The translations under genes were made by a program, and so were the position numbers. DNA of 63,981 nt, counting the filler, from an uncultured bacterium (GTDB lineage: Bacteria; CAYJOG01): NCBI GenBank assembly GCA_964371695.1. It is 19 parts of 19 records of this genome, joined end to end, with 100 filler letters (N's around TTAATTAATTAA, not from the genome) between each part and the next. Parts side by side here need not be neighbours in the genome. Positions count along the whole stretch, not along the records: positions 48,345 to 51,614 come from CAYJOG010000399.1; 18 more parts are not named here. One strand, written 5' to 3'. The notes under the pieces were generated by a model. The model was not told the DNA's origin and ran no database searches. It saw only the letters and a program-made list of their open reading frames with translations. Of this stretch, positions 1 to 63,981 are shown one piece after another; within the stretch, counting starts at the first letter, position 1; every line of letters starts with the position of its first letter.

Positions 1-755
1 CATTCCCCCATATCTTCCAGCGGGTCGTGATAGGGCATGAACACCAGCGTTTTTATGCCCGCTTGGGCATGGCCCCACAGACTGGCCAGCAGGGTGTCCC
101 ATTTTCCGGCAGCGGCGTCCGAGAGGGCTTTTTTGGCCCCCTTCAGCAGGGCCGCGCCGTCTTTCCCCGCCCACAACAGCGGCAACAGACCCACCGTGGT
201 GAGCACGCTGAAGCGCCCCCCCACTGCCGGGTTCATGGGCAACACCTGCCCCCCCACCCTCTCTGCCAGGGCCACAAACGGATTGGCCGCGCCGGTGGGG
301 GGGTCGCCCGTCACCACCAGTCGGCGGCCCCAGTCTTTCACTCCGGCGTTTTCAAGGGCGCTGATGAGGGTGTGCAGGTTCAGCAGGGTTTCGGTGGTGC
401 CGCCGGATTTGCTCACGGCGTGAATGGCCAAGTGCCGCAAGGGCAACTGACGGATGACCTCGCGGGTGCGGGCCGCATCGGCGTTCTCCAGAAAAAACAC
501 ATTTTTCACACCCAGCGCCCGGCACAGGCACCGCGCCCCCAGGGCGCTGCCGCCAATGCCCACCACCACCAGGGCCTTGCTGTTTTGCAGCGGGGACAGC
601 GCCGCCTGGGCTTGCGAAAGCGCCTTTTGGCTGTGGCCCAGCAGATCTGCCACAAAAGGCCAGGGGCCGTCTTTTGACAGAAAGGGCTTCAGCGCCAGCA
701 CCGGTGTTGGGCTGGCGGCTGGTGGGAGAAACTTGATTTGCAGAGGAGAAGCCAC
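1..755 (-). CDS. pgi: Glucose-6-phosphate isomerase (3' end runs off window)
   Basis: Not in ORF track. Manual translation from GTG 755 gives VVVGIGGSALGA, VSKSGGTTETL and VGGRFSVLTTVGLLP, which are PGI motifs. An in-frame TAA at 765-767 bounds the start. Confidence 0.88.
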   Translation of the reverse strand, partial: MASPLQIKFLPPAASPTPVLALKPFLSKDGPWPFVADLLGHSQKALSQAQAALSPLQNSKALVVVGIGGSALGARCLCRALGVKNVFFLENADAARTREVIRQLPLRHLAIHAVSKSGGTTETLLNLHTLISALENAGVKDWGRRLVVTGDPPTGAANPFVALAERVGGQVLPMNPAVGGRFSVLTTVGLLPLLWAGKDGAALLKGAKKALSDAAAGKWDTLLASLWGHAQAGIKTLVFMPYHDPLEDMGE

Positions 756-801
756 GACGGGATTTTACCCGGATGAGAGAATGTTCATGCGAATGGGTGG
801 C

Positions 802-885
802 GTAGGCGCCGTGTCCCCACCGCGCACAAAAAGCGAGAACCCCAGAAATTTTCTCCATTTACGGCGGTGAGGACACCACCGCTAC
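802..885. repeat. Inverted doublet of GTAG-type REP palindromes
   Basis: GTAGGCGCCGTGTCCCCACCGCGC ... GGCGGTGAGGACACCACCGCTAC; related copies at 7206-7271, 34825-34878 and 45931-45988. Confidence 0.7.
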
Positions 886-912
886 TCATGCTCCATACCT
901 TGCCACACCAGC

Positions 913-1611
913 TTATACCCCCGCCTCTTTCAACCACTGGCGCACCAGTTCGGGCGTTTTTTCTGCGGCCTTGCCCTCCAGACCCAGCCATTCTTCCCGG
1001 TCCAGATGACTGGGCAGCACCGGGTCGATCACCGCCTTTTTGGCGTGTCGGGGCACAAAATCCACCAACGAGGCGGCGGGATAAACCACCAGCGACGTGC
1101 CCACCACCAGAAAACGGTCGGCCCGCTGGCACAGGGGAATGGCGGCCTCCATGTTGGGCACGGCCTCGCCAAACCACACCACGTTGGGGCGCATTTGGCC
1201 GCCCCGCGGGCACAGGTCCCCCAGTTCAAAAAAGCCGTCCTCCCCCAGGTCCACCACAAAATCAGGATTTTTGCTGCTGCGGGCCTGGGACAAACGCCCA
1301 TGCAGGTGCAACACCCGGCTGGAACCTGCCCGCTCGTGCAGATCGTCCACGTTCTGCGTGATGATGTCCACCACATAACCCCGCTCCAGTTCCTTGAGCG
1401 CGAGATGGGCCGGATTGGGAGCCACCGCACGCAGTTGTTTCAACCGCTGGTTATAGAACCGCAGCACCTGTTCGGGATTGCGGGCAAAGGCCTGGGGTGT
1501 GGCGATTTCCTCCAGCCGGTGGCCCTCCCAAAGGCCGTCCTTGCCCCGGTAAGTGGGCAGGCCGCTTTCGGTGCTGATGCCCGCACCCGTCAACACCACC
1601 ACCCGCTCCAT
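913..1611 (-). CDS. cobB: NAD-dependent protein deacylase, Sir2 family
   Basis: GAGISTESG, TQNVDDLHERAG, LHG, RPNVVWFGE and VGTSLVVYPAA motifs. Confidence 0.93.
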   Translation of the reverse strand: MERVVVLTGAGISTESGLPTYRGKDGLWEGHRLEEIATPQAFARNPEQVLRFYNQRLKQLRAVAPNPAHLALKELERGYVVDIITQNVDDLHERAGSSRVLHLHGRLSQARSSKNPDFVVDLGEDGFFELGDLCPRGGQMRPNVVWFGEAVPNMEAAIPLCQRADRFLVVGTSLVVYPAASLVDFVPRHAKKAVIDPVLPSHLDREEWLGLEGKAAEKTPELVRQWLKEAGV

Positions 1612-1682
1612 GGCGGCATTTTATGACCAAACAGTCACCTTTTGCGCCTTTCAGGCCGATAATAAATACGAGGGTTGATGGC

Positions 1683-2681
1683 ATGATGCAAACGTGCATC
1701 TCCGAAAAAGAATCCCCGCCGGTTGCCCCGTCGCCGCCCGTGCCCGCCATGCATGAAGATGATTTTCCGCCCATCGGCGAGGCCCCCTTCGGACGACTGA
1801 TTACCCCAAGGGGCCTGTGGCGCAGCCTGCCCCGCACCAGCCTGCTGCTATTGCTGGCCCTGGCCCTGTGGGTGTTCTGGCAAGGGAGCAAACAACAACC
1901 CCCGCCGCCGCCCGATGTGCGCCCCACACTGGCGCGCACCCTGCAGGCGCTCAGGGAAACCACTTTTTCCAACCACGCCGCAGGCCTGGCCCTGAAACAC
2001 CGCGAACTGGCCGAAAAACTGGAAGAAGGCGTTTATGACACCGGCGCACGGGAAGACCTGAAACACCGCTACACCCTGTTGCGCAGAGACCTGCGGCGTC
2101 TCACGGCCCTGGCGGCAGACCTGCACCCCCCGGCAGCACCGCCCAACCTTTCCTTTTCCTTCGACGCCCCCAATGCCGATGCCCTGCCTTCGGCCTCCAA
2201 CGAAATCCGCACCCTGGACAACCTGCTGGAACAGCTTTCGGGACAGCCGCTGAGGCCCCGGCTGGCACAGGCCCTGGGTGAGGAGTTTGTGCTGGTGGAC
2301 CCAGGCCGCCGGGAACTCAACCGCCTGTTGGTGAACCTGCCCGCCGACGGACAGGAGCAATGGAAAACCCGCTTGAAAAAAGCCCGTGGGCATTACATGA
2401 AGGGTGAACGCGCCCTGGGGCATCTGCATCTGCTGCAATTCTGCCTGGGGATTCAAAGCCAGATGAACCGGCTTGAAAACGACTATTACACCCTGCTGGA
2501 AAAAGGCCGGTTCACCGAGGCCAAGCGAATGGTCACCCCCGAAGGCCCCCTGCCCCTGCTGGCGGTGCGCTTTTTGGTGCCCGCCCTGGAAACCCTGCAC
2601 CGGGCCAGTCAGACCAACTCACGGGAAATCGAAAAAAACGCCGACCGGGCGCTGGAGCCGGTGGGCCCCGCAACTCCCTGA
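1683..2681 (+). CDS. Hypothetical single-pass membrane protein with helical soluble domain (start uncertain, 1623-1751)
   Basis: Long ORF with host-like codon use; hydrophobic LLLLLALALWVFW followed by a poly-Pro linker. Confidence 0.65.
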   Translation: MMQTCISEKESPPVAPSPPVPAMHEDDFPPIGEAPFGRLITPRGLWRSLPRTSLLLLLALALWVFWQGSKQQPPPPPDVRPTLARTLQALRETTFSNHAAGLALKHRELAEKLEEGVYDTGAREDLKHRYTLLRRDLRRLTALAADLHPPAAPPNLSFSFDAPNADALPSASNEIRTLDNLLEQLSGQPLRPRLAQALGEEFVLVDPGRRELNRLLVNLPADGQEQWKTRLKKARGHYMKGERALGHLHLLQFCLGIQSQMNRLENDYYTLLEKGRFTEAKRMVTPEGPLPLLAVRFLVPALETLHRASQTNSREIEKNADRALEPVGPATP

Positions 2682-2788
2682 TTTGTGACGCGACGGGGGC
2701 TCGCCCACCTCCGTTCCGGGGAGCAGGATTTCGCTTAGGCGGTTCAACCATTTCTGGCCGCAGCTTTATTGAAAAATGGCCTGAGAAT

Positions 2789-2967
2789 GCCCTCTCCCTG
2801 AGGGAGAGGGCGGGACATGGCGGAGTAAAAACGAAGCCATGTCCGGGTGAGGGGGAAAACAAACACCCGCCAAAACAAGGGATTTTGATAAGCCATCCGC
2901 TCCCCCTCACCCGCTGAGGGTTTCGCTTTGCTCTACCCTCAGCTGCCCTCTCCCTCAGGGAGAGGGC
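2789..2967. repeat. Inverted pair of CCCTCTCCC/GGGAGAGGG-CCCTCACCC palindromic units (repeat family A)
   Basis: GCCCTCTCCCTGAGGGAGAGGGC hairpin at both ends; the left ~70 bp is the reverse complement of ~47985-48055. Confidence 0.9.
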
Positions 2968-3033
2968 AAATGGCAACACCGTGCCATTTTTCTACATCAA
3001 GCGTGACTTTAATCTTGGTGACAGAAAGCATTC

Positions 3034-3258
3034 TCAAACCACGGGCAGACTGATGAAATTGGCCTCTTCAAAAAACTTGACCTGACGCACCAGAAACGGC
3101 ACCAGACCATATCGCGCATAACCCGCGTCCAAGGCCTCTTTCAGTGTTTCAAAAAAAGCCGCCTCGCTCTCATACACCAGGGCAAACTCCCCCTGATGCT
3201 GTTCGGCCCACTCGGTGCGGTGATTCTCAAAAAAACTGATTTCCGTTTCCGGCACCAT
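3034..3258 (-). CDS. Small acidic protein, DUF5678-like
   Basis: FFENHRTEWAEQHQGEFALVY...FFETLKEALDAGYARYGLVPFLVRQV resembles the DUF5678 pattern (from memory); lower GC than neighbours. Confidence 0.55.
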   Translation of the reverse strand: MVPETEISFFENHRTEWAEQHQGEFALVYESEAAFFETLKEALDAGYARYGLVPFLVRQVKFFEEANFISLPVV

Positions 3259-3415
3259 GAAAAAAGTGTGCGCCACCGCCCCTGTTTTGTCAAAAGCGGC
3301 GATTCAATCCTCCGCCCGAAAAACGACTCATTTACTTTTTTTCCCATACCCCGCCTGGGGGTCATAGGCTTTTTCGGCTTCGGTGAAGGGCATGGCGAGG
3401 AGCCCTGTCTGGGCT

Positions 3416-3515
3416 NNNNNNNNNNNNNNNNNNNNNNNNNNNNNNNNNNNNNNNNNNNNTTAATTAATTAANNNNNNNNNNNNNNNNNNNNNNNNNNNNN
3501 NNNNNNNNNNNNNNN
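3416..3515. other. Artificial contig spacer (first of 18; others at 6920, 10421, 13907, 17382, 20855, 24316, 27762, 31197, 34629, 38048, 41461, 44861, 48245, 51615, 54958, 58287, 61615)
   Basis: 100 nt of N-run + TTAATTAATTAA (stops in all six frames) + N-run; genes are truncated at many spacers. Confidence 0.98.
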
Positions 3516-4535
3516 GTGTTGCCGCATCAAAAGGTGGTGGCCATCACCGGCACCAACGGAAAAACCACCACCACCGAGCTGGTGCATCACCTGCTTTTGC
3601 ATGGGGGCATCCAGAGTGTGGCGGTGGGAAACATCGGTGAGCCGTGGATTTCCGCGCTCAACCCCGGTGTGCAGGTGTACGTGGTGGAGGTGAGCAGTTT
3701 TCAACTGGCGCTTTCGCGTGTTTTTCACCCCCAGGTGGCCATTCTCACCAACATCGCGTTGGACCATCTGGACTGGCACGGCTCACAGGCGGACTACGCC
3801 GCCGCCAAATGGCGCATCGCCGGGAACCAGACCGAAGACGATGTGCTGGTGTTGGGTCAGACGGGCCTGAAACCTTCTGCGCCGGTGCGGGGGCAGATAT
3901 GGCGGGCGGTGTGGGGTGAGGACGTGCAGCGGCAGTCGGACGCCCTGATTTTCAAACGGCCCCACGCCTGCCAACTGGACATCCGCAGCTTTCGCCTGAG
4001 GGGGGACCACAACCTTCAGAATCTGGCCATGGCCGCGATGGCAGTGATGGCCCTGGGTGTGATGCCTGAGCAGATTGAAGCGGCCCTGCCGGGTTTTGCG
4101 CCGTCGCCCCACCGCCAGCAGCACCTGGGCGAGGCGGGGGGCGTGTTGTTTGTCAACGACAGCAAGGGCACCAATCCCCACGCCGTGCTGGGGGCGCTTG
4201 AGAACGTGAGAAACCCCATCCTGATCTATGGCGGTTTTGACAAGGGGCTGGATGACGAAGCCTTTTTGAAACAACAGTTGCCGCGCCTGAAGGGTCTGGT
4301 GCTGCTGGGGCCTTTGGGGGCGCGCCTCTGGCCTGCTTTTGCGGGCGCGCCGGGTGTGGACCACGCCCCCACGCTGGCAGTAGCTTTTGGTCAGGCAGTG
4401 GCCCTGGCCAAGCCGGGCGACACCGTTTTATTGTCGCCAGGGAGTTCATCTTTCGACGAATTTGCGGATTATACGAAACGAGGCGATGCATTTGCCCGCC
4501 TGGTTGAACAGCACAAAAAGGAGGCCGGTTCATGA
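3516..4535 (+). CDS. murD: UDP-N-acetylmuramoyl-L-alanine--D-glutamate ligase (5' partial)
   Basis: AITGTNGKTTT, EVSSFQL, DHLDWH, NDSKGTN and LLSPG..SFDEF motifs; precedes ftsW. Confidence 0.95.
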   Translation: MLPHQKVVAITGTNGKTTTTELVHHLLLHGGIQSVAVGNIGEPWISALNPGVQVYVVEVSSFQLALSRVFHPQVAILTNIALDHLDWHGSQADYAAAKWRIAGNQTEDDVLVLGQTGLKPSAPVRGQIWRAVWGEDVQRQSDALIFKRPHACQLDIRSFRLRGDHNLQNLAMAAMAVMALGVMPEQIEAALPGFAPSPHRQQHLGEAGGVLFVNDSKGTNPHAVLGALENVRNPILIYGGFDKGLDDEAFLKQQLPRLKGLVLLGPLGARLWPAFAGAPGVDHAPTLAVAFGQAVALAKPGDTVLLSPGSSSFDEFADYTKRGDAFARLVEQHKKEAGS

Positions 4536-5920
4536 CCAGCCACGCCCTCTCTCGCCACGATCGCCACCCCCCCGACATGGGGCTGCTGGTGTGCGTATTC
4601 GCGCTCTGCACCATCGGCATCATCATGGTTTACAGCGCCTCGCAATATGAGGGCCTGCGGCAGTTCGCCAGCACCCAATATCTGGCGGGCAAGCAGATCA
4701 AGTGGTTTTTCCTGAGCATGGCGGCCTTTGTGGCGGCCTCGGTGATTGACGGGCGGGTGGTGAAGAAATATCCCTATGCCCTGGCGGGGGCGGCCCTGGT
4801 GCTGCTGTTGCTGGTGCAGGTGTTCAGCGAAAAAACCCTGGGGGCCAACAGCCGTTTTCGCATGGGGGGCATGAGCCTGCAACCCAGCGAATTCGCCAAG
4901 GTGTTCATGGTGCTGTTCTGGTCGGCGGCCCTGGCGTCGCTCAAAGAGTGGAAAGACCTGTTCAAAAGCCCGAAGGACTTCGCTCCGGCGGCGGTCATGG
5001 GCCTGTGCATTCTGCTGGTGTTCAAAGAGCCGGACATGGGAGGGGCCTCGGTGCTGGTGTTCATGGCCCTGTCGCTGCTTTACATCAAGGGCCTGCCCGT
5101 GCGGTTTTTGATGGGGGCGGGCAGCCTGCTGGGTGTGGCCTTCTGGGCCGCAGTCATCACCCGGCCCTATCGCATGGCGCGAATACTGGCGTTTCTGAAT
5201 CCCGAAGCCGACCCCCTGGGCAAGGGTTACAACGCCCTGCAAAGCATGATGTCCTTTGCCAGCGGCGGCCTGATGGGCGCAGGCCTGGGCAACGGCAAAC
5301 AGAAGTTCGACTACCTGCCCGAACAACACGCCGACTTCATCTATTCCGTGATTGGCGAGGAATGGGGCCTGCTGGGGGCGGGTCTGGTGGCCTTTTTGTT
5401 TCTGATGATTTTGTGGCGAGGCATGGCCATCGCACGGCGTCAGCAGGATGAATTCAGCCACCTGCTGGCCACGGGCATTGTGGCGCTATTGGTGGGGCAG
5501 GGGTTGCTGAACATGCTGGTGGCGGTCTCGGCGGTGCCCGCCACGGGCCTCACGCTGCCCTTTGTGAGTTACGGCGGCAGTTCACTCATGGCCAGCGCCA
5601 TCATGGCGGGTATGTTGGTGAAACTTTCTTCGTGCCGCGTCACGGGTGTGATGCAGAGTCAGGAACCCATGGACGACGTGATTCCCCTGGTGCGGGACAC
5701 CGCCCCAGACGCCATCCGCGCCCGGCCACGGCCAACTCGACCAGAGCCGGTGCAGGGCACAACGCCGCGTCTTGCGCCCTCCACTGAAGCGCCGGTGCGC
5801 AAGCCCCGGCCCACACCGGCGGCGGCCACCGTGGCGCGCAGCAGGCGGGAGGTGAGCCGTGTCGCCCAAACTGGCGCTGGTGGCCGGGGGAACCGGCGGT
5901 CATCTTTACCCCGCTATTGA
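4532..5920 (+). CDS. ftsW: Peptidoglycan glycosyltransferase FtsW (SEDS family)
   Basis: LQPSEFAK, EPDMG, YLPEQHADF, GEEWG and LPFVSYGGSS motifs; position between murD and murG. Confidence 0.95.
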   Translation: MTSHALSRHDRHPPDMGLLVCVFALCTIGIIMVYSASQYEGLRQFASTQYLAGKQIKWFFLSMAAFVAASVIDGRVVKKYPYALAGAALVLLLLVQVFSEKTLGANSRFRMGGMSLQPSEFAKVFMVLFWSAALASLKEWKDLFKSPKDFAPAAVMGLCILLVFKEPDMGGASVLVFMALSLLYIKGLPVRFLMGAGSLLGVAFWAAVITRPYRMARILAFLNPEADPLGKGYNALQSMMSFASGGLMGAGLGNGKQKFDYLPEQHADFIYSVIGEEWGLLGAGLVAFLFLMILWRGMAIARRQQDEFSHLLATGIVALLVGQGLLNMLVAVSAVPATGLTLPFVSYGGSSLMASAIMAGMLVKLSSCRVTGVMQSQEPMDDVIPLVRDTAPDAIRARPRPTRPEPVQGTTPRLAPSTEAPVRKPRPTPAAATVARSRREVSRVAQTGAGGRGNRRSSLPRY

Positions 5921-6919
5921 AACAGCGCGGGTTTGGCAACAACAAACGGGTCAGGCCCCCCTGCTGCTCACACGCGCCGGGGCCGACGCCGAAAAAGTGC
6001 GCGCCCAGGGTTTTGAGCCGGTGTGTTTTCTGAGTGCCCGTCCCCCGCAGGGCAAAAAAGATTATCCCGGTTACGCCCTGGCGCTTGTGCGGGGTGCGCT
6101 CACGGCCCGCGCCCTGTTGTCGCAGCACGGCGTCACGCACCTGCTGGGGTTCGGCAACTACATCAGTTTCGCCGCCATGGCCCTGGCCCCCCGTGGTGTG
6201 AAGCTGGCGGCCCACGAAGCCAACAGTGTGCCCGGCAAGGCCAACCTGCGCCTGCTGCCCCGCCTGAGCCGGTTGTATCTGAGTTTTGAAGATTCCCTCT
6301 CGCGCATTCCTCCCGCCCAGCAGCACAAAACAAAGGTGACGGGGTTCCCCGTGCGGCCCCTGGAAAACATGACGCAGGCCGAGGCCAAGGCCGCCTTGGG
6401 TCTGCCGCCCGATAAACCCTTGCTGGTGGTGACGGGGGGCAGTCAGGGGGCGAAAAAACTCAACGAGGTGCTGTTGCAGGCGCTGCCGCCGCCGCCCCTG
6501 ATGGTGTATTGGATAGTGGGAGACCGGGACTTTGAATGGGTGTGCAAGGCGCTGCCCGCGCCGCCGCCCAATGTGCGGCTGGTGGCTTATGAACACCGCA
6601 TGCCGCTGGTGTGGCGGGCGGCGGACATGGCGCTGTGCCGCGCCGGTGCGGGCACGCTGTTTGAGGCGTGGTCCGCCGCCGTGCCGCTGGTGCTGGTGCC
6701 CTATCCCTTTGCTGCCGAAAATCATCAGCACACCAACGCGCTGGAATGGCAGCGGCGCTTTGGTGTTCAGGTGATACCCGATGGGGAATTTTCCGCCGCT
6801 GCGTTTCAGCAGGCGTTGTCGTTGTGGACGCCCTTTGATGGCCCAGCCCTGGCGGCGGTGCATCAGGCCATGTTGTCCGCCCCCCCACCTGCCGCCGCCG
6901 CAAACATGTTGGATGATTT
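5859..6919 (+). CDS. murG: Undecaprenyldiphospho-muramoylpentapeptide N-acetylglucosaminyltransferase (3' end at spacer)
   Basis: GGTGGHLYP, HEANSVPGKAN, GGSQGA, CRAGAGT and LVPYP...HQ..N motifs. Confidence 0.95.
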
Positions 6920-7019
6920 NNNNNNNNNNNNNNNNNNNNNNNNNNNNNNNNNNNNNNNNNNNNTTAATTAATTAANNNNNNNNNNNNNNNNNNNNNNNNN
7001 NNNNNNNNNNNNNNNNNNN

Positions 7020-7271
7020 AGCCCCGGATTATCAGGGGTTTTTTGAGGTAGCCCCGGCGTCCCGCCGGGAGTGTCCACCGCGCCAAAGGCGCGCACCATT
7101 CAGATTCCTTTTCGGATCTCCCTGAAAAAACCCTGTTTGGTGACGCCTTCGGCGTTTTTTTGCTCCCGGCGGGACGCCGGGGCTACCAACAAACCTAACA
7201 TCAATAGCGGCGGTGTCCCCACCGCCGAAGCACCTTTTCTGGTTTTTGCGCGATGAGGACATCACGCCTAC
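7020..7271. repeat. Cluster of GTAG-type REP doublets
   Basis: GTAGCCCCGGCGTCCCGCCGGGAG (7048) inverted with CTCCCGGCGGGACGCCGGGGCTAC (ends 7186); 7020-7090 is near-identical to the reverse complement of 34729-34799. Confidence 0.8.
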
Positions 7272-7329
7272 TCTGTTTGGGGAGAGGGGACAATGGCTCC
7301 TTTTCAGCTTCTAACTTCCAACTTCCAAA

Positions 7330-8415
7330 ATGAAAATCCCCTACGCCATCGAGTCTCCCGCCAGGGGGCTGAAACCCATGAGCCTGCTGGTGGCCCATCA
7401 GGCTTTTCAGGAGAGCCTGCTGTGGGAGGCCCATGACCATTGGATGGGGCTGATGAAAGGGGCCGAGGTGAAATCCTTTGCGCCTGAATCGAAACTGAAG
7501 GAACTGCTGAGTGATTCTTCGGCGGGGTCGCTTTTTTCAGAGACCCGCGTGCTGCGGCAGATGCGTTTTTCCGACGGCGGCAAATGGGCCGGGGCAGACG
7601 CCCTGGCGGCGCTCAAAAACTTTTTGTCCCGCCCGCAGGAAAGCCACCTGTTCATCGCCGTAGAGGCCCCACGGGGCAAGGTGGTGTGGTTCACCCAGCT
7701 CAAAGACGTTTTCTCCAAATCCACCCACGGCCAGTTGCTGGAGATTCCCCGCCTCTACGAAAAAGACGCCAAAACCCTGGCGGCGCGCCTGTGCGGCACA
7801 CGGGGGCTGAAACCCACCGCGGGGGCCATGGCGGCCATGGTGCGCCTGACCGACAACCTGCCCGACCGGCTGGTGAACGAAATCCGCAAGCTGGCACTCT
7901 ATCTGGACGACCAGGACCCGGTGGTGAAAGAAGACACGGTGAATCTGGTGTTTGACCCCGCCACCGAAGAAAACACCTTTTCATTGCTGGACGACCTGCT
8001 CACCGGCGACCGGGGCCACCTCAAAACCCGTCTGGAACAGTTCCGCCAGCAGTCCACCAGTTTTGCGCCGCCGCTGGTGCTGGTGTCTCTGCTGCACCTG
8101 CTGGAAACATTGCTGGAAGTGGCCGCCGCCACCGAAGGGCCGCTCTTGGGCGCTGTCTCCTACAACCACGTCAAAAACGCCATGGACACCAACCGCGCCG
8201 CCTTTGGCCCACGCCTGCAGGGCCTGCACCCCTTTGTGCTGTCGCGGCACCTGGACCTCGTGCGCCGCGTGGGCAAAACCCGTCTCATCCAGAGCGCCCT
8301 GGGGCTGTATCAGCTCGACGCCGCCATCAAGGGCGCGGCCCACAGCGCGGCAGACCCCTATCGCCTGATGGGCGAATGGCTGAGCAACATGATGCCGCCG
8401 GGCAAGGCGGGATAA
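7330..8415 (+). CDS. holA: DNA polymerase III subunit delta
   Basis: SLFSETR, L.NEIRKLALY, EENTFSLLD, LHPFV and D.AIKG features; typical length (start could be 7378). Confidence 0.8.
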   Translation: MKIPYAIESPARGLKPMSLLVAHQAFQESLLWEAHDHWMGLMKGAEVKSFAPESKLKELLSDSSAGSLFSETRVLRQMRFSDGGKWAGADALAALKNFLSRPQESHLFIAVEAPRGKVVWFTQLKDVFSKSTHGQLLEIPRLYEKDAKTLAARLCGTRGLKPTAGAMAAMVRLTDNLPDRLVNEIRKLALYLDDQDPVVKEDTVNLVFDPATEENTFSLLDDLLTGDRGHLKTRLEQFRQQSTSFAPPLVLVSLLHLLETLLEVAAATEGPLLGAVSYNHVKNAMDTNRAAFGPRLQGLHPFVLSRHLDLVRRVGKTRLIQSALGLYQLDAAIKGAAHSAADPYRLMGEWLSNMMPPGKAG

Positions 8416-8439
8416 GGCGAAAACAAATGAAACATCGTT

Positions 8440-8486
8440 CCCTCTCCCCTCTGGGGAGAGGGTGGTCCGAAGGACCGGGTGAGGGG
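8440..8486. repeat. Repeat family A unit
   Basis: CCCTCTCCCCTCTGGGGAGAGGG-TGGTCCGAAGGACC-GGGTGAGGGG; flanks nearly identical to 24540-24610. Confidence 0.85.
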
Positions 8487-8569
8487 CAAAACATATACAA
8501 AAACACCAGTGGTTTTTTTCGGGATAAACCTGATGCCACGTGTTTTTCACCCGCTGTTAAACTCTCCCC

Positions 8570-8962
8570 ATGCCCTGGCCCAAAACCATCACGTTGCTGG
8601 CAGTGTTTGCCGGGGGCGGCGCGGGGTCGGTGCTGCGGTTTCTCACGGGTGAGGCCTCGGCCCGGTGGCTGGGCGCGGGTTTCCCTTTCGGCACTTTTCT
8701 GGTGAACGCCGCCGGGACTTTTCTGGCGGGGGTGCTCAGCGAATTTTTCCTGATGCAGGGCGGCCTTTCGCCGGTGTGGCGGGCGGGGCTGATGGCAGGT
8801 TTTCTGGGGGGCTTCACCACCTATTCGGCCTTCAACACCGAAACCCTGCGACTCATGGAAAAAGGAGCCTTGGGCCTGGGGGCGCTGAACGTGCTCGTCA
8901 CCGTGCTGGTGTGTGGGGCGGCGGGGGCGGCGGGCATGGCCCTTGCGCGGGGGCTGAAATAA
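8570..8962 (+). CDS. crcB: Fluoride efflux channel Fluc/CrcB
   Basis: GG.GSVLR, FPFGTFLVN and GFLGGFTTYSAF motifs; 130 aa with about four TM segments. Confidence 0.95.
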   Translation: MPWPKTITLLAVFAGGGAGSVLRFLTGEASARWLGAGFPFGTFLVNAAGTFLAGVLSEFFLMQGGLSPVWRAGLMAGFLGGFTTYSAFNTETLRLMEKGALGLGALNVLVTVLVCGAAGAAGMALARGLK

Positions 8963-8968
8963 TCTCCC

Positions 8969-10141
8969 TTACTCCCCACTGCCGATATTTTCGGCCCACG
9001 CCAATATGGCCCGGGGCATTTCGTGGCCGATGTAGAGCTTTTCTTCATAACCCCCTGTCCTGAAGTCTTCTTCGCTCAGCAGATAACCGCAGTAGCCCCC
9101 TTGCAGGCCAAACAAAAGGCCCGTCTGGGGCAACGCCTGCTGCACCTGCACCGACAGCCGGCCAAACACCTCGCCCGGCAGCGCCACGGCGGCCAGGTCT
9201 CCCAAAAAGGCGTGGCGAAAATCACACACCAGCCGCCCCGCCGCGTCGGCTTCGCCAAAACCCATCAGGGCCAGCAGGCCCATGGCGGGGCGCAACACAC
9301 GGGGCCGCGCCGGGGCCGCGCCGCTGCTGAGGCGGGGCGCAAGGGAATCCGTCAGGGGCACGGCCAGAGCCTGGGCCGCCAGCAGTTCACCAAAACGCCG
9401 CAGGGCGTGTGTGTCGTTGCCGTGGCCCGTCATGCCGATATCGGCAAAACGAGGGTTCACGTCGCCATGGGCGCGGTTGACGAACAGCGCGAGGCCCCCC
9501 GCCTGCTGCTCCACGGCGCTGCGCATCTCCCCCGGAAAATCAGGACTCACCCAGGGGCTGACCTTGCCCAGCACCACCGGATGAATGCCCACATTCACCA
9601 GCGTAAACAGCCGCTGGCCCTTTGGTGTGTCCGCCCCCAGCACGGCCAGGGTGTTGTCGTGGGGGGGGGCGTCTGGCTGGCGGCGGTTCAGGGCCAGACC
9701 CTGCAGGTCCGATTGGCCAAACGAGAGGTGGGCGGGCTGGCTGGCCTTCATGGCAGCCCGCACGGCGCGGGTCACGGCCCCCGCCAGTTGTTCTCCATAA
9801 CGGGGCGGCGGGCCACCGAACAGGCCAATCAGGTCTGGCCCGCTGTGGGTGTGGGTGCAGAAGAGCCACAGGTTCTCTGGCGGCAGACCCGTGGCTTGCG
9901 ACACCGACCGGGCAATGCGCCGGGCCACGCTGTTTTTCATGCCCAGCAGATCCATCACCACCAGGGCCAGACGGTTTTCGCCCACCTGCAGAAAAACCAC
10001 CCGCACCTGAAGCGGCGCGTGGTGCAGCGCTGCCCGCCGCCGGGGCCAGTAACCGGCCAGCCAATAGCCCATGCCGGGGGGAGTGATGTCTTCGGTGGCC
10101 AAGCCCACCAGCCAGGAGGTCATGACGCAGATTACGCCCAT
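8969..10141 (-). CDS. Neutral/alkaline ceramidase-like amidohydrolase
   Basis: DITPP, CTHTHSGPD, HPV, SPDFPG, GDVNP, PGE and GGYE motifs (start may be 10123). Confidence 0.8.
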   Translation of the reverse strand: MGVICVMTSWLVGLATEDITPPGMGYWLAGYWPRRRAALHHAPLQVRVVFLQVGENRLALVVMDLLGMKNSVARRIARSVSQATGLPPENLWLFCTHTHSGPDLIGLFGGPPPRYGEQLAGAVTRAVRAAMKASQPAHLSFGQSDLQGLALNRRQPDAPPHDNTLAVLGADTPKGQRLFTLVNVGIHPVVLGKVSPWVSPDFPGEMRSAVEQQAGGLALFVNRAHGDVNPRFADIGMTGHGNDTHALRRFGELLAAQALAVPLTDSLAPRLSSGAAPARPRVLRPAMGLLALMGFGEADAAGRLVCDFRHAFLGDLAAVALPGEVFGRLSVQVQQALPQTGLLFGLQGGYCGYLLSEEDFRTGGYEEKLYIGHEMPRAILAWAENIGSGE

Positions 10142-10165
10142 CGGCAGAAAAAACCAAAAAGGGCC

Positions 10166-10420
10166 CTAAAACCCCTTCGACAGCGAAACCTCCAGGGCGT
10201 TCTGGTGCGTGCCACCGCCCGCGCTCAGGCGCAGGTTTTCCGTGTGCCACACCACCTGCCAGTGGCCGCCGTTTTTCAACCGGCGCGACAACGACAGCGT
10301 GTGGACCTGCTGGTGATAGACCCGCCGGTTAAACGTCACGTCCAGGCCATATCCCCCTTGCCAGCCCCCTGTGAGCGGGCCAGAAAAAAACACCCCCACC
10401 CCACCGGCCCGGTTTTTGCC
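10166..10420 (-). CDS. C-terminal fragment of a probable beta-rich outer-membrane protein
   Basis: Alternating beta-strand pattern ending in Phe; truncated by spacer. Confidence 0.4.
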   Translation of the reverse strand, partial: GKNRAGGVGVFFSGPLTGGWQGGYGLDVTFNRRVYHQQVHTLSLSRRLKNGGHWQVVWHTENLRLSAGGGTHQNALEVSLSKGF

Positions 10421-10520
10421 NNNNNNNNNNNNNNNNNNNNNNNNNNNNNNNNNNNNNNNNNNNNTTAATTAATTAANNNNNNNNNNNNNNNNNNNNNNNN
10501 NNNNNNNNNNNNNNNNNNNN

Positions 10521-10582
10521 GTGAGCGGTGTTTTGCCCACGGGGCAGGCCAGGATTTCAAGCAGTTCTTTTTTGCGAATCGT
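10521..10582 (-). CDS. Trm112/YcaR-family protein, N-terminal fragment
   Basis: Manual translation (T)IRKKELLEILACPVGKTPL matches the LLEILACP signature; not in ORF track. Confidence 0.7.
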
Positions 10583-10586
10583 GTCC

Positions 10587-11018
10587 TCAGTCCTTCAGTT
10601 TCGTCGCCAGATTTTTATAGGCCTGCACCAGACGGGTGGCCAGACCCTCGATGAGCATCATGGTCCATTTGGGGTGAAGCTGAAAAATGATCTCGAAGTT
10701 GTCGCGGTTGAACACCAGGGTGGTGAGGTCGCCCTTGGCCCGCGCCCCCGCCGAACGGGGAGACGGGTCGAACACCGCCATCTCGCCGAAAATGGCGTCA
10801 TTCCCCAGCACGGCGAATATTTTTTCTTCGTCCTTGATGGTTTTCACGATTTCCACTTCGCCCTCAATGATGATGAACAGCTCGTTGCCGGTGTCGCCGT
10901 CGTCAAACACCATCTGGCGGTCGGTGAACTTGCGCCCGAACTTCTGGATGATCTCGTCGCTGACCCCGCCCTCGTGCTGAAAGGCCACTTCATAAAGTGC
11001 TTGAAGGTCCTCGCTCAT
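10587..11018 (-). CDS. Stand-alone cyclic-nucleotide-binding domain protein
   Basis: GDTGNELFII.EGEV and FGEMA...PRSA phosphate-binding cassette; no HTH. Confidence 0.9.
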   Translation of the reverse strand: MSEDLQALYEVAFQHEGGVSDEIIQKFGRKFTDRQMVFDDGDTGNELFIIIEGEVEIVKTIKDEEKIFAVLGNDAIFGEMAVFDPSPRSAGARAKGDLTTLVFNRDNFEIIFQLHPKWTMMLIEGLATRLVQAYKNLATKLKD

Positions 11019-11440
11019 AAGGTGATCAGCCGCTCGGTGGGTGGCTCTCCGTGATCAATGGCAGAGACGATCTGGTTGATTTTCCGCAACCAGCGGGACT
11101 GGTCCACGATGGTGTCCTTGGCGATTTCGGCATAGGTGCCCACGATCATTTCATAGTCGCTGCGGGTCCAGCAGTAGATTTTGGAGTCCTGCGTGGCCAC
11201 GGCGGTGAACTCCCAGGTTTCGCTGTCCTTGGAAAAGGAACTCTCCACGCCAAACACCACGCCCCGGCGCACGACGTTGGAAAGAATGCGCCCGCTGGCC
11301 AGTTTGCGCACCAGGTGCATGCGGCCATCCATCACGATAAAAACACACTTTTCGTCCCGGCTCATGGGCTGGCCCTGGGTGAACATCACCTCCCCCGTCT
11401 CCAGTTCCCTCACTTCACCTTTTATCAGAAACCGGCTCAT
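11015..11440 (-). CDS. Stand-alone cNMP-binding-fold protein with degenerate cassette
   Basis: GEVMFTQG..VFIVMDG..G.VFGVE pattern; lacks the GE...R residues; overlaps the downstream gene. Confidence 0.8.
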   Translation of the reverse strand: MSRFLIKGEVRELETGEVMFTQGQPMSRDEKCVFIVMDGRMHLVRKLASGRILSNVVRRGVVFGVESSFSKDSETWEFTAVATQDSKIYCWTRSDYEMIVGTYAEIAKDTIVDQSRWLRKINQIVSAIDHGEPPTERLITL

Positions 11441-11579
11441 GGGGCGTCACGCTCCAGGGGGCGAAAGTTTCCTGACAGGAACAATCCGGGTAACAAACCG
11501 TTTTGGGAGATGAAATGCGCCATGGGGTAGGCCGTGAAAGATTACCAAAAATTGAAGCCAACTGTTTGTGAGGCTGTTT

Positions 11580-13130
11580 TCAGTGGCGGAAATGTCTCAT
11601 GCCGGTGAACAGCATGGCGATGTCCGCGTCTTTGGCCGCCTGAATGACTTCTTCATCCCGAATGCTGCCGCCGGGCTGAATGATGGCCGTCACGCCGTGG
11701 CGGGCCGCCAAGTCAATGCTGTCGCGGAACGGGAAAAACGCGTCAGAGGCCAGCACGGCCCCCTTTGCCCGGTGGGCCGCCACCTCCAGGGCATTCTTGA
11801 GCGAGGCCACACGACTCATCTGCCCCGCGCCAGTGCCCACGGTGGCGCCGTCTTTGGCCAGCACAATGGCGTTGCTTTTCACATGCTTCACCACAGCCCA
11901 GGCCAGGTACAGGTTTTCCAGTTCCGTCGGCGTGGGTTCCCGGCCCCCCACCGACTGCGGCTTGCCTTCAAACAACACGTTGTCCGGTGTCTGCACCAGC
12001 AGGCCCCCCGCCACGGGTTTCACGTCCAGCGCCCCCGCCAGCCTCTCGCTGCCCGCGTAATCCAGCAGGCGAATGCGCTGGTGTTTTTTACTGGCCGAAA
12101 GCACCGCCAGGGCCTGGGGCTCAAAGCCCGGCGCAATCACCGCCTCGATGAACGTCTTGGCCAGTTCCTGGGCCAGGTCCACCGTCACGGGCCGGTTAAA
12201 AGCCATGATGGAGCCAAAGGCCGCCTCCGGGTCCACGTCGCGGGCGTTGATGTAGGCCTGCAACAGCGACACATGGGTGGCCACGCCGGTGGGGTTGGTG
12301 TGTTTGATGACAACAGCGCAGGGGTTTTTGATTTCCAGCGACAGCAGCAGGGCAGCGTTCAGGTCCAGCAGGTTGTTGAAGCTGAGCTCCTTGCCCTGGT
12401 GCTGGGCCATGCGGGCAAAAGAAATGGCCCCCGCCGGTGTGGGCAGGGCATAAAAGGCCGCTTGCTGATGGGGGTTTTCGCCATAACGCAGGCCCATGTG
12501 CAACGTCAGGCCCAGGCCAAAACGCTGGGGCAACACGGGGGCTTCGGGCACCCTGCTTTGCAGATAACGGCTGATGGCGGCGTCGTAGGCAGCGGTGTGC
12601 TGATACACCTTGAGCGCCAGCAGACGGCGCAGCCCCAGGCCGCCGTCCGGGCCGGGGTCGTTCAGGGCGTCCAGCACCGTGCCGTAATCCGCTGGGTCCG
12701 TCACCACATAAACGCTCTGGTGATTTTTGGCGGCGCTGCGAATCATGCTGGGGCCGCCGATGTCGATGTTCTCCACCGCTTCTTCAAAAGTGCAGTCTGC
12801 TTTGGCCACGGTGGCTTCAAAGGGATAAAGATTCACGGCCACCACATCGATGGCCCCATAGCCCATCTTTTCCATGGCCTGAACGTGTTCAGGAATCTGA
12901 CGGTTATAGAGCAAACCGGCGTGAACGCGGGGGTGCAGGGTTTTCACACGACCATCCAGCATTTCGGGGTGGCCGGTGAACTGGCTCAGTTCGATGGCCT
13001 CCAGGCCCTGTTCCTGCAGGTGTCGAAAGGTGCCGCCCGTGGACAACAGGGTGAACCCCTGGGCCGCCAGACCCTGGGCAAAGGCCGCCAGACCCGTTTT
13101 ATCACTGACGCTTAAAAGCGCATATCTCAT
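11580..13130 (-). CDS. purH: Bifunctional AICAR transformylase/IMP cyclohydrolase
   Basis: ALLSVSDKTG, GRVKTLHP, ENIDIGGP, RYGENPHQ, ASDAFFPF and TGMRHFRH motifs. Confidence 0.98.
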   Translation of the reverse strand: MRYALLSVSDKTGLAAFAQGLAAQGFTLLSTGGTFRHLQEQGLEAIELSQFTGHPEMLDGRVKTLHPRVHAGLLYNRQIPEHVQAMEKMGYGAIDVVAVNLYPFEATVAKADCTFEEAVENIDIGGPSMIRSAAKNHQSVYVVTDPADYGTVLDALNDPGPDGGLGLRRLLALKVYQHTAAYDAAISRYLQSRVPEAPVLPQRFGLGLTLHMGLRYGENPHQQAAFYALPTPAGAISFARMAQHQGKELSFNNLLDLNAALLLSLEIKNPCAVVIKHTNPTGVATHVSLLQAYINARDVDPEAAFGSIMAFNRPVTVDLAQELAKTFIEAVIAPGFEPQALAVLSASKKHQRIRLLDYAGSERLAGALDVKPVAGGLLVQTPDNVLFEGKPQSVGGREPTPTELENLYLAWAVVKHVKSNAIVLAKDGATVGTGAGQMSRVASLKNALEVAAHRAKGAVLASDAFFPFRDSIDLAARHGVTAIIQPGGSIRDEEVIQAAKDADIAMLFTGMRHFRH

Positions 13131-13426
13131 GAAACCGCTCTCCGTAGCAGAATTAAACGACCAGTTTAGACCTTTTCCAAAAGGTTTGCATTGTCAGATG
13201 AACAAAATGGGTCGATAGGGGTGTTGAGGGACGCCCTTTATAAATCCAAAGATGGATTTTTTGCTGGCTGCGGCTTTAAAAACCCGAGCAAAAGCGTGGT
13301 TTTGTGCGGGCTTTGTTTGAGCGCATCTGGTTAAAAAAAGCCAGGACGAATTTTCTCAACTCGCTGTTGGAAGAAAAATTCCGCTCAAACCTTCATAAAC
13401 CTCTCCAATCGAGGCAAAATAAGGCC

Positions 13427-13906
13427 GTGGAACCTGTTTCGCCACCGGTAGCGGCTCTCGCCCAGGAACAAAGCGGCGCCACCGCCCAAGACCACGGCGA
13501 AATGCGGGGCGGACTGAAAACCCAGTTGCGGCTGGACGGGGACCTGGTGAACCGGCTGAAAACCGTTCACACCGGCCACGCCGTCTTCAGCCTGTTCAGC
13601 ACCTGGGCCATGGCCGCCCTGGGCATCTGGATTTTTGTGGCCCTGAGCGGGCCGTGGCGCTGGGCGGCTTATCCGTTTCTGGTGGTTTTCATGGCCCGCA
13701 CGCAACACGCCCTGGCCATTCTGATGCACGACGCCAGCCACCGGTCGCTCTTTGCCCAGCCCCGGTTGAACGACTGGGTGGGCCGGTGGCTTTGCGCCTA
13801 TCCCCTGTTCATCTCATTGTTTGCTTACCGCAAGCTGCATTTCCGCCACCACAAAGACCTCTACACCCCCCGCGACCCCGACATCCCCCTTTACACCGGT
13901 TATCCC
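13427..13906 (+). CDS. Membrane fatty acid desaturase family (3' partial)
   Basis: His boxes HDASH and HFRHH with TM segments; start uncertain. Confidence 0.85.
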
Positions 13907-14006
13907 NNNNNNNNNNNNNNNNNNNNNNNNNNNNNNNNNNNNNNNNNNNNTTAATTAATTAANNNNNNNNNNNNNNNNNNNNNNNNNNNNNNNNNNNNNN
14001 NNNNNN

Positions 14007-15404
14007 ACCCGCACCGGCCTGGACGCCATGAAAAAAAGCGGCGTGTCGCTGGTGATCACGGTGGACAACGGCACCACGGCGGTGGAACAGGTGGACTATG
14101 CCCGGTCTCTGGGTCTGGAGGTGGTGATCACCGATCATCACCAGCCCGATCCCGGCCAGCCCGTGCCCCGCGCCACGGCCCTCATCAATCCCCATCAAGA
14201 GGGTTGTGATTACGCCTTCAAGCACCTGAGCGGCTGCGCCGTGGCGTTCAAGCTGGGCGTGGCCGTGGCCCGGCAACTGGGCCTGAGCGATGAAGAAGCC
14301 CTGGAAAACGAAGTGGACCTGGTGGCCCTCAGTTGCCTGAGCGACCGCATGGCCTTAAGCGGCGAAAACCGCCTGTTTTCGCGCCGGGGGCTGCTGAGCC
14401 TTCAGGCTGGCAAGCGGGTGGGCATCAAGGCGCTCAAGGACTGCATCGGCCTGCGCCCCGGCCGCGTGCTCACGGGTTATGACATGGATTTTCAGATCAT
14501 CCCGCGCCTGAATGCCAGCGGACGCATGGGCGACCCCATGACCAGCTTTCGGCTGCTGGTGGAAAACGGCCGCACCGAGGCCTCGCGTCTGGCGCGCCAG
14601 CTTGAAGACGTGAATCTGCAACGCCGCGATGTCCAGGCCGATGTTTACCGTCAGGTGGCCCGCAAGGTGAACCTCAGTGACCCGCCCTGGGCGGTGGTGG
14701 TGCAGGGCGACTGGCATTTTGGCGTGCTGGGCGTGGTGGCTGGGCGCGTGGCCGACGCCACCGTGCGCCCCACCGTGTTGTTGTGCCCCTCTGGCGAAAA
14801 ACGCGGCCACGACGCCGTGCTCAAGGGCAGCGCCCGCAACCCCACCCACGCCGATCTGCTGGGCCTGATGCGTCAGGCGGTGCGCGAGGGCATGGCGCTG
14901 AAGGCCGGGGGGCACCACGCCGCCATGGGGGTGGAGCTGCTGGCTCCGGCACTGGAAGATTTTCAGGCGCTGCTGCAAGAGGGCTGCGCACGGGATTTGA
15001 ACAGCAACCCCCCCGTGCGCACGCTGGAGCTGGATGGCGAGCTTTCGCTGACGGATGTGGACGAAACCCTGCTGCGGGCGCTGGAGGCCATGGAGCCTTT
15101 TGGCGTGGCCAACCCCGCGCCGCAGTTCATGGTGCGCAACCTGAAGGTGACACAGGTGCAGTTCCGGGGTGGCGGCAGCGAGCACCTGAAACTGTGGGTG
15201 GTGGATCGCCAGGGCCACGAAGAGACCATGATGTTTTTTCAGGGTGGGCGGCTGCTTGGCCCCACGGCGCTGAATGGCGCGGTGGTGGACGTGGTATGCA
15301 CCATTGGCCGCGAGACCTGGCCCGGCGGGGGACTGGTGTCCTGGAAGGTGACGGACCTGCGGCTCTCAGCGGTGGCGCAACCCAGTAAAATGGCCATGGT
15401 GTAG
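14007..15404 (+). CDS. recJ: ssDNA-specific exonuclease RecJ (5' partial)
   Basis: ITVDNG, TDHH, PRLNASGR, KGSAR, GGHHAAMG and EPFG.ANP motifs. Confidence 0.95.
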   Translation, partial: TRTGLDAMKKSGVSLVITVDNGTTAVEQVDYARSLGLEVVITDHHQPDPGQPVPRATALINPHQEGCDYAFKHLSGCAVAFKLGVAVARQLGLSDEEALENEVDLVALSCLSDRMALSGENRLFSRRGLLSLQAGKRVGIKALKDCIGLRPGRVLTGYDMDFQIIPRLNASGRMGDPMTSFRLLVENGRTEASRLARQLEDVNLQRRDVQADVYRQVARKVNLSDPPWAVVVQGDWHFGVLGVVAGRVADATVRPTVLLCPSGEKRGHDAVLKGSARNPTHADLLGLMRQAVREGMALKAGGHHAAMGVELLAPALEDFQALLQEGCARDLNSNPPVRTLELDGELSLTDVDETLLRALEAMEPFGVANPAPQFMVRNLKVTQVQFRGGGSEHLKLWVVDRQGHEETMMFFQGGRLLGPTALNGAVVDVVCTIGRETWPGGGLVSWKVTDLRLSAVAQPSKMAMV

Positions 15405-15463
15405 GTGGGTTTGGCCAGTTCGGATTGAAGTTGCCGACTGCTTTCGCCAGACTGGATGGCGCA

Positions 15464-15718
15464 ATGGGCTGGCAAATGACGGACGCAGAAAACAGGTTCA
15501 GTAAAGTGGTGCGGATGGCACTGGAGGACGGCCCCCAGCGGATCACGCACCGGGGTGAAGTGGTGGTGGTGCTGGCCGAAAAAGACTATCTGCGCCTCAC
15601 TGGTCAAAAGCAGACCTTTTTTGATTTTCTCACACAGGGGCCGAGCATGGAGGCCGTGTCCCTGGAAAGGGACAAAAGTTTGCCCAGGCTTGTTTCGCAT
15701 CCGTGGGAAACGGTGTGA
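15464..15718 (+). CDS. Phd/YefM-family antitoxin (orphan)
   Basis: WQMTDAENRFSKVVR.A..GPQ.IT.RG..VVVL prevent-host-death pattern. Confidence 0.85.
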   Translation: MGWQMTDAENRFSKVVRMALEDGPQRITHRGEVVVVLAEKDYLRLTGQKQTFFDFLTQGPSMEAVSLERDKSLPRLVSHPWETV

Positions 15719-17298
15719 AAAAGGGTGGGGAAAATCTATCTGCGTCGCTGGTGCGTTTTTTGAGCGACCCAGCCAATTATCCCCACGCGGGCGGGCCGGT
15801 GCGGCTGATTCAGACCCACATCTCGTGGGTGTTTGTGGGCCGCCACTGGGTCTACAAGGTGAAAAAACCTGTGACGTTTGCCTTTCTCGATTTTGGAACG
15901 GCGGAAAAACGAAAGTTTTTTGTGGAGGAGGAATATCGCCTGAACCAGCGGTTGGCCGCGCTGTTTTATGTCGGCCCCGTGCCGCTTTACCGCGACCCAA
16001 AAGGCCGCTGGAACTGGACCGGCGAGGGCGAACCCACGGAGTGGATTCTGAAAATGCGGCGGTTTCCGCCGGGCAGCGAACTGAGCGAACGCCTGGCCAA
16101 AGGTCGGGTGGGCCTCCCGGACATGAAACAACTCGCGGGTTTTCTGGCGGGGTTTTACCGGCGACAGTTAAAGGCCGCGCAAGCAGAAAAACTCACCTGG
16201 TCCGCGAGCACGCTCATCGGCAACAACTTCAAACAGGCTTCGCCGGTGCTGGCGGGCATGGGTCAGCAACAGGCGCTGCGCCTTTATCAAAAAGCCCAGC
16301 GGGGGCACTTGCAAAAACTCGCCCCCTGGCTCCAAAAAAGAGCCCAGGCGGGCTGGGTGGTGGAAGGCCACGGTGACTTGCAGGCCGGTCACGTGTTGTT
16401 CCTGAAAAAAGAGCCTCACTTCGCCGTGTTTGACTGCATCGAGTTCAGCCGCGATTTTCGGGTGGCCGATGTGGCCTATGACCTGTCTTTTCTGGTGATG
16501 GATCTGATGGCGCGGCGGCGCGAAGACCTGGCGATGGCGCTGCTGAGAGAATTCGAGCGGCGCTTGGGCAAAGCGGACATGACCTCGGCGCAGGTTTGTT
16601 TTGCGGCGCACCGGGCGCTGATCCGCGCCAAGGTGCTGGGGCTGAAATCGCTGGACACCGGCGTGCCCGCTGACGAACAGCAACAGGCGCAGGCCCAGGC
16701 GCTGGATTATCTGAAAACGTCGCTGCGGCTTTGTCACCTGGGGTTGAAACCCCGCTGGGTGGTGGTGATGGGCAACATCGCCAGCGGCAAGTCCACACTG
16801 GCCCGCGCCCTGGCAGAGCGCCTGGGTGTGGGCCTGTTCAACAGCGACGTGGTGCGCAAGGAACTGTTCGGTTTAAGGCCCGAAGACGACGGCGGCCCGC
16901 TGGCGGAAAAGCTCTATTCCCCCCGCGCCACCGAGCGCACCTATGGGCGATTGCTGCAACTGGCCGGGGACGCCGCCAGGCGATTTCAGCCGCTGCTGCT
17001 CGACGCCACTTTTCACAGCCGGGCGCGGCGCGATCAGTTCCGGGGGGCGGCGGCCAAAGCCGGTGCGCGGTTGGATTTTCTGTTTCTGGACGTGCCAGAA
17101 GGGATGCTGGCCAAGCGGCTTCTGGCCCGCGAAAAAGGCCCCAGTGTTTCCGATGCCCGCCTGAATCTTTTGCCCGCGTTTTTAAAATCTTTTGAACAAC
17201 CCGGCCCGGATGAAACCGATGTGACGCGCCTGCGGCCCGGCTCTCTGGCCAAAATGGAGGCCGCCGCCCTTGGGGCGCTGGCGGGCGGGATGGTGTGA
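15703..17298 (+). CDS. Aminoglycoside-phosphotransferase-like kinase fused to AAA_33 P-loop kinase
   Basis: QTHISWV, YKVKKPV, HGDL and FDCIEF motifs, then G.IASGKST P-loop and SDA motif. Confidence 0.9.
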   Translation: MGNGVKKGGENLSASLVRFLSDPANYPHAGGPVRLIQTHISWVFVGRHWVYKVKKPVTFAFLDFGTAEKRKFFVEEEYRLNQRLAALFYVGPVPLYRDPKGRWNWTGEGEPTEWILKMRRFPPGSELSERLAKGRVGLPDMKQLAGFLAGFYRRQLKAAQAEKLTWSASTLIGNNFKQASPVLAGMGQQQALRLYQKAQRGHLQKLAPWLQKRAQAGWVVEGHGDLQAGHVLFLKKEPHFAVFDCIEFSRDFRVADVAYDLSFLVMDLMARRREDLAMALLREFERRLGKADMTSAQVCFAAHRALIRAKVLGLKSLDTGVPADEQQQAQAQALDYLKTSLRLCHLGLKPRWVVVMGNIASGKSTLARALAERLGVGLFNSDVVRKELFGLRPEDDGGPLAEKLYSPRATERTYGRLLQLAGDAARRFQPLLLDATFHSRARRDQFRGAAAKAGARLDFLFLDVPEGMLAKRLLAREKGPSVSDARLNLLPAFLKSFEQPGPDETDVTRLRPGSLAKMEAAALGALAGGMV

Positions 17299-17331
17299 TT
17301 TTTGGAGATAAAAGTTGGATGTAAAAGAAGA

Positions 17332-17381
17332 TGGGGGGCTTTGCCCCCCAAACCCCCCACTGGGAGGGCGGCGGCCCTCCC
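17332..17381. repeat. G/C-tract palindromic repeat (family C)
   Basis: GGGGGCTTTGCCCCCAAACCCCCCACTGGGAGGGCGGCGGCCCTCCC; related sequences at 24737-24793, 31139-31196, ~45065-45116 and 61855-61911. Confidence 0.65.
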
Positions 17382-17481
17382 NNNNNNNNNNNNNNNNNNN
17401 NNNNNNNNNNNNNNNNNNNNNNNNNTTAATTAATTAANNNNNNNNNNNNNNNNNNNNNNNNNNNNNNNNNNNNNNNNNNNN

Positions 17482-18785
17482 TGACGCCGCTGGAACTCTG
17501 TCTGAGCGAAAGCCAGGAGCGCATGTTGTTTGTGGTGCAGAAAGGCCGCGAGGCCGAGGTGATGCGCATCTTCAAAAAATGGGGGCTGGACGCCGCCCGC
17601 ATCGGCCACATCAGCAAAGGCAAGGATTTGGTGATGCGCGCCTATGGCAAAGAGGTGGCCCGCGTGCAGGCCGACCTGCTCACCGAAGACGCACCGGTTT
17701 ATCGCCGCCCCCTGTCTCCCCGCCAATTGCCCGTGCTCAAAAAACAGCCACCGCTGCCGGGCGACTTTGCCCCGGTGCTGAAAAAAATGCTCGCTTCGCC
17801 CGCTTTCATGAGCGCGGCGGGCATTCTCAAAACCTACGACCATCAGGTGCAGACCGGCACAGTGCTGGCGGGGGCCTGCGACGCCAGCGTGGTTTGGATT
17901 AAAGAAGCGGGACATCTGGGCCTCGCCCTCAGCACCGACGGCAACGGGCGCTGGTGTCAGGTGAACCCCCGCGAGGGCACCCGGTGGATCATGGCGGAGT
18001 CGGTGGCCAACCTCACTGCCGTGGGGGCAGAGGCCCTGGCCACCACCAACAACCTCAACTTTGCCAGCCCCGAACGGCCCGAAGTGATGTGGGATTTCGC
18101 CGAGTGTGTGGCGGGACTGGGCGAGGCGTGCCGGGCCTTTGGCGCGCCGGTGACGGGGGGCAACGTGAGTTTCTACAACGAGCGCGGTGCGCTGGGGGCG
18201 ATTTTTCCGTCGCCGGTGGTGGGCGTGCTGGGCAAACTCAAAGACACCCGCCGCGTGATGCGTCAGGACGGTGCGAGGGCAGGGGACACCCTGTATCTGC
18301 TGGGAGATTGGGGGGTGAACCTGGGGGGCAGCGAATATCTGGAGACCCTTCACGGCCAACTGGCGGGGCCGCTCACGGCGCTGGACCTGAAGGCCCTCAA
18401 TGGGTTTTTCACCAAGGCGCGCAAGCTGCTGGGTGTGGGGGCGGCCAAAGGTTTTGTACACGCCTGTCACGACATCGCCAGCGGCGGTTTGTTGTTGAGC
18501 GCGCTGGAACTGGCGTGGTGGGGTGGCGCGGGTTTATCCCTGTCCCTGCCCGCCCGCGTGAACGGCAAAACCGCCCGCTGGGATGGTTTGTTGTTCGACG
18601 AAACCCCCGGCCGCTTTTTGCTGGCCGTGCCCGCTGCTCAAGAAAAAGTCTTTCTGGCGGAAGCCCAAAAACAGGGCCTGTCACCGCGCCTCGCCGGTGT
18701 GTTCACGCCCAGGGGGCTGCGTGTGGTCCAGGGCAAACAGAGTCTTTTTTCAGGCAAGCTGCCGACGCAGGGGTTGGTGTTTTAA
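17482..18785 (+). CDS. purL: Phosphoribosylformylglycinamidine synthase subunit PurL (5' partial)
   Basis: LSESQERM, YDHQVQ, LNFASPE, GGNVSFYNE and HDIASGG motifs. Confidence 0.95.
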
Positions 18786-19975
18786 ACGCTGCTTCCGAGC
18801 ACCTGAGACAGCAGGTCGGCCACGCGGTGGGCATAGGTGTGGTGTGCCAGGGCGAAGTCATGGGCGCGGTCCACAATGGCGCGGCGTTGTGCTGCGTCCT
18901 TGAAGCAGGCGATGGCGTCTGCGATGTCTGAAAGGTCTTTTTTGACCGGGATGTAATGTTCCCAGGGTTGCAGGATGCCGTTGTAATGGCCCTCCAGCAG
19001 CACCTGACAGGTTTTGGCGCCGATGGCCTCGAAATGGCGCGACGACAACGCCTTGCCGCTCACGGGGTTGGGGTAATGCCTGAAAAACTTTTCCTGCACT
19101 TCTTCATAACTGGCCTGGGGATTCTCTTTGAGAAAGACCGTGACGTGGCGGATGGTTTCGTCGGTGCGCTCCAGAAAATAAGTGCCCGATTCCGCCCCCA
19201 TGGTTCCCCAGGAACTTTGTAGCAGTTTGATCCACTCGGCCTGGGGTTTGGTGCCTTCGTGAAACAGGCAACGCAGGCCATATTCCGCGCCGTGTTGCTG
19301 CAGGTGTTCCAGAATGGTGGTGCGTTCGCGGTCGCCGATGTAGAGGTTGTATTTCGCGCCGCAAAACACAAAATCCAGGGGCCTGTCCTGGGCCGGGCCG
19401 GGGGTGAACACCTGGGGATTCAGCGCGTGGGGGGCTGCCAGCACGCGGGTTTTCTGCGCCGGTTCATAGAGCCAGCGCCCCGCCGCCAGGGGCAACTGGG
19501 TGCCCACAAAATCCGCCTCGGTGCGCTGCAAAAAAGCGATGCGCTGGGGCATGAGGTCGAACTCGTTGCCAAACAGCACCAGCAGTCGGCCTTGCCGCCG
19601 CCGGAACCAGCTGGCGGTGCGCAGCAGCACGTCCATGCTGTCGCCGCCCGCAGCGTGCAGCACCACCACCAGGGGATATTCCCGCATCTTGCGCCGGGCG
19701 GCGGCATAGTCCACAAAGTTGGTGAGGTTGACGGTTTCGGCCCTGATGCGGGGGGCGGTTTCAAAGGCGGTTCGCCAGTCCTGCATGTATCCCAGCGCGG
19801 CGTATTGATCCACCGCCCCCAGCAGCACCCGCAGCACCTTGAAGCGGTTCCAGGGCGGCCCCAGCACAAAATCACGGGGCCTGCGCAGCAGCCCCCAGGT
19901 GAGGGTCTGCTGCATGTAGTTCAGCGCCCGGTGACCACAGGCATGCACTAGCAGCACCTTGGGCTGTGTGCTCAC
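18782..19975 (-). CDS. Glycosyltransferase (GT-B, CgeB/Glyco_trans_1_2-like)
   Basis: C-terminal SSRHFEAIG..T..VL...L.PWEHYI...HHTY.HR pattern. Confidence 0.8.
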   Translation of the reverse strand: MSTQPKVLLVHACGHRALNYMQQTLTWGLLRRPRDFVLGPPWNRFKVLRVLLGAVDQYAALGYMQDWRTAFETAPRIRAETVNLTNFVDYAAARRKMREYPLVVVLHAAGGDSMDVLLRTASWFRRRQGRLLVLFGNEFDLMPQRIAFLQRTEADFVGTQLPLAAGRWLYEPAQKTRVLAAPHALNPQVFTPGPAQDRPLDFVFCGAKYNLYIGDRERTTILEHLQQHGAEYGLRCLFHEGTKPQAEWIKLLQSSWGTMGAESGTYFLERTDETIRHVTVFLKENPQASYEEVQEKFFRHYPNPVSGKALSSRHFEAIGAKTCQVLLEGHYNGILQPWEHYIPVKKDLSDIADAIACFKDAAQRRAIVDRAHDFALAHHTYAHRVADLLSQVLGSSV

Positions 19976-20854
19976 GGGCGGCCCCCGGCCACTTCGGCAA
20001 AAAGGGCTTCGTATTGGGGAATGATGGTTTTGATGTCGTGCCGCCGGGCCACCGCCAGGGCCGCTTCCCGGTCAAAAGGCATCTCGTGGCGCAGCAGACG
20101 CAGGCAGGCCTGGGCAAAAGCCGCCGGGTTCCCCACGGGTGTGAGCAGGCCGGTTTTTTCGGGTTGAATGATGGCGGCGGGGCCGTGGGGGCAGTCGGTG
20201 CTCACGCTGGGCAGGCCAAAGGCGTGGGCCTCCAGCAGGGCGTTGGGAAAACTGTCGGTGAGGCTGCTCATGACAAACAGAGTTGCGTGGGCAAACCAGG
20301 GATAGGGGTTTTCCTGTTCGCCGACAAAAACAATGGCCCGCCCGGCAGGGCCAAGGCCGGCGGCAAGCGCCCGGAGTTTTTTTTCTTCCGGCCCGCTTCC
20401 CACCAGCGTCAGGTCTGCGCCTGTCTCGCGGTGTACGGTTTCAAAAGCGCTGAACAGCGTGGGCAAATCCTTGAGGGCGTCCAGCCGACCCACATAAAGC
20501 AGGTGCGGCCCCGGCCCCGAAAAAGGGTCGGGCGCGGTTTGTCCCAGGGCCGCGAGTTGCGCCATGTCGAGCGGGTTGCCGATGACCCGCACCTGACCCT
20601 GCCGCAGCGACAGGGTCTGCCGCAGGATGTCCCCCATGGCCGCCGACTGGGCCACGATGGCCGCCGCCTTGGGATAAGCCCGCCGCTGGTAATGCAGCAC
20701 GTCGGCTGCGCCCGGATACCACTGGTCAAAATCGGTGCCGGGGGCCTTGACCCAGGGGCAGCGGAACACCATGCGGTAACGGGGAAACACCAGCCACCGG
20801 GCCAGCCACAACAGGTGGGCGCAGTTGGAATGGCTGGCGAAGACCACCTGGGGC
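19972..20854 (-). CDS. Glycosyltransferase family 4 (5' partial)
   Basis: VGRLD..K, NPYPW, SS.TDSFPNALLEA and STDCPHGP motifs. Confidence 0.9.
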
Positions 20855-20954
20855 NNNNNNNNNNNNNNNNNNNNNNNNNNNNNNNNNNNNNNNNNNNNTT
20901 AATTAATTAANNNNNNNNNNNNNNNNNNNNNNNNNNNNNNNNNNNNNNNNNNNN

Positions 20955-22006
20955 ACGGCAACATGCTGCTCGAAGAAGGCGTGGTGCTGGGCAACGAGCA
21001 GTTGCAGAAGCTGATCATCTGGGACGTGGACGAGGTGTGGGTGCGCGGCTTTGTCGAGGTGGATCACGCCCGTGTGGAGCGCGAAGAGCAGGAACTGCGC
21101 AAGGGGTTCATCCGCACCCACGAGCGGGCGGTGAAATCTCTCACCGAGGTTCTCTCGAAAATGCGCTCTGGCCAGTTGAGCGACGGCAAACCGCTGGACG
21201 AACACCTGCACGATATTTTTGACCGCCTGACGCTGGACCGGAACCTGATGTTGAACATGACGCTGCTGAGCAACGTGGACAACTTCATGTTCAGCCATTG
21301 CGTGAACGTGGCGGTGCTGAGCATGGTGTGCGGCGAGCATTTGGGATACAGCGAAGACGAGCAGCTTTTGCTGGGCAAGGCGGGTTTCATGCACGACGTG
21401 GGCATGGTGCTGATTCCCCGCGAGGCGTGGATGCACGACCGCCTGCTGAACGAAGAGGAACGGGTCAAAGTGCGCGAACACACCGAGGTCGGCTACAGGG
21501 CCGCCCAGGACGCGGGCTTGCCCGCTGAGGTGGTGAACGTGGTGCGCAACCACCACGAACTGGCCGACGGCAGTGGTTATCCCAGGGGGCTCAAGGGCGA
21601 TGAAATAGACGAATTCAGCCGCATCGTGGCCCTGGCGAACGTGTATGAAGGCCTCACCGGTGTGCGGCCCTATCGCAAGGAGAATTACATTCCCGCAGTG
21701 GCCTGGCGCACCATCCTCACCCGCATGAAAAACGCCTTTGACATGACGGTGCTGCGGGCCTTCATGGGCCAGATGGCCATATACCCCATCGGCAGTTCGG
21801 TGCGGTTATCCACCGGCGAGGCGGGTGTGGTGGTGGGCACCAACATCAACAAACCCTTCCGCCCCATCGTCAAGATCATGTTCGACGCCCAGGCCGAACG
21901 CCTGAATCCCCCTCAGCGCCTGGACCTGGCCGACGAACGCCACTGGAAAACCCACATCACCGAGCCGATTCCCGACAACCTCATCACCGAAGCGCTGGGG
22001 CTGTAG
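20955..22006 (+). CDS. HD-GYP c-di-GMP phosphodiesterase (5' end at spacer)
   Basis: HCVNVA, HDVG, HHE..DGSGYP.GL and RPYR motifs plus YPIGS.V.LSTGE C-terminal domain. Confidence 0.92.
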
Positions 22007-22052
22007 GGGCCTTGGGTAAATCCAACCACGGGCGCGAAAACCTGGGTTTTTC

Positions 22053-22120
22053 ACCTCTCCCCTTTAATGGGGAGAGGTCGCCGCGAAGCGCCCGCAGGGT
22101 GATTTGCGGCGGGTGAGGGG
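22053..22120. repeat. Repeat family A unit
   Basis: CCTCTCCCCTTTAATGGGGAGAGG-hairpin-GGGTGAGGGG between convergent genes. Confidence 0.8.
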
Positions 22121-22211
22121 TTCAAACATGAAAAATCCAAAAAACAATGGTTTTTTGCTTTTTTATTACCCCACAGGTGTCGCGCTTAGTCCTGATTGTT
22201 CATGAAATTGC

Positions 22212-23330
22212 CTACAACACCTGTCCCGCCACATGCCGCCAGAAAACCGGCTGGTTGGCCAGACCCGGAATGATGTCGCACTCCACCCAGCAGCCGGGGC
22301 AGGCCATCACCTCGCGCCGGGCGGTGGCGGCCTGGGGGCTGTGCCAGATCTGCGCCAGCGTGTGGGTCTTGAGGTTGCCCAGCAGCAGGTGGTTTTTGAG
22401 CGAGCAGGGGGTGATGTCGCCCTCTGGCGAGAGGCGCAGATAGGTGAAGGCCGCCATGCAGTTCAGACGGGGCGGGGGGGTGCCCGCCAGCAACTGGCGT
22501 TTCTCCTGCTGGTGCATGAACGACTGTGTGGCGTTGCGCAGCCGGGCGCTGAAGCCCCCCTCTGCCGCCAGCCCCAGGTTGCCGGGGGCGTGGGTGCGCA
22601 GGTCGGCGTAAAGCGCTTCCACCTCGGCTTTGCCAATGGGTGTGCGCAGCACAAAGGGGCTGCCGGTATTCAGGGGCCGCTCGCGGGTTTCGTGGTCTTC
22701 CTGGGCGAGGATCACCGTGTGCTGCGCCCCCAGGCGGTGGGCCACCTCGGCCACGCCGGCCACGGACTGGAGGTTTTTGGGCGTGATGGTCTGGTTCAGC
22801 CCCAGGGACAGATGGGGATGATGCCGGGCGAAATCCCGCACCAGTTCGGCGGCGGCGAGTGTGCGGGGCAGGGTGCCCTTTTTCTGGCGGATTTCGTCGT
22901 GCAGTTCATCGGCGGCGTCCAGGCTGATCTGCACGGTCACGTCACCCTCAAAGGGCGCGGCGATTTCCTTCAGCCAGGTTTCCAGCCTGTCCGCAAAGGT
23001 GCCGTTGGTGGTGAGGTAGAGCAGTCGGGGCCTAGCCCCGCTCAGCACGGCGCGGCAGAGTTCGGTGAAGTCCTGACGCAGAAACGGCTCGCCCCCGGTG
23101 AACCGCAGCAGGTGCAGTTGCTCAAAGCCGCCTGCGCCAAAAAAAACTGCGGCTTCTTCGGGCGTCACCTCGCCGGTGGTTTCGCCCTCGTGGGTGTAGC
23201 ACATCTCGCAGAAAAGATTGCAGCGCCGCGTGACCTTGAACACCAGCGACCGCACGGGGCTGGGGCGGCCCAGGGCGCGGCGCATGGTGTCGAGCGCCAC
23301 GTGGCTGGCCATGGTCAGAGTGCCGTTCAC
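22212..23330 (-). CDS. Radical SAM protein with SPASM/twitch domain
   Basis: CNLFCEMC, TGGEPFLR and TTNG motifs; C-terminal C...G.ITPC...CPGCWVEC. Confidence 0.92.
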   Translation of the reverse strand: MNGTLTMASHVALDTMRRALGRPSPVRSLVFKVTRRCNLFCEMCYTHEGETTGEVTPEEAAVFFGAGGFEQLHLLRFTGGEPFLRQDFTELCRAVLSGARPRLLYLTTNGTFADRLETWLKEIAAPFEGDVTVQISLDAADELHDEIRQKKGTLPRTLAAAELVRDFARHHPHLSLGLNQTITPKNLQSVAGVAEVAHRLGAQHTVILAQEDHETRERPLNTGSPFVLRTPIGKAEVEALYADLRTHAPGNLGLAAEGGFSARLRNATQSFMHQQEKRQLLAGTPPPRLNCMAAFTYLRLSPEGDITPCSLKNHLLLGNLKTHTLAQIWHSPQAATARREVMACPGCWVECDIIPGLANQPVFWRHVAGQVL

Positions 23331-24052
23331 CCCTTCAATTCTCGCCGAATCTGCTTCATTTCCCGCGAAACCTGCAACAAATTGCGGGGGCGCAGGCTGT
23401 GGCTGCGGCCCGAAATGCGCGGATAACTGGGAATCCCCACTTCTTTCACCCGCCCCCCGGCCCTCAGCAGTCGCAACACCACCTCGGCGTCAATAAACGG
23501 GCTTTCGCTGATGAAATCAAGCCCCGCCAGCTTGCTGCGGCGGAACAATTTGAGCGAGCAGGAGATGTCGTGGAAGGGCGTCTTGAACATCAGGCGCACG
23601 CGGAAGTTATACCAACGGCTGAGCAACGTGCGCAGGGGGCCGTTGGGGAAGGTGACCCGCCGGGTGATGACGGCGTCGAGGTTTTCGCTGAGCAGCAGCG
23701 GCACAAGGGTGTTCAGGTCCCGCACGTCAAACTGGTCGTCGCCGTCGCAAAACGCCACCAGTTCAAACCGGCTCGCCAGCCGCAGGCCGTCGCGGATGGT
23801 GAGGCCATAACCCAGGTTGCGCTCGTGCCGCAGGGTGTGGATTTTGGGGTTGGCGGCCATGAGGGCGGCGATGACTTCGTGGGCGTTGTCGGGGCTGGCG
23901 TCGTTGATGAGCCAGATTTCGTAATCGGGGCATTTGTCTTCAAACAGGGCCACGGCCTTTTCCACCACGTGGCCAATGGTGGCGGCGTCGTCATAAACCG
24001 GCGCAAAAAAACTCACGGCGGGCCAGGGATGGAAAGGGAGTGAATCGCTCAC
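23327..24052 (-). CDS. Glycosyltransferase family 2 (DPM1/ArnC-like)
   Basis: APVYDD, INDASPD, NLGYG, DGDDQFD and DISCSLKLFRR motifs; GTG start at 24052; overlaps the rSAM start. Confidence 0.88.
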   Translation of the reverse strand: MSDSLPFHPWPAVSFFAPVYDDAATIGHVVEKAVALFEDKCPDYEIWLINDASPDNAHEVIAALMAANPKIHTLRHERNLGYGLTIRDGLRLASRFELVAFCDGDDQFDVRDLNTLVPLLLSENLDAVITRRVTFPNGPLRTLLSRWYNFRVRLMFKTPFHDISCSLKLFRRSKLAGLDFISESPFIDAEVVLRLLRAGGRVKEVGIPSYPRISGRSHSLRPRNLLQVSREMKQIRRELKG

Positions 24053-24115
24053 GGTGCGGGCCGGGTGGATTGTAGCGGCAAAAAATGGCGGCTTTGGGGG
24101 TGGTACAATTTCCGC

Positions 24116-24315
24116 GTGAACGCCCTGCACATCGCCCACCTGATGATCGTGACCATGTGGGGCGGCGTGGTGCTGGCCGAGACAGTGGTGGAACTGGCCG
24201 CAAAAGACGAAGCCGGCCAGCGCGCCGCCGCCCGCATCCACTACCTCATAGACCTGTTTGTAGAAATCCCGCTGCTGGCGGGGGTGCTGATTACGGGGGG
24301 CTGGCTGATGTCGCA
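24116..24315 (+). CDS. Small membrane protein (3' partial)
   Basis: Two hydrophobic helices HLMIVTMWGGVVLAE and DLFVEIPLLAGVLITG. Confidence 0.6.
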
Positions 24316-24549
24316 NNNNNNNNNNNNNNNNNNNNNNNNNNNNNNNNNNNNNNNNNNNNTTAATTAATTAANNNNNNNNNNNNNNNNNNNNNNNNNNNNN
24401 NNNNNNNNNNNNNNNGACGAGGCGGGCAAAGCCCGCCGTGGTGGTCCAACCTGTGGGAACCGCAGGGTTGAAAGCCAATCCGAAATTTCCGTAGTAGCCA
24501 CGGGCGCATCGTCTGTGGCGGCCAACATTTACAAAAAGCGAACATCGTT

Positions 24550-24696
24550 CCCTCCCCCCTCTGGGGGGAGGGTGGCCGCAGGCCGGGTGAGGGGCAAAAC
24601 ATAGACAAAAATCCAGAAAAGAATTTGGTTTTTTATTTTTGAATACACCCCTCACCCGGCGCTACGCGCCACCCTCTCCCCGTAAAGGGGAGAGGG
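24550..24696. repeat. Inverted pair of family A units
   Basis: Same arrangement and similar AT-rich spacer (AAAATCCA.AAAAGAATTTGG) as 27908-28059. Confidence 0.85.
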
Positions 24697-24817
24697 AACG
24701 GAGGGTGCTTTTTCTTCTGCGCGCAGCGCCAAACCTGGGGTGTCCGAGGGGATGAATCCCCTCGGTGGGGGGTTTGGGGGGCAACGCCCCCCAAAAGACA
24801 ACTGTCATAAAACGCAA

Positions 24818-24846
24818 TAAAAAACCCCGACTCACGCCGGGGCTTT
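24818..24846 (-). terminator. Intrinsic terminator after rpoA
   Basis: Minus strand AAAGCCCCGGCGTGAGTCGGGGTTTTTT (GC stem plus U-tract), about 25 nt past the rpoA stop. Confidence 0.7.
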
Positions 24847-24871
24847 GGATAAACCGAGTGATTCAGACGGT

Positions 24872-25846
24872 TCAGGCGAACTCGTCTTCTTTCAGCGACA
24901 GACCCATTTTCTGGATTTTTTCCTTGATCTCCAGAAGGGATTTTTCGCCGAAGTTCTTGAGGTTCATGAGGTCTTCTTCGCTGCGGGCCATGATTTCGCC
25001 CACGGTGCGGATACCTTCGCGGCGCAGGCAGTTGAGCGCCCGCTGGCCCAGGTTGAGGTCTTCGATGCTGAGCTTGAGCAGGGCTTCTTTCTCTTGAGCG
25101 ACCTCTTGTTCGCGCTGGCGTTGCAGCAACATGCGCTGTTCGAAATCCACAAACAGACCAGCGTGGTCGCGCAGGATTTTGGCGGCTTCGCTGATGGCTT
25201 CTTCGGGAGTGGCGCAGCCGTTGGTGCGCACTTCCATGAAAAGTTTGTCGTAGTCGCTGCGGTCTTTCACGCGGGTTTCTTCAACCCAGAAGCGCACGTG
25301 CTTGACGGGTGAAAAGTCCACGTCCAGAAAAATCATGCCTTCTTCTTCGTTGACCCAGCCCTTGTGGTCTTCTTCAAGATGGCGATGCACCTGCTCCACC
25401 GTCAGGTAGCCCTTGTACATCACCACGCCCACTTCCAGTTCCAGCTCGCCCTTGGGGTCCACGATGGTAGCGATGTGATGATCGGGGTCGAGAATCTTGA
25501 TGTCGGGGTGCGCATCGAAATCGCCAGCCTTCACCTCACCCTTGCCTTTTTTGCGCAGCTTGAGGGGGTCAGGGTTCACCACCGTGGTGCGGATGGGCAT
25601 CTCGCGCAGGTTCAGCAGCATGGGCATGGTGTCTTCTTTGACAGAAGGCAGGTTGCTGAACTCGTGCAGCACGCCGCCCACTTTCACATAGAAGATGCCC
25701 GCGCCGCTGATGACGCTGAGCATGATGCGCCGCAGGCTGTTCCCCAGCGTCAGGCCAAAGCCCCGCTCCAGGGGCTCCACGCAAAACAGGCCACGGTTGC
25801 CCACCATTTCCACTTTCTGAATCTTTGGTTCCACCAGCTTGATCAT
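24872..25846 (-). CDS. rpoA: RNA polymerase subunit alpha
   Basis: EPLERGFG.TLGNSLRR, VLHEFS, FSPV and NFGEKSL motifs. Confidence 0.98.
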   Translation of the reverse strand: MIKLVEPKIQKVEMVGNRGLFCVEPLERGFGLTLGNSLRRIMLSVISGAGIFYVKVGGVLHEFSNLPSVKEDTMPMLLNLREMPIRTTVVNPDPLKLRKKGKGEVKAGDFDAHPDIKILDPDHHIATIVDPKGELELEVGVVMYKGYLTVEQVHRHLEEDHKGWVNEEEGMIFLDVDFSPVKHVRFWVEETRVKDRSDYDKLFMEVRTNGCATPEEAISEAAKILRDHAGLFVDFEQRMLLQRQREQEVAQEKEALLKLSIEDLNLGQRALNCLRREGIRTVGEIMARSEEDLMNLKNFGEKSLLEIKEKIQKMGLSLKEDEFA

Positions 25847-25866
25847 GTGTGTCTCTCCTAAGTGAA

Positions 25867-26475
25867 TTACCGGCTGTAATACTCGACGATAAGGCGTTCC
25901 TGCACTTCAAGGTCAAGGTCGCTGCGTTCGGGCAGGCGCACCACGGAACCCTTCAGGTTCTGGGGGTCCACTTTCACCCAGCTGGGATATCCCTCCTGGG
26001 CGGCGGCCTGGCTGGCCTGCACAATCACGGCGGGGGGTTTGTTTTCTTTGCCCGGCTTGATAGTGATTTCGTCTCCGGGTTTGATCAGGTAACTGGGAAT
26101 GTTCACCTTTTTGCCGTTGACGAGGAAATGGTTGTGCCCCACCAGTTGGCGGGCCTGCTGGCGGCTGGCCGCAAAACCCATGCGGAACACGGTGTTGTCC
26201 AGGCGGCGCTCCAGCAGTTGCACCAGAATTTCGCCGGTCACGCCCAGCAGGCGGTCGGCCTCCTGGTAATAGTTGCGAAACTGCCGCTCGAGCACACCGT
26301 AATACCGTTTCAGCTTTTGCTTTTCGCGCAGCTGCACCTGATATTCGCTGGCTTTGCGCATGCGCTTGCCGTGTTGGCCGGGGGCGGTCTTGCGCCGCTC
26401 AAGGTTTACCTTGGGGTGCAGCGCCACGCCTTCTCGGCGGGATTGTTTAACGATTGGTCCTGTATATCTTGCCAC
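25867..26475 (-). CDS. rpsD: 30S ribosomal protein S4
   Basis: MARYTGP, QLREKQK, LERRLDN and IVEYYSR motifs. Confidence 0.98.
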   Translation of the reverse strand: MARYTGPIVKQSRREGVALHPKVNLERRKTAPGQHGKRMRKASEYQVQLREKQKLKRYYGVLERQFRNYYQEADRLLGVTGEILVQLLERRLDNTVFRMGFAASRQQARQLVGHNHFLVNGKKVNIPSYLIKPGDEITIKPGKENKPPAVIVQASQAAAQEGYPSWVKVDPQNLKGSVVRLPERSDLDLEVQERLIVEYYSR

Positions 26476-26481
26476 TGGAAA

Positions 26482-26871
26482 TTACACCCTCCTGCGCTTT
26501 TTGGGACGGCACCCGTTGTGAGGCGTGGGTGTTACGTCGCGAATGGTATTGATGTCAAAACCCAAACTGCCCAGGGTGCGCACGGCCCCCTCGCGGCCCG
26601 AGCCGGGGCCTTTCACCACAATGTCAAGCTGGCGCACGCCGTGCTCCAGCGCCGCCTGGCCCGCCCGCTCGGCGGCCATCTGCGCGGCATAGGGCATGCC
26701 CTTGCGGTTTCCCTTGAAACCCACCGATCCAGCACTGGCCCACACCAGTGTGTTGCCGGTGGGGTCGGTGATGGTGACGATGGTGTTGTTGAAAGTGCTC
26801 TTGACGTGCGCCACGGCAGTGGGCACGTTCTTTTTGACTTTCTTTTTCTTTTTGACTTCTTTTTTCGCCAT
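26482..26871 (-). CDS. rpsK: 30S ribosomal protein S11
   Basis: [16 protein letters not shown] and [12 protein letters not shown] motifs. Confidence 0.98.
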
Positions 26872-26925
26872 GAGGGGAACCTTTCCGCGGTGGCCCGATG
26901 TTGCCGCGCCCGTGTGTGATCTGCC

Positions 26926-27309
26926 TTATTTTTTCGTCGCTTTTTTGTTGAGACCGCCCACCGCGCCCTTTTTGGGGCCTTTGCGGGTGCGGGCGTTGGT
27001 GTGGGTGCGCTGACCGCGTGAGGGCAAACCCAGCCGGTGGCGCATGCCCCGGTAACTGCCCACTTCACCCAGTCGCTTGATGTTCATCATCACGTCTTTT
27101 TTCAGGTCGCCTTCCACCTTGATCTGGGTGATGAGGCCGCGCACCTTGGCCATTTCCTCGTCGGTCATGTCCTTCACGCGCTTGAGGGGGTCCAGGCCCG
27201 CCTGTTTCACGATGTTCCTGGCAGTGGTGTCCCCAATGCCATAAATGTAGGTGAGGGAAATCACCACACGTTTGTTGTCTGGAATATCAACACCGGCGAT
27301 ACGGGCCAT
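26926..27309 (-). CDS. rpsM: 30S ribosomal protein S13
   Basis: [10 protein letters not shown] ... [14 protein letters not shown]; true start 27309 (ORF track over-extends). Confidence 0.98.
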
Positions 27310-27335
27310 TGGTTTTCTCCTTTTGGGTTGGGCGC

Positions 27336-27449
27336 TCAGCCCTGGCGCTGGTTGTGCTTGCGCGCCTCGCAGATGATCCGCACAACACCCTTGCGGCGGA
27401 CAACCTTGCATTTGGGACAGATGGGTTTGACGCTGGCGCGGACTTTCAT
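27336..27449 (-). CDS. rpmJ: 50S ribosomal protein L36 (Zn-binding type)
   Basis: Manual translation [37 protein letters not shown]. Confidence 0.97.
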
Positions 27450-27469
27450 GGCTGACTCCTGGATTCTTT

Positions 27470-27691
27470 TTATTTCTGATAGCGGTAGGTGATGCGTCCC
27501 CTTTTGAGGTCATAGGGGCTGAGTTCGATTTTTACTTTGTCTCCCATGAGAATGCGGATGTTGTGCTTGCGGATTTTGCCCGAAACGTGGGCCAGAACTT
27601 CCATACCGTTTTCCAGCTTTACCTTGAACATGGCGTTGGGCAAAGGATCCACAACCACTCCATCTACACTAATAGCATCTTCATTGCTCAC
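27470..27691 (-). CDS. infA: Translation initiation factor IF-1
   Basis: [13 protein letters not shown] and ELSPYDL..GRITYR motifs. Confidence 0.98.
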
Positions 27692-27693
27692 GC

Positions 27694-27761
27694 TCAGGCC
27701 ACTGCTTCCTTACCCTCTGGGAGGGTCAAAATTTCCGGCTCCCCTTCGCGCACCACAATAG
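27694..27761 (-). CDS. map: Methionine aminopeptidase, C-terminal fragment
   Basis: [12 protein letters not shown] tail; conserved map-infA adjacency. Confidence 0.7.
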
Positions 27762-27907
27762 NNNNNNNNNNNNNNNNNNNNNNNNNNNNNNNNNNNNNNN
27801 NNNNNTTAATTAATTAANNNNNNNNNNNNNNNNNNNNNNNNNNNNNNNNNNNNNNNNNNNNGGGCGCAGGCGTCCTCGCCTGCGTAAAAAGAAAAAACCA
27901 CCCTATT

Positions 27908-28059
27908 CCCCTCTCCCCTTTACGGGGAGAGGGTGGCCGAAGGCCGGGTGAGGGGTTAGACATCGGCAAAAAATCCAAAAAAGAATTTGGCTTTTTGTTT
28001 TTTGCTTAACCCCTCACCCGATGCTTCACATCACCCTCTCCCCGTAAAGGGGAGAGGGG
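27908..28059. repeat. Inverted pair of family A units
   Basis: CCCTCTCCCCTTTACGGGGAGAGGG...GGGTGAGGGG and CCCCTCACCC...CCCTCTCCCCGTAAAGGGGAGAGGG. Confidence 0.88.
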
Positions 28060-28140
28060 ACGATGGTTGCTTTTTGACAAAAGTCCGCAGCCATGGCCGT
28101 CCCGTCTGTGGCCTTGCCGCTTCTACCCAATCCTTCACTC

Positions 28141-28695
28141 TCACTTCCACTTGATGTTGCAGCCCATGCTGGGAATCTGCTTTTCGCTCACCGGCTGGCC
28201 CGACAACACCGCCTCCAGCGCGGCCCGGATGTCCCGGCCATCGTTGGGTTCCTGATTGCCCGGCGTGGCCCCGTCCATGCGGCCCCGATAAACACACCCC
28301 AGCGCCCTGTCGAACACATAAAAATCCGGCGTGCAGGCGGCCTGATAGGCCCGCGCCACGTCCTGGCTTTCGTCGTAGAGATAGGGAAACGGATAACCCA
28401 GCGCCTGGGCGGATTTTTTCATTTCCGCCGGTGAATCCTGGGGGTAATTTTCCACGTCGTTGCTGCTGATGGCGACAAAAGCCACGCCCCGCGCCTGATA
28501 ATCCCGCGCCAGTTGCACCAGGCCGGTGTTGATGTGTTTGACATAAGGACAGTGGTTGCAGATGAACAGGATCACCGTGGCTTTGTCTGACTTCAGTTCG
28601 GCCAGCGAAAGGGTTTTTCCGCTCACGGTGTCGGGCAGGGCAAAGTCTGGGGCGGTGACGCCCAGGGGCAACATGTTTGAGGGTGTGAGGGCCAT
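28141..28695 (-). CDS. Thioredoxin-family (AhpC/TSA, PRX-like) protein
   Basis: FICNHCPYV, ACTPDFY and SMGCNIKWK motifs. Confidence 0.92.
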   Translation of the reverse strand: MALTPSNMLPLGVTAPDFALPDTVSGKTLSLAELKSDKATVILFICNHCPYVKHINTGLVQLARDYQARGVAFVAISSNDVENYPQDSPAEMKKSAQALGYPFPYLYDESQDVARAYQAACTPDFYVFDRALGCVYRGRMDGATPGNQEPNDGRDIRAALEAVLSGQPVSEKQIPSMGCNIKWK

Positions 28696-28744
28696 GATCA
28701 GCTCCTTTGATTTTTATCTATCTTCTGCCCGCGACAGCCTTTCA

Positions 28745-29188
28745 TCAACGGGTGCTCAAACCCTCCAGGCCCGCCGGGCGCGGCTGGCCCCATTCGTCGA
28801 GGGGCACAAATCCCACCTTGGCCCCGCTGCCCAGGCGGTCAAAACATCGGCGGTTCAAATCCTTGCCTTCGCGGACCTGACCCATGAGAAAGGGATACTC
28901 ATCCGGGCAGGCGAACTGGTCGTGAGACACCATCTTGCCCCCCATCACCGAGCAAGCCTGTTCGTTGGCCTCCAGTGCTTCTCCCCTTTTTTCGCACCGG
29001 CGCACGGGCTGGCCCCGCTGGGCGGCCACACTTTTGAGCGACACCGCGAAATAGGGATAAAGCGTCATGCCCAGGGGAATCGCCCCCACCATCACCATGG
29101 GGAACACATAAATCATCAGTTGCAGCAACACATTACGGCGCTCGGTGGCCTCGTTGCGGGGGGGCGGCGTGGGGGGGGCGTTGTTCAA
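28745..29188 (-). CDS. Hypothetical membrane-anchored protein with four Cys
   Basis: One TM segment then a Cys-containing domain; no family recognised. Confidence 0.5.
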   Translation of the reverse strand: MNNAPPTPPPRNEATERRNVLLQLMIYVFPMVMVGAIPLGMTLYPYFAVSLKSVAAQRGQPVRRCEKRGEALEANEQACSVMGGKMVSHDQFACPDEYPFLMGQVREGKDLNRRCFDRLGSGAKVGFVPLDEWGQPRPAGLEGLSTR

Positions 29189-29203
29189 GGCGAGACAGTA
29201 TAA

Positions 29204-29367
29204 GAGCCCCTAACAAAACTCCCTCCCTGGAGTTTTGTTAGCGCCGAACCGGGAAATGAATTCCCGGTTCGAGCGCGAAAACCTGCGGGTCTGTGACCCT
29301 CCGGTTTTCGAGGCGGGCCATCCAGGCCCGCAAGAACCCCTGACAAAATTGATTTTGTCAGGGGTTC
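29204..29367. mobile_element. MITE-like element 1
   Basis: Terminal inverted repeats GAGCCCCTAACAAAA / TTTTGTCAGGGGTTC, flanked by TAA on both sides; five internal hairpins. Confidence 0.65.
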
Positions 29368-29494
29368 TAAAACAACACCTGGGCAGGACGTTTGTCGCAT
29401 AATTATTTACAGTTAAACGATTTTTATGCCGACCGTAGTTTTATGAATGTTTGTTGTTGCGAATGTTTTTTCATTGAAGTATTATTCGCCCGCC

Positions 29495-30049
29495 ATGGCC
29501 GAGCCATTAACCGAACGACAACGGCAGGTGTTCGACGCCATCCGCCGATTCATGACCGAGCACCGGGTGCCGCCCACTGTGCGGCAAATCGGTGAACTGG
29601 TGGGGCTGCGCTCCACAGCCAGTGTGCAGCGTGTGTTGGACGTGTTGGCCGTGAAGGGCTGGATCACCCGCCAAAAGGGCGCTTACCGCACACTCAACCC
29701 CATGTCCGCCGAAGAAGAAGGCGTGTTGCAGCCCTGCATTCCCCTGGCGGGCAACGTGGCGGCGGGCCTGCCCCGCGAGGCGGTGGAGGAGCTTTCCACC
29801 ACGGCAGTGAGTTTTCCGGGCACCCGTTGCCTACAAGTCACGGGCAACGCCTTTTTTGAATACGAAATCCTGTCTGGCGACCGCCTGCATGTGGAACCCC
29901 TCGCCCACGGCCAGACCCCCCCCACCCGTGGTCAGGTGCTGTGCCGCAAAAACGAGGCTTATCACCTTGTGGCGGCGCAAAAACTGGGCGAGCAGCCCTG
30001 GGACTTTGTATTTGGCCGCTTGGTGGCCGTCACGCGGCCCCTGCATTAA
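29495..30049 (+). CDS. lexA: LexA-like repressor with degenerate peptidase domain
   Basis: LTERQRQV...PPTVRQIG...S..SV...L..KG.I winged-HTH and IPLAG.VAAG.P cleavage loop; GDSM motif replaced by GNAF. Confidence 0.85.
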   Translation: MAEPLTERQRQVFDAIRRFMTEHRVPPTVRQIGELVGLRSTASVQRVLDVLAVKGWITRQKGAYRTLNPMSAEEEGVLQPCIPLAGNVAAGLPREAVEELSTTAVSFPGTRCLQVTGNAFFEYEILSGDRLHVEPLAHGQTPPTRGQVLCRKNEAYHLVAAQKLGEQPWDFVFGRLVAVTRPLH

Positions 30050-30058
30050 TTTGCTGAT

Positions 30059-30242
30059 GAACCTGTTTATAAAGTCCGTCCTGGACTTTATAAACTTACC
30101 GCCAGCGGGGGCAAAGCCCCCTTGGCGGGCAAAAACCTCAGCGTTTTTCAACACTTCGGTTTTTGGGGCGGGCCATCCATGGCCCGCAAGAGCCTGTTTC
30201 TATTACACCCTGTATCACATGGCGTAATTTGGAAACAGGCTC
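30059..30242. mobile_element. MITE-like element 2
   Basis: Terminal inverted repeats GAACCTGTTT / AAACAGGCTC, flanked by TGAT on both sides; same hairpin order as element 1. Confidence 0.65.
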
Positions 30243-30271
30243 TGATAAAATACCCGGCGGGTTAAACCGCC

Positions 30272-31081
30272 ATGGCCAAATCGTTTCTGGATACCCTGCT
30301 GGGTGATCACTCCCTGCCCGTCGAGGAAGTCCCCGTGGCGCGCATCTCCCCCAGCCCCCACCAGCCCCGGCTGATGTTCGACGAAGACGCCCTGAACAGT
30401 CTGGCCGAAAGCATCCGCCGCGTGGGACTCATCAACCCCATCGTGGTGCGCAAAAAGGCCGGTGGTTATGAACTGGTGGCGGGGGAGCGCCGCCTGAGGG
30501 CACACCAGTTGCTGGGCCGCCGCCGCATCGCCGCCTATGTGCGCGAAATGGACGAAGCCACCACCATCGAAATCACCCTGGTGGAAAACATCCAGCGCGA
30601 GAGCCTCACGCCCATGGAAGAAGCCCGCGCCATCAGCCGCCTCATGTCCTTGCAGCAACTGAACCAGACCCGCGCCGCGCAAAAGGTGGGCCGCAGCCCT
30701 CGTCAGGTGGCCACGCTGCTCAGGCTGCTGAGTCTGGACCCGGTGGTGCAGGATTTCATTCACAACGGCGAACTGGCGGTGGCCGTGGGGCGTGTGCTGG
30801 CGGACATCAGCGACGTGGCCCTGCAACGGGAGTGGGCCGACAAAGCCCTGGCCCGCCGACTGAGCGCCGAGGCGCTGGCGGCCCTGCTGGCGGCGGGGCC
30901 AGCCGAAGACACCGGCGCACCGCCGCCCCCGCCCGTTCACCGGCATTATTCATCACTGCGTCAGGTCATCGAGCGGCTGAAAAAAGCAGAAGGAACCCAC
31001 GCGGTGGAAGAACGGGACCTGGGCGCATTTGTGGAACTGGTGATTCGCCTGCCCAAGCCCCCAGCAGGGGAAGGGCTGTAG
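30272..31081 (+). CDS. ParB/Spo0J-family partition protein
   Basis: SPHQPR, PIVVR, AGERRLRA and ENIQRE.L.PMEEA motifs plus HTH. Confidence 0.92.
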   Translation: MAKSFLDTLLGDHSLPVEEVPVARISPSPHQPRLMFDEDALNSLAESIRRVGLINPIVVRKKAGGYELVAGERRLRAHQLLGRRRIAAYVREMDEATTIEITLVENIQRESLTPMEEARAISRLMSLQQLNQTRAAQKVGRSPRQVATLLRLLSLDPVVQDFIHNGELAVAVGRVLADISDVALQREWADKALARRLSAEALAALLAAGPAEDTGAPPPPPVHRHYSSLRQVIERLKKAEGTHAVEERDLGAFVELVIRLPKPPAGEGL

Positions 31082-31296
31082 GCGGCTCATTGTAGCCTGC
31101 AGGCGGTTTGTTTTGGTTGGCCTTGCCTGAATATTGGTGGACTTCGCCCCCCTAACCCCCCACTGGGAGGACTTCGCCCCCCACACCCCCCTCTCCNNNN
31201 NNNNNNNNNNNNNNNNNNNNNNNNNNNNNNNNNNNNNNNNTTAATTAATTAANNNNNNNNNNNNNNNNNNNNNNNNNNNNNNNNNNNNNNNNNNNN

Positions 31297-31425
31297 CTGG
31301 CAGACCTGGCCCGCCTGCTGGTGGAAAACGGCGCAGACCAGACCCTGGCGGACACCGAGGGCTACACCCCCCGCCACCGCGCCGAGGCCTATGAACACGC
31401 CGATGTGCTGGCGGCGCTGGGATAA
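31297..31425 (+). CDS. Ankyrin-repeat protein, C-terminal fragment
   Basis: Manual translation ARLLVENGADQTLADTEGYTPRHRA..H.DV matches the ankyrin consensus. Confidence 0.75.
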   Translation: MADLARLLVENGADQTLADTEGYTPRHRAEAYEHADVLAALG

Positions 31426-31494
31426 CAGGGACTTTCACCACACCCTGAATATTATGAATATTCAGATTTCTTTGAACATTCATCGGCCTCACTT

Positions 31495-31720
31495 GCCCTC
31501 TCCCTGAGGGAGAGGGCGGACGAGGGCTGAGCGAAGCGAAACCCGAGGCGGGTGTGGGGGTGGGCGGCGGTGGGCTTCGGCAACCAACCCCTGGGGGGGG
31601 TGGGGGGGAAAGCCTGGAATCCAAAAAGTCCAGCCTTTGGCCCATGACGCCTTTCCCCCTCACCCGACCGCGACCTCACTGCGTTTCGTCGCGGTCTGCC
31701 CTCTCCCTCAGGGAGAGGGC
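31495..31720. repeat. Inverted pair of family A units
   Basis: Both units are reverse-complement homologs of those at 38587-38764. Confidence 0.88.
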
Positions 31721-31840
31721 AAATGATGCCGCTCAGGTTCACAAACCAAACAGAGGAAACCCAGATTGGTGGACCGGGTGGAAAAACGGTGATGGGAAGA
31801 CAAGGTGGGGTGGTGTGAATTGGTATTAAACTGACAGGCC

Positions 31841-33187
31841 ATGATCATCATTCCCAGCCAGGGTGTGGTCACGCCGCCGGTGGGGGCGGACAAAACGACT
31901 CCCGCCGGGGGGCGCGCCCGTGCGGGCATGTTCGGCCAGACGCTCACCAACCGGGTGCTCAGCGCCCAGTTGCTCATGGACATGGCCCGCGTGTCGCCTT
32001 TTCAGGCCGCCGAAGAAGAAGACCGCAACCACCGCAAGTTCCGGCGGCTCAACCGGCAGTCCCTGCGGCTGCATCAGGCCCTGCTGCCCCTGGTGAGCGC
32101 CGATGCGCAGGTGAGCGTGTTTGGTGCGCGGGAGTTGCTGAGTTCCGACGGCTCGGTGATTGGCGGCGACGTGAAGCGCGGCGCGCCGGTGCGCCATTAC
32201 ACCGTCATGGTGCATCAACTGGCATTGCCCATGCGCGTGCAGAGTGATCATCTGCCCGCCAAGGGCCTGCCCCCCGTGGCCGTGGGCGCGCACCCGTTCA
32301 AGCTCAGGCTCGAAGGCTCCATCTATCCGCTGCAGGTAGAGATTTTTGGCGCGGACACCAGCCAGATGGTGTTCCAGAAAATCATCCAGTCGCTGCGCCC
32401 CTTCGAAAAACGCCTGCTGGCCCAGACCCGCATCCGCAACGAAAAAACCCGCCTGGAACTGAAAACCACCTTCACCGGCGACAAGGCTGCCTTTGACCTG
32501 AAAGACGGCCCCGATGGTTTTCTGGAAAAACTGGGGCTGACGACACACCGGCCCCAGCGGGGTGAGTCGGGCGGCGTGGTGCACCGGGCGCAGGACGCCG
32601 TGATCGAGCTGGACGGAGAAACCATCCAGAACGACGGCAACGAGTTTGACCTGGTGGAAAAACGGGGCCTGAAGCTGCGGGCCATGGCGCTTTCGCTGCG
32701 GGGGCCCATCACGCTGGAGGTGCGCCGCCCCGAGCGCGACGTGGTGCGGCAGTTCTCGAAACTTTCCAGGGAGCTGAACGAGCATCTGGTGTTTCTTGGC
32801 AACGAAGACAACCGCCTGCTCAATCAGGTGTATCACCGCTACAACCAGTTTCTGGAAAGTTTCACCACCCATGGCCACGCCCTGGCGGGGCTGATGTATC
32901 AGGATGGCCGTCTGGCGCTGGATGAAGAAGCCCTGCGCCGGGCCCTGAAGGACGTGCCGGGGGAAGTGGAACACCTGATGAGCGGCCCCGAAAGCGACAG
33001 CCTGGGGCTGTATGACGAAATCAATTCGGTGCTGGACACCCCCATGGCTTTGGGCGAAAGCCGTGCGGTGTTTCAGGCCCCCCTCAAATACAATCCCCTG
33101 GTGGTTTTTCTCACCACCAGCAGCCCGTTTCTGAGCACAGCGCTCATTGCCCAGACAGAGGGCTTTTTTGTAAATCTCTTTGCGTGA
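31841..33187 (+). CDS. FliD-like (flagellar cap) protein, divergent
   Basis: V.QLA, AQDAVIELDG..I....N and DGRL.LDEEALRRAL segments resemble FliD motifs. Confidence 0.65.
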   Translation: MIIIPSQGVVTPPVGADKTTPAGGRARAGMFGQTLTNRVLSAQLLMDMARVSPFQAAEEEDRNHRKFRRLNRQSLRLHQALLPLVSADAQVSVFGARELLSSDGSVIGGDVKRGAPVRHYTVMVHQLALPMRVQSDHLPAKGLPPVAVGAHPFKLRLEGSIYPLQVEIFGADTSQMVFQKIIQSLRPFEKRLLAQTRIRNEKTRLELKTTFTGDKAAFDLKDGPDGFLEKLGLTTHRPQRGESGGVVHRAQDAVIELDGETIQNDGNEFDLVEKRGLKLRAMALSLRGPITLEVRRPERDVVRQFSKLSRELNEHLVFLGNEDNRLLNQVYHRYNQFLESFTTHGHALAGLMYQDGRLALDEEALRRALKDVPGEVEHLMSGPESDSLGLYDEINSVLDTPMALGESRAVFQAPLKYNPLVVFLTTSSPFLSTALIAQTEGFFVNLFA

Positions 33188-33232
33188 AACAGATTGGGTG
33201 AACAGCGAGCTTTTCAGGACAGGGAGAAAAAA

Positions 33233-34537
33233 ATGGCGTTGGGATTTCAAACCAATCACGTGCGGGTGCCTCTGGAGATCAACAAAACCGTGGCGGTGAT
33301 TCTGGCGGGGGGGCGGGGGAGCCGGTTGCAGGAACTCACCCACACCTGCCCCAAACCGGGGCTGGATTTTGGCGGCAAGTTCAAGATCATCGATTTCGCT
33401 CTCAGCAACTGCATCAACAGCGGCGTGCGGCGTGTGGCCGTGCTCACGCAATATCACTCCCAGGTCATTCTGGGGCACCTCAGCCGGGGCTGGAACTTTC
33501 TGAAGGGCGAGTTCAACGAGTTTCTGGACGTGTTGCCCGCCCAGGAAACCCTGTCCGGCGGCCAGTGGTACACCGGCACCGCCCACGCGCTTTATACCAA
33601 CCTGCCGCGCCTGCGGGAATATGGCGCACGCCACGTGCTGGTGCTGGCGGGCGACCACATCTACAAAATGAACTACAGCATTTTTCTGGAGGAGCACCTG
33701 GCCAGCGGGGCCGACGTGACCATCGCCTGCCACGAGGTGCCCAGCCACGAGGCCACGGGTTTTGGTGTGATGCAGACCGACGCCACGGGCCGTGTGCTGC
33801 GGTTTCTGGAAAAACCAAAACGCCCGCCTTCCATGCCCGGCAAACCGGGGGTGTGTCTGGCCAGCATGGGCATTTATCTTTTCAGCGCGCCGTTTCTGTT
33901 CAGCCTGCTTGAAGAAGACGCCGCCAACCCCCACAGCAGCCACGACTTTGGCAAGGACATCATGCCCAGACTGGCGGACAAGGGGCTGGCGCTGGCCCAT
34001 TCCTTTGCCCGCAGTTGTGTGAGCGGCACGCGCCACAATCCCATTTACTGGAAGGACGTGGGCACGCTGGATGCTTTTTGGGAAGCCAACCTGGACCTGA
34101 CGCGCATCGAGCCGGAACTGAACATGTACGATTTCGACTGGCCCATCTACACCTATCAGGGGCAGTTGCCCAGCGCCAAGTTCGTGTTCGCCAACAAGTC
34201 CCGCAGTGGCCGCGCCATGGACAGTCTGGTGGCCGACGGCTGCATTCTTTCAGGCGCGCTGGCCGAGAAGTCCATTCTGTTCAGCAAGGTGCATGTGCAT
34301 TCCTACGCCAAGCTGAGTGAGTCCGTGGTGTTGCCCGACGTGGACATCGCCCGTCACGCCCGCCTGCACCGGGTGATTGTGGGCCGGGGCTGCCGCGTGC
34401 CCGCTGGTCTGGTGGTGGGCAAAGATCCCAAAGAAGACGCCCGGTGGTTCACCCGCACCCCCGGCGGCGTCACCCTCATCACACAGGCCATGCTCGACAA
34501 ACGGGCGGCGGCTCTGGCGAGAACCGGCAGGCGGTAA
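33233..34537 (+). CDS. glgC: Glucose-1-phosphate adenylyltransferase
   Basis: LAGGRGSRL, FGGKFKIIDF.LSN, GDHIYKM, SMGIY, DFGKD and YW.DVGT motifs. Confidence 0.97.
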   Translation: MALGFQTNHVRVPLEINKTVAVILAGGRGSRLQELTHTCPKPGLDFGGKFKIIDFALSNCINSGVRRVAVLTQYHSQVILGHLSRGWNFLKGEFNEFLDVLPAQETLSGGQWYTGTAHALYTNLPRLREYGARHVLVLAGDHIYKMNYSIFLEEHLASGADVTIACHEVPSHEATGFGVMQTDATGRVLRFLEKPKRPPSMPGKPGVCLASMGIYLFSAPFLFSLLEEDAANPHSSHDFGKDIMPRLADKGLALAHSFARSCVSGTRHNPIYWKDVGTLDAFWEANLDLTRIEPELNMYDFDWPIYTYQGQLPSAKFVFANKSRSGRAMDSLVADGCILSGALAEKSILFSKVHVHSYAKLSESVVLPDVDIARHARLHRVIVGRGCRVPAGLVVGKDPKEDARWFTRTPGGVTLITQAMLDKRAAALARTGRR

Positions 34538-34572
34538 ATCATTTGTCAGAAGCTTGTGATATCCAACATCAT

Positions 34573-34622
34573 TCCCTCTCCCCTTTATGGGGAGAGGAAG
34601 CCCCGAAGGGGCAGGTGAGGGG
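34573..34622. repeat. Repeat family A unit at contig end
   Basis: CCCTCTCCCCTTTATGGGGAGAGG...GGTGAGGGG. Confidence 0.8.
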
Positions 34623-34728
34623 TTATTCNNNNNNNNNNNNNNNNNNNNNNNNNNNNNNNNNNNNNNNNNNNNTTAATTAATTAANNNNNNNNNNNNNNNN
34701 NNNNNNNNNNNNNNNNNNNNNNNNNNNN

Positions 34729-34878
34729 GCCTTTGGCGCGGTTGATGCTCCCGGCGGGACGCCGGGGCTACCTCAAAAAACCCTCGATAATCTGGGACTT
34801 TTCTCACAAACCTGACAGCAATGACGGCGATGTCCTCATGGCTGTCATAAAAAAGCGCGGTGCGGACACCGCGCCTAC
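34729..34878. repeat. GTAG-type REP cluster at contig start
   Basis: CTCCCGGCGGGACGCCGGGGCTAC and GCGCGGTGCGGACACCGCGCCTAC; homologous to the 7020-7271 region. Confidence 0.8.
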
Positions 34879-34902
34879 TCCGCAGACACGATTCGCTTCT
34901 GT

Positions 34903-37041
34903 TTAAACCGGTTTGCCAATCAGCATGAGGCAGGGCGTTTCGGGGGGCAGTTCGGCGGTTTCCACGCCCGACAGACTCACAGCCGGACCCAGGCCCCCCA
35001 CGGCGCTCAGGTCAATGAGTTTGTGGGCCGCCAGCACCCAGGCGGCGGGGGCCTCCTGCCCGGCGTCGCCGTAGTGGCTCTGTTTTTCCAGCAGGTTTTG
35101 CAGTTCCGTTTTGAGTGTCCCGCACGTAGCGGTCCCCAGCACGGGGTTTTCCACCATCACGCGCATCACGCCGGTGCGCTCGGCCACCACCGCCACCCGC
35201 CGTGTGGTTTTGCCCAGGCCCAGAAACCGCTTCCGTGCTTCGCTGGCCAGGGCCACCACAAAGCTGTCGTTTTCAAACACCGGCTCAAAGGTGTCGGGCG
35301 TGAAACCCAGCAGGGGGGCGACGTGTTTGAGCAGGCCGGGGGTGTCCAACTGGCTGGTGTCCTGTGTGGCGTCGGTGCTGCCCACGGCCTCGGCGCGAAT
35401 CAGGTTTTGTGTGGTGTCCACCGTCACCTGCACGGTGATGGTTTCGGGCCGCGCCCCCATGCGCACCGCGCCCTGCAGGGCCTCCTGGCGAATGGCCAGC
35501 AAATCGGCCTCGGTGGGCTGGGGCATGTTGCGCTCCACGGTTTCCTTCACCGCCGCCAGGGCTGCGCCAATGGCGCTGATGACCTCGGCGTGGGGCACGA
35601 GTTCTTCTTTCATGCCCAGGTCAACCGCCACCGCGCCGGTGTAGGCATAGGCCCCGCCGCCGCCCCAGGCCAGCACCAGGCGAGATTTGTCCAGGTTTTG
35701 TTCCTTGAGCAAATTCTCTACAAAACCNNNNNNNNNNCTGCGGCTGAGGGAATCCAGATTTTTGAGAAGCGCCTCTGGGGTCTGGCCCAGGGCCTGGGCG
35801 GCAGCGGCCACCACGGCGGGCAGTGTGCTGGCGGTGGCGCTGGCGGGTGTGCCGGGGCCGATGCGCCCCAGGGCGCTGGCCACACAGGTGGGGGTCAGTG
35901 TGATGTGCTGTTCCTTCAGGTCCACCACCGCCAGATAAGACTGGCCCTGGTGGCGGTGGTCGTGCTGCGGGGCAAAAGTGACCGGCTCCTGGGCCTGGGT
36001 GAAACTGGCGTAACCCAGCCCGGCGATGTGGGCGCTGCGGGGGCCAACGTCCACGGGTCGGTTGTTTTCAAGGGAATACAACGAGCCGCCCGCCAGTCCC
36101 TCGGTGGTCACGTCCACTGTTTTGAGGTGCAGGCGGTGGCCCCCCACGCGGGCGGTTTTCAGCCGCGCCCGGCCCCCCAATATCACGCTCATGTCGGTGC
36201 TGGTGCCGCCCACTTCCATGAACACCGCTTGGCTCAGGCGCGAGAACTTCACCGCCGCCGCCACACCCGCCGCCGGGCCGCTCAGCAGCGTGAGGATGGG
36301 CCTGCGGCGCATCTCTGAGAGGCTCATCATGCCGCCATCGCTGCGCACCACCATCAAGGGGGCCAAAAGGCCGCTTTCGGCCAGCGCGCGGGCAGTGAGT
36401 TCGGCGGTGCTGGTCATGACGGGCAGAATGGCGGCGTTGATCACGGCGGTGCGCAGGCGCGCCTTGAGGCCATAGAGGCTGCTCACGTGGTGGGTGGCGG
36501 TGGCGGGCAGCCCCATTTCCAGCGCCAGCGTCACCACCCGTTCTTCCACGGCGGGGTTGTCCACCGAATAGGCCTGGGCGGCCACCAGCGCCCTGGCCCC
36601 CTGGGCGCGCAGGGCCTCGATGGCCTGGCGCAGGTCTTCATCAGAGGGTTCATCCTGGGGCAGAAAAAGAGGATGGGTGGGCACGGCGTGATCTTTGCCC
36701 AGGGGCACGTTGCCCAGTTGGGTGTCGGCTTTCACCTTTTGGCCCAGCACGCCACCCCCCATGGCCAATATGCCCACGGGGGCCACGTCACCCTCCAGCA
36801 GGGCGTTGGTGGCCTGGGTGGTGCTGTGGGCGATGAGCGAAATATCCGCCGGGTTGAGGCCGCTTTTTTCCAGCGCCAGACGGGCGGCCAGGATGATGCC
36901 CTCGGCCACGCCATTGGGGTGACGGTGGGTGGTGGGGGTGCGCTGGCTGGTGATGAGCTGCGGCCCCGGCGTGGCCACAATCACGGCGTGGGTGAAGGTG
37001 CCCCCCACGTCAATGCCCATCTTGTAAAGGGGGTGGCTCAT
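34903..37041 (-). CDS. Hydantoinase A/oxoprolinase family protein (10-N gap at 35728-35737)
   Basis: GIDVGGTFT, STT.ATNALLE, SDGG, LSGPAAG and EVGGTSTD motifs. Confidence 0.9.
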   Translation of the reverse strand: MSHPLYKMGIDVGGTFTHAVIVATPGPQLITSQRTPTTHRHPNGVAEGIILAARLALEKSGLNPADISLIAHSTTQATNALLEGDVAPVGILAMGGGVLGQKVKADTQLGNVPLGKDHAVPTHPLFLPQDEPSDEDLRQAIEALRAQGARALVAAQAYSVDNPAVEERVVTLALEMGLPATATHHVSSLYGLKARLRTAVINAAILPVMTSTAELTARALAESGLLAPLMVVRSDGGMMSLSEMRRRPILTLLSGPAAGVAAAVKFSRLSQAVFMEVGGTSTDMSVILGGRARLKTARVGGHRLHLKTVDVTTEGLAGGSLYSLENNRPVDVGPRSAHIAGLGYASFTQAQEPVTFAPQHDHRHQGQSYLAVVDLKEQHITLTPTCVASALGRIGPGTPASATASTLPAVVAAAAQALGQTPEALLKNLDSLSRXXXXGFVENLLKEQNLDKSRLVLAWGGGGAYAYTGAVAVDLGMKEELVPHAEVISAIGAALAAVKETVERNMPQPTEADLLAIRQEALQGAVRMGARPETITVQVTVDTTQNLIRAEAVGSTDATQDTSQLDTPGLLKHVAPLLGFTPDTFEPVFENDSFVVALASEARKRFLGLGKTTRRVAVVAERTGVMRVMVENPVLGTATCGTLKTELQNLLEKQSHYGDAGQEAPAAWVLAAHKLIDLSAVGGLGPAVSLSGVETAELPPETPCLMLIGKPV

Positions 37042-37790
37042 GGGGCTGCGGTCTGGGTCTGGATGCGGCGCAAAAGAATTTCCTCCAGCACCGCCACGTC
37101 CTCTGACGTGTTGGCCCCCAGCACTTCGGTTTCGTCCACACACACCGCCTGCACCGAGAGGCCCTCTGACAGAAAAATCCCCACCAGATCGGTGATGTAG
37201 TACTCGCCCTGGGAGTTGTTCTGTCCCAGGCTGTCCAGATGGGCCAGCAGGGTGGGGGTGCGGAAGAGATACATGCCGCCGTTCATTTCGCCCACCGCCA
37301 GTTGATCGGGCGTGGCGTCTTTGGCCTCTACCACGCCGGTCACGCGGCCCTGGGTGTCGCGCAGCACGCGGCCATAGGGCTGGGGACTGCTGGGGCGGAT
37401 GGACAAAAACACAAGGTCGCGGTTCTGGTCTGCTTCGTCAAACAGCGCCCGCAGGGCAGCGGGTGTGAGCAGGGGGCAGTCGCCGTTGAGCACCAGCGTG
37501 TAGGGGTAGGGGGCGATGGTTTCGCGGGCCATCATCACGGCGTGGCCGGTGCCCAGTTGTTCGGTCTGTTCGGCATAGACATAACCCGGCCCCAGTTCGT
37601 CACGCACCGCCTGCTGCATGTGGCCCACCACCAGCACCACGCGGGTCAGGCCAGCGGCCTGACAGGTGTCCAGCACATATCGCACCATGGGTCGGCCCAG
37701 CACGGGCGCCAGCACTTTGGGCAGGGGAGATTTCATGCGTTTGCCCTGGCCCGCCGCCAGAATGACGGCAATTACGTCAGCGGGATTCAT
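37038..37790 (-). CDS. GlmU-like uridylyltransferase domain only
   Basis: ILAAGQGKRMKS.LPKVL, QLGTGHAV, YGRV, VEAKDA and QGEYYITD motifs; ends at 250 aa with no left-handed beta-helix. Confidence 0.9.
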   Translation of the reverse strand: MNPADVIAVILAAGQGKRMKSPLPKVLAPVLGRPMVRYVLDTCQAAGLTRVVLVVGHMQQAVRDELGPGYVYAEQTEQLGTGHAVMMARETIAPYPYTLVLNGDCPLLTPAALRALFDEADQNRDLVFLSIRPSSPQPYGRVLRDTQGRVTGVVEAKDATPDQLAVGEMNGGMYLFRTPTLLAHLDSLGQNNSQGEYYITDLVGIFLSEGLSVQAVCVDETEVLGANTSEDVAVLEEILLRRIQTQTAAP

Positions 37791-37855
37791 GGCCGGGAAT
37801 TATGCGTCATGGCGTTGGTTGTGCCAAGTCTATGGAATAGGCTAGGCTGGGGCCG

Positions 37856-38047
37856 TTGTCCGGTCCTGACTCCACCACCGGCCCAAGCCTTCAGGTGATG
37901 GCCCCCGCTTTTAACGAAGAAGACACCATCGAGCGATTTGTGGCGGCCTGGCGGGCCGTGCTCAGCACCATGGCCAGCGAAGGTGTGCTGGGAGACTGGC
38001 GGCTGATGGTGATTGACGACGGCAGCACCGACGACACACTCCCCATG
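37856..38047 (+). CDS. Glycosyltransferase family 2, N-terminal fragment
   Basis: PAFNEE..I and VIDDGSTDDT motifs. Confidence 0.8.
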
Positions 38048-38147
38048 NNNNNNNNNNNNNNNNNNNNNNNNNNNNNNNNNNNNNNNNNNNNTTAATTAAT
38101 TAANNNNNNNNNNNNNNNNNNNNNNNNNNNNNNNNNNNNNNNNNNNN

Positions 38148-38540
38148 GGGGAGTTGTGCGCGATTTTCCCAGAGGGGCGCATCAAGCACTGGGTGGGGTC
38201 TGATGCGCTGACGCGCTTCAAGCCGGGGGCCGCCCGCGTGGCCGCCATGGCGGGCGCGCCCATTGTGCCCGCCGCCCTTTATGGCACCCGCTGGGCCGTG
38301 CCCAACGTGGTGGGCCTGGGGGGCTTCAAACCCGACGGCACCGTGATTGACGTGAACTACTGGGCCCCCATTCCCCTGCCCAGCAAGGTGCTGGTGAAGT
38401 TTGGCGAACCCATGGACGTGGACCCCAAAGCCGCCACCGACACCAAGGTGGCCATCCGTGAAGTGGAGCGCCTGCGCAAACGCATTTTCGCCCTGCGCCA
38501 GGAACTCAAACACCGCTACAAAGGCCCGCTGGGGCGCTGA
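38148..38540 (+). CDS. Lysophospholipid acyltransferase (PlsC-like), C-terminal part
   Basis: IFPEG, FKPGAA, PIVP and V.FGEP motifs. Confidence 0.85.
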   Translation, partial: GELCAIFPEGRIKHWVGSDALTRFKPGAARVAAMAGAPIVPAALYGTRWAVPNVVGLGGFKPDGTVIDVNYWAPIPLPSKVLVKFGEPMDVDPKAATDTKVAIREVERLRKRIFALRQELKHRYKGPLGR

Positions 38541-38586
38541 GCCGAGCCACCCCGGTGTACACAAAAGGCTTCTTGGGCAATCCTTT

Positions 38587-38764
38587 GCCCTCTCCCTGAG
38601 GGAGAGGGCAGACCGCGACTGAACAACGTGAGGTCGTGGTCGGGTGAGGGGGAAAGACATCACGGGCCAAAGCCTGGATTTTTCACGTTTCGGGCTTGCC
38701 CCCTCACCCGCCTCGGGTTTCGTTTTACTCAACCCTCGTCCGCCCTCTCCCTCAGGGAGAGGGC
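38587..38764. repeat. Inverted pair of family A units
   Basis: GCCCTCTCCCT(G/C)AGGGAGAGGGC at both ends, between convergent genes. Confidence 0.9.
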
Positions 38765-38801
38765 ATTTTTCGAGCCCTTTTCCAAACACCCAAGGCGAGT
38801 T

Positions 38802-39638
38802 TTAAGCCGAACACCGGTCCCGGACTTTTCGCCCAGCCCACAACACCCCCTGCTGCAACAGGAACACCCCCGCCCCCAGCAACACCGCCGTGGCCCCGGG
38901 GGGCAGGTCTGGCCCATAGGCCACCCCCAGCCCCCCCACGGTGAACAGCCCGCAGAACACACCCGCCAGCACCATGGCCACGCCCAGCCGCCGCGTGAGT
39001 TGCAGCGCCATGGCGGCGGGCAGCGACACCAACGCCACCACCAGCACCAACCCGGCCACGCGCATCAGCACCACCACCGCCACCGACACCAGCGACAGCA
39101 TCAGGCCGTTCAGCCACACCACGGGCAGGCCCTGCAACCGGGCGTGTTCCTCGTCAAAACCCAACGCCAGAAACTGGTTTTTGAACATCCAGAAACAAAA
39201 CCCCACCCCCGCGCTCAACAACGCCATCCAGCGCAGTTCTCCCTGGCTCACCAGCAACAGGTTGCCAAAAAGAAACGACTGCAGATCGGCCTGATAACCC
39301 GGCAGGCGTGAGAGCAGCAGCACCCCCACCGCCATGCCCACGGCCCAGATTGCGCCCACGATGGCATCCTGCCACGGCAGTTTTTTCTGATGCAGCACCG
39401 TGATGAGAACCGCGCAGACCACCGCCGCCACCAGCGCGCCGCCAAAAGTGTCCTGGCCTGTCACCGCCGCCACCCCCACACCCGCCAGCACGGCGTGGGC
39501 GATGGAACCAGCCAGAAACGTGATGCGCCGCACCACCACATAAGGCCCCACCAAACCGCACACCACGCTTGCCAGCACGCTGGCCATCACCGCTCGCTGT
39601 AAAAACCCGTGCTCGGCCAGGGCGTCAATGAACCCCAT
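38802..39638 (-). CDS. znuB: Zn/Mn ABC transporter permease
   Basis: G.YVVVRR.TF.AGSIAHA.L.G, FLFGN, FDEE.A and LP.GAT motifs. Confidence 0.88.
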   Translation of the reverse strand: MGFIDALAEHGFLQRAVMASVLASVVCGLVGPYVVVRRITFLAGSIAHAVLAGVGVAAVTGQDTFGGALVAAVVCAVLITVLHQKKLPWQDAIVGAIWAVGMAVGVLLLSRLPGYQADLQSFLFGNLLLVSQGELRWMALLSAGVGFCFWMFKNQFLALGFDEEHARLQGLPVVWLNGLMLSLVSVAVVVLMRVAGLVLVVALVSLPAAMALQLTRRLGVAMVLAGVFCGLFTVGGLGVAYGPDLPPGATAVLLGAGVFLLQQGVLWAGRKVRDRCSA

Positions 39639-39925
39639 GATCATTGCTCCACAGTTGAGACACACCAGCCGTTTGGCACCATCCAGCGCCAGAGGCCATG
39701 GATGGCCGCCCCCGCCGCCGGTTCAGCGCGGGGGGCGAAAACACGAAATCACTCATCAAAATAAAAACCAACAAAACCCCTTTGTCTTTTTTGGGTGGGG
39801 CTGGACCGTGCGGCGTTGTTCGTAAGGTTTCACGGATGAAACCGGCGAACCAATAATAAAAATGGGCAACTTCTTTTCGCCTAGTGACCCGGTAGAACAC
39901 ATCATGCACAAATGTGACAACCATG

Positions 39926-40678
39926 TTAATGATGCTCTCCCGGATGATGATGATGGTGAACGGCGCGCACCGGCATGCCATAGAGTTTTTCCAGATTGGC
40001 GAGGTCCAGGTCTCCCACGCAGTGGCTTTCCAGCCGCCGGTTGACACAGGCCACCTCGCTCACGTAACTGGAGACAAACCCCACGTCGTGGGACACCACC
40101 ACAATGGTCATTTCCCGGTTCAGGCCCCCTAAAAGGGAGAACAGGTTTTCTTCGCTGGGTTGATCCACGTTGGCGGTGGGTTCGTCCAGCAGCAGCAGCC
40201 GGGGCCGCTTGGCCAGGGCGCGGGCCAGCAGCACCCGCTGGCGCTGACCACCGGAAAGCGCCTCAAAAGCGTGATGCGCCAAGTGCGCCACGCCCAGTTG
40301 CTCCAGCGCCAGCCCGGCTTCTGTTTTGTCCTCAGGCGAATAGCGGCCAAAAAGCCGCCCCATGCCCAGCCGCCCCGTGAGCACCACCTGCATCACGCTG
40401 ATGGGAAACCGCACGTCCATCAGCATCTGCTGGGGCATGTAGCCCACCTCGCGCCGCGCCGCCACCGGCGGCAACCCCAACACACGCACCTCGCCCGACA
40501 GGGGATTTTCCAGCCCCAGCAGCAACTTGAGCAGTGTGGATTTGCCGCCGCCGTTGGGGCCGATCAACCCCACAAAAGCCCCCTGGGGCACCGTCCACGT
40601 CACACCCTCCAGCACCAGCCCCGCCTCATAACGATGGCTCACACCGGTGACTTCGATGGCTGGGGCCTTGCGCATCAT
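39926..40678 (-). CDS. znuC: Zn/Mn ABC transporter ATPase
   Basis: GPNGGGKST, LSGGQRQR, LDEPT and SHD motifs; His-rich C-terminus. Confidence 0.9.
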   Translation of the reverse strand: MMRKAPAIEVTGVSHRYEAGLVLEGVTWTVPQGAFVGLIGPNGGGKSTLLKLLLGLENPLSGEVRVLGLPPVAARREVGYMPQQMLMDVRFPISVMQVVLTGRLGMGRLFGRYSPEDKTEAGLALEQLGVAHLAHHAFEALSGGQRQRVLLARALAKRPRLLLLDEPTANVDQPSEENLFSLLGGLNREMTIVVVSHDVGFVSSYVSEVACVNRRLESHCVGDLDLANLEKLYGMPVRAVHHHHHPGEHH

Positions 40679-41460
40679 GGCCGTCTGGAAAACTCCTCAC
40701 GCAGCAGCCCCGTCAGGCGGCTGAGTTCCCCAGAATAACAATCCGCGCCCAGCACCGAAAACGCCGCCACCCTGGCCCCCACGGCGCTGGCCACCACGCG
40801 GGCGCTTTTCCGGCTCAGTTCCCGCTGGGCCAGCACCAGACGGATGTTCTCGCGGCGGGCCTGCTCCACGGTGTGCTGCAACTGCCGGGGCGTGGGGTCG
40901 TGGCCGCCCGCCTCGATGGCCAGTTGTTTCAGGCCGTGGTCGTGGGCCAGATAGGCCAGTTCCGGGTGCAGCACCAGAAAAGTCTTGCCCCGGTGCGGCG
41001 ACAGGGCCTTGGCCTGAAACTGGTGCAACGCCAGCAGACGTTTTTTCAGGACAAGGCCGTTTTTTTCAAACGCCCCTGCTCCCTCCGGCAGCATTTTTTT
41101 GAAGACGGTTTCCATTTTTTCCGCCGCCATCAGCGCCCGTTTCGGACTCACCCAAAAATGCGGGTCAGGTCCAGTGTGTCTTTGCCGCCCTTTTTGGTGT
41201 GCGTCTTCTCTGGAATGGTTTTCTGCGTCGTGATGGTTGTCGGCAAACTTCAGCAACGGCAACCCCTCTGACATCACCACCACTTTCAGGCCGGGCATGG
41301 CTGCCCGCACCCGCCTGAGCCAGGTTTGTTCAAACGGCACACCCAGCACCAGCAACAGGTCTGCCTGCTCCAGCGCCGCAAGCTGGCGGGCGGTGGGGTC
41401 AAAGGCTTCCATGCTCTGGCCGGGGGGCAAAAACACATCCACTTTTACCCGATCCTGCCC
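40675..41460 (-). CDS. znuA: Zn/Mn ABC transporter substrate-binding protein (5' partial)
   Basis: His-containing loop, DPHFW.SP and HP..AY motifs. Confidence 0.88.
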   Translation of the reverse strand, partial: GQDRVKVDVFLPPGQSMEAFDPTARQLAALEQADLLLVLGVPFEQTWLRRVRAAMPGLKVVVMSEGLPLLKFADNHHDAENHSREDAHQKGRQRHTGPDPHFWVSPKRALMAAEKMETVFKKMLPEGAGAFEKNGLVLKKRLLALHQFQAKALSPHRGKTFLVLHPELAYLAHDHGLKQLAIEAGGHDPTPRQLQHTVEQARRENIRLVLAQRELSRKSARVVASAVGARVAAFSVLGADCYSGELSRLTGLLREEFSRRP

Positions 41461-41560
41461 NNNNNNNNNNNNNNNNNNNNNNNNNNNNNNNNNNNNNNNN
41501 NNNNTTAATTAATTAANNNNNNNNNNNNNNNNNNNNNNNNNNNNNNNNNNNNNNNNNNNN

Positions 41561-41916
41561 GGGTGGAACAGGCGTTTCCGGCGGCGGCCCGCCACGACAA
41601 ACTGGTTTTCAGCGCCTGGGGCTGCGAGGCGGCCCGCGAAGAACTGGAAAGAAACGGCCGCCGTCAGGTGCTGGTGGTGGGCCAGGAGACACACGTGTGT
41701 GTGTATCAAACCGTGCGGGACCTGCTGGAACACGGCTTTGAGCCCCATGTGCTGGGCGATGGCGTCATCAGCCGCAGCGAAGAAAACCGCAGCACCGGCC
41801 TGAGCCTGATGCAGAACGGTGGCGCGGTCATCACCAGCCTGGAAACCGCCCTTTTTGACTTGGTGAAACAGGCTGGAACAGATGCTTTCAAGGTGCTGAG
41901 CAAGGCCATTCGATAA
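41561..41916 (+). CDS. Isochorismatase-family hydrolase (5' partial)
   Basis: K..FSA and G.ETHVCVYQT..DL motifs. Confidence 0.88.
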
Positions 41917-41957
41917 ACCACTGATTTAGTGCCAATAAAAACAAGAACAAATTTTTC

Positions 41958-41986
41958 TTGACAAACCAAGTGATGTTTTTCACAAT
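41958..41986 (+). promoter_or_regulatory. Sigma70 promoter with overlapping CRP/FNR-type site
   Basis: TTGACA (41958-63), 17-bp spacer, CACAAT (41981-86); AGTGA-N6-TCACA at 41969-41984. Confidence 0.65.
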
Positions 41987-42202
41987 AACCGTCATCACTA
42001 CAACGCCGTAGGGTTTCGGGCGACGGTGAAATCGCCAACGCCAATTCACACCAGGAGGAAGCAGACGGCCACGCAGAACACACCGGAGACTTCCTCCGGT
42101 TTTGGTTCGAGAGGCGCGTCTGTTTAACCTGCCCGGTGTCACCATTCCCGCGCAGCGCCTCCTGTCCGTTTTCTGCCCCATGGGGCCAGAAGGAGGTGTT
42201 TC

Positions 42203-42400
42203 ATGGTTTTTTCTTCGACAAACTCCAGCTTCTCCTCTTACAATCGTGTTCAACAGCGCTTCACAGCGGCGGCGCAACAGGCACCGGAGCCTGAAAGGAT
42301 TTCCACTCTCCCTTTCACGCCTAACCGGAGGCCCACTGTGAAAACCAGCCCGCTCCTTTCCCCGATTGCTTTCGTCAGGGGCTTGGGGGTGCGCTCATGA
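42203..42400 (+). CDS. Small upstream ORF (65 aa)
   Basis: AGGAGG 6 nt before the ATG; stop overlaps the next start (ATGA); no recognisable domain. Confidence 0.45.
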   Translation: MVFSSTNSSFSSYNRVQQRFTAAAQQAPEPERISTLPFTPNRRPTVKTSPLLSPIAFVRGLGVRS

Positions 42401-43995
42401 GCGGGGGCGTGGGTGTGGATCAAACCCTGCCGCTTCTGGACCGGGTGGACGCAACGGGGCGATATTCTCCTGACCCGACAGAGGGCCATGCCGTGGTGGT
42501 GGCCCGGACGGGGGGACTCATTCCGCCGCGCCCGCCGGGCGCCGGTGAGCAATACCGTTTTCATTTTGACATGACCAAGTGCATCGGCTGCAAGTGTTGC
42601 GAGGTGGCCTGCGCCGAGCAGAACAACAACCCGGCTGGCATTTCGTGGCGGCGGGTGGGCGAAATCGAAGGCGGAACCTGGCCCCACACCAAGCGGCATT
42701 ACGTCTCCATGGGTTGCAATCACTGCGTGGACCCCGCCTGCCTGAGCGGCTGCCCGGTGGAGGCCTACACAAAAGCCGAAGACACCGGCCTGGTGCTGCA
42801 CAGCGCCCAGCAGTGCATCGGTTGCCAGTATTGCACCTGGAACTGCCCCTATGGCGTGCCCCAGTTCAACCCCGAACGCAAAGTGGTGGGCAAGTGCGAC
42901 ATGTGTCACGGGCGACTGAAAGATGGTCAGGCCCCGGCCTGTGTTTCGTCTTGCCCCCAGGGGGCCATCACGGTGGAACTGGTGCGGGTGGAAGACTGGA
43001 AAAACAGCACCCGGCGCGACGCCGAAGCCCCCGGTGTGCCAGAGTCGGGCCTCACGCTTTCCACCACGCGCATCACCCTGCCCTCCTCCATGCCGGTGGA
43101 AATGCTCAAGGCCGACGCCCACCTGCTCAAACCCGAACACCCCCACACACCCCTCATTGCGCTGACGGCGCTCAGCCAGATTGGCCTGGGCGCGGCGCTG
43201 GGCATGTGGCTCATCAGCCTGTTTTCTCCGGTGCCTCTTGCGGCCATGGCCCTCACGCTCACGGCCATGGGCCTGGGGCTGGCGGCGTCGTTACTGCACC
43301 TGGGCCGCCCCATTCATGCCATGCGGGCCATGCGGGGCTGGCGCACAAGCTGGCTCAGCCGCGAGGCCATCGGCCTGGGAGCCTTCATGGGGCTGCTGCA
43401 CCTGTGGCTGGGAGGCGTGGCCCTGAAAGACCACCTGAGCGTTCCTGTCCCCGGCGGCCTGCTGTGGGTTTTGGGCGGCCTCACGCTTTTGGCTGGCGCG
43501 GCGGGGGTATACGCCAGCGCCCGTATTTATCTGGTGCCCGCCCGGCCAGCTTGGTCTACCCGCTACACCCTGCCCCATTTCTTTTTGGGCGGACTGGCTG
43601 CGGGCCTGCTGGGTGTGATGGCCCTTTCGCCCGGTGCGCCCGCGCTGGTGCCGGGGCTGGCTGCTTTTTGCAGCGCCGCCGAGGTGGGGCTTTTCGGCTG
43701 GCTGCTGCTGCACCTGTTGCACAGCGAAGCCCCGGAACTGCGTAACGCCGGCCTGCTTTATACCCGGCGTTTTCGCAACATGAGCGCCCTGCGCCTGTTG
43801 TTGCTGCTCACCGCCGGTGTGGCCCTGCCGGTGTATGGCCTGTTGCAGGAACTCTCCCCCACCCTCTGGGCCGCTGCGGGCGCGCTCTCGCTGCTCACGC
43901 TGCTGATGGGGCGTTTCCTGTTTTTCGTCACCGTGGTGCCCCGCAACATTCCTGGCCATTTCTTCAGCGGTTCGGCCACAGGAGGGACTCACTAA
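42397..43995 (+). CDS. 4Fe-4S dicluster (DmsB-like) fused to DmsC/YnfH membrane anchor
   Basis: CIGCKCCEVAC, CNHCVDPAC...CP, CIGCQYCTWNCPY and KCDMC...PAC..CP, then SLLHLGRP and SWLSRE within about eight TM segments. Confidence 0.92.
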   Translation: MSGGVGVDQTLPLLDRVDATGRYSPDPTEGHAVVVARTGGLIPPRPPGAGEQYRFHFDMTKCIGCKCCEVACAEQNNNPAGISWRRVGEIEGGTWPHTKRHYVSMGCNHCVDPACLSGCPVEAYTKAEDTGLVLHSAQQCIGCQYCTWNCPYGVPQFNPERKVVGKCDMCHGRLKDGQAPACVSSCPQGAITVELVRVEDWKNSTRRDAEAPGVPESGLTLSTTRITLPSSMPVEMLKADAHLLKPEHPHTPLIALTALSQIGLGAALGMWLISLFSPVPLAAMALTLTAMGLGLAASLLHLGRPIHAMRAMRGWRTSWLSREAIGLGAFMGLLHLWLGGVALKDHLSVPVPGGLLWVLGGLTLLAGAAGVYASARIYLVPARPAWSTRYTLPHFFLGGLAAGLLGVMALSPGAPALVPGLAAFCSAAEVGLFGWLLLHLLHSEAPELRNAGLLYTRRFRNMSALRLLLLLTAGVALPVYGLLQELSPTLWAAAGALSLLTLLMGRFLFFVTVVPRNIPGHFFSGSATGGTH

Positions 43996-44860
43996 TGCCC
44001 AAAACCATGACGCCTCTCAAATCGTTAATCTCCCGCGCCGCCTGGCTGGCGGGGCTGGACACGCTGGAAGAAAAATATGCCTACGGCCACGACCAGAAAC
44101 ACGGCTTCATGGCCGCCGAAAAAATCCCCGACACCTGGACCAAAACCACCTGCGGTTATTGCTCGGTGGGCTGCGGCATGGAAATCGGCGTGAAAGACGG
44201 CCGTGCGGTGAGTGTGCGGGGAGACGAAACCCACCCCGTCAACCGGGGCAAGTTGTGCCCCAAGGGCCTGTCCGAGCACTACATTCTCGACGCTCACAAC
44301 CGGGCCACCCACCCCCTACGCAAAAACAAAAACGGCCGACTGTCGCCCATCGGCTGGGACGACGCTCTTCAGGAAATGGCCACCACCTTCCGCGCCACCA
44401 TCCAGAAACACGGCCCCGGCTCGGTGGCGGTGATTGGCACCGGCCAACTGCTGAGCGAAGAGTTTTACGCCCTGGGAAAACTGGTGCGCCTTGGCATTGG
44501 CGCGGCCCACAACGACGGCAACACCACGCTTTGCATGGCCAGCGCCGTGGCGGGTTACAAACGCTCCTTTGGCAGCGACGGCCCGCCGGGAGCCTATGAC
44601 GACCTGGAAAAAGCAGACGTAATTCTGCTGGTGGGGGCCAATATCGCCGACAACCACCCCATTCTCTGCCACCGCATGGCCCAGAACCCCGGCGCTTTTG
44701 TGATCGTGGTGGACCCCCGCGTGAGCAAAACCGCCATGATGGCGAACCTGCACCTGCCCATCAAAAGCCGCACCGACGTGCAACTCATCAACGGCCTGCT
44801 GGGCTGGCTGATGCAGGAAAATCGCCTCAACCAGGATTTCATAGACGCCCACACCGAAGG
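43995..44860 (+). CDS. Molybdopterin oxidoreductase, NasA/NarB-type nitrate reductase (3' partial)
   Basis: TCGYCSVGC, G.LCPKG, GQLLSEE.Y, NTTLCMASA and FGSDGPP motifs; no Tat RR motif. Confidence 0.88.
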
Positions 44861-45185
44861 NNNNNNNNNNNNNNNNNNNNNNNNNNNNNNNNNNNNNNNN
44901 NNNNTTAATTAATTAANNNNNNNNNNNNNNNNNNNNNNNNNNNNNNNNNNNNNNNNNNNNCCGGGCCGTAGCCATTCACGACGAATGGCAAGGCCAATAA
45001 AACCAATGAACATTCAAAATAGCAGGAATGTTCATTGATATAAAAAAGTTCTCGCCACGCAAGCCAACACCCCCCAAACCCCCATGAGGGGGTTCGCGGT
45101 GGGGCCTGCGGCCCCGGCTTATATCAGTTTTTTCTGGGCTTCACCCATTCATGCAACAACGCCAGCTTTGATTGTTTTTTGCATC

Positions 45186-45322
45186 GCCCTCACCCGGTTG
45201 CTGGCCAGAAAAGACTTGGCCAGCAACCACCCTCTCCCATGCAAGGCACGGGAGAGGGGAAAGAGCGGCTCTTTTCCTTCTCCCGTCCGCAGGATGGGAG
45301 AAGGTGGCCGAAGGCCGGTTGC
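45186..45322. repeat. Family A variant units
   Basis: CCCTCACCC-GGTTGCTGGCCA..TGGCCAGCAACC-CCCTCTCCC..GGGAGAGGG, followed by an inverted CCTTCTCCC..GGGAGAAGG unit. Confidence 0.75.
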
Positions 45323-45324
45323 CC

Positions 45325-45876
45325 TCAGGCCGCTTTTTTCCTCAGGCGAAAGCCCGTGTGTTCTTCGCCAAACCATGCCGGTTTCATGGCTTCGGGAATC
45401 ACCACTTCTTCGGGCACTTCGGCGGTGCCCAGCAAAAAGTCAAACAGCGGACTGGTGAGACCGTAGTTGCTGTGGGCGTTTTTGAAGTGGTGGTGAAAGT
45501 GGAACTTCCACATCCATTCTTCCCATTCATTTTGCGGGGCGCGCTGGTGCATGAGGCCGTGATAAAGCGTGACCAGCGCATAACCCGTGAGCAGCCCCGC
45601 CGAGAGCGGCAGGCTGCGGCCCGGCCCCATCAGCGGCGCCGCCACCAGATTGATCTCTGCCACGGTTTTGGCCAGCAAGGGCATGTTGGAGGTCATTTCG
45701 GCCCAGGGCGTGGCGTATTCACCGGCGGTGCGGTGGTGTTCCTGATGGGCCGTGTAACTCTCGTGCCCCACCTTTTTGTCGTGGCCGCCCCAGCGGTGCC
45801 ACACATAATCCAGCACCGGCGTCAGCGCCACACCGGCGGCATACCAGCCCAGAGCCTGTCTGATGGATTTGTTCAC
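45325..45876 (-). CDS. Sterol desaturase/fatty acid hydroxylase family
   Basis: His boxes HRWGGH, HQEHH, HGLMH and HFHHHF, plus NYG.TSP. Confidence 0.88.
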   Translation of the reverse strand: MNKSIRQALGWYAAGVALTPVLDYVWHRWGGHDKKVGHESYTAHQEHHRTAGEYATPWAEMTSNMPLLAKTVAEINLVAAPLMGPGRSLPLSAGLLTGYALVTLYHGLMHQRAPQNEWEEWMWKFHFHHHFKNAHSNYGLTSPLFDFLLGTAEVPEEVVIPEAMKPAWFGEEHTGFRLRKKAA

Positions 45877-46065
45877 GGGAGCCTCCTTGAGGGGGGAATG
45901 GAACAGGTTCAGGATGGTTGTGAAACCGGAGTGGCGGCGATGTCCACAACGCCATTTTTACTCCGCGCGGTGGGGACACCGCGCCTACTCCTTTTGTGAC
46001 GATTGGGCGGACAAGCAAAGCGGGAAACCATTTCCATGATAACAGGCTTATGGCTTTGCTAGTCT

Positions 46066-46896
46066 TTGCCCGGAATGCCGCAGGCCCACGCCCCACTTTT
46101 TGGCCCTCACCACCAGGCCGTGATGTTTCAGGAAAACACCGTGGTGCTGGCCAACCGGCAACTGGGCGCGGGGCTGTTTCTGCTCACGCTGGGGGCGAAA
46201 AAAATCCAGCGCGGCGCCGTGCCCGGCCAGTTTGTGAACCTGCTGTGCGAAGGCGGGGCTTATCTGCGCCGCCCCTTCAGTTTTTATGACGTGCGCAAAA
46301 ACGAGGTGGACCTGCTGGTGCAGGCGGTGGGTGTGGGCACCCGCTGGCTGCGGGGTCTGCAACCGGGGCGGATGGTGGATGTCATCGGCCCCCTGGGCCG
46401 GGGGTTTGGCCCCATGCCCACGGCCAGGACCGACGGCCCCCTGGTGTTTGTGACGGGCGGTGTGGGTTATCCGCCCCTGCACCACCTTTATAAAACCCTG
46501 GGCGCGCGGGCGCGGCGCATTCGTTTCATTCACGGCGTGCGGGGCAAAAAAGAGGCCGCGGCCTATGGCCCCCTGCTGCACCCGGATGTGCTGGTGGTGA
46601 CCGAAGACGGCAGCAGCGGCCATAAGGGCCGGGTGACGGATTTCACCGCCGACCTGCGCCAAGGCACGGTGGCGGCCTGCGGCCCCATGGCCATGTTGCA
46701 GGCGTTGCACAACCAGCTCGCGCCACGGGGCGTGCGGGTGATCATCAGCGTGGAAAGCCCCATGGGTTGTGGTTATGGCGTGTGTTTTGGCTGCTCGCTC
46801 AAACGGGCCAAAGGGGATAGTTATCTGCTGAGTTGTTTGGAAGGCCCCGTGATGGACAGCCGCGCAATTTTCGCCGTGCCGGGCGAGACCCCGTGA
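46066..46896 (+). CDS. pyrK: Dihydroorotate dehydrogenase electron transfer subunit
   Basis: PGQFV, LRRPFS, GPLG.GF, GGVG, CGP..M and MGCGYGVCFGC...C.EGPV motifs (start may be 46123). Confidence 0.88.
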   Translation: MPGMPQAHAPLFGPHHQAVMFQENTVVLANRQLGAGLFLLTLGAKKIQRGAVPGQFVNLLCEGGAYLRRPFSFYDVRKNEVDLLVQAVGVGTRWLRGLQPGRMVDVIGPLGRGFGPMPTARTDGPLVFVTGGVGYPPLHHLYKTLGARARRIRFIHGVRGKKEAAAYGPLLHPDVLVVTEDGSSGHKGRVTDFTADLRQGTVAACGPMAMLQALHNQLAPRGVRVIISVESPMGCGYGVCFGCSLKRAKGDSYLLSCLEGPVMDSRAIFAVPGETP

Positions 46897-47831
46897 TTGT
46901 CTGTGTGGGCCAGGCAGCGCTCAAACTGCGCGTGGTGCTGGCGGGGGCTTTGCGCCCCGGTCACGACCACGCCGCAGCGGGTGTGCGGCACGAACCATCG
47001 GGCGAGGCTCTGCTGAGCGCCTGCGCCGTGGCGCGGCTGGGGTTTCCGGTGGTGCTGCTGGCGGCGGTGGGGCTGGATGACCGCAGCGTGCGTCTCAAGC
47101 GTTTTTTGCAGCATCACGGCCCCGATCCCAAACATCTCATCAGCCGCAGCGACTGCCCCACCAGTCTGGAGGTGGCCATCGAAAGCCCGCTGGAACCCCA
47201 CGACGCGCTCACCCGCGTGGTGGCCCCCGGCGCGGCGCTTTTGCTGGATCGCCAAGCCCTGAAAGACCGCCGCCCTCTGCTGGGGGCCGCCACCGTGCTG
47301 GTGGCCGACGGCGGTTTGCCGCTGGACACCCTGGCCTATCTGGCCACCACGCGCCACCTCAAACAGGCCCGGCGGTTGCTGCATCTGGGAGCCATCCGCG
47401 AGGTATGGCGTGAGGCGGGCGCACGGGAGGTGATACGGGGGTTTGACGAACTCATCGTGACGCCCGGCGCGCTGGAAGACTGGCTGGGCCGACCTCTGCC
47501 CCAGCCCAACCACCTTTATGAGGCCGCCCACACCCTGCGGCGCGACCTGGGGGTGGAGGTGGTGGTGGACCTGATGGGTCTGGGGGCCATGGGGTTTGTG
47601 GGGGGCGAGCTGAAGCACCTGCCCGGTTATACCCTGGAGGTGGCCGAGCCGGGCCACCTGCGGCCGGGGCTGCTGGCGGGTCTGGCGGTGGCAAGCTGGA
47701 ATGGCGTGAGCGGCCTGGAGCGCCTGGCGCTGGCCCTGCGCCTGAGCGCCCTGTGCGCCCACAACCACGGCGGGCCAGAGAACTTTCCCACGCTGGAGGA
47801 ACTCAGCCAGTTCCAGACGTTTGTGGGGTAA
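46893..47831 (+). CDS. PfkB/ribokinase-fold protein with degenerate active site
   Basis: ARLG..V.L..AVG.D N-terminal signature and FPT.EE tail; the D..GAGD motif is missing. Confidence 0.7.
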   Translation: MIVCVGQAALKLRVVLAGALRPGHDHAAAGVRHEPSGEALLSACAVARLGFPVVLLAAVGLDDRSVRLKRFLQHHGPDPKHLISRSDCPTSLEVAIESPLEPHDALTRVVAPGAALLLDRQALKDRRPLLGAATVLVADGGLPLDTLAYLATTRHLKQARRLLHLGAIREVWREAGAREVIRGFDELIVTPGALEDWLGRPLPQPNHLYEAAHTLRRDLGVEVVVDLMGLGAMGFVGGELKHLPGYTLEVAEPGHLRPGLLAGLAVASWNGVSGLERLALALRLSALCAHNHGGPENFPTLEELSQFQTFVG

Positions 47832-47877
47832 GGCAGGGTCATGCTGGATGTGGGTTAATAACACGGTGTCGTCATTT

Positions 47878-48052
47878 GCCCTCTCCCTGAGGGAGAGGGC
47901 AGCCAAAGGTTGAGCAACGCGAAACCTGCGGCGGGTGAGGGGGGGGCAGGGCACAAAAAACCCTGAATTTTTGGGCGTTTTATTTCCCCCTCACCCGGAC
48001 ATGGCTTCGTTTTTACTCCGCCATGTCCCGCCCTCTCCCTCAGGGAGAGGGC
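47878..48052. repeat. Inverted pair of family A units
   Basis: Reverse-complement homolog of 2789-2967. Confidence 0.9.
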
Positions 48053-48103
48053 ATTTTTCGTATCTTCTGAAATGTTTTGCCGTAGTCTCACCACCCGAAA
48101 CCC

Positions 48104-48244
48104 ATGCCCACACCCCTCGTCTTTTCACTCTGTGCTGACGACCCCTTTGCCGGTTTGCTGGCCGCGCACCTTGGGGGCCAGACGGGACAACTCACCACCC
48201 GCCGCTTTGCCGATGGCGAAACTTATTTGCGGGTGCTGGACAAC
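48104..48244 (+). CDS. prs: Ribose-phosphate pyrophosphokinase, N-terminal fragment
   Basis: RRFADGETYLRV motif. Confidence 0.75.
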
Positions 48245-48344
48245 NNNNNNNNNNNNNNNNNNNNNNNNNNNNNNNNNNNNNNNNNNNNTTAATTAATTAA
48301 NNNNNNNNNNNNNNNNNNNNNNNNNNNNNNNNNNNNNNNNNNNN

Positions 48345-48617
48345 GTCCCCCTTCCAGGCCTGGCCGCCCAGTTTTTCGAGCAGCTTGATGTCCCAGGCCT
48401 GGGGATAACCGCCGTAGGGCTTGGTCTCCACGTTGTTCCAGAACATTTCCTCCTGACCCTTGCCGCTGGTCCACGTGGTTTTACAGGCCACCGAGCAGGT
48501 CTGGCAGTCAATGCACTTGTTGGTGTCGAAGATGTAGGCGATCTGCCGCTTCGGACGTGAGTCCTCGTAGGGATACTCCATCTTCCTTTTCAATTGCCAG
48601 TTGTTGACTTGAGCCAT
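48345..48617 (-). CDS. nxrB: Nitrite oxidoreductase/periplasmic nitrate reductase beta subunit (3' partial)
   Basis: [28 protein letters not shown] and [14 protein letters not shown] match the periplasmic NxrB-type N-terminus. Confidence 0.88.
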
Positions 48618-48623
48618 GGCGGG

Positions 48624-51614
48624 TTACCCTTTCTTCACATAGCCGCCCTGAATGAACTTCTTCAGGGAGGCGTTCTCGTAGGTGGGGCGCAGGCCTTTGG
48701 CGGCAGGTTCCCAAAGTCCCTTGCCGTTCAGACCCCCGTCTTCTTTCTTGGTCACCTTCACAAAAGACTCGCGGGGCGCGCCGGTGGGGCAGTGCACGTC
48801 GGGGGCGAAACCCACGCCCACCGTCTGGCCAAAGAGGTCTTTTCGCACCAGGGTTTCGGTCATCCAGGTGGGCTTCAGATAACCCCTTGTGCAGCTCTGG
48901 TGGCTGCCTGAGCGGAACATGGACAGGTAACCCGTGGCATCGTTGCGGGCCAAGCCATCGGCGCGGGTGAGGTGACCCTTGCGCGAGCCGTAGGTGGCGG
49001 GGGCCACGTTGTGCCACATGCGCAACACGCCCCGTGGCGTACCGGGATAGAAGCGGCAGCGCACCTGCAACCGGGCCATGTCATAGGCCTCGTCGGTGGC
49101 TTTCCATCCGTGATAGGGGCTGGAGTGGGGGTCGGCGTCAATGTACACATAATCCCCGTCGTTCAGTCCCATCTCGCGGGCGTCCCTGGGGTTGATGTCC
49201 ACATACATTTCGTTGATGTAGGGCTGCCGTTTGTCGCGGCGGCGCATGTCGCCAAAGGGGCCAAACCAGATGGCCACGATGTCGATGTCCACGCCCGACG
49301 TGTGAGAGCCATGGCGGTATTTGGGGGTGTGGAAGATGAACTTGTGGCCCTCGGCCATGAGGGGGTGTTTGGTGAGCTTCACCTCGGCCCAGGTTTTTTG
49401 CACGTGGCGGGCCTGGCGCGTGTCGGCGTCGATCTGCTCGCGGGGCACACCATAGGCCTCTGGCCCCTTGGGCTTGATGAGGGGATGGGGCTTGGCCACG
49501 ATCACGTTGGGTTCATAAAACGTGCTGTCAATCGGCTCGCGGTGAATGGGCAGGTTCTCACCGCTGTCGCGGAACTCCGGCTCTTCGCGGTAAAACTCCA
49601 GGCGACCTGTTTTGGTGTAATAGGGTTTGTTTTCGATGGTCTGCTCATAACCGCAGCTCTTGGGCGTGGTGCGGGTCATCATGAGGGCAGGCACGCCCTT
49701 TTTGGCGTCGGCGATGAGTTTTTCCATGTCATAACCGGCCGTGACGTTGCTGGTGGCCAGCACCCGTTTGAGATAGGGCTTGCCGTTGTCGGTATCCACA
49801 AAATGCCACATCTGGGCAAACCGATGGTCGCCGGTGAGCTTGGCCAGGGCCTTGGCCAGACCCGCCGCCACCTGCATGTCGCTGCGGGTGTCAAAAATGC
49901 GCGGCAGGGGGGTGTCGGGATAGATGTAAAGGAACGGGTTGGTCACCGAAAGCGTCACGTCGGGCAGTTTCATTTCGGCCCAACTGTCAATGGCATAGAT
50001 GATGTCGCCGTATTCGCAGCTTGGTGTCCACCACCACTCGTTGATGGCCACGATTTCGGTTTTCTTCATGGTGTTTACCACGGTTTCGTAGTGACCCTTG
50101 GCGTTGCCGATGAGGCTGTTGGAATTGCTGACATGAATGGCCTTGGTGGGCGTGGGAATATGGCTCTTGCCCGTGATCAGGTGCCCCCCCATGCGCAGCA
50201 CGGTGTCGCCGTGGTTCCAGTAGTGCACCGATTCGGCCTTGAAATAGGGCCTTTTGGCCACCGGCTGTGTGGGGTCCAGTTGCGGGTGGAAGGGGTCTTC
50301 CATGATGTAATTGGGCAGGCCGCTGAAACAGGCGGCGCGGTAGTTGCCCGCGTAGCTGCCCACGTTGCCGCCGGGGTGTCCCACGTTGTCGGTGAGGGCC
50401 GCCAGCAAAAAGACCGAGCGGTCCTTGAGGTCGCTGTTGAAAAACTGGTTGGGCCCCATGCCGTTGCAGAACAGGGTTTTGGTCCTGTTTTTGGCGATTT
50501 GCCGGGCGATGGAAAGAATGCCCTCCACGGGGGCCCAGGTGAGTTCGGACACCGTTTTGGGGTCGTAGCTGTCCATCAGCACCTGCTTGACCTGGGCGAA
50601 CACCGGCTTGACGGTGATTTCCTTGCCGTCCACCAGCTTGACAGGGAAGGCACCCTCCAGCGCCGGGTCAATGCCCAGTTTGCGGAAGTGCTCGCCAAAG
50701 TTGTCGCGGCACACGGCCTTGAAGCCCTTGGTCTTGAGGTCGTACACCACATAGTCGCCCCAGGCGTCGCGCATGGCCTGAGGAATGATGGGGCCGCCCT
50801 GCAACAGCGAGGGGGCTGGTTTTTCGCCCTCTTTGAGCAGCGTCACGTGGTTGCTCAGGGGCTGGTTGACATAGGCGGGGAACACGTCCTTGGCCCGCAA
50901 CATTTCGCCGGTGTCTTCGCGCACCAGAAGCGGGAGGTCGGTGTTGCCCTTCACGGCTTTTTCGTCATAGAGCTTTTCTTTGACAATCACGTGGGCAAAA
51001 CCCAGCGCCAGCGCCGGCGTGGTGCCGGGGCGCACAATCAGCACTTCATCACCCTTGCTGGAAGTCGCGCTGTATTCGCAGGCGATGACCACCACCTTGG
51101 CACCCTTCATGCGGGCTTCGGTGAGCCAGTGGGCGTCGGGCATTTTGGTGGTGATCCAGTTCATGCCCCACACCAGCACCAGGTTGGCGTGCTCGGTGTT
51201 GCACAGGTCGAACTCATGGCTCTGCTGGCCGGTGACCATGGGGTGACCGGGGGGAAGGTCGGTGTGCCAGGAGTAGTTGTCCCAGCCCCGCGCCCCCACC
51301 GATTTGTCGGGGCCAAGACCCCGGATGTTGTTGTCCAGCAGGGCCATGCTGTTGGCCAGGCGGTATTGGGCGAAAATGCGGGTGGCCCCCAGGGCGGCCA
51401 TGCCGCCACGGAACTTGAGCACCTGCACACCGGCCCCGCCGGTGGCCGCCACCATGGCCTCGTCATAACCCTGGGCCTTGAGGCGGGCCACGCCCATGTC
51501 GCCGTTATAGGTCTCGGCGATGTTCTTGAGCGCCCTGGCGTGATATTCGTGGGCCAGGTCAAAACTCACGGCGATGAAAGGATCCTTGCCACGGTTGAGG
51601 AACTGCTCCTGCAC
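48624..51614 (-). CDS. nxrA: Nitrite oxidoreductase/periplasmic nitrate reductase alpha subunit (5' partial, type II DMSO reductase family)
   Basis: [12 protein letters not shown] (Mo-ligating Asp region), KMPDAHW, YAGNY, TGRLEFY and TPKYRH motifs; 6 nt upstream of the beta subunit. Confidence 0.88.
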
Positions 51615-51787
51615 NNNNNNNNNNNNNNNNNNNNNNNNNNNNNNNNNNNNNNNNNNNNTTAATTAATTAANNNNNNNNNNNNNNNNNNNNNNNNNNNNNN
51701 NNNNNNNNNNNNNNCATGAAGCCTCAGTAAATGTTCTACCATTTCCGAAAACGCTCTATGCCCCAAAGGGGAGAGGGTAATTTGGTT

Positions 51788-53365
51788 TTACTTCTCCACC
51801 TTGATCACCGTGAAGTCCGTGTGTCCCCGCCGGGCGAATTCGATGAGAAAAGAGGTTTTGCCCTTCTCACCAATCGCTTTCAGAAAGGTCTCCACATTGG
51901 GCGTGGGTTTCTGGTTCACACGTTTGATGAGATCCCCCTGCACCAGACCGGCCGTCTCGGCAGGGCCCCCCACCTTCACGGCGCCAATCACCACACCCTG
52001 CTGCCCCTCCGCGCCGATTTCCTTGGCCACTTCGGCGGTGAGTTCCTCCACGCCCAGCCCCAGCCGCGTGGCGCTGGTGACTTCACCCGCACCACCGCCC
52101 CCGCTGGCCTCGCCCTTGGCGATGGCTTCTTCATCACGCCGGGCAATGGTCACCGACAGATTCACTTTTGCGCCCTCACGCCACACCACCACTTTCACGG
52201 CTTTGCCCACCGGCGTGTCGGCCACCCGCTTGAGCAGGTCTTTTTCGTTGTTCATCTTCTGGCCGTCGTATTCCAGAATGATGTCGCCATCCTTAAAGCC
52301 CGCCTTCATCGCCGGGCTGTTTGGCAACACCTGACGCACCAGCACACCCGCACCGCCGGGCAGGCCCATGGCCTGGGCGGCGTCTTTGTTCACCGCGCCG
52401 ATGTAAATGCCCAGCCAGCCCCGCGTGACCTTGCCCTCGGTTTTGAGCTGCTGATAGATGTGCCCCGCCAGATTGCTGGGAATCGCAAACCCGATGCCCA
52501 CAAACCCGCCGCTGGGCGTGAAGATAGCCGCGTTCACCCCCACCACTTCGCCCCGCAGGTTCAGCAGGGGGCCGCCGCTGTTGCCGGGGTTGATGCTGGC
52601 GTCGGTTTGCAGGTATTCGTCGTAGGGGCCATAACCGATAGACCGCTCCTTGGCGCTCACAATGCCGCTGGTGACGGTTTTGCCCACACCAAAGGGATTG
52701 CCCACGGCCACCACCCACTCGCCCACCTTCAGGTTTGTGCTGTCTCCCAGCGAGAGATAGGGAAAAACCTTGTCCGACTCAATGCGAATCACCGCCAGAT
52801 CGGTTTTTTCATCCTTGCCCACCAGCTTGGCCTTGTAGGTGTCCTCGCCGTTGCCGTTGGTCACTTTCACTTCAATCAGGTCCGCACCCTCCACCACGTG
52901 GGCGTTGGTGAGAATGAACCCCTTCGGGTCCACCAGAAATCCACTGCCCTGACCGCGGGGCGTCATGCGTTCTTCGCCGCCTTCTCCCTGGGGCTGCCCC
53001 GGCTTGGGAGCCTGACGGCCAAAGGGGTTGTCCTCGTCACCAAAAAACCATTTCCAGAAATCATCCTGCCCCTTGCCGCCGGGGTTGCCAAAAAAGAACT
53101 GCTGCCCACCGCCCACCTTCTGTTTGGCCGAGGTGCTGATGTTCACCACCGCCGGGTTGGCGTGCTGGGCGATCTGCACAAACGCGTCGCTCAGGCCCTG
53201 GGCGGTTTTGAGAGCCGAATCACTGGTGAGCGCCACCGGCGGCGGCGTGTCTCCCCCCAACGCCAGCGAGCGGGGATTGAGGTCCAGACGGCTGGCGAAC
53301 ATGGCCCCAAAAGCCACCGACACCAGGGCCACCAGCAGCGTGTTCAGTTGAAAAAAACGTTTCAT
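51788..53365 (-). CDS. degP: DegP/DegQ (HtrA) serine endoprotease with two PDZ domains
   Basis: TNAHVV, DLAV, QTDASINPGNSGGPL and RGWLG motifs; N-terminal signal/anchor. Confidence 0.93.
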   Translation of the reverse strand: MKRFFQLNTLLVALVSVAFGAMFASRLDLNPRSLALGGDTPPPVALTSDSALKTAQGLSDAFVQIAQHANPAVVNISTSAKQKVGGGQQFFFGNPGGKGQDDFWKWFFGDEDNPFGRQAPKPGQPQGEGGEERMTPRGQGSGFLVDPKGFILTNAHVVEGADLIEVKVTNGNGEDTYKAKLVGKDEKTDLAVIRIESDKVFPYLSLGDSTNLKVGEWVVAVGNPFGVGKTVTSGIVSAKERSIGYGPYDEYLQTDASINPGNSGGPLLNLRGEVVGVNAAIFTPSGGFVGIGFAIPSNLAGHIYQQLKTEGKVTRGWLGIYIGAVNKDAAQAMGLPGGAGVLVRQVLPNSPAMKAGFKDGDIILEYDGQKMNNEKDLLKRVADTPVGKAVKVVVWREGAKVNLSVTIARRDEEAIAKGEASGGGGAGEVTSATRLGLGVEELTAEVAKEIGAEGQQGVVIGAVKVGGPAETAGLVQGDLIKRVNQKPTPNVETFLKAIGEKGKTSFLIEFARRGHTDFTVIKVEK

Positions 53366-53778
53366 GGTTTGGGAGTCCTTTCGAGAGTTGGGGCGACGCG
53401 GCTCAGGCCGCGCTCAGAACGCACCACCAGAGCGTTTTTAGAGAAAACTTCCTCGTTGTCCATGTGTTGCAGCACTTCTCCCAGCAGGCGGCGCATTTCC
53501 TCCTGCATCTGCTCAATCTGGCTCCGCAGACGCAAGATAATCTCCACCCCCGCCGCGTTCACACCCAGCTCGTCCATCAGTGTGAGCACCACGCGGGCTT
53601 TTTCCAGATCGTCCTGCGTATAGAGCCGGGTTTTGCCCTCGGTGCGGCGGGGCTGCAAAAAACCTTCTTTTTCAAGCAGGCGGATGCGCTGGGTGTTCAC
53701 CCCCAGCACCTGGGCCATCACGCCAATGGAAAAATAACTCTCCTTCTGGGTCTGGCCGGTTTTGCGACGGGCTGCCAT
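53362..53778 (-). CDS. hspR: MerR-family heat-shock repressor, HspR-like
   Basis: SIG..A...R..EKEG.L.P.RTEG.TRLY...LGVN.AGVEIIL pattern; directly after dnaJ. Confidence 0.8.
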   Translation of the reverse strand: MAARRKTGQTQKESYFSIGVMAQVLGVNTQRIRLLEKEGFLQPRRTEGKTRLYTQDDLEKARVVLTLMDELGVNAAGVEIILRLRSQIEQMQEEMRRLLGEVLQHMDNEEVFSKNALVVRSERGLSRVAPTLERTPKP

Positions 53779-53781
53779 GGC

Positions 53782-54888
53782 TCAGCTCCCTCCCCGCACA
53801 CCGCTGGGGTGCAGGCGGTCGTCCAGTTCACTCAGCAGGCGGCGGGTGGTTTCATCCACACCCTTGGGCACCTGCACCTGGGCGGTGATGAACAGATCCC
53901 CCGCCCCCGCCGATTTCAGCCGGGGCATGCCCTTGCCCTTCAGGCGAAACGTCTGGCCGCTGCTGGTGCCCGGCGGCAGGGTGATTTCTCCCTGGCCGTC
54001 CACCGTGGGCACACGGATTTTGCCCCCCAGCACGGCTTCTTTATAACTGATGGGCACGGTGGTGTAGAGGTTGGCTCCCTTGCGCTCAAATCGCGGGTGC
54101 GCCGCCGGGTGGGTGATGATGAACAGATCCCCCGGCGGGCCGCCCAGCCGCCCGGCGTTGCCCTTGCCCGCCACACGAATCTGCGTGCCCGTGTCCACCC
54201 CCGCCGGAATGGAAACATCCACCCGCTCGGTTTTATCGGCCCGTCCCTGCCCCTGACAGCGGTAACACACCTCGGCGTTCACCTGACCGCTGCCACTGCA
54301 ACGGGGGCAGTTCTGCGTGCGGCGAATGAACCCCTTGGCCATGGTGATGGTGCCCGCGCCGTGACAGTCCGGGCAAGTGGTGGGGCGGCTGCCTGGGCGA
54401 TTGCCCGTGCCCTGGCATTCGTCGCAAGCCGCCATGCGGTTCAGGCTGATCTGCCGCTGTGCGCCCCGAAACGCCTCGTCAAAACTCAGATCCACCACCG
54501 CCTGCAGGTCTTCTCCACGCTGGGGCCCCTGGGGACCGCGCCCACGGCCTCCCCCCTGAAAAAACTGGCCAAAAATGTCTCCCAAATCTCCGAACCCCTG
54601 AAAGTTGAAATCACTGTTGCCAAAACCATACCCCCCCTGGCCAGCGTCCTGCGGGCCGCCGCCCCCGGGGCCAAAAGCGCTGTGGCCGAACTGGTCGTAA
54701 CGGGCCCGTTTCTCCTTGTCGCTCAACACGCCATAGGCTTCGTTGACTTCCTTGAAACGGTTCTCGGCCTGGGTGTCGTTGGGGTTCAGATCAGGGTGAT
54801 ATTTGCGCGCCAAGGACTTGAAAGCCTTTTTGATGTCCTCGGCGCTGGCGTCCCGCTTCACGCCGAGTATGTCGTAAAAGTCTTTCAT
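53782..54888 (-). CDS. dnaJ: Molecular chaperone DnaJ (type I)
   Basis: HPD J-domain, G/F region and four CxxCxGxG repeats. Confidence 0.95.
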
Positions 54889-55057
54889 CGGTTGTCCCCT
54901 TGGTTAAAACATTTTCAGAATGCCTGCTGCAGGGCGCCAAAAACCTCTGCCGATAAANNNNNNNNNNNNNNNNNNNNNNNNNNNNNNNNNNNNNNNNNNN
55001 NTTAATTAATTAANNNNNNNNNNNNNNNNNNNNNNNNNNNNNNNNNNNNNNNNNNNN

Positions 55058-55387
55058 ACATGGCCCTTTCTGGACCAGAAAGAACTGGCACTGGTCGAAA
55101 ATTTTGAAACCAACGACAACCCTGTTCAGGTTTCCCCAGCGCTCTCACAGGAAACCGTCCAGGAAGTCCGGGACACGTTCGCCTTCAGAAAAGAACGTTG
55201 GCTGGACAAAGGGTTGCCTTTCCACGGCGTGGATTCCCTTTTGTCCAACCTGTCTGCCCTGAAGCCTGACGAAGAAATTTCCGGCCTGTCTTTGCGGGGA
55301 GACAGCCTGTTCGGGAAATTCTTTTTTTATGGCTCCCCGCGCCAGTTGGTGGGATTTGTGCTGCTGCCCAAAAATCTGGGGGAGTAG
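55058..55387 (+). CDS. Hypothetical protein, C-terminal part
   Basis: Open frame of 109 codons from the contig start to TAG (TWPFLDQKE...GFVLLPKNLGE); not in ORF track. Confidence 0.5.
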   Translation, partial: TWPFLDQKELALVENFETNDNPVQVSPALSQETVQEVRDTFAFRKERWLDKGLPFHGVDSLLSNLSALKPDEEISGLSLRGDSLFGKFFFYGSPRQLVGFVLLPKNLGE

Positions 55388-55444
55388 CACTTTCTCAAAA
55401 TGGCGTGCAGTACGCTCTACCGCGCCCAGCCCCAGACCAACGGG

Positions 55445-56077
55445 TTAAATCGCTTCTTCCTGGTGTTCCAGGTCTTTGGCGATGAGAAACCCCCGCGCCC
55501 GTTCTGTCATGGGATAACGGCTCACGAGATCCCAGAACCGTTTGCCGTGGTTGGCCTCCAGCAGGTGGGCCAGTTCGTGAATCAGCACGTAGTCCAGCAC
55601 CCAAAGGGGATAGGTCGCCAGCTTGTGACTGAGGCGGATGACGCCTTTGCGGGGTGAACAACTGCCGTGACGCATCTGCTGGTTGCTCACAAAACGGATG
55701 CTTGTCCAGCGCAGCCGACCACCAAAATATTTTTCGTTGAGTTCTTCGGCGCGGGCTTCGAGATCGATGTTGTGAGGCAGGCGATTTTCCCTTTCGCGCA
55801 ACAAACGATGCACCAGTTTTTCCACCACCGGGTCCAGGTCTTTGCGGGGCATGCGGGCCGGGGCCATCACGCGCACCGAAGAACCCTCCCACCGCGCACT
55901 CACGGTGCGTTTGCGTTTGTGGCTCAGCACAATCACCACGTCCACCTTGGGATTGTTTTTCTGCGCCGCACCGCGCGAAGCCGTGGGCGTGTTTTTGGCC
56001 GCGCTGTTTTTTTTGCCACCGCCGGTGGGCGTTGTGGCATCAAAAAGAGCTTGCTGGCCCGGTCGGCGTGTCTTCAT
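55445..56077 (-). CDS. YgjP/DUF45 (M48-like) metalloprotein
   Basis: GSCS, LDYVLIHELAHL and NHG..FW motifs. Confidence 0.88.
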   Translation of the reverse strand: MKTRRPGQQALFDATTPTGGGKKNSAAKNTPTASRGAAQKNNPKVDVVIVLSHKRKRTVSARWEGSSVRVMAPARMPRKDLDPVVEKLVHRLLRERENRLPHNIDLEARAEELNEKYFGGRLRWTSIRFVSNQQMRHGSCSPRKGVIRLSHKLATYPLWVLDYVLIHELAHLLEANHGKRFWDLVSRYPMTERARGFLIAKDLEHQEEAI

Positions 56078-57707
56078 GGTTCGATTTTAGCCATGGTTTA
56101 CCCAATAAAAGCAAGGAAACCGGGGTTGTTATCCAGATTAACCACTCCCAAATGGCCCCAAAACGGCCATAGGGGGTGTCGATTGGTGTCATTCTGGCCG
56201 AAAGGGTCAAATTGGCCTTAATGACCGCCATTTCCATGACGCCAGTGCGCCATTTGACGCCCCCCCAGGGGTCTGCCATGTAGCCAATGCCACTGTTGGA
56301 GGACTGCACCACGGGCAAACCACTCTCCACCGAGCGCATCACCCCCTGGGCCAACCGCTGCACCGCCAAAAAACTTTTGCCATACCACGCGTCGTTGGTG
56401 GGTGTGAGCACAAAGTGCGCGCCGCCCTGCACATATTGGCGAAACTGCCACGGGAACGCCGTCTCAAAACAGATGGGCGAAGAAAACCGCCGCCCACCGG
56501 GGCCGGTGAAAACCGTGGCCTCCTCGCCGGGCAGGTTGTCCTGATAAATGATGTTGTTGCGGATGGCGTCTCCCAGACCCAGCTTTTCGAAATAGGCGCG
56601 GCCCGGCACAAACTCACCAAAGGGCACCAGACTGCGTTTGTGATAACGGGCCACCACCTGGGCCTGGGGATTCATGAGCATGAAACCGTTGGTGTCGCGC
56701 CAGCCCCGGGGTGTTTGCACATAGTCGTTCATGCCAAAGGCCAGCCACACGCGGTGGCGGGTGACAAACTGCACCAGTCCCAGCCACAAGTCCCGATAGG
56801 CCGGGTCGTCTTCGAGATAGGCCGACACGAATGTTTCTGGAAACACCACCAGCGCACCGGGGCGCGGATTTTTTTCTTCGGCCCGCCGCAGGTGGTTCCA
56901 GAAAATCTCGCGGTTCTCGGCGGGCGTCGCGCCTTCCTTCACCTCGCCGGACACGTTCACCTGCACCATCACCATTTGCAGCGGTTCCCGCACTTCTGCG
57001 GGTAGATTTTTTTTACCCGCCACACCCGCCGCCACGCCCAGCGCGCTCAGCGCCAGCGTGGCCGACACCCCCAGCGCCAACGGTTTGCGCCGGCCCCTCA
57101 GCAACCACAGGGCCACGCCGGTGTTCACCATCAGCAACAGGGCCGACAGGCCATGCCCCCCCACCAGTCGCGCCGCCTGCAGCACCACCGGGTTGTTCCA
57201 CTGCGTGTAACCCAGCGTGTACCAGCCAAACTGAAGCGGGCCAATGTTCACCCACTGCTCCAGAAAAAGATAAAGCAGCACCAGCGCCACCGGGTGGCGG
57301 CGACCCACCCGCACCACCAGCCAGGCCCACAGCGCGAAATAGGCCCCCACCGCCGGTGCGGCGATGACGTAACCCACCGGCGCGGGCATGCGCACAAACA
57401 GCATCCAGTGGTGGTTGAGCAGCGAGAGCACCACGCCATAACAGAATGCGCACCACGCGGCGCGGCGCGGGCTGGGGGCGCTCAGCACCACCATCAGCAC
57501 ACCCGCCACACTCACCCAGGCCAGAAAAAACAACGACAGCCCCGCAAACGAAGCCGCCGTGAGCGCACCGCACAACACCCCCGTGAGCGCCGGATGGGCC
57601 AGACACCACCGGGCGATGGGGTGGCCTGAAAAGGATGGCGCGGGGACGTTTTTTTTGCCCGCTGCCGCACTGCCTCTGGAAGACGAAGGAGATTTTTTCT
57701 TCGCCAC
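56040..57707 (-). CDS. lnt: Apolipoprotein N-acyltransferase
   Basis: E-K-C triad (FPET, YHK..LVPFGE, ICFE), TNDAWY and multiple TM segments; GTG start at 57707. Confidence 0.93.
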   Translation of the reverse strand: MAKKKSPSSSRGSAAAGKKNVPAPSFSGHPIARWCLAHPALTGVLCGALTAASFAGLSLFFLAWVSVAGVLMVVLSAPSPRRAAWCAFCYGVVLSLLNHHWMLFVRMPAPVGYVIAAPAVGAYFALWAWLVVRVGRRHPVALVLLYLFLEQWVNIGPLQFGWYTLGYTQWNNPVVLQAARLVGGHGLSALLLMVNTGVALWLLRGRRKPLALGVSATLALSALGVAAGVAGKKNLPAEVREPLQMVMVQVNVSGEVKEGATPAENREIFWNHLRRAEEKNPRPGALVVFPETFVSAYLEDDPAYRDLWLGLVQFVTRHRVWLAFGMNDYVQTPRGWRDTNGFMLMNPQAQVVARYHKRSLVPFGEFVPGRAYFEKLGLGDAIRNNIIYQDNLPGEEATVFTGPGGRRFSSPICFETAFPWQFRQYVQGGAHFVLTPTNDAWYGKSFLAVQRLAQGVMRSVESGLPVVQSSNSGIGYMADPWGGVKWRTGVMEMAVIKANLTLSARMTPIDTPYGRFGAIWEWLIWITTPVSLLLLGKPWLKSNHEDTPTGPASSF

Positions 57708-57846
57708 GATCAGGACACACGCCTCTTGAGATAACCCACTCGGCGCAACCCGTTGGCGAACAAAAGAAAACGTGTATGCTCTGGGTTCAACATGGCTGGG
57801 CGATTGTAGACACGCCCCGCCAAGCCGCCAACACAGGAGAAAGACC

Positions 57847-58173
57847 ATGCCCGATGAAGTGCAGCAACGGATTGAGGAACTGGTGAAGGAATCCCAGGTT
57901 CTGGTGTTCATGAAGGGCACCCCCACGGCCCCCATGTGTGGTTTCAGCGCCGCCACCGTGAACGTGTTTGAATCCCTGAACGTGGAATACACCGCAGTGG
58001 ACGTGCTGGCCGATCAGAGCATCCGCGAAGGCGTGAAGGGCTACACCAACTGGCCCACCATTCCCCAGGTGTTCATTCAGGGCGAGTTCATCGGCGGGTG
58101 CGATATCTGCCAGGAACTTTATCTGAGCGGCGAACTGGCCAAGATGGTGGAAAAGGTGCGGGCCAAGGCTTAA
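57847..58173 (+). CDS. grxD: Monothiol glutaredoxin Grx4
   Basis: FMKGT, CGFS, WPTIPQ and GGCDI motifs; AGGAGA RBS. Confidence 0.96.
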   Translation: MPDEVQQRIEELVKESQVLVFMKGTPTAPMCGFSAATVNVFESLNVEYTAVDVLADQSIREGVKGYTNWPTIPQVFIQGEFIGGCDICQELYLSGELAKMVEKVRAKA

Positions 58174-58219
58174 AGCGTTTTCGGAAGAGACTTCATGTCC
58201 AAGCCTTGGTCAACCCGCC

Positions 58220-58247
58220 GTCATTCCCGCGAAGGCGGGAATCCAGT
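58220..58247. repeat. GTCATTCCCGC-GAAG-GCGGGAATCCA palindrome
   Basis: Hairpin of the widespread ATTCCC-N8-GGGAAT (dRS3-like) type; single copy in this window. Confidence 0.6.
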
Positions 58248-58386
58248 GTTTTTTAATGAATACGGTTAAAAACCTTTGGTTTTATGNNNNNNNNNNNNNN
58301 NNNNNNNNNNNNNNNNNNNNNNNNNNNNNNTTAATTAATTAANNNNNNNNNNNNNNNNNNNNNNNNNNNNNNNNNNNNNNNNNNNN

Positions 58387-60050
<1,664 letters not shown>

Positions 60051-60089
60051 CTAAAATCGAGGCCTCGCGCACCCCGCGGAGGTAACCCT

Positions 60090-60323
60090 ATGGCTTTATA
60101 CATGAAAAACTGTATCGACTGCGGCAAGTTGTTTGAAGGGCCGGAGGACATGCTGGTCTGCCGTCCCTGTGTCGAAAAAAACCTGCCCGAATGGGACAAG
60201 GTGCGGGCCTATCTGCACACGCACCAAAATGTCACCATCAAGGACTGCCTGAAGGGCACCGGCGTGGCGGATCGCACCCTTCGCATGTTTCTGAAACAAC
60301 ACAAACTCAGAGTGGTGGAGTGA
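60090..60323 (+). CDS. YvyF-like flagellar operon protein (Zn ribbon + HTH)
   Basis: NC..CGKLF....C..C.......KV..YL.....TI......GV pattern; GGAGG RBS. Confidence 0.7.
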   Translation: MALYMKNCIDCGKLFEGPEDMLVCRPCVEKNLPEWDKVRAYLHTHQNVTIKDCLKGTGVADRTLRMFLKQHKLRVVE

Positions 60324-60352
60324 GATTCAAACCCGGCTGCCGGGGCTGAGCC

Positions 60353-61435
60353 ATGTCGGGCGAAATCACCGTTTTCTCGCCCGGCAGGATTTGTGTCATC
60401 GGCGAACACGTGGATTATGCCGGAGGATGTTCTCTGGCGGCGGCCACGCCTATGGGCGCCACGCTGCGGGCCGTGCCGGAAAACGGAGCGGGGCTGCTGG
60501 TGGAAAGCGACCGTTATGACACCGTGTTTGACAGCCACGCGCCGGGGGATTTCACCGACTGGCGGCGATACATTCAGGCGTTTGTGCAGGTGCAGGGCGT
60601 CGCGCTCAGGGGCTGGCGCTGGTTTGTTTCCAGCGACCTGCCGAGCGGCGCGGGGCTGAGCAGCAGCGCTTCGCTTTTGGTGGGACTCACGCTGCTGGCG
60701 GCAGCCTGCGAAGGCAAAACACACGACCCCATGGACACCGCCCTGCTGGCGCAAAAGGTGGAGCGCGAAGGGGTGGGGGTGCAGGTGGGGTTGCTGGATC
60801 AGTTGAGTGTGCTCTATGGCCAGCCGGGGCAACTGGTGGACATTCATTACGCCCCCTGCCGGGTAGAGCCGCTGGTGTTTCCGCCGGACATGGGCAGCTT
60901 CGCCATCATTCATTCGGGTGTGAAACGGGAACTTTCGGGGGCGGGGTATAACAACCGGCCCATGGAATGCCAGCAGGCCCTGGAAATCCTGAAACAGAAA
61001 ACACCGGGCCTGGCCAACCTGGCCAGCGCCAGCGAGCCGCGCCTGAGCGAACTGCCGCCGCTGTTGCGCAAACGGGCGCGGCACGTCATCACCGAGGTGC
61101 GGCGCGTGGCCCAGGCAAGGAGCGCCATTCGCGCACAGGACGCCGCCCGTCTGGGGGAACTTCTGAACGAAACCCACGCTTCGCTGAGTGAAGATTTTGA
61201 GGTGAGCCTGCCACAGATGGACGCCCTGGTGGGTGCGCTGCGCCAGCACGCAGCGGTGTTGGGGGCGCGCATGATGGGGGGCGGTTTTGGCGGCGGCGTG
61301 ATTTGTCTGCTTGATGCCAGTGCGGATGAAAAAACGCTGGCGGAACTGGTGTCGTTGGCCGCCACCGTGCCGGGCATTTCACCCCAGGGCTGGCTCACGC
61401 CCCCCAGCGCCGGGGCAACCGTAACAGGAAGTTAG
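60353..61435 (+). CDS. galK: Galactokinase
   Basis: PGR...IGEHVDY, P.GAGLSSSA and GARMMGGGFGG motifs. Confidence 0.92.
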   Translation: MSGEITVFSPGRICVIGEHVDYAGGCSLAAATPMGATLRAVPENGAGLLVESDRYDTVFDSHAPGDFTDWRRYIQAFVQVQGVALRGWRWFVSSDLPSGAGLSSSASLLVGLTLLAAACEGKTHDPMDTALLAQKVEREGVGVQVGLLDQLSVLYGQPGQLVDIHYAPCRVEPLVFPPDMGSFAIIHSGVKRELSGAGYNNRPMECQQALEILKQKTPGLANLASASEPRLSELPPLLRKRARHVITEVRRVAQARSAIRAQDAARLGELLNETHASLSEDFEVSLPQMDALVGALRQHAAVLGARMMGGGFGGGVICLLDASADEKTLAELVSLAATVPGISPQGWLTPPSAGATVTGS

Positions 61436-61477
61436 AGCATTCATATTTTGACATAGACAGGTGGCGGGGCCAGTCCT

Positions 61478-61605
61478 TGCCCTCTCCCTGAGGGAGAGGG
61501 CAGACCGTGACCGAACAAATGTGAGGTCACGAGCGGGTGAGGGGGAACAGGCTGGGCAAAAAGAATCAGACTTTTTTCAAAAGTTCTCTTTCCCCCTCAC
61601 CCGCC
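61478..61605. repeat. Family A pair truncated at contig end
   Basis: GCCCTCTCCCTGAGGGAGAGGGC-AGACCGTGACC..GGTCACG-GGGTGAGGGGG ... CCCCCTCACCC. Confidence 0.85.
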
Positions 61606-61967
61606 TCAGATTTCNNNNNNNNNNNNNNNNNNNNNNNNNNNNNNNNNNNNNNNNNNNNTTAATTAATTAANNNNNNNNNNNNNNNNNNNNNNNNNNNNNN
61701 NNNNNNNNNNNNNNCGCCTCAGCCGGAAGACAATCCATTTCAAGGGTTGAATTCCCAAAAGGCATCGTTTGTCTTCCGGCTGGGGCGCTCCCGTGGAGAC
61801 GAGGCGGGCAAAGCCCGCTGGGGTAGCCTCAACCTGTCAGGAACCGCCACACAAGGTGGGTCCGGGAGGGCCGCCGCCCTCCCGGCAGGGGCACGGGGAC
61901 AGAGTCCCCGTAAAACCGACAAGCGAAAAATTCAGCCATGGGTTTTTCAGGGTGTTTGCTCCCCCGC

Positions 61968-63335
61968 CTACCCTTCCTCCTCACCCTTTCCCAGGCCGTG
62001 TTTGTTCAGGTAATAGGTCAGGTTGCGCTGGCTGATCTGCAACAGTTCGGCGGCTTTTTTCTTGATGCCGCCCGACTGGCGCAGGGCGTTGAGCACCTCG
62101 GATTTTTCAAAGGCCTCCACCCGCTCGGTGATGCTTTTGTCCTCCGTCCCCGACGGGGCTGTTCCGGCGGACTGGGGAATCAGATAACGGAAGAGGTCTT
62201 CGCCCAGCACGTCTTCTTTGCCCAGCACCAGGGCGCGTTCCAGCACGTTTTCCAGTTCCCGCACGTTGCCGGGCCAGGCATAGGCCCTGAAGATGGCCAT
62301 GGCCGCAGAGCTGACCGGCCTGGGCGGCCTGCCCACCCGGTGGCTGATGCGCTCCAGCAGGTCACGCACCAGCACCTCCATATCTCCCAGTCGGTCTTTG
62401 AGCGAGGGGATTTCGATGTGAAACACGTTCAGGCGGTAAAAAAGGTCTTCGCGGAACAAGCCCGCCGCCACCATCTCGCCCAGGTCGCGGTTGGTGGCCG
62501 CCAGCAGCCGCACATCCACCCGCACCGGGCGGTCGGCCCCCACGGGTTTGATTTCGAGATGTTCCACCGCCCGCAGCAGCTTGGGTTGCAGACTGAGGGG
62601 CAGTTCGCCCACTTCATCCAGAAACAGTGTGCCTCCCTGGGCCATCTGGAACTGGCCGGGGGTGTCCACGGCGTCGGTGAAGCCGCCCTTGCGGGTGCCG
62701 AACAGTTCCGACTCCATCAGGTTCGCGGGAATCGCCGCGCAGTTCACCGCCACAAACGGCCCCTGGGCCACGGCGGAATGGTGATGCAGATAACGGGCCA
62801 GCACCTCTTTGCCCGCACCGCTGGGGCCAGTGAGCAGCACCGTGGCGCGGGTGGCGGCCACGTCCTTGGCCGCGCCCAGCACGCGGGACATGGCCTGGCT
62901 CTCTCCCACCGGTTCGCGGGTTTTCAGCCGGTCCAGGTCTCGCTCCAGCACCGAGGTTTTGCGGCGCAGTTCGCTCACCTCCAGCGCCCGGCGCACGCTG
63001 CTATACATGTCTTCCATTTCAAAAGGTTTCAGCAGGTAGTCATACACCCCCGCCCGCATGGCCCCCACCGCCATCTCCACCGTGCCATAGGCGGTCATGA
63101 TGATCACCTTGAGTGCGGGATGGCGGGCCAGGGCCTCTGCCGCCCAGGTGGCGCCATCCATGCGCGGCATTTTCATGTCCGCCACCGCCACAGCATAGGT
63201 TTCTTCGCCAAGGGCCTGAAGCGCCAGCAGGGGGTCCGTGAAGGCGTCCACCGCAAGCCCGCGTTTTTTGAGATAACGCGAAAGCAGGTCGATGATTTTT
63301 TCCTCGTCGTCCAGCAGCAGGATGCGCTCAGACAT
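61968..63335 (-). CDS. Sigma-54-dependent response regulator (NtrC family)
   Basis: Receiver domain (DDE, DMKMP, KP), GPSGAGKE, ESELFG, LFLDEVGE, WPGNVREL and Fis-type HTH. Confidence 0.95.
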   Translation of the reverse strand: MSERILLLDDEEKIIDLLSRYLKKRGLAVDAFTDPLLALQALGEETYAVAVADMKMPRMDGATWAAEALARHPALKVIIMTAYGTVEMAVGAMRAGVYDYLLKPFEMEDMYSSVRRALEVSELRRKTSVLERDLDRLKTREPVGESQAMSRVLGAAKDVAATRATVLLTGPSGAGKEVLARYLHHHSAVAQGPFVAVNCAAIPANLMESELFGTRKGGFTDAVDTPGQFQMAQGGTLFLDEVGELPLSLQPKLLRAVEHLEIKPVGADRPVRVDVRLLAATNRDLGEMVAAGLFREDLFYRLNVFHIEIPSLKDRLGDMEVLVRDLLERISHRVGRPPRPVSSAAMAIFRAYAWPGNVRELENVLERALVLGKEDVLGEDLFRYLIPQSAGTAPSGTEDKSITERVEAFEKSEVLNALRQSGGIKKKAAELLQISQRNLTYYLNKHGLGKGEEEG

Positions 63336-63981
63336 AAAGCGCCCCCTGGGCCGTGACCGGCGGCGTGAAATGCACTGGGAACACCACATGGAATGTGGTG
63401 CCCTGACCCAACTGGCTGGTGACAAACACCTTGCAGCCGTGGGCGTCCAGAATCCGCTGCGTCACACTCAGCCCCAGGCCCATGCCCTTTTCGCGCAGGG
63501 TGAAAAACGGGTTGAAGATGCGGTGCAGATCCCCCTGGGCAATGCCCACACCGTTGTCGCGGACTTCGACAAAAGGGGCGTTGTCCTCGGCCTCGCGGCC
63601 CGACTGCACCCATATCTGGCCGGTTTCAGGAATCGCCTCCACGGCGTTGAGCAGCAGGTTGAAAAACGCCTGCTTCAAAAACATGGCGTCGCCCGTCACC
63701 GTAAGGCTCTCAGGCCCGGAGAAATGCAGCGCGATTCTCTTTTTGCTTCCCGCCACCATCACCCGCGCCTGATCCACCGTTTCGCGGAGAGGCTCATGCA
63801 CATTCATGCTGTCAAACGACATGGATTCGGGTTTGGCGAAGTCCAGCAGCGCCGTGAGCAGGCCGCCCATCCGGTTCACCTCGCCCCCGATGTATTCCGC
63901 CAGTTCGCTGCTTTCTTCTGCGTCAGCACCATCGCGGATGAGTTCGGCGGCGCTCGTGATGATGAGCAGCGGGTTGCGCAG
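63328..63981 (-). CDS. Sensor histidine kinase (5' part outside window)
   Basis: LRNPL H-box tail, NLLLNA, DNGVGI, FNPFFT and GMGLGL motifs. Confidence 0.93.
   Translation of the reverse strand: MRNPLLIITSAAELIRDGADAEESSELAEYIGGEVNRMGGLLTALLDFAKPESMSFDSMNVHEPLRETVDQARVMVAGSKKRIALHFSGPESLTVTGDAMFLKQAFFNLLLNAVEAIPETGQIWVQSGREAEDNAPFVEVRDNGVGIAQGDLHRIFNPFFTLREKGMGLGLSVTQRILDAHGCKVFVTSQLGQGTTFHVVFPVHFTPPVTAQGALYV

Follow-up and report, generated by a model that had tools for sequence, protein, structure and literature searches.

A truncated alpha–beta gene pair on a short contig

The two genes described here lie on the minus strand of a single 3,270-bp contig at positions 48345–51614 of the window, by which we mean the whole stretch of 63,981 nucleotides that was analysed. 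An N45-TTAATTAATTAA-N45 spacer stands on either side of this contig, and 18 such spacers were counted in the window, where 0 were expected (100 shuffles). Splitting the window at the spacers gives 20 ACGT pieces of 1.0–3.4 kb, ordered by falling length, two of which are joined by 10 N only. The window is thus no single locus but about 19 unlinked contigs of a fragmented assembly placed end to end, and both genes are truncated by the contig ends, not by the window ends. The features are the following:

48245..48344, no strand: artificial spacer (N45-TTAATTAATTAA-N45) parting the contig from the preceding one; not biological
48345..48617, minus strand: Fe-S beta subunit (NxrB/NarH-like), first 91 aa, cut by the contig end (translation; match to 7b04_A)
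48411..48440, minus strand: 10-residue beta motif, residues 60–69, identical in Kuenenia NxrB; PcrB has WRNVETAPGLG there
48483..48515, minus strand: first all-Cys CxxCxxCxxxC cluster motif, beta residues 35–45 (translation and alignment); Kuenenia NxrB has CIACQTCTMAC there
48618..48623, minus strand: 6-nt spacer CCCGCC from alpha stop to beta start (sequence read)
48624..51614, minus strand: catalytic alpha subunit (NxrA/NarG-like, Mo-bisPGD), 996 aa (ORF and translation; match to 7b04_B)
51258..51275, minus strand: codons of YSWHTD, fragment residues 114–119 (alignment with nytwhgd of Kuenenia NxrA)
51615..51714, no strand: artificial spacer parting the contig from the next one; not biological

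The alpha reading frame shows no upstream stop, runs into the N run on the minus strand and ends in TAA at 48624–48626. About 156–160 N-terminal residues, the region of the Tat signal and the FS0 motif, are missing at the contig end; the initial annotation had likewise noted that the Tat leader is cut off. What remains is the 3' 86% of the nxrA/narG-like gene and, from its nxrB/narH-like neighbour, the first quarter, the beta subunits of relatives having a median length of 375 aa. The arrangement first reported, a Mo-enzyme fragment followed 6 nt later by an Fe-S subunit, was recovered as a 996-aa alpha, TAA, CCCGCC and the ATG of beta. A purine-rich GAAGAAAGGG stands just upstream of the spacer CCCGCC, within the end of alpha, and this junction may be compatible with coupled translation. 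The 91-aa beta fragment contains the NxrB-type N-terminal extension and the first of four Fe-S motifs, the rest lying beyond the contig end. All three motifs that had been quoted are present, one in alpha and two, CxxCxxCxxxC and the 10-residue motif, in beta.

Family and closest relatives

Residues 4–994 of alpha align with residues 160–1145 of the 1148-residue Kuenenia NxrA chain (PDB 7b04_B; E 1e-207, 696 bits), and because of this match to a solved NxrA the feature is far beyond chance. PcrA (4ydd_A; E 4.6e-57, 197 bits) and EbdA (2ivf_A; E 4.1e-34, 121 bits) match partially, and NarG (1q16_A; E 1e-25) matches at query residues 107–268 only, about 160 residues. Pfam PF00384 matches alpha, and TIGR03479 (DMSO_red_II_alp) was the only NCBIfam alpha model counted as a match (1.9e-75, under the model cut-off); the narG model TIGR01580 gave 108 bits at a cut-off of 1084, and the EbdA model 133 bits at a cut-off of 2000. 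Residues 2–83 of beta align with residues 2–83 of NxrB (PDB 7b04_A; 4.8e-37), whereas PcrB, EbdB and NarH align only from residue 20–23 (NarH from 23, at E 1.3e-13); TIGR03478 (DMSO_red_II_bet) matches beta at 2.8e-23. These comparisons bear out the earlier placement in the periplasmic NXR/pNar lineage as opposed to NarGH. [quoted passage not shown] Cytoplasmic NarGH and the Nitrobacter-type NXR were ruled out, as there is no full-length similarity to NarG or NarH.

[quoted passage not shown] Such a reading could point to the general type II model as the sole NCBIfam alpha match, and that under its cut-off, and to the fact that no assay of this clade's enzymes was found in the portions of the literature consulted, where the "nitrate reductase" of Beggiatoa is a name. 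However, the full-length NxrA match far outscores the partial ones to PcrA and EbdA (Clr, Ser and Ddh enzymes were not in this comparison), and the relatives keep the Asn proposed to coordinate nitrate or nitrite, a position held by Ile in ethylbenzene dehydrogenase according to a figure legend in PMC8387239. Alpha D119 aligns with Asp275 of Kuenenia NxrA (motif Y-4x-D), which the structural paper describes as the molybdenum ligand (PMC8387239, in part). The reported contrast between WHTD in the window alpha and WHGD was also seen in the alignment with Kuenenia.

The alpha sequence was placed in two trees, a FastTree analysis of 126 rows and a quick IQ-TREE analysis of 40 of those rows. In both, alpha belongs to a clade of support 100 whose stem measures 0.66–0.69, apart from the Kuenenia-type rows, which were recognised by their score to 7b04_B (2380 bits for L117). 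The canonical anammox (Kuenenia-type) NXR was ruled out by this support-100 branch of 0.66–0.69 and by an identity to L117 of 41%, and an intermediate group (L112-L115 and L123; 1442 bits to 7b04_B) is also separate from alpha's clade. The clade includes Ca. Parabeggiatoa 4572_84 (L022, "Beggiatoa 4572_84 nitrate reductase"), together with relatives spread over many phyla. Alpha's own subclade consists of metagenome proteins (P0002-P0009, at most 71% identical) and proteins of a Kiritimatiellae MAG, an unclassified MAG and a Verrucomicrobiota MAG; the closest non-self relative is 71% identical, followed by a continuum of 69–56%.

Relatives of alpha are encoded by 534 stretches in GTDB species genomes, among them genomes of Kiritimatiellae, Bacteroidota, Myxococcota, Planctomycetota, Acidobacteriota and Thioploca/Parabeggiatoa. 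A match was found in 90 of the 401 genomes of a Planctomycetota sample. No canonical anammox NXR turned up in the 9 genomes of the GTDB class to which the "Brocadiia" MAG belongs; the phylum-wide sample did contain the type. The twin-arginine motif is present in all 10 aligned full-length alphas (8 from the query's clade and 2 from canonical-type groups), and the FS0 motif with the substrate Asn reads C-A-P-N-D-T-H-N-C in 8/8 clade alphas and C-S-P-N-D-T-H-A-C in the Kuenenia-type row; an FS0 of the Cys3/Asp type is described for Kuenenia NXR in the passages seen of PMC8387239. Beta directly follows alpha in 74 of 80 relatives' loci. Where 3.5 kb or more of downstream sequence was available (61 loci, the basis of the gamma and delta counts), an EB_dh-type haem gamma cluster occurs in 43 and a NarJ-like delta cluster in 46, and alpha-beta-gamma(EB_dh)-delta(NarJ-like) is a common operon order in the clade. 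A multihaem cytochrome c cluster was present in 28/80 loci and a cytochrome b cluster in 12/80. A tblastn search of the 64-kb window, with the gamma, delta and both cytochrome (c and b) proteins of the relatives as queries, found none of them, which carries little information; the gamma subunit, the chaperone, the cytochromes, the Tat signal and FS0 are unseen in this host because the contig ends.

The Kuenenia stuttgartiensis NXR-ABC (PDB 7B04; Chicano et al. 2021, PMC8387239, as far as the paper was seen) resembles the window pair in an alpha alignable over residues 4–994 with the Mo-ligand Asp kept, and in a beta alignable from residue 2 with the identical 10-residue motif and an all-Cys first cluster; its Tat signal, Cys3/Asp FS0 and EB_dh-type gamma are shared with the relatives, not with what is visible of the host. 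It differs in an alpha identity of about 41% (L117), in the long, fully supported branch between them in both trees and in its WHGD-QAPGHP motifs, for which the window alpha has a different motif; there is no anammox context here. Beggiatoa 4572_84 (L022) shares one strongly supported clade with the window alpha at 62% identity but belongs to another subclade, and the window host is unrelated (RpoA 39–42% to five clade genomes); a passage of PMC8387239 lists its sequence beside Nitrotoga and Hydrogenobaculum. Ca. Nitrotoga fabula NXR (Kitzinger et al. 2018, PMC6050957, by the description in the passages seen) is likewise periplasmic and has Cys, not Asp, in the NxrB motif. These passages report the Nitrotoga NXR outside the Nitrospira/Nitrospina/anammox group. 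Its Mo site reads Y-4x-D-11x-QM, whereas the window alpha has Y-4x-D-11x-QS. Kuenenia NxrA is given as about 40% identical to Nitrotoga in PMC8387239 (seen in part), and the window alpha is 41% identical to the Kuenenia type. Nitrotoga is a proven nitrite oxidiser. In the Nitrospira/Nitrospina group, N. defluvii is described with Asp in the NxrB cluster motif and an 8-residue insertion; the motif of the window beta is all-Cys. E. coli NarGH (1Q16) shares the superfamily, the Asp-ligated Mo centre and the overall reaction chemistry, but only about 160 alpha residues are matched, and beta only from residue 23; NarG is described in part of PMC8387239 as being without a functional Tat export signal and as having His/Cys3 at FS0.

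The initial annotation had judged that the alpha motif and the all-Cys beta motif fit a Nitrotoga-like branch better than Nitrospira. The comparable distance to Kuenenia (41% against about 40%) and the grouping with Beggiatoa 4572_84 offer at most indirect hints of a Nitrotoga-type branch. The contrast in beta, Asp in the cluster motif of N. defluvii NxrB and Cys in that of Nitrotoga, agrees with passages of PMC6050957; the all-Cys motif nevertheless does not single out Nitrotoga, because Kuenenia NxrB is also all-Cys.

The host and its claim to the contig

The host, the binned organism, is a deep-branching, unclassified diderm bacterium. Beyond one or two metagenome relatives, identities are at most 46% for RpoA, 49% for LigA and 56% for PurH; among the best 120 RpoA matches no named one exceeds 46%, and the named best ones are from Bacillota, Eremiobacterota and WOR-1 at 42–45%. 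The ESM Atlas clusters of RpoA are Bacillota-dominated, and RpoA is 39–42% identical to those of the five genomes bearing the nearest alphas. No phylum placement was obtained from the RpoA matches, the ESM Atlas clusters and the five-genome comparison, and with 0 Rfam matches across the whole window there was no rRNA on which to base a classification. This bacterium is no known nitrite oxidiser.

Because the window is built of unlinked contigs, and the contig in question is just 3.27 kb long and without a housekeeping gene, it might be a binning contaminant carrying a real enzyme of another organism in the same sediment community. Set against the pooled remainder of the window, the contig has a tetranucleotide correlation of 0.906, lower than that of any other full-length piece, and alpha has closer relatives (71%, then 69–56%) than the host markers do (45–56% after one or two close matches). 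Nevertheless, the tetranucleotide comparison proposed with the initial annotation came out in favour of membership, as 0.906 lies within the range of the other pieces (0.867–0.967, median 0.945) and far above the 0.62–0.82 given by 25 homologous segments taken from other genomes and close to it in GC. The GC3 of the NXR contig genes (0.82) is like that of other window genes, and horizontal transfer of the enzyme would give the same difference in nearest relatives anyway. We therefore consider contamination improbable and the NXR genes quite likely native to the bin; the gene probably reached the host lineage by horizontal transfer, as in most clade members.

Direction of the reaction and significance

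The mechanism suggested by the fragment and by the relatives' operons would begin with the binding of nitrate or nitrite at a Mo centre ligated by Asp (D119 in the fragment). Electrons would pass through alpha by way of FS0 and through beta by way of four Fe-S clusters, of which the first motif alone is seen here, and then, judging from the relatives, to an ethylbenzene-dehydrogenase-type gamma subunit with haem b and to c-type cytochromes, while a NarJ/TorD-like chaperone, likewise known from the relatives, would insert the cofactor. Researchers have found that Kuenenia NXR catalyses both directions in vitro (PMC8387239, in part), and by analogy this enzyme type is taken to be chemically reversible. 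No sequence feature tells the reaction direction.

By analogy, we lean slightly towards nitrate respiration or redox-balancing nitrate reduction in low-oxygen sediment or groundwater. The grounds for this direction are all indirect: relatives occur in many non-nitrifier lineages, the sister clade contains putative and characterised nitrate reductases, the contig was met in runs whose labels name sediment (four runs) and groundwater metagenomes, and the sugar-metabolism genes PGI and galactokinase are present in the window. The sister-clade argument draws on passages of PMC6050957, in which part of the Nitrotoga sister clade is made up of putative NARs from organisms already known to reduce nitrate, and in which the enzyme of Hydrogenobacter counts as a periplasmic NAR that has been characterised; part of PMC10732223 assigns Thermogutta and Methanoperedens, both nitrate reducers, to the same major clade. 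The runs are Logan contigs, and their depth says nothing on abundance co-variation; no RNA run was listed among them, which tells nothing about expression. Counting against this direction, Nitrotoga, a true nitrite oxidiser, is also reported from the sister clade of canonical NXRs (PMC6050957, in part). A Nap/Nas-type nitrate-reductase fragment is present on another contig of the window, so the host might already possess a different enzyme for reducing nitrate. Since direction is the weakest step, the explanation as a whole is also held with only a modest preference.

The host might instead be an unrecognised nitrite oxidiser in which electrons from the enzyme would reach a terminal oxidase by way of a haem-b gamma subunit and cytochrome c. 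In favour of this are the periplasmic NXR lineage of both subunits, the FS0 Cys3/Asp motif that the relatives have in common with the Kuenenia enzyme, and passages of PMC6050957 that place Nitrotoga in an NXR sister clade amid putative NARs and regard its uncharacterised members as possibly novel nitrite oxidisers. As the host is no known nitrite oxidiser, the lineage would be new if it did oxidise nitrite. However, alpha lies outside the Kuenenia-type group, its clade is spread across hundreds of species in lineages not known to nitrify, the contig was recovered from sediment and groundwater runs, and the roughly 60 kb of unlinked contigs shows no genes for carbon fixation, an oxidase or a cytochrome. 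The initial annotation had stressed that no other nitrifier markers were visible; such an absence means little, because the window is only about 60 kb of unlinked contigs. We consider a nitrite-oxidising host unlikely, and it is doubtful that this deep-branching unclassified lineage lives from nitrite oxidation by a periplasmic NXR-type enzyme. The enzyme may also work both ways in vivo, reducing nitrate at donor excess and, with oxygen or a high-potential acceptor, oxidising nitrite as a supplement or for detoxification without autotrophic growth. This would agree with the catalysis of both reactions by Kuenenia NXR and with the non-autotrophic nitrite oxidation raised for NXR-like genes in heterotroph MAGs (PMC9306079, in part), and the c-type cytochromes and cytochrome b of the relatives' loci could carry electrons either way; such bidirectional use is hard to tell from the favoured nitrate reduction by sequence, and we give it a small share of the probability.

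The gene pair is real, but it is an unremarkable representative of a known enzyme family, sitting in a poorly sampled bacterial lineage. The novelty implied at the outset is weakened, since hundreds of species genomes from non-nitrifiers encode this enzyme type and NXR-like genes in MAGs of non-nitrite-oxidisers are already treated in passages of PMC9306079 and PMC10732223; NXR-like/pNar operons of unknown direction are discussed in these and in PMC6050957 (all in part). NXR-like/pNar operons being common in non-nitrifier genomes, the finding alone matters little, and neither annotation pipelines nor readers can call a nitrite oxidiser from nxrAB alone. The host lineage looks very poorly sampled, and a respiratory enzyme of any kind adds to the picture of how it lives. 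Should a full genome reveal autotrophy together with a high-potential electron chain, this lineage would join the candidates for new nitrite oxidisers, and if nitrite oxidation proved true, a new lineage of nitrite oxidisers would be added. The host lineage is found in sediment. A relative with about 92% identical nxrAB DNA is present in groundwater of a second study, and the protein cluster of alpha is on record with a 21,736-base contig.

The gene pair and the contig that carries it

The alpha-beta pair belongs to an enzyme clade that is already known and widespread, and is a new and fairly divergent addition to it. We found that TTAATTAATTAA occurs 18 times in the window with N runs on both sides of each copy (0 expected, 100 shuffles), and that splitting at N yields 20 ACGT pieces, which run from the longest (3,415 bases) down to the shortest (999 bases); two of them have just 10 N between them. 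The 18 spacers and the sorting of the pieces by length therefore show that the window was put together from about 19 short, unlinked contigs (2.3-3.4 kb) of a fragmented assembly, with joints of the form N45-TTAATTAATTAA-N45, and readings of operons, synteny or genes lacking from the genome are artefactual where they extend over a spacer. The initial annotation had placed the pair in a genome with no other visible nitrifier markers; this "genome" is about 60 kb of unlinked pieces. The stretch 48345-51614 is exactly one contig, of 3,270 bases and GC 0.61, and its features and two examples of the artificial spacers are as follows:

48245-48344: artificial spacer, N45-TTAATTAATTAA-N45
48345-48617, minus strand: beta; starts at the ATG after the 6-base gap, frame runs off the contig end after 91 codons
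48624-51614, minus strand: alpha; 996-codon frame without a stop before the other contig end, terminates in TAA
51615-51714: artificial spacer, N45-TTAATTAATTAA-N45

The TAA of alpha is followed by 6 bases (CCCGCC) and then by the ATG of the beta frame. The pair with its 6-nt gap was thus borne out by the ORFs, the translations and the sequence read, and all of the alpha and beta motifs quoted in the initial annotation were found in the translations. The genes are truncated, as had been described, but the cuts are contig ends. The narrow spacing is compatible with coupled translation.

In a search of all PDB chains, alpha matched NxrA of the Kuenenia nitrite oxidoreductase (NXR; 7b04_B) with an E-value of 1e-207, query residues 4-994 lying on chain residues 160-1145 of 1148, and gave partial matches to perchlorate reductase PcrA (4.6e-57), ethylbenzene dehydrogenase (4.1e-34) and E. 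coli NarG (1e-25). Because the alignment starts at chain residue 160, about 156-160 N-terminal residues of alpha are missing. D119 of the fragment aligns with Asp275, the Mo ligand in Kuenenia NxrA (PMC8387239), and the local motif is WHTD in the window alpha, whereas it is WHGD in Kuenenia. The beta fragment aligned with Kuenenia NxrB from residue 2 (4.8e-37), whereas PcrB, EbdB and NarH aligned only from residue 20-23; the beta N-terminus pointed out in the initial annotation is therefore an extension that NxrB has as well. The NCBIfam matches of the pair were confined to the general type II models for alpha and for beta, both below cut-off. The enzyme family, the Mo ligand and the first Fe-S motif can be regarded as established.

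Relatives of the alpha subunit and their operons

A search of 5.8 billion proteins gave 2,816 with E <= 1e-20 among the 8,000 candidates scored, and among these candidates the window alpha is at most 71% identical to anything beyond its own cluster. The best non-self matches, the database proteins P0002 and P0003 (71%), are followed by a continuum from 69 to 61% with source names including Deltaproteobacteria, Planctomycetota, Leptospiraceae, Myxococcales, Nitrospirae, Beggiatoa and Stieleria. With one genome per GTDB species, there were at least 599 pattern matches, at least 534 of them encoding an alpha relative; the best 80 of these at least 534 loci are 56-65% identical to alpha, and the labels of their MAGs span many phyla. 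None of the GTDB species-representative matches listed was identical to the window, whose genome is therefore absent from these representatives. A search of Planctomycetota genomes, which served to supply outgroups for the trees, gave matches at E <= 1e-60 in 90 of 401 genomes, in tiers of 52-64%, 43-46% and 37-42% identity. L117, a locus of the lowest tier, scored 2380 bits to 7b04_B over 1,147 residues and is therefore a Kuenenia-type NxrA, and L113 of the middle tier scored 1442 bits. The window alpha is 41% identical to L117, which is close to the roughly 40% reported between Kuenenia NxrA and Nitrotoga or Hydrogenobaculum (PMC8387239).

The FastTree phylogeny comprised 126 rows (the window alpha, the alphas of the 80 loci, 35 loci from the genome search and P0002-P0011), leaving out duplicates (L081-L085), partial sequences (L086, L107, L111) and P0012-P0120, and a quick IQ-TREE phylogeny used 40 of these rows, picked to span the clades. 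In both trees, the window alpha fell in a clade that has a stem of 0.66-0.69 and a support of 100, holds all 80 loci, including that of Ca. Parabeggiatoa 4572_84 (L022), whose sequence PMC8387239 names alongside Nitrotoga and Hydrogenobaculum, and lies apart from the Kuenenia-type rows and the middle tier. Its subclade was supported at 100 in FastTree (13 rows) and at 99 in IQ-TREE (11 rows); the closest sequences were the metagenome proteins P0002-P0009, followed by three MAGs, one of Kiritimatiellae, one of Verrucomicrobiota and one unclassified. Branching in the enzyme tree departs from organismal taxonomy, which indicates frequent transfer. The Nitrotoga-like branch proposed in the initial annotation is a plausible candidate placement, with trees that hold no Nitrotoga, Nitrospira, Nitrospina, Hydrogenobacter, Clr, Ser or Ddh rows.

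Five Planctomycetota-sampled genomes of 2.0-2.5 Mb (loci L112-L115 and L123, in G255, G207, G285, G358 and G300) encode an NxrA-like protein of 1118-1122 aa that falls between the Kuenenia type and the window clade (42-44% identity to the window alpha, 1442 bits to 7b04_B); G300 and G255 additionally carry a copy or fragment of the window-clade alpha type. Some "MAG TPA_asm" records (L009, L067 and L078) are titled uncultured Enterobacteriaceae, Heliobacteriaceae or Bifidobacteriaceae, and their alphas sit within groups of MAG sequences from Acidobacteriota or Pseudomonadota, with a tree path of about 0.08 from L078 to the Acidobacteria MAG sequence L072, for example; as labels, these titles may be unreliable and may not give the real hosts.

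A twin-arginine motif was found in 10 of the 10 full-length alphas aligned. The motif C-A-P-N-D-T-H-N-C occurred in all 8 window-clade alphas aligned, versus C-S-P-N-D-T-H-A-C in the Kuenenia-type row; these residues comprise the Cys3/Asp FS0 site and the proposed substrate Asn (PMC8387239). Beta lies directly 3' of alpha in 74 of the 80 loci. Neighbouring genes were clustered and one representative per cluster was scanned against Pfam, giving the following partners:

Gamma subunit, EB_dh (PF09459): 43 of 61 loci with at least 3.5 kb downstream
Delta subunit, NarJ-like (PF02613): 46 of 61 loci with at least 3.5 kb downstream
Multihaem cytochrome c, cytochrome c families: 28 of 80 loci
Cytochrome b, cytochrome b families: 12 of 80 loci
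MoaA, MoeA and MobA, Moco biosynthesis: some loci

No gamma, delta, cytochrome c or cytochrome b partner was seen in the window, as expected because the contig ends inside beta. By analogy with these relatives, the window enzyme would be exported by Tat and would have FS0, a gamma haem, a chaperone and cytochrome partners.

Host lineage, bin membership and habitats

The point of interest is the host lineage rather than the enzyme. Three host markers sit on three separate contigs:

11583-13130, minus strand: purH
24872-27691, minus strand: rpoA-rpsD-rpsK-rpsM-rpmJ-infA
58389-60041, minus strand: ligA

All three show the same near-then-distant pattern: the closest RpoA sequences are 98% and 87% identical (Logan proteins), with at most 46% beyond this pair, where the named matches are Bacillota, Eremiobacterota and WOR-1; the closest PurH sequences are 100% and 68% identical, with at most 56% beyond; and the closest LigA is 72% identical, with at most 49% beyond, among representatives of 15 billion proteins. 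RpoA of the five genomes with the nearest alphas is 39-42% identical to that of the host. Judged from these markers, the host is not one of the sequenced nitrite oxidisers and is not closely related to any named genome, and it appears to represent a deep-branching lineage with very sparse sampling; the three marker searches and an Rfam scan of the window gave no phylum assignment. Lnt and DegP suggest a diderm cell, and PGI and galactokinase suggest sugar metabolism. A radical-SAM/SPASM protein (22215-23489, minus strand) best matched NirJ2 and AhbD-type haem-biosynthesis maturases at 1e-18, far below cut-offs, and could hint at a siroheme-dependent haem pathway, although it is not diagnostic.

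Compared with the pooled remainder of the window, the NXR contig has a tetranucleotide correlation of 0.906, the lowest of the full-length pieces and inside the range of the other 19 (0.867-0.967, median 0.945), whereas homologous 3.3-kb segments from 25 other genomes with GC 0.57-0.65 reach only 0.62-0.82. Codon-position GC of its genes also resembles that of other window genes. This agreement in composition favours, without proving, a pair native to the bin.

Four sediment metagenomes from a single study contained the NXR contig (shares 0.44-0.83), as did, with small shares, three groundwater metagenomes from a second study. Two sediment runs aligned to it gave exact short pieces at a depth of 3.5-7.5. 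Two groundwater runs (X5 and X6; window 48345-51159) gave matching contigs of 2,640 and 3,003 bases, with 190 differences in 2,451 bases and 212 in 2,815 bases, or about 92% DNA identity. By this identity, a close relative of the window nxrAB is present in a second habitat and study, and would belong to a sister population with the same enzyme.

Direction of the reaction

The sequence itself gives no direction, and we lean slightly towards nitrate reduction, because the clade is spread through lineages not known to nitrify, related clades include reported nitrate reducers, namely Hydrogenobacter (PMC6050957) and Thermogutta and Methanoperedens (PMC10732223), the sources are sediment and groundwater, and heterotroph-like genes lie nearby. 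The Kuenenia enzyme is reported to work in both directions (PMC8387239), and for such genes in non-NOB MAGs the authors concerned left the direction open (PMC9306079; PMC10732223). Two points count against a nitrate-reducing direction of the NXR-like pair: Nitrotoga shows that a related enzyme is able to support nitrite oxidation, and a Nap/Nas-type nitrate-reductase fragment is already present on another window contig. The boldest reading, that the window lineage is a new nitrite oxidiser, which the initial annotation had considered, seems improbable to us.

The contig at 41561-44860 bears this fragment in another molybdoenzyme module (42325-44860, plus strand), in which a single protein, a fusion of a DmsB-like 4Fe-4S domain (PF13247) with a DmsC-like membrane anchor (PF04976), precedes a Nap/Nas-type catalytic subunit of which the N-terminal 288 aa are present. 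The N-terminus of this fragment shows no twin-arginine motif. With this module, the bin may have another nitrate reductase besides the NXR-like pair. The best PDB match of the fragment is Desulfovibrio NapA (2jio, 5e-60), and its best NCBIfam matches are NasA and NapA (about 1e-57).
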